Below, one piece after another: positions 1 through 18,819 of a stretch of DNA of 18,819 nucleotides. Both the position numbers and the translations under genes were made by a program. Under the pieces are notes generated by a model. The model ran no database searches. It was not told the DNA's origin and worked only from the letters and a program-made list of their open reading frames with translations. The stretch covers positions 1-18,819 of the forward strand of contig JBHLPL010000018.1 of assembly GCA_048939465.1 (NCBI GenBank), in the 5' to 3' direction. Origin of the DNA: Promethearchaeota archaeon. GTDB taxonomy: Archaea; Asgardarchaeota; Odinarchaeia; Odinarchaeales; JBHLKK01. Each line of letters begins with the position of its first letter. The first letter of the stretch is position 1.

Positions 1-2
1 AC

Positions 3-440
3 CGCCCTGCCCACCCCCAATTGAAAAAGGGGAGAGGCTCTCTCAAGAAGGTCTTGGTAAATATCGACGTGTTCATAGTTAATTCAGAGGGTTGGAGGAT
101 ATTACAGAAAGACTCCGGACTACAGAATCCTTCTCAGATTTTGACTCTGGGCGGCAAGTATGTGATAGTCACCAAGGGCGCTCGTGGCGCTTCCATCTAT
201 CATGAAGGTGCAGAAACCGATATTCCCGCCTCCGAAGTCAAAGCTGTTGATCCCACTGGGGCGGGAGATGTTTTCTCAGCAACCCTCATCAAATATATGC
301 TTGAAGGAAAAACCATCGAAGAAGCCTCAGTTTATGCCTCGACAGCTTCAGCCATATCTATTCAAAAGGTAGGTGCACAGACCCATCCTCCATCTGTTGA
401 GGAAATAGAGAATCTTGTTGCCAAAAGAGGGATTGGATGA
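3..440 (+). CDS. PfkB/ribokinase-family carbohydrate kinase, C-terminal part (5'-truncated by window edge)
   Basis: Frame is open from the window start. Contains the PfkB C-terminal signature 'VKAVDPTGAGDVFSA' and 'VIVTKGARGA'. The stop TGA overlaps the next ATG (ATGA, 437-440). Confidence 0.9.
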   Translation, partial: RPAHPQLKKGRGSLKKVLVNIDVFIVNSEGWRILQKDSGLQNPSQILTLGGKYVIVTKGARGASIYHEGAETDIPASEVKAVDPTGAGDVFSATLIKYMLEGKTIEEASVYASTASAISIQKVGAQTHPPSVEEIENLVAKRGIG

Positions 441-850
441 TGAGACAAAAGGACTATAATAATGTGGAAAAAGAAGTGCGAAGACTCTTCTGGAAAGGAG
501 TAAGCGATCGAGACCGTGCTATATTTGAAGGGGCTATTACTCTTGGTGCCATCTATCACCAGTTTTCCGGTACACCAATAGTAAAAAGAGAAGGTGTATT
601 AACTGCGTTAGAGAAGGCAATAGAATCAACTATGTCTTGTCAGCCCTATATTGAAAAGGTAGAGATTAAGATTGATCGAATGAAGGCAAAAAGCGGCGCA
701 CATCCTTATGACTACGGTGAACTTTCCGGTAAAAACACCAAAATTAAAGTAATCTCACGGTACGGAAACACTCGCGCATATTTTGGAATTAAGTTTTTGC
801 CTAGGCTAAACTTTCCTCTTGCGTACATCGAAAAAATAGAAGAGGGGTGA
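437..850 (+). CDS. mptD: Archaeal dihydroneopterin aldolase (methanopterin/pterin biosynthesis)
   Basis: Family-typical motifs 'DRAIFEGAITLGAIYHQFSGTP', 'AIESTMSCQPYIEKV', 'YDYGELSG' and 'NFPLAYIE'; 137 aa; neighbours mtd and ftr. Confidence 0.88.
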   Translation: MMRQKDYNNVEKEVRRLFWKGVSDRDRAIFEGAITLGAIYHQFSGTPIVKREGVLTALEKAIESTMSCQPYIEKVEIKIDRMKAKSGAHPYDYGELSGKNTKIKVISRYGNTRAYFGIKFLPRLNFPLAYIEKIEEG

Positions 851-904
851 CGAACCCGGTCAGAACTAAATTGAACCGTTGGCTTTACTAATTCCGGTAT
901 CGAG

Positions 905-1732
905 TTATTTCGGTTTTTGCATAAGCTTTCTCTTCTTCAGTATGCGACCATCATCATAATGTGGCTTTCTAAGCAGATGGTCTCCATATTTCTCTATTTC
1001 TCTAGATTCATTAGCAAGTCTTGCTGCCATTCTGATCATCTCATGAGCTGCAGTTACGGTCGGGACATATCTTTCCCATTCCTTAATTTTGAAACATCCA
1101 GCACTGTTAAGTCCCGCTACTTGCTTGGCCATCTCGTATGCAGCCATCGCTTTCGCTTTTGCATAGGGGTTTTGGAAATCAGCTGCTGCAACCGCTTTCT
1201 CACCATCTACTACAATCTTCGGAAGAGTCGGATTTTCGTTCTTCTTTATTTGCTCAATTACTTTGTCCAATTCTTGGTAGATTATCGAGAAGACACCAGT
1301 TATTGCTAATACACTTATCACATCAGTGTTGAAAAGAGCCATTTCTAGCGGGTCCAAAAATTCTCTGCGGGCTCCTATCATCGCATCAGCAGGTACGATG
1401 ATGTAACCCATTCCTTTCGCTTCAATATCTTCAACTGCCTTCTTTCCTGGACCATCTGAAATCACAACAGTCGGTACCTTTGTTACAGCCAATAATTCTC
1501 TTATCCTTCTAGGACCTGGAAGCGCCGCGTTAGGACTGGTAACAAGCACCAACCTTGGTTCAAATTCCAGGAGTTTCTTGGTAACTTCTTCAGCCTGCTC
1601 AGGAAGGAGCTTTGAACCAGAACCCACGACTCTTGTGTCTATATCCTCTCGCTCTGCTCGCTCATCGAACAAGAACTCCAGCAAGGGTGCAGATCCAATG
1701 TTTCCGACCTTAATAACGCCAATTCTCAACAA
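905..1732 (-). CDS. mtd: F420-dependent methylene-H4MPT dehydrogenase
   Basis: 'IGVIKVGNIG...FDERAEREDIDTRVVGSGSKL', 'ADAMIGARREFLDPLEMALFN' and 'NPYAKAKA'. TTG start preceded by GAGGAG on the minus strand. Confidence 0.95.
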   Translation of the reverse strand: MLRIGVIKVGNIGSAPLLEFLFDERAEREDIDTRVVGSGSKLLPEQAEEVTKKLLEFEPRLVLVTSPNAALPGPRRIRELLAVTKVPTVVISDGPGKKAVEDIEAKGMGYIIVPADAMIGARREFLDPLEMALFNTDVISVLAITGVFSIIYQELDKVIEQIKKNENPTLPKIVVDGEKAVAAADFQNPYAKAKAMAAYEMAKQVAGLNSAGCFKIKEWERYVPTVTAAHEMIRMAARLANESREIEKYGDHLLRKPHYDDGRILKKRKLMQKPK

Positions 1733-1790
1733 TATCTCTCTCCTCGCTACAAACTTTCCTTATAGATGATCCACTCCTACATTATCCCAG

Positions 1791-1806
1791 ATATAAATTG
1801 CTTACT
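1791..1806 (-). promoter_or_regulatory. Candidate BRE-TATA for mtd
   Basis: Minus strand reads GTAAGCA-ATTTATAT about 60 nt upstream of the mtd start. Confidence 0.5.
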
Positions 1807-1907
1807 GTTTTTCTTAATCTTTTCAAACCTGGTGAACATTAATATTAAACCTCAAAAGATAGAGTCATCACATATGGTTCAAAACAGAATAAACTGGAGG
1901 GCTATTG

Positions 1908-2807
1908 ATGAGTAAGGTGAATGGTGTTGAAATAGTTGATACGTATGCTGAAGCATTTCCCATGTGGGTAGGACGCGTTCTAATAACAGCTATCAACCGA
2001 GACTGGGCAATGATTGCAGCAAAGACGACTATAGGGTTTGGCACGAGTCTGATAATGTGCCCTGCTGAAGCGGCCATTGATGTTGAGTTATCTGCATCAG
2101 ATACACCAAACAAGAAACCAGGAGTCTCATTGATTATTGGAGCACCATCTAAAAAGAAACTCGCTTCCCAGCTCCTAGCAAGGGTCTCTCAATGTGTTCT
2201 AACATGTCCGACTACCGCCGTCTTCAATGCACTAGAGAATTCTGAGATCGCTTTTGACATAGGCAAGAAAATTAGCTTCTTCGGTGACGGCTATCAAACA
2301 GAAGACGCCGTCAGTGGTCGTCATGTATGGGTTATTCCAACTATGGAAGGAGATTTTATGATCGAGGAAAACTTCGGAGGGCGGAAAGGAGTAGCCGGAG
2401 GTAACTTCCTGATTCTTGGCGAAAGACTAGAAACAACACTAAAAGCGACTGAAGAAGCTGTCAAAGCGATAAATGCTGTAGAAAATGTCTTTCTTCCCTT
2501 CCCGGGAGGAATATGTAGAAGTGGTTCTAAAGTTGGTTCCAAATACAAGTTCCTAAGGGCTTCGACCAATCACAAGTATTGTCCGACCCTTAAAGAAAAA
2601 GTTACAGACTCAGAGCTTCCTGAGGACGTCAACTGCGTTTATGAAATAGTCATCAATGGAGTATCTGAAGAGACTGTAGGTGAGGCCATGAAGATGGGCA
2701 TACAGGCGGCCATAAAGGTACCTGGCATTAAGAGAATTACAGCAGCCAATTACGGCGGGACACTAGGTCCATACGAGATTAAGCTTCACGAAATATTAGG
2801 CCTCTAG
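1908..2807 (+). CDS. ftr: Formylmethanofuran:H4MPT formyltransferase
   Basis: 'NGVEIVDTYAEAF', 'GFGTSLIMCPAEA', 'QCVLTCPTTAVFN', 'FFGDGYQ', 'GGICRSGSKVGSKY..LRASTN..YCPTL' and 'NYGGTLGPY'. GGAGG at 1896-1900 precedes ATG 1908 (in-frame TTG at 1905 is an alternative). Confidence 0.96.
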   Translation: MSKVNGVEIVDTYAEAFPMWVGRVLITAINRDWAMIAAKTTIGFGTSLIMCPAEAAIDVELSASDTPNKKPGVSLIIGAPSKKKLASQLLARVSQCVLTCPTTAVFNALENSEIAFDIGKKISFFGDGYQTEDAVSGRHVWVIPTMEGDFMIEENFGGRKGVAGGNFLILGERLETTLKATEEAVKAINAVENVFLPFPGGICRSGSKVGSKYKFLRASTNHKYCPTLKEKVTDSELPEDVNCVYEIVINGVSEETVGEAMKMGIQAAIKVPGIKRITAANYGGTLGPYEIKLHEILGL

Positions 2808-2808
2808 C

Positions 2809-2820
2809 CCTTCTTTTTCT
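2809..2820 (+). terminator. Oligo-pyrimidine terminator candidate after ftr
   Basis: CCTTCTTTTTCT immediately after the stop; archaeal terminators are typically U-rich tracts. Confidence 0.4.
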
Positions 2821-2870
2821 ATTGAAGACTGGGATTCACCCTTCCTCTAAAGAATATTTGGTCAGATTCC

Positions 2871-2886
2871 TAGAACATATGTTCTA
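2871..2886. repeat. Perfect 16-bp palindrome between convergent ftr and rtcB
   Basis: TAGAACATATGTTCTA, extendable to ATTC...GAAT (2866-2891) with one mismatch. Confidence 0.7.
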
Positions 2887-2957
2887 AGAATAATCAGAAC
2901 TACTCCCTTTCTTCTTGATTTGTCATAGAAACTCTCATGAAGAAACGGTCAGAGGCA

Positions 2958-5873
2958 TCATCCTTTGGTGACGCCGAGGGGGCGCAGTCTTGCGACCATT
3001 GTTGCGATGCCTAGGTTGTGAGAGACTTTTGCAACTCTGTCGATGTCTTTATAGACACCGGGGGCTTCTTCGCTAATAACCCTGCTACTTGCTGCCTGAA
3101 CAATTATACCTTCTTTTTCAAGTGCGCTCTTCACCTCACTCCCCCAGAATGTCTTCTTAGCCTTCATCCTGCTCATTACACGCCCTGCACCATGTGCTGT
3201 GGATCCAAAGCTAACATCCATGCCCTTGGCTTTCCCTATCAAAAGATAACTTGCCGTGCCCATACTGCCTGGCAGTAGCACCGGCTGCCCAATATCCTTG
3301 TAATCTTGAGGAATTTCTGGATGGTCTGGCGGAAAAGCTCGTGTAGCCCCCTTCCTGTGAACATAGCACTTGGCACGCTTTCCATTTACTTCGTGTTCTT
3401 CAATTTTTGCGATATTGTGGGCTACATCATATATTAGGTGTAGACCAAGCTCCTCTGCATCTTTCTTGAAGACATTCTCAAGTGCCTCTCTAACCCAATG
3501 TGTTATAGCTTGGCGATTACACCACGCAAAGTTCGCAGCACAACTCATGGCTGCATAATAATCCTCCGCCTCTCTGCTCTTGGAAGGAGCACACGCCAAT
3601 TCCCTATCCGGAATTGAAATCTTATACTTGCGAATTGCTTGTTCCATGACTCGGAGATAGTCTGAGCAAACCTGGTGTCCGAATCCTCGGGAACCCGTGT
3701 GGATCATAACCGTAATCTGTCCTTCATGAGTGATGTTTAGAGTGTTGGCGATGGCTGGATTATAGATTTTATCGACATATTGAACTTCCAAGAAGTGATT
3801 TCCGCTTCCCAAACTGCCTAGCTGAGGTTGACCTCTCTTCTTTGCTCGTGGAGAGGCTTTGTCTGGATTGGCTGTTTCAAGACGCCCTTCGGCCTCGCAG
3901 TGTTTAATATCCTCATCCCATCCGTAACCATTATTCACTGCCCACTGTGCACCGTTAATCAAGACCTGGTCGAGGGCGGACTCTGATATTCGTATCTTGC
4001 CCTCGCTACCAACGCCGGTAGGAACCTGCTTAAACAGCTGAGAGACTATTTCTCTAATATGGGGCAAAGTTTCTTCTTTAGATAAGTCCGATCTCAATAG
4101 ACGGACCCCACAGTTTGAGACGGTGACATTGTTTGCCACAAAATTATGAGCTTCTGCTACTGTAAAATCATACACAAATCCGTCATAGTTTATGACAGAG
4201 ATGTCCTCTATCTCATCCAAAAGAGTCCCAAATGATCTAAGCTCCTCCAATGATCTTCTTCTGAAATCATTAAAGGAATAGAAAGTCTTTGTGATTCTTT
4301 GGCCTACGTTTTCATAATAGCACCCTTCGATAAATCTCTTGTTTGCGTCTTTGTCACAAAGCAACTTCTGAACTTCTTTCAGGTTAAGGCCCTTTTTCTT
4401 GAGTTCCTTCACTCTTTTGTTTATCCTATTTCTCTTCCTAGTGAGTCTTTTCTTAAGCAAGATATATTGAACCGCGATTTCTGCTAGTTCGGACCTCTTT
4501 CTATTATACTCAAAACCGATTTTTCTCCACAACTTCAACAGATTCTCTTCTTTTGCACTTATCTCAAGTCTTAGTCTTACAACTTCTCCTTCCTTGTTTC
4601 TGGCTTCCTCTCTTTCTGCTATTTTTGTCACTCTGACGCCAAATTCCTCCAGCAATTGCATTATTTGGATGAGGAATTCCCTACCCGTCTGTTTATATTC
4701 CATATTCTTGTTTTGAGGTAGTATTGGTGCATAAAATCCTGTTTTTGAGTGTGTTTCAGGCGAAGTCAACTCTGCTCCAAAGAATCCTGCCAAGAACAGA
4801 CGTTTAATCCACTTAGGCGACCTCATCATCCAGCTTGGAACTAGCACATCTTGATTAGCCTTTTTGCCAACTGGCATACCTGCCCTAATCAAGATTCTTG
4901 CGAATTCTTGGGAGTAAATATGTAATTCAGTTGAATTTGATTCGAATTCCTTTTCTCCATACTGGGTCTTTATCCTAGAAGCTCTGCTTCTTTCGACTAT
5001 CTTCGAGTGGTATCCTAACCTCTTTATGTCACTCTGCATTGTTTCTAAATCGCATTTCTCGCCGTAAGCACATACCCTGTATTTTCCTTTGGAGCACGTT
5101 AATGTTCCATCTCCCAGAATGTACCCGAAAGTCTTTGCTAGAATTGCCACTTTTTCCTCATCAAAGGAATTCTCTATGTAGCTGTAATCCTCTTCATGTT
5201 TGCATCCTTCAAAATATACTACAGAGATTCTATCTTTCTTATCCAGCAATCCTGCTTTCTTAAACTCCTCACCTGTGAGTATGGGATGATCTTCAGAACA
5301 TCTAATCTCAAGCCCTGTCCTCGTCTTTATGCTCAAAATCCTATTATCTGCTTTTCTCTTCATGAAAGCAATTATCGGACGAGACGCGATTTCTTTGTCA
5401 AAAAGGCAAGCAAGTCTTTGCCCAATGATTTTGAAGCTTACCTGATAATTTGATATATTTCTCATCTTATCTTTCTCAATTAATTCCTCAAAATCTTCAA
5501 CATTTCTCCAGTATCCAAATTCAGACAGTATTCTTGTTCCTGCGGCTAAGCAGTTTATGTCGTAACCAACTCCGCCTGGTGAGATCACTCCTTCATCGTA
5601 ATCTATAGCGGCAACGCCACCTATGGGGAAGCCATAACCTTGGTGGGCATCCGGGAGCGCTATTGCATATTTATATATCCCCTGCAAACAGCCTACATTT
5701 GACAACTGTTCCAGCGTTAGATCCGTCTTAATTTTGCTCATTAATTCTTCATCGGCATATACTATCCCTCGGACTTTCATGCAAGCCTTATAAGTCTGAG
5801 GAACCTCCCAGGAGTATTTTTCAATCTTTCGAACAGGAACAGCCTTTCGATTTAGAACACGTTTTGAGGACAA
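2958..5873 (-). CDS. rtcB: RtcB RNA-splicing ligase precursor (971 aa; 491 aa after intein removal)
   Basis: RtcB motifs 'LPDAHQGYGFPIGG', 'GVGYDIN|CGVRL', 'GSGNHFLE', 'IHTGSRGFGH', 'HRKGATRA', 'STAHGAGR' and 'EEAPGVYKD'. TTG start with SD GGAGGAGGT (5882-5890). Confidence 0.97.
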   Translation of the reverse strand: MSSKRVLNRKAVPVRKIEKYSWEVPQTYKACMKVRGIVYADEELMSKIKTDLTLEQLSNVGCLQGIYKYAIALPDAHQGYGFPIGGVAAIDYDEGVISPGGVGYDINCLAAGTRILSEFGYWRNVEDFEELIEKDKMRNISNYQVSFKIIGQRLACLFDKEIASRPIIAFMKRKADNRILSIKTRTGLEIRCSEDHPILTGEEFKKAGLLDKKDRISVVYFEGCKHEEDYSYIENSFDEEKVAILAKTFGYILGDGTLTCSKGKYRVCAYGEKCDLETMQSDIKRLGYHSKIVERSRASRIKTQYGEKEFESNSTELHIYSQEFARILIRAGMPVGKKANQDVLVPSWMMRSPKWIKRLFLAGFFGAELTSPETHSKTGFYAPILPQNKNMEYKQTGREFLIQIMQLLEEFGVRVTKIAEREEARNKEGEVVRLRLEISAKEENLLKLWRKIGFEYNRKRSELAEIAVQYILLKKRLTRKRNRINKRVKELKKKGLNLKEVQKLLCDKDANKRFIEGCYYENVGQRITKTFYSFNDFRRRSLEELRSFGTLLDEIEDISVINYDGFVYDFTVAEAHNFVANNVTVSNCGVRLLRSDLSKEETLPHIREIVSQLFKQVPTGVGSEGKIRISESALDQVLINGAQWAVNNGYGWDEDIKHCEAEGRLETANPDKASPRAKKRGQPQLGSLGSGNHFLEVQYVDKIYNPAIANTLNITHEGQITVMIHTGSRGFGHQVCSDYLRVMEQAIRKYKISIPDRELACAPSKSREAEDYYAAMSCAANFAWCNRQAITHWVREALENVFKKDAEELGLHLIYDVAHNIAKIEEHEVNGKRAKCYVHRKGATRAFPPDHPEIPQDYKDIGQPVLLPGSMGTASYLLIGKAKGMDVSFGSTAHGAGRVMSRMKAKKTFWGSEVKSALEKEGIIVQAASSRVISEEAPGVYKDIDRVAKVSHNLGIATMVARLRPLGVTKG
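4113..5552 (-). mobile_element. Intein with LAGLIDADG homing endonuclease in RtcB (aa C108-N587, 480 aa)
   Basis: Begins 'CLAAGTRIL'; block B 'IRCSEDHPILT'; LAGLIDADG-like helices 'FGYILGDG' and 'FLAGFFGAE'; block F/G 'VYDFTVAEAHNFVANNVTVSN' followed by extein Cys. Excision restores 'GYDINCGVRL'. Confidence 0.95.
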
Positions 5874-6037
5874 GATACTCTACCTCCTCCCTTTTTTCAC
5901 GGATATTGAGTTTATGATATGAATTCTGATGGATGTTTTCGGGAGACAAAACTACCTCTAAACATAAACAAGTAGTGAACTGCTGAAGACACTTGTTAGC
6001 TACTCTGCATCTCTTACTATGACATAAGACCAAACGC

Positions 6038-6051
6038 TATTTAAGCTTTTC
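6038..6051 (-). promoter_or_regulatory. Candidate BRE-TATA for rtcB
   Basis: Minus strand reads GAAAAGC-TTAAATA, the same pattern as upstream of mobA and the C25-like gene. Confidence 0.55.
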
Positions 6052-6127
6052 AAACGACGTTATTAGAAATCCCATGTTAGTCGCTTACCATCTTGCAGAA
6101 ATCGTTCTAATGAATAAAACCATACTT

Positions 6128-7204
6128 TCAGAAGACGTCCCAGTAAACGGACAAATTCTTCTTGCGCTCTCTTATGACGGCCTTTACCAACTTCACTATT
6201 TTCCTATCAGATTCATATTTCACTTCATTAGTTGACGGGGCCTCTATTTCAAGCAAAGTGGATAACACATGAGCCACAGATGTAGGCAATGAAATCAGAT
6301 TGTACCCACCCTCAAGGATGAAAACAATCTTACCCCCACATAATTCTGAAGCAACTTCCAGGATTCTTTCCGTTAGCTGTCCATATGTTGCTGAGTTCAA
6401 TAGCATGTTTCCAATGGGATCCCCATAATGTCCATCAAATCCTGCTGAAACCACTATTATGTCTGGATTGAATGCTTTTGCTATCGGTCCGAAAATCTCA
6501 TCGAACGCATAGAGATAGTAATCCTCTCCGAGATTAATAGGCAGTGGGACGTTAATGTTGTAGCCTATCCCCTTGCCTGTTCCTAACTCGCTTAGTTTTC
6601 CTCTACCATCATTCGAAAAGTCGTCTTCATGAAAAGAAACAACCATGACGTCGGGATCGTCATAGTAAAGTTCACCTGTCCCGTCGCAATAGTGAGAATC
6701 CCAATCCAAAACCATAACGCGTTTAACCAGGTTCTTGGCTCTAAGGTGGTCTATCATTATTGCAGCATTATTAAGAAAACACAACCCTTCGACTCTACCT
6801 TTGCCTGCATGATGCCCAGGCGGTCTAATTAGCGCAAAAGCTTGACCTATCTTATTCCTAACTACGGCCTCACCGGAGACTATGGCTCCACCCGCTGCCA
6901 TTTTTGCTACTTCAAATGTCTCAGCTGTCGCTATGCTGTTTTGACCTACTTCCCCTCCTCCCAACTCAGATGACTCTCGTAGAATCTGAAGCAAATACGA
7001 TGTATGAACCCTTAGAATCTCCTCATCAGTTGCCATTCTAGGCTTAAGCCGCAGTAATTTATTCTCCTCTAAGATTTCTGTTCTCTCAAGATAATTCATA
7101 GTACATCTCAATCTTTCAGGAGATTCAAAAGACTCAAACCAAGGCTTAAAATAGCTAGGAGTGAATTTGAGATAAGTCTTATCGTAAACTAATCCTACTT
7201 TCAA
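6128..7204 (-). CDS. Zn-dependent histone deacetylase (HDAC/AcuC) family amidohydrolase
   Basis: 'ESPERL', 'RPPGHHA', 'GLCFLNN', 'VLDWDSH..DG', 'SAGFDGHYGDPIG' and 'LEGGY'. TTG start. Confidence 0.93.
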   Translation of the reverse strand: MKVGLVYDKTYLKFTPSYFKPWFESFESPERLRCTMNYLERTEILEENKLLRLKPRMATDEEILRVHTSYLLQILRESSELGGGEVGQNSIATAETFEVAKMAAGGAIVSGEAVVRNKIGQAFALIRPPGHHAGKGRVEGLCFLNNAAIMIDHLRAKNLVKRVMVLDWDSHYCDGTGELYYDDPDVMVVSFHEDDFSNDGRGKLSELGTGKGIGYNINVPLPINLGEDYYLYAFDEIFGPIAKAFNPDIIVVSAGFDGHYGDPIGNMLLNSATYGQLTERILEVASELCGGKIVFILEGGYNLISLPTSVAHVLSTLLEIEAPSTNEVKYESDRKIVKLVKAVIRERKKNLSVYWDVF

Positions 7205-7327
7205 AATGCATTCACGTCCCCCTTTTAGGATAGACGCGATTTCCTATAATCGTTATGGTCATCTAAACTAGCTATGAAATAAACCGTAAGAAAACACTCA
7301 GCTGAGACGTTTTTAGAAGCTTCGGCA

Positions 7328-8356
7328 TTAATATAGCCTGGCTTGAAGAATCCCAAGCATTTTGTCCGTTAGTTTAATGCTTTCTTCTTTGCTCGCCATC
7401 TCCATCATTGCTCTTATGGCATCGATGTTTTCTGGTACAACTATTGACTCTTGGTGAACAGCGAATACCAAATATAACCAGCCATCTACAATGCTGATTG
7501 GGTCCTCCCACATTGCCACTTCCGGCAAGTCATATCTTGGTCTTCCTATATCTCTTGTTATTTCTGTAATTCTGTGGGTTGCAGATACTCCATGCGAACC
7601 GCTTACCAATATTATTCGTCGAGCGTCCTCAAAAGCCCTTACAACTTCTTCGCTTTTGGCTTCCTTATCCAATTCAATCATTACATTGTGTAGGTGCATC
7701 AAGGTAGTCGGGACCTTGACTGCCATGGTAGCGATTTTTATATGAGGTAAGACCGTATTCAAATCAGGACCATGATGGCTCGGAACTTTCAAAACGGGTT
7801 CAATGGCGTTTATTGGCCCTTTATCTTCCTTAGGATCCGCGGCTCTTCTGACGAGAACTGCCTTAACCTGCTTAATTCCGTATTTCTGATCTATGGTGTA
7901 GAGTACGCGACTGAGCCCGGTGGTGTTACACGAAACGACTCTTACTGAGTTCTTACCTAAAGCTGCATCGTAATTAACTTGGGCACAAAAGCTGACCTCT
8001 GCAACGTCTGCCTTCTCTCCTCCCTGGAAAATCATTTTTACTCCTGCTCTTTCGTACATGGGTTTGTTCTTTACTCCAACCTTTTCTGGCGATGTATCTA
8101 TAATAATATCTGCCTTTCCAATGAGTTCGTCTATTGTTCCGGCAATCGGAAATTCTTCTTCTTTAAACCTACTCTCGTTGTCTGGTGGGGTGGCGTAGAC
8201 GTCAATTCCCTTCTTTCGGGCAATATAAGCTGCATAGTCTGGTTTTGTTTTAGCAATTCCGACAAGTTTCATATCAGGTTGTTTTAATACGGCATCGGCA
8301 ATACGCTTTCCAATTGTGCCATAACCAGCTATACCTACTTCAACACTCTTCTTCAC
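7328..8356 (-). CDS. gap: Archaeal (type II) phosphorylating glyceraldehyde-3-phosphate dehydrogenase
   Basis: 'VGIAGYGTIGKRIADAV..QPDM', 'IFQGGEKA', catalytic 'VVSCNTTGL', 'PSHHGPD' and 'HQESIVVPENIDAIRAM'. Start placed at GTG 8356 after SD GGGTGAT; GTG 8365 is the ORF-track alternative. Confidence 0.95.
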   Translation of the reverse strand: MKKSVEVGIAGYGTIGKRIADAVLKQPDMKLVGIAKTKPDYAAYIARKKGIDVYATPPDNESRFKEEEFPIAGTIDELIGKADIIIDTSPEKVGVKNKPMYERAGVKMIFQGGEKADVAEVSFCAQVNYDAALGKNSVRVVSCNTTGLSRVLYTIDQKYGIKQVKAVLVRRAADPKEDKGPINAIEPVLKVPSHHGPDLNTVLPHIKIATMAVKVPTTLMHLHNVMIELDKEAKSEEVVRAFEDARRIILVSGSHGVSATHRITEITRDIGRPRYDLPEVAMWEDPISIVDGWLYLVFAVHQESIVVPENIDAIRAMMEMASKEESIKLTDKMLGILQARLY

Positions 8357-8388
8357 TAATATCACCCATCTTAATACACTTGCAAGAG

Positions 8389-8404
8389 TTTTATGATCAT
8401 AAAA
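8389..8404. promoter_or_regulatory. Perfect 16-bp palindrome at the gap promoter position
   Basis: TTTTATGATCATAAAA, 33 nt upstream of GTG 8356. Confidence 0.55.
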
Positions 8405-8470
8405 TATTGTTCTAGGGTAAAAAACTCGTTATTACTCATTAATAAAACTTTTGTGTTTTCCTGTAATGTC

Positions 8471-9220
8471 TCACCTGAAGAGGTCCTCTTCTACTGGTCG
8501 GATGAGTTCTCGTGCGGATCCCTTTCCTGCCTGATAAGAATAGCCACGGATTACCACAACAGGAATCCCCTCGTCTGATTCTCCCATTAGTAGTTCGGCT
8601 GCAGACGCCAACTCATCCGCTATGGCGATTTTCGTAGTTTCAAGGGTGTAGTTGAAAAGATCTTTTCTATCTTTGTAATCTAGCAAAGGCCTGATACCAG
8701 CGGTGCCAATTGCCACCCCTATTGCGCCTTGGCGCAGAGGGCGACCGTGAGTATCGGAAACGATGACTGCAACGTTGATCCCCAAGATCTCTCTTATTCC
8801 CCTTCTAATATCCTCGGCGGATTTGTCGGGATCCGTGGGTAGGAGAGACGCTACATCATCGCCTGGGACATTTGATAAATCCACCCCAGAATTGGCACAG
8901 ACGAATCCATGGTGGGTTTCTGTAATCAGGTGCTTTTGGCTCATTCGGACAATGGATTTTGAGGCATTAAGAACGATTTCTATTTTTCTGGGATCTTTCT
9001 CCATGGTGGCAGCTATGCTCTTGGCAAACTGTGAAGGGGTCACTCCCCTCAGGTCAACTATGCTACCCTCAGCTCTTGAAATGATTGCTTGAGCAACAAC
9101 CAAGACATCTCCGCTTTCAAGTTCAAAATCATGCTCCCTTGAAGCACGAACAATCAGCTCTCCTATTTTATCTCCTTCCTTAACAATAGGAATCCCTTCC
9201 AAACCTATAATCTGAATCAT
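8471..9220 (-). CDS. cofE: Coenzyme F420-0:L-glutamate ligase
   Basis: 'GIPIVKEGD', 'ISRAEG', 'ETHHGFVCANSGVDLSN', 'LPTDPDKSA', 'VIVSDTHGRPLRQG' and 'ADELASAAELLMGE'. Confidence 0.94.
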   Translation of the reverse strand: MIQIIGLEGIPIVKEGDKIGELIVRASREHDFELESGDVLVVAQAIISRAEGSIVDLRGVTPSQFAKSIAATMEKDPRKIEIVLNASKSIVRMSQKHLITETHHGFVCANSGVDLSNVPGDDVASLLPTDPDKSAEDIRRGIREILGINVAVIVSDTHGRPLRQGAIGVAIGTAGIRPLLDYKDRKDLFNYTLETTKIAIADELASAAELLMGESDEGIPVVVIRGYSYQAGKGSARELIRPVEEDLFR

Positions 9221-9840
9221 TTTCTGCGCCTCAAAATCTTTTCTACTCTTCTTCTGTCTTCTTCTGTATTCACATTATAAAAGGAATCAAACTTCGGGTC
9301 TATCTTCTTCAGGACCATTGTGGAAACATAAAGCACCTTCAGTCCTTTGGTGATACCTTTCATTTCCAATCGTCCTGCGTCTATCATCCTTTCAGCCGCA
9401 TTTAAGGCCGGCTTACTGCGATAACTTGCGCAAAGTGGTTCGATATACCCATTAGGCCAGCGAGGAACTACCGCGTCATATCCTGATCTAATAGAATAGA
9501 GTAACTCAATAACCGAAGGTCTGATTAGTGGTGTATCACACGGAAGCAAAAAGACGTAATCACTCTTGATTTGCTTAAATGCCGTTATCGCTCCAAAAAG
9601 CGGACTGTGTTCCTGATTTGTATCGTCAAGAATAATCTCCACGTCATTCATATTATTTCGATATCTTTCACTCTGTTCTTTGCTCCCAAAAACAACGTAA
9701 ATATCGCCTGTAAGCGCTCTGCATGAATCTATTACGTACGAAATCATTGGCTTTCCTAGAATCCTAATTAGACCCTTCTCTGCACCTAATCTTCTGGCTT
9801 TCCCACCGGCTAGAATTGCGGCAAATAGTCCCATTAGCAT
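9217..9840 (-). CDS. mobA: MobA-like molybdenum cofactor guanylyltransferase
   Basis: 'AAILAGGKARRLGAEKG', 'LLPCDTPLI', 'IEPLCASY' and 'NVNTEED'. SD-like AGGGAG upstream; stop overlaps the cofE ATG (ATGA). Confidence 0.88.
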   Translation of the reverse strand: MLMGLFAAILAGGKARRLGAEKGLIRILGKPMISYVIDSCRALTGDIYVVFGSKEQSERYRNNMNDVEIILDDTNQEHSPLFGAITAFKQIKSDYVFLLPCDTPLIRPSVIELLYSIRSGYDAVVPRWPNGYIEPLCASYRSKPALNAAERMIDAGRLEMKGITKGLKVLYVSTMVLKKIDPKFDSFYNVNTEEDRRRVEKILRRRK

Positions 9841-9877
9841 TTCTCCCTTTTCCCAAAAGATCTACCCGATTTTGCAG

Positions 9878-9898
9878 ACTTATAAGCTTTTTATAAGT
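9878..9898. promoter_or_regulatory. Overlapping divergent TATA pair between mobA and apgM
   Basis: ACTTATAA-GCTTT-TTATAAGT, a perfect 8-5-8 inverted repeat in the divergent intergenic region. Confidence 0.7.
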
Positions 9899-9940
9899 GT
9901 TCTTTCAAACACTCAATATCTTCACATAAGGCAAAAGAAT

Positions 9941-11290
9941 GTGATCCTCGTGAAGGGAGACAGGGCTTTGCTAGTTATTTGCGATGGGATGAGCGACCAA
10001 GCGATAAGAGCGTTGGGTGGTAAGACTCCGTTGGAAGCGGCGAGTACTCCTAATCTAGACAACCTGGCGGAAATTGGCATAACCGGCCTTATCGATCCAC
10101 TGGGTCCCGGCATACCTGCGGGTAGTGAAGTCGGTCATCTGGCTATCTTCGGTTATGACGTTGCGCGAGAAAACCCTGGCAGAGGAACCATCGAAGCGCT
10201 CGGTCTTGGTCTGAAGCTGGAGGAAAATACTATCATCTTCAGAACAAACTTTGCGACGGTGGAGCCAAAGATAAGGAATGAAAAGAAAATCATAGTAGTG
10301 AAGGATAGACGTGCTGGGAGAAGACTTAGTCCTGACAATCTGATACTCGAAAAAGCGATAAATGACTCCCTTAAGAGTATTCAAGATGTTCAAATGAATT
10401 TCATAGCAACAGCCGAACATAGAGGGATTCTTATTCTGAAGGGTGGAGATCTGTCCCCCCATGTGACGGATTCTGACCCCCACCAGACTGGGGTGTCTGT
10501 GCCCAGAGTTCAGCCACTAACATCGGCTGAGGATTCAGTTGCCGCAAAGAGAACCGCGGAGATACTAAATATATTTCTCCAGAGAGTTTTTGAAATACTG
10601 GCCGGGCATGAGGTAAATCAACGGAGAAAAAGAGAAGGCAAGTTGCCTGCAAACATGATTCTATTTAGGGGCGGAGGCTCCCCTATGAAAATACAGTCTT
10701 TTGAAGAACGATGGGGAATGGAGGCTGCATGTATTGCTGCTCTGCCTCTTTACAAAGGCGTTGCAAGATTCCTTGGAATGTCCATCCTGGAAGTAGAAGG
10801 TATCACTGGATATTTTGACAGCAACATTAACGCAAAAATCCAAAATGGTATTAGTGCCTTGGACAAATATGAATTCGTCTTCGTCCATATTAAGGCATGT
10901 GACGTGGCAGCTCACGACAAGAAGCCTGACATGAAGGTAAAAATGATAGAGAAAATTGATGAAGCTCTTGGGCCATTAATTGGAGATGTAGTGAAATCTG
11001 AAAAAGCTCACATAATTATCACTTCTGATCATTCAACTTCTAGTCAGCTAGGTTCACATATTGCTGACCCCCCTCCCATACTAATAGCGGGTCCAAATGT
11101 CATAAGCGATGGTGTTTCTGCTTTCAACGAAAGAGCGACTCTTACTGGGGGACTCCATCGCGTTAGAGGTCTTGACCTCATGCCGCTGATCCTCGGTTAT
11201 ACGAGAAGAGCTATTGAAGGGGGGTTGAAATCTCATCCTGATTTGATGAGATATATTCCTAGAAAATTCGGACCGCCTTTGGAGCTTTAA
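9941..11290 (+). CDS. apgM: 2,3-bisphosphoglycerate-independent phosphoglycerate mutase (archaeal)
   Basis: 'ICDGMSD...GKTPLEAASTPNLD', 'GSEVGHLAIFGYD', 'FRTNFATV', 'VKDRRAGR', 'HIKACDVAAHD' and 'ITSDHST'. The ORF-track start 9872 lies upstream of the TATA candidate, so GTG 9941 or 9950 is preferred. Confidence 0.93.
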   Translation: MILVKGDRALLVICDGMSDQAIRALGGKTPLEAASTPNLDNLAEIGITGLIDPLGPGIPAGSEVGHLAIFGYDVARENPGRGTIEALGLGLKLEENTIIFRTNFATVEPKIRNEKKIIVVKDRRAGRRLSPDNLILEKAINDSLKSIQDVQMNFIATAEHRGILILKGGDLSPHVTDSDPHQTGVSVPRVQPLTSAEDSVAAKRTAEILNIFLQRVFEILAGHEVNQRRKREGKLPANMILFRGGGSPMKIQSFEERWGMEAACIAALPLYKGVARFLGMSILEVEGITGYFDSNINAKIQNGISALDKYEFVFVHIKACDVAAHDKKPDMKVKMIEKIDEALGPLIGDVVKSEKAHIIITSDHSTSSQLGSHIADPPPILIAGPNVISDGVSAFNERATLTGGLHRVRGLDLMPLILGYTRRAIEGGLKSHPDLMRYIPRKFGPPLEL

Positions 11291-11298
11291 CTACAAAT

Positions 11299-11619
11299 CT
11301 ATCTCGCTTTCTTATCAATTGCTAATCTGAAGGCCGGTGGATCTATTCTCTCAGATCGACACTTAGGACATTTACTAGGGCAACGCGGTTCCTTAATCTT
11401 TCTAAATTCATACCCACAATTTATACATCGGGGAGACAACATTGAAATAAACTGTTTTCTATTAGTTTGAGTTGAAACAGTTTTGGCTATGTGTTTGAGG
11501 TCGTCATAAACTCCCTGTTCGTCTAAAATGCCAAGTTTTGAGCAAATGTCCTTAACTCTTACCCACTTGTTTGCCTCGCGTAATATCTGCAGTATTTGCT
11601 CTCTACGAGTCCTCAACAT
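11299..11619 (-). CDS. HTH + Zn-ribbon putative transcriptional regulator (COG3357-like)
   Basis: 'TRREQILQILRE...VKDICSKL...VYDDLKHIAKT', then 'PRCINCGYEF...PSKCPKCRSERIDPPAF'. ATG 11619 follows AGGGAG; the longer ORF-track N-terminus overlaps the upstream gene. Confidence 0.85.
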   Translation of the reverse strand: MLRTRREQILQILREANKWVRVKDICSKLGILDEQGVYDDLKHIAKTVSTQTNRKQFISMLSPRCINCGYEFRKIKEPRCPSKCPKCRSERIDPPAFRLAIDKKAR

Positions 11620-12760
11620 TTTCTCCCTCTGTGGCGTACCGTCCGCGCTGATACAGATCAAAGAATGTTGTATCTTCTTCGACGTATATGCCATATTTGG
11701 CAACATCTGTCACCGGAATTTCTCCTATCTTAAAAGATCCATGTTTTCCAACAGTTACTGGTCTTTTAGGATTACCGAACAGCATGAATTCAATAGTTGC
11801 CAAAACCTCAATGTCATTAATCCTTTTCTTTGTACCTTTCTCAAGATCCAGAACCGCTTTTTGCTGTCTCTCATTTAACGTATTAAAAAGCTCTTTATCG
11901 ACCTTGACTTTGACTTCCCCTATAGTATCGCAACAATCCAGTGAATCCAGAACACCATATTTATAGCCATCACAATAATGACAAGCCATCCAATTCTTAT
12001 AGACTCTCGGATTATTATATGTTGGGCCGGTTGCTCCCAGATAAATCCCCCTTGCTTCTAACATCTTCCTTACAAGAGATCCAAAATTCGCCGTACTACA
12101 GGCCTCCGAAAAGACAAAGGGGTAGTGTTTGAACTTGATTCTTCTTAGATCTCTCCATGAAAGCAGTTTAATGGGGGGATTGCCGCCAAACCAACTGCCG
12201 TTGTCTCCGTGGACTCTGTCAAGAATGGTCCCATCGCTATACTGCAGAATCATCTCAGCATCTTCAAGCAACGGAATCCTGTTCTCACTAAACCCGTCGA
12301 GTAATTCTACATTAAACCCCAGGTCCATAAGCGCCTTTACAGGTAGTTCAGAGGTCTTCGGTGTCGTGTCAAAAACCAATGCGAGATTTGAATCTCCGTA
12401 ACTACATTCTAGATGGGAAAGAATCGTCTCTTTATTTCCAAAGATTCTGCCTACGGAGAGTGTTATGTTTCCCTCTCCGCCTAGGTCTTGATAGATTATG
12501 TCAGTATAGCGTACTTTATTACGAAATATGTATTTTAATGACGGAAATTCCTTAGCATCGCCTATTATTAGAAGCTGCCTTATCTTCCAATCCTCTGCCA
12601 TTTTCTCGATTTCTCGATTAGCTTCAAATACGTTCCTTGTCTTAATCTCGGCAGAGATCAGGCCCTGGTTCTTGCAGTACCGTCGCAAAGCCTCCTTATT
12701 TATCGTAGAAAGCTTATTGCTCCAGACAATGACCACTTGATCCCTATTCATAGCTGTCAC
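11603..12760 (-). CDS. Gingipain/peptidase C25-like (clan CD) cysteine protease, no signal peptide
   Basis: C25-like motif order 'LLIIGD', 'YTDIIY', 'LSVGRI', 'VHGD' (His184), 'FVFSEACSTANF' (Cys221), 'YLGAT' and 'LFGNP'. Recognised from motifs only, with no HMM run. Confidence 0.7.
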   Translation of the reverse strand: MTAMNRDQVVIVWSNKLSTINKEALRRYCKNQGLISAEIKTRNVFEANREIEKMAEDWKIRQLLIIGDAKEFPSLKYIFRNKVRYTDIIYQDLGGEGNITLSVGRIFGNKETILSHLECSYGDSNLALVFDTTPKTSELPVKALMDLGFNVELLDGFSENRIPLLEDAEMILQYSDGTILDRVHGDNGSWFGGNPPIKLLSWRDLRRIKFKHYPFVFSEACSTANFGSLVRKMLEARGIYLGATGPTYNNPRVYKNWMACHYCDGYKYGVLDSLDCCDTIGEVKVKVDKELFNTLNERQQKAVLDLEKGTKKRINDIEVLATIEFMLFGNPKRPVTVGKHGSFKIGEIPVTDVAKYGIYVEEDTTFFDLYQRGRYATEGENVEDS

Positions 12761-12794
12761 TTCGATTCTTGCATCCTAAGTTAGTTCCTTAACG

Positions 12795-12808
12795 AAATAA
12801 AAGCTTTG
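12795..12808 (-). promoter_or_regulatory. Candidate BRE-TATA for the C25-like gene
   Basis: Minus strand reads CAAAGC-TTTTATTT about 35 nt upstream of GTG 12760. Confidence 0.5.
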
Positions 12809-12850
12809 AAAAAACGACTTCAAGATTATCAAAATAAGGTAAAAGGAGAT

Positions 12851-13780
12851 CTATTGATTTTCCATTATTTTCTTGATTTCGCGGTACCTGGTTCTAAGCG
12901 TTACCTCGGTAATCCCAACAACTTCTGATATATAACTCTGGGATTTCGCCAATCCTAATTCTTGAGACGCGATATATAGAGTGGCGGCAACCAATCCCCT
13001 TGGATCTTTTCCTGCAACCTTCTTCTTCAGAATGAGATCTTTCAGTATTGAGACTGCCCTGCCTTCAACCTTACTTCCAGCACTTCCAGCAAGACCAAGT
13101 CTGTTGACGAATTGGGACACAAGTAACGTAGGGTTTGGTGGAGGAAAGCGCAATTTCAGCGTTTGGACGAGGATTCGGTAACAACGGCTAACGACCGTTT
13201 TCCTGGCTGAGGATCTTTTTGATATTTCCTCGAAGGTTCTGGGGACTTCATCTAGTCTGCATGCGGCATACAATGCAGCAGTTGCCATCGCCTTAATACT
13301 CTGCCCCCTGAGGAGCCCCTTCTTTAGAACTTTCCGGTAAAAGACTGCTGCAGTCTCTTCCACTGTCTTGGGTAGATTAAGCTGTCCTCTTAGTCTCCTT
13401 ATCTCTGTAGAAGCTATGGCTAGGTTTCTCTTTCGCCAGGTCAATCTGCTATCTAGTCTTCTAATTCTAATCATGCTTTGATACTTTCGAGGGGAAAAAC
13501 TCTGATCATAAGTATCGCGTCTTCGTCTGCTAATTACTGTTGCCAATCCTTTGTCTGGTAGCATATGCGTAGTCGGCAGACCTCGGTGAATTTTCTTCTC
13601 TTCTTCCCTATCAACAAAGCCGCTATCCCTATAATCAATTATGTGCTCCGATATTACAAGACCGCAAGTTTTGCAGATTACCTCTCCCCGAACAGGGTCA
13701 TCTATGATATCTTGGGCACCACATTCTGGACAAACAGACAGAGGGGAATACTTCTCGGTATAAGACTTAGAGATAACCAG
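12851..13780 (-). CDS. tfb: Transcription initiation factor IIB (TFB) paralog, full length about 309 aa, probable CTG start
   Basis: The frame continues upstream of the ORF-track start (13564) through Zn ribbon 'CPECG...GEVICKTCGLVI'. It includes 'DKGLAT', two cyclin repeats ('LLRGQSIKAMATAALYAACR', 'GKDPRGLVAATLYIAS') and BRE helix 'TEVTLRTRYREI'. In-frame TAA at 13796-13798. Confidence 0.9.
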   Translation of the reverse strand: MVISKSYTEKYSPLSVCPECGAQDIIDDPVRGEVICKTCGLVISEHIIDYRDSGFVDREEEKKIHRGLPTTHMLPDKGLATVISRRRRDTYDQSFSPRKYQSMIRIRRLDSRLTWRKRNLAIASTEIRRLRGQLNLPKTVEETAAVFYRKVLKKGLLRGQSIKAMATAALYAACRLDEVPRTFEEISKRSSARKTVVSRCYRILVQTLKLRFPPPNPTLLVSQFVNRLGLAGSAGSKVEGRAVSILKDLILKKKVAGKDPRGLVAATLYIASQELGLAKSQSYISEVVGITEVTLRTRYREIKKIMENQ

Positions 13781-13789
13781 CCTATAATA

Positions 13790-13797
13790 ACCTCCTT
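13790..13797 (-). promoter_or_regulatory. Shine-Dalgarno sequence of tfb
   Basis: AAGGAGGT on the minus strand, 9 nt before the in-frame CTG at 13780. Confidence 0.75.
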
Positions 13798-13803
13798 ATA
13801 GAG

Positions 13804-13843
13804 TTGACATGAACCGACATCAGTCAACACTATCCGACAGTAC
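13804..13843. repeat. Four YY(G/A)ACA motifs at exact 10-bp spacing
   Basis: TTGACAtgaa/CCGACAtcag/TCAACActat/CCGACAgtac. Confidence 0.6.
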
Positions 13844-13857
13844 ATATGTTTAATCAG

Positions 13858-13865
13858 TTTATAAA
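13858..13865. promoter_or_regulatory. Palindromic TATA (TTTATAAA) in the tfb/wHTH divergent region
   Basis: On the minus strand it is preceded by purine-rich GGAAAAGAACAACA. Confidence 0.55.
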
Positions 13866-13933
13866 TGTTGTTCTTTTCCGTACCTAAAGGATTTTAAACC
13901 TGCGTTTTTTATTTCTCTTTGAGAGGAATCAAC

Positions 13934-14368
13934 ATGGATCAACACTACGGCTCAGAATTAGAGGAGAAGATGGTATCCCAAATGAAGACTCTCAAGACCA
14001 TGATTGAGTCTATTACTCATCAAATAGAAGCTCTTCAAAGAACTATTTCCGAAAGCTTCGAAAGCCTGCAGAGCGCGCTAAGAGTAAGCTCCGAGGAATC
14101 TCCAACTCCTATGCGAGAAATGTTCTCTGCTTCTTCAAACCAATTCTCGGATAGGTACTCCGAACTATCTTGGGCTTTGAGTCGGACTCTGAGGGCTGTT
14201 AAGGAAGCCTACAATACAGACTCTTCTGGCATAACTGCAAGGAAGTTGGCAAATGAGATAAATGTGTCCAGAAGCAGGGCAAGCGAGCTGCTCAACGAAT
14301 TGGTTACGAAAGGACATCTTGAGAAACATCAGAAAGAGAGATCCATGAGGTTCAGACCTACTAAGTAA
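13934..14368 (+). CDS. Coiled-coil + C-terminal winged-HTH putative transcription regulator
   Basis: N-terminal heptad-like helix 'MKTLKTMIESITHQIEALQRTI'; C-terminal 'ITARKLANEINVSRSRASELLNELVTKGHLEKH'. ATG 13934 follows GAGAGGA. Confidence 0.75.
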   Translation: MDQHYGSELEEKMVSQMKTLKTMIESITHQIEALQRTISESFESLQSALRVSSEESPTPMREMFSASSNQFSDRYSELSWALSRTLRAVKEAYNTDSSGITARKLANEINVSRSRASELLNELVTKGHLEKHQKERSMRFRPTK

Positions 14369-14391
14369 TTACTGAAGTTATCTCTCAGTTA

Positions 14392-14401
14392 TTTTTATAA
14401 G
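14392..14401 (+). promoter_or_regulatory. Candidate TATA for the Zn-ribbon membrane protein gene
   Basis: TTTTTATAAG(TG), identical to the apgM-side TATA candidate at 9888-9899. Confidence 0.55.
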
Positions 14402-14472
14402 TGATTTCAGCAATTGGAGAAACCTATTACCCTAATAAAAGATCCGAATGGACTTATGGAGGGAACAAAAGG

Positions 14473-15420
14473 GTGTCTGAGCACAAAGCAAATTCTAAAG
14501 TAAGGCCGATGGACTTTGGAGAGATTTTCAGTCAGTCACTTGATGTCTACATGAGTAACTTGGGGCATCTGGCAGTCCCATTTATCCTCCTCAATATAAT
14601 GAGCGAGATTATTTCTAGGACAATTTCAACCTTTTTCGTTGTGGTTCCTACGCTTCCTCCCGCTCCTACTATTGAGCAAATCTATGCTTGGTTGGCCGAG
14701 TACGTTCTTCCTTTGATAGGATCTACAATACTGCTTGTGATCATTTCCCTATTCTTCACGATAGTCGCTGGTGGAACAGTTATCAAATATTCTTCTGATA
14801 AATTCTTGGAACGTGAAACATCGCTTTCAGACAGTTTTGGTTATGCCTCTGCTCGCTTCCTGTCATTGGCTGGTTCTGCAATCCTCTTCTGTCTTGCTGT
14901 GGTTTTTGGCTTCATCCTTCTAATAATTCCTGGAATACTCTTTGCAGTTTGGTTCATACTATCGTCTCAATGCGTCATTTTAGAAGACTCGACAGCTGTG
15001 TCCTCTCTCGGGAGAAGCAAACACTACGTTGAAGGAAATTGGTGGAAGACCTTTGGAGTTGTCATAGTTACAGCCATAGTAATGGGAATCGGATATGCCA
15101 TTTCGTACGCCGTCAGTACTGCAATTCTCTATGTTTTTGGGGCAATTATCACAAATCAGTACGCATTATCTATAATCTCAGGGATAATTTCTGCCATAGT
15201 TACTGCCTTCGTATATCCCTTCTGGATAGTTGTTGCTACAGTCACTTACTATGATCTGAAAGCACGCAAATCCGGACTACCTGCTCCAACAACAGCTCCC
15301 AAACCGGCTAGGATTTCAAAAATGGAAAAGAAATGTCAAGAGTGTGGCGCGGTGGTACCACCAGGTGCAGAATTCTGTCCTTCATGTGGGTCGGCACTAT
15401 ATCCTGAGAATACCCGCTAG
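14473..15420 (+). CDS. Polytopic membrane protein with C-terminal double zinc ribbon
   Basis: 'RPMDFGEIF' start motif, several hydrophobic helices, 'SLGRSKHYVEGNWWKTF', a Pro-rich linker and 'CQECG......FCPSCG'. GTG 14473 follows GGAGG (ATG 14509 is an alternative); the ORF-track start 14401 abuts the TATA candidate. Confidence 0.75.
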   Translation: MSEHKANSKVRPMDFGEIFSQSLDVYMSNLGHLAVPFILLNIMSEIISRTISTFFVVVPTLPPAPTIEQIYAWLAEYVLPLIGSTILLVIISLFFTIVAGGTVIKYSSDKFLERETSLSDSFGYASARFLSLAGSAILFCLAVVFGFILLIIPGILFAVWFILSSQCVILEDSTAVSSLGRSKHYVEGNWWKTFGVVIVTAIVMGIGYAISYAVSTAILYVFGAIITNQYALSIISGIISAIVTAFVYPFWIVVATVTYYDLKARKSGLPAPTTAPKPARISKMEKKCQECGAVVPPGAEFCPSCGSALYPENTR

Positions 15421-15470
15421 GTTTGGGGTAGAAGATTGAAGATGACATCTGTCAAAGGCCATCAATCATC

Positions 15471-15480
15471 CTCTTTTTTT
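15471..15480 (+). terminator. Oligo-T terminator candidate after the Zn-ribbon membrane gene
   Basis: CTCTTTTTTT in the convergent intergenic region. Confidence 0.4.
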
Positions 15481-15486
15481 ACTGGA

Positions 15487-16506
15487 TTAGGGGAAATCAA
15501 GGAACTCTCCGCTCTTGATTATTTCGATTTCTTCTCCATTTTCATACGTTATGGTTACTGATGGTTTTGACATAAGAAAATCCATATGATTTGCGGATGT
15601 GTTTTTCCCTCCAGGATAATCAATGTTGTTGCCAAAAGCAATGTGAACTGTTCCAAAGATTTTTTCTGTCTCCAAGAATTCCTCAACAGCTCTTGCTCTT
15701 CTATTGACGCCAATTCCTAGCTCTCCTACAAAGCTCGACCAATAATCGGTTGAGAGTGCCGCTTTGATTTTATTGAGAACCTTTGTATCGTCCCCTTCAA
15801 CTTTGGCCGCCTTGCCATCTTTCGCGATTATTCGGACCTGTTTTTCGAGTAAGCCAACCCCCCCGATGGCCATGTCGCAGACAAGTATTCCATTCAGAGA
15901 ATTCTCGACCGGGCCTACCATAATCTCTCCTGTAGGTAGATTCATCCATCTCATGGTTTCCCAGTCCATAAACGTGTCTGTGAAGAAGTCCCTTCCTTTG
16001 ACACTGAATCTCAGGTCTGTACCCTCAGGCGTCACAATTCGCACTTCAGAAACGTCCAAAAGCCTTGTCAAAGCTTTTCGTACAAAACCTTGCATTTCCT
16101 TGTGTTCTTCCGCTGTTAGGGCTAGCGCACCATCTGTCAACATATCTATGGTTATTCCAGGGCAATGACCAAGTCTTGATTTGCGCCCCCGTGTCTCCAA
16201 TTTGATTAACTCTATGCGGAATGGTGTTTCTTCCGTAATACCTCTTAAGACATTGATAAACATGTCTGGCCTTCCGGTGCCTCCGCCCAAGACTGCTTCC
16301 CTAAGATGAGATGGTATCTGCTTGCGGAATCCTTTCTTGGTATCTAGCTTAATCTGTCTTACCCATAAGCCTAGATCTGCTCCTCCTCTGGTAAATGCGT
16401 CAATGACATCAGCATTCACATCATCGCCTACTAGAAGCATCCTCTCTCCTTCTTCCGCTTCTAAGACGTATTTCAGAACATTACGTGCAGCTACATTCTC
16501 CTGCAA
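15487..16506 (-). CDS. M29-family (thermophilic metalloprotease/AmpS-like) aminopeptidase
   Basis: 'TPEGTDLRFSV', 'NLPTGEI', 'GELGIGVN', 'ETEKIFGTVHIAFGNN' and 'GGKNTSANHMDF'. TTG start after a G-rich SD. Confidence 0.88.
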   Translation of the reverse strand: MQENVAARNVLKYVLEAEEGERMLLVGDDVNADVIDAFTRGGADLGLWVRQIKLDTKKGFRKQIPSHLREAVLGGGTGRPDMFINVLRGITEETPFRIELIKLETRGRKSRLGHCPGITIDMLTDGALALTAEEHKEMQGFVRKALTRLLDVSEVRIVTPEGTDLRFSVKGRDFFTDTFMDWETMRWMNLPTGEIMVGPVENSLNGILVCDMAIGGVGLLEKQVRIIAKDGKAAKVEGDDTKVLNKIKAALSTDYWSSFVGELGIGVNRRARAVEEFLETEKIFGTVHIAFGNNIDYPGGKNTSANHMDFLMSKPSVTITYENGEEIEIIKSGEFLDFP

Positions 16507-16595
16507 ATTCTCAGCTCCCCTATGTTTTTATTTGGACGTTTTGTTATTAGGCTATTAATATAACTAATTGTTATCTCCTCCGAGGATGTATACTC

Positions 16596-18053
16596 ATGGC
16601 GATGCCAAGGTCCCTAAGGCCAACCCTGACATTTCTGGTAGGGGGTATCCTTCTGACGGCAGGAATGGGTTTTTCTTTATTCAATACTCCCATTATCCCC
16701 CTGCAAAGCGGCTTATCATATCTAATATTCGAGAACAACTACAGTTATAATACGACAATCACTCTGGAATCCGGCGATGAATTGACAGTATATGCAAGAA
16801 TATATGAAGACGTAAACGTATCCTTGGTACTCAGGACGGCGTTGGGTGATATTTTAGCAGAGAACCATTCCTATGATTCAAATCAGCTTCTTTCTATAAA
16901 CATGAAAGTCAGTGCTAGTGATGACTACGTGATATCTCTTTACGAGAATCAATCTTCAGAATACTCCACTTTTCGTTTGTTTATGATACGTATATTATCT
17001 ACGCCAATCCATCCTTATTTCATGTTTGGACTTGCTCTGGTAATACCCGGTATTATTATTACTGCAGTGGGGCTCAGAGATATTTACCCCAAAAAGAAAT
17101 ATCCCACCTCCTGGGAGATTCTTGAATGGTATCATATAATTCTTCCTATTTCTTCCTTGGCAACTCTTGGTGCTGTTTTTTTCTTATTTAATCAAATCCC
17201 GCTGGGTTTCATGTTCCAGGATTGGCAGACTATTCTTTTCTTCTCGTTGTTTACGGTCTTACATGTTGTGTTAGTTCTTCTTACCACATCCGTAGTCAAA
17301 GGAAAATCTCTCTTATTTTACAGTTGGTCGTTATTGATAACTGCAATCGTATGGAGTTTTACTGCGAACTTTCTTCTCTCTAATGGATCACGAACATTCC
17401 TTCCATTTTTGGACTTTTCGGATCCAGACACGTATTATCTTGCTGAATCTTGGATAATCCATTTCGATGCTTTTGCGTCTCAAATGCAACTACTGATAAT
17501 TCTTATGTTTACGTTCTATGCTATTATCGGCTCCTATGAGAATTATACGGCCCAAATCTATCTTCAGTCCGCAATTCCATTAACACCTGAGACCTTAAAG
17601 GAGAAGGGTTTGGATGAACTTCAACAGAAACTAAGAACGCTCATAAAAAAGAACAAGTTTGAGGGCTTCTTCAGACTGCTTCGGATGAGAGACCCCGAGG
17701 CATCGGTTATCTTATACTACCTGCTCCGACACCACATAGATGAGAATATTCAAACTATGACTTTGCACGCTCTTCTTTCCTCCCACTCAGATATTCTTAG
17801 CAAAACGATCTATGAAAGAAAGACCGTTCAAGATATTTTAGCACCTCTTGGCTATGTCACATTCGAGGAGGGCAGAATAAGAAACATCAAACTCCAAGTC
17901 AGATCATCTGAAATATCCCGTCTTATCAGACTTCTTAGAGCTTACATCCGTCGAGAAACACAAGAGAAGCTCGAGGAAGCTGTAGGAGTCACAGAATTGC
18001 GCAAAAGAAAGATGAAATTCGCAGGTTTAACCAGAGAAGAGTCCGCGCCGTGA
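16596..18053 (+). CDS. Hypothetical membrane protein: about 6 TM, extracellular beta-rich domain, cytoplasmic C-terminal domain
   Basis: 485-aa ORF with hydrophobic segments at about aa 11-29, 141-160, 181-198, 210-234, 239-261 and 293-312; five N-X-S/T sequons in aa 48-120; charged helical tail. Confidence 0.8.
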   Translation: MAMPRSLRPTLTFLVGGILLTAGMGFSLFNTPIIPLQSGLSYLIFENNYSYNTTITLESGDELTVYARIYEDVNVSLVLRTALGDILAENHSYDSNQLLSINMKVSASDDYVISLYENQSSEYSTFRLFMIRILSTPIHPYFMFGLALVIPGIIITAVGLRDIYPKKKYPTSWEILEWYHIILPISSLATLGAVFFLFNQIPLGFMFQDWQTILFFSLFTVLHVVLVLLTTSVVKGKSLLFYSWSLLITAIVWSFTANFLLSNGSRTFLPFLDFSDPDTYYLAESWIIHFDAFASQMQLLIILMFTFYAIIGSYENYTAQIYLQSAIPLTPETLKEKGLDELQQKLRTLIKKNKFEGFFRLLRMRDPEASVILYYLLRHHIDENIQTMTLHALLSSHSDILSKTIYERKTVQDILAPLGYVTFEEGRIRNIKLQVRSSEISRLIRLLRAYIRRETQEKLEEAVGVTELRKRKMKFAGLTREESAP

Positions 18054-18072
18054 TTTTCTTTCCTATGTAGCG

Positions 18073-18147
18073 GATTTCCACCCTCTCCGGTGTGGTTTAC
18101 ATGGTCTCACAGAGCGATTTCCACCTTTAGGTTAAAGGGTTTCCATG
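18073..18147. repeat. Four GRTTTMCAY motifs at 21/22/22-bp spacing
   Basis: GATTTCCACC (18073), GGTTTACATG (18094), GATTTCCACC (18116), GGTTTCCATG (18138). Confidence 0.7.
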
Positions 18148-18203
18148 CAGAAGTATATTCTAACTAAACAAAAAAACAAAAAATCTGAGAAGAGTGGCAA
18201 ACA

Positions 18204-18819
18204 ATGAAGCGAAATGCATTGAAAATAGCATCCGTTGCAGTATTGCTGGCTCTATCATTGACAGCAATTACTCCTGTTCTCGCTGCGCTGCCCGATGAAA
18301 GTGGCTTCTTAAATGGTAACCGATTCAATGATACCGGTGGCTGGTCAACCACCGTCGACTGGATAAACCTAATCAGGGACAATCAAGATGTACCTTCGTG
18401 GATTAGACTTCTTCTTTCGGATGTTCACGTACACACGTACCTTGCGCATGTTAACAAGCTAGGTTTTCAGATGCTGTATCATGGTTTCATAAATGCGTCT
18501 GTTGGCTCCAGTGCGTTAACAATACCGATGCAAACCATACTACAGCACTATGAAACGCCAAGCGGCAAAGACGTCTTTGCCGTTCAAACATTTGTCATGT
18601 TAACCGTCTTCAGAGATCTAGTTCAAAACGATTTGCCCAATCCCCTTGGGGAGCCCGTTTATCTATCTGTATCCTTCGACATATCAATACATGGCGACAA
18701 CTTCACGTCATCGCTGGATGAGATAAACTCAGAAAATGTGAGTGTTACGGTGTATCCATTAACTTCTACCAATGGCGAACTTCATTGGGAATGGGGAATG
18801 AGGTACGAGAATCTGAAAT
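18204..18819 (+). CDS. Secreted/surface protein with signal peptide (3'-truncated; absent from ORF track)
   Basis: ATG 18204 begins 'MKRNALKIASVAVLLALSLTAITPVLA|ALPDESG...', open to the window end (205 codons). Sec-type n/h/c regions; sequons NDT, NAS, NFT and NVS. Confidence 0.85.
   Translation, partial: MKRNALKIASVAVLLALSLTAITPVLAALPDESGFLNGNRFNDTGGWSTTVDWINLIRDNQDVPSWIRLLLSDVHVHTYLAHVNKLGFQMLYHGFINASVGSSALTIPMQTILQHYETPSGKDVFAVQTFVMLTVFRDLVQNDLPNPLGEPVYLSVSFDISIHGDNFTSSLDEINSENVSVTVYPLTSTNGELHWEWGMRYENLK

Follow-up and report, generated by a model that had tools for sequence, protein, structure and literature searches.

Translation of a TFB paralogue encoded on the minus strand of the window (i.e. 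the whole stretch of 18,819 nucleotides that was analysed) probably begins at a CUG codon at 13780, which would be selected by a Shine-Dalgarno (SD) sequence and read by initiator Met-tRNA to give a full-length protein of 309 residues. Initiation at this codon had been proposed in a first-pass annotation of the DNA, and the proposal is well supported by comparison of orthologues, by the pattern of selection and by a genome-wide pattern of start codons. The window corresponds to contig C31 in an assembly of 1.96 Mb and 91% completeness. The features of the locus are as follows.

12851-13780, minus strand: putative coding sequence of TFB, with 309 codons starting at CTG 13780 and a stop codon at 12853-12851; supported by the open frame, Pfam matches and a dN/dS of ~0.09 throughout
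13562-13564, minus strand: ATG at codon 78, the first canonical in-frame start and the start used by gene finders; the resulting product of 237 aa lacks the zinc ribbon and B-reader
13664-13732, minus strand: zinc ribbon (CPEC ... CKTC), Pfam PF08271, upstream of every canonical start
13739-13741, minus strand: second CTG of the frame (codon 19); replaced in three lineages by TTA or CTC and not preceded by an SD
13778-13780, minus strand: proposed CTG start, codon 6 of the stop-to-stop frame; the same in six lineages and an NCBI MAG
13782-13820, minus strand: short upstream ORF from ATG 13820 to TAG 13784-13782, separated from the CTG by 1 nt; TFB is read in the +1 frame relative to it
13790-13797, minus strand: Shine-Dalgarno sequence AAGGAGGT with core GGAGG at 13795-13791; core invariant in all orthologues
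13796-13798, minus strand: in-frame stop TAA at the upstream end of the frame, overlapping the SD; TAA, TGA or TAG in orthologues
13815-13832, minus strand: 18-nt motif TAGTGTTGACTGATGTCG in the TFB leader; second copy at 13930-13947, minus strand
13858-13865, minus strand: TATA-box-like TTTATAAA, read from the sequence; invariant in orthologues

The zinc-ribbon region and its conserved CTG codon

The stop-to-stop TFB frame comprises 314 codons on the minus strand, extending from just past TAA 13798-13796 to the stop codon at 12853-12851. Retranslation of this strand found no in-frame ATG, GTG or TTG between the TAA and ATG 13564, bearing out the original observation, and the intact zinc ribbon that had been described in this start-free stretch was recovered as a Pfam match to Zn_Ribbon_TF (PF08271, residues 21-56, E 1.6e-11). 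The ribbon cysteines correspond to codons 22, 25, 41 and 44 and are invariant in the aligned homologues. Two TFIIB cyclin repeats were also matched (PF00382, E 1.2e-35), and the encoded protein has both the zinc ribbon and the cyclin repeats of a TFB. A run of 72 sense codons without a start is not rare in itself; the telling point is that an essential domain has no canonical start ahead of it in six of six lineages, the first canonical in-frame codon in all of these being codon 35, located between the Cys pairs, or a later one. Public gene-finder products for the TFB orthologues are 237 and 276 residues in length.

Because at least four further TFB-like genes are present in the genome, this gene is regarded as encoding a TFB paralogue. 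The segment following the ribbon (13610-13630, minus strand; residues 56-62 of the protein, P0001) contains SGFVD where nine aligned homologous TFBs keep RAFT, and the predicted B-reader of this genus-specific paralogue is divergent. A TFB-like paralogue elsewhere in the genome (L005, G000:C123:3798-4418) matched across the cyclin repeats only (query residues 99-309) within a 285-codon frame. This paralogue, which was found in both sister species too, may represent a TFB that lacks the ribbon.

Conservation of the start region was examined in orthologues from two sister species, together with four assemblies from other samples and an NCBI MAG that were traced via gene-finder products. Both sister species (84% protein identity) contain the same 314-codon frame, with TGA or TAG, GGAGG and CTG at the same positions. 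The layout of stop codon, GGAGG, 10 nt and CTG is common to six lineages with 82-91% protein identity and is repeated in the NCBI MAG (L069, 84% identical), such that CTG is kept in every one of them and none of the orthologues found has a canonical codon here. Contigs from independent metagenome runs (word depths of 16x, 10x and 6.6x) exhibited no difference at positions 13778-13783; these contigs include a second strain of ~10% divergence in which the sole nearby change is TAA to TGA (run X7). None of the reads in a 1% sample of X20, the single raw-read DNA run, mapped to the locus. A sequencing error, which had been raised as an alternative, is refuted by the seven independent assemblies and these independent metagenome contigs. 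Two scans of metagenome contigs and a class-wide genome search detected no TFB orthologues beyond the genus, and a search of genome contigs returned the sister species only.

Selection on the region ahead of the first canonical start was assessed by pairwise Nei-Gojobori estimates, which gave a dN/dS of 0.085 for codons 7-77 and of 0.098 for codons 79-314. As purifying selection on codons 7-77 equals that on the rest of the gene, the zinc-ribbon form must be made, contradicting the earlier suggestion that the sole product could be a ribbon-less protein from ATG 13564. Synonymous changes start immediately 3' of the CTG, and codons 7-18 exhibit synonymous changes only.

The gap between AAGGAGGT and the CTG is 9 nt, matching the first count, or 10 nt when counted from the GGAGG core. 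The parallel originally drawn with rtcB, in which AGGAGGT is followed after 8 nt by TTG at 5873, also holds. This RtcB tRNA-splicing ligase gene (2958-5873, minus strand; 971 aa in total) is itself split by a LAGLIDADG-containing intein. Throughout the genome, GGAGG is over-represented 7-10 nt upstream of starts, and the gaps of canonical SD-led starts range from 4 to 12 nt with a mode of 7 nt. A 10-nt gap from GGAGG occurs at ~30 of these canonical starts, and the TFB gap falls on the long side of the genome's SD spacing distribution. Among the near-cognate codons that lie past the stop and ahead of the zinc ribbon, only CTG at codon 6 is conserved: the AGG at codon 5 (13783-13781), whose gap equals the modal 7 nt, is AGA in other lineages, and the ATC at codon 8 (13774-13772) is replaced by GCC, GCT or GTC. 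Homologous TFBs begin 13-21 residues ahead of the first Cys, and codon 6 lies 16 residues ahead of it. Taken by itself, invariance of the CTG is weak or uninformative evidence, as a single codon is likewise retained by all six lineages in 8 of the 29 all-Leu columns.

A CTG start is already annotated at NCBI for a TFB orthologue, although at the non-conserved codon 19. The product in GCA_048886755.1 (P0002, 296 aa) begins MSVCPECG, with the ctg at L069 401-403, which is the equivalent of the second CTG and is not preceded by an SD. This annotation agrees with the present proposal in accepting a CTG start for TFB but differs in the codon chosen, the conserved, SD-led CTG being 13 codons upstream.

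The upstream ORF and alternative explanations

The short upstream ORF, with a conserved ATG and 11-12 codons, is present in every lineage whose sequence extends that far, and terminates 1-4 nt before the CTG in the form TAG-G-CTG or TAA-TAG-A-CTG. This proximity would be expected if ribosomes finished the upstream ORF (ATG 13820) and restarted at the CTG, making the CTG start dependent on translation of that ORF. Such termination-reinitiation is nevertheless very unlikely: no SD precedes the upstream ORF, which is variable in length and differs between lineages by codon changes that are all non-synonymous, and other genes with CTG or ATT starts have the same SD geometry without an upstream ORF of this type. 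Conservation of the ATG is explained by constraint at the level of DNA, as this codon is situated inside the 18-nt motif, a second copy of which occurs 115 bp upstream. A prfB-like programmed +1 frameshift would use the same ATG, with the SD stimulating a shift to the reading frame of TFB close to the 3' end of the upstream ORF. The TFB frame does lie +1 to this ORF, and the order AGGAGG, TTA, TTA, TAG in this genome resembles the SD, 3 nt, shift codon and stop of prfB. In three lineages, however, the ORF is one codon shorter (AGGAGG, ATA, TAA) and the prfB spacing is lost; moreover, the P-site tRNA has no possible +1 re-pairing and the upstream peptide is not under purifying selection. The hallmarks of prfB, i.e. 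a conserved shift codon and stop preceded at 3 nt by an SD, together with translation of the upstream frame, were not found, and frameshifting is considered extremely improbable.

Use of another non-canonical codon, i.e. the second CTG (13741-13739) or a lineage-specific AGG (13783) or ATC (13774), is highly improbable, even though the NCBI product P0002 begins at the second CTG and the AGG has the modal gap in this genome. Codon 19 is not preceded by an SD and reads TTA or CTC in three of the lineages, neither AGG nor ATC persists in other lineages (AGA and GCC/GCT/GTC, respectively), and the restriction of codons 7-18 to synonymous changes is as in translated sequence. The shorter, 237-residue form is the one called by gene finders (P0004 and P0006), but that it should be the sole product, or that the gene is decaying with its zinc-ribbon region untranslated, is scarcely credible in the face of the low dN/dS over codons 7-77 and the four invariant cysteines. 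No SD was present at a working distance before ATG 13564, the nearest match noted being a GAGGT 15 nt upstream. Hardly more credible is C-to-U editing of the mRNA from CUG to the canonical UUG, which would also account for ACG starts in other archaea but cannot account for ATT and ATA as starts elsewhere in the genome. We know of no mRNA editing of the C-to-U kind in archaea.

The 18-nt motif was matched twice in the window (0 matches expected) and nowhere else in the 1.96-Mb genome. Orthologous loci retain both copies, which may constitute an operator pair. The copy at 13930-13947 (TAGTGTTGAYNNATGTYG) overlies the start of a divergent winged-helix (TrmB/MarR-like) gene at 13919-14368.

Near-cognate start codons across the genome

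NCBI table 11 permits CTG, ATT, ATC and ATA starts in addition to the canonical codons. Canonical starts with a strong SD in this genome comprise 157 ATG, 118 TTG and 50 GTG codons, TTG thereby accounting for about one third. A census was made of GGAGG sites located before the first canonical start and with no canonical codon at a distance of 4-12 nt, and the codons at 6-10 nt were scored. CTG was found in-frame at 9 of 87 sites as compared to 1 of 178 out-of-frame (Fisher 2e-4; binomial against codon usage 4e-5), and all near-cognate codons taken together at 20 of 87 in-frame versus 9 of 178 out-of-frame (3e-5). When the census was extended to 6-mer pieces of AGGAGGTGATC, the near-cognate counts were 24 of 89 and 9 of 171, respectively (2e-6). 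In-frame CTG, ATT and ATA are hence strongly enriched behind a strong SD that lacks a canonical start. The arrangement seen at TFB recurs in approximately twenty other genes of the genome. The cases include rps2 (uS2), a PIN gene at C69:22087, a PHP gene and a coiled-coil gene, and use of a canonical start would cut the Pfam domain in PurM (CTG), Fpg (ATA), a PIN nuclease and a PRS2-type AAA ATPase. Four of the candidate starts are located as follows.

L042:1512-1514, minus strand: enolase CTG start, 9 nt after GGAGG
L043:262-264, plus strand: PurM CTG start, 9 nt after GGAGG
L044:239-241, plus strand: ribosomal protein uS2 ATT start, 9 nt after GGAGG
L046:996-998, minus strand: Fpg ATA start, 9 nt after GGAGG and directly before the N-terminal Pro

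The first canonical codon of enolase is a TTG at codon 18, use of which would cost approximately nine positions of Enolase_N, and a start at the CTG rather than at this TTG is likely. Both sister species retain CTG at the enolase start and ATT/ATC at that of uS2; PurM was found in one of the two, again with CTG. The enolase start is ATG in four more distant relatives. The predicted Fpg start is the sharpest near-cognate case, with ATA immediately before the Pro of PELP and ATG at the exact codon in a sister species. A candidate CTG start for rpl7ae was ambiguous due to an in-frame GTG inside the SD and was set aside. The candidate CTG start of TFB is one instance of a habit of the genus, as judged from these sequence comparisons. 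Since enolase, PurM, uS2 and other housekeeping genes share such starts, this usage looks like a lineage habit and not a throttle specific to TFB.

Proposed initiation mechanism and relation to known systems

In the proposed mechanism, the mRNA would be leadered, with transcription starting ~25 nt past the TATA box (13865-13858), which would place the transcription start near 13836 and make the leader ~55 nt long. Pairing of the SD (AAGGAGGU, 13797-13790) with the 3' end of 16S rRNA would position the 30S subunit, and initiator Met-tRNA would then occupy CUG 13780-13778 with a first-position mismatch, as for GUG and UUG, and supply an N-terminal Met. The product would be a TFB paralogue of 309 residues consisting of the zinc ribbon, a B-reader/linker and two cyclin repeats.

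The translation components encoded by the genome were also inspected. Only 24 tRNA genes were detected, most of them with introns, and none had an initiator-like CAU arm in an aragorn and Rfam search of the whole assembly; 16S rRNA was not found in the assembly. The gene for aIF1 has an ATG start and an ordinary-looking sequence. This aIF1 (SUI1) gene (L068:1501-1713) is situated on contig C138, ~400 bp from L002, the best-scoring other TFB paralogue. The predicted fold of the TFB leader RNA was no better than those of shuffled sequences (z 0.11), and a 6-bp GTTGAC/GTCAAC leader hairpin was dropped as it is not conserved.

Near-cognate initiation has precedents outside the archaea. In E. coli, infC (encoding IF3) has an AUU start and is autoregulated, with IF3 itself discriminating against AUU. 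The TFB gene resembles infC in that it encodes a core factor of gene expression and has a conserved near-cognate codon as its candidate start, and the suggestion in the first-pass annotation that the start codon throttles expression is in line with the infC model. It differs in that infC is governed by an autoregulatory loop whereas none is known for TFB, and the habit observed here spans metabolic and ribosomal genes. CUG is the most used non-AUG start codon of eukaryotes, to which the Asgard archaea are the nearest group. As in eukaryotic near-cognate initiation, the CUG of TFB is presumably read as Met by initiator tRNA; in eukaryotes, however, the codon is chosen by scanning and Kozak context, whereas here the SD would place the ribosome. 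The GUG and UUG starts of archaea and bacteria are closer in type, being SD-led with the same geometry as the TFB CTG, and CUG is the fourth NUG codon; the difference is that CUG is absent from the lists in archaeal reviews. These reviews give AUG, GUG and UUG as starts, leaving CUG, AUU and AUA unlisted, and describe rejection of AUU by Sulfolobus aIF1 (PMC7531240, PMC4705826).

The interest of the finding lies mainly in annotation and in providing a further data point on the relaxed use of start codons among Asgard archaea. Gene finders restricted to ATG, GTG and TTG shorten TFB to 237 or 276 residues with loss of the zinc ribbon, and enolase, PurM, Fpg and others are shortened alike, distorting functional inference for Asgard genomes. 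CUG, AUU and AUA starts in essential genes near the root of the eukaryotes would form a natural system for studying the evolution of start-codon stringency. A weak start could conceivably also hold an alternative initiation factor such as this TFB at a low level. A wider and rather doubtful reading is that CUG, AUU/AUC and AUA behind a strong SD serve as routine starts under lowered stringency in this Asgard genus, in an estimated 15-20 or so genes (7-9% of strong-SD genes) among which are enolase, PurM and uS2, and that the CUG start could couple the level of TFB to start-codon stringency, i.e. the activity of aIF1. If this were true, a change in translation fidelity would switch a transcription programme.
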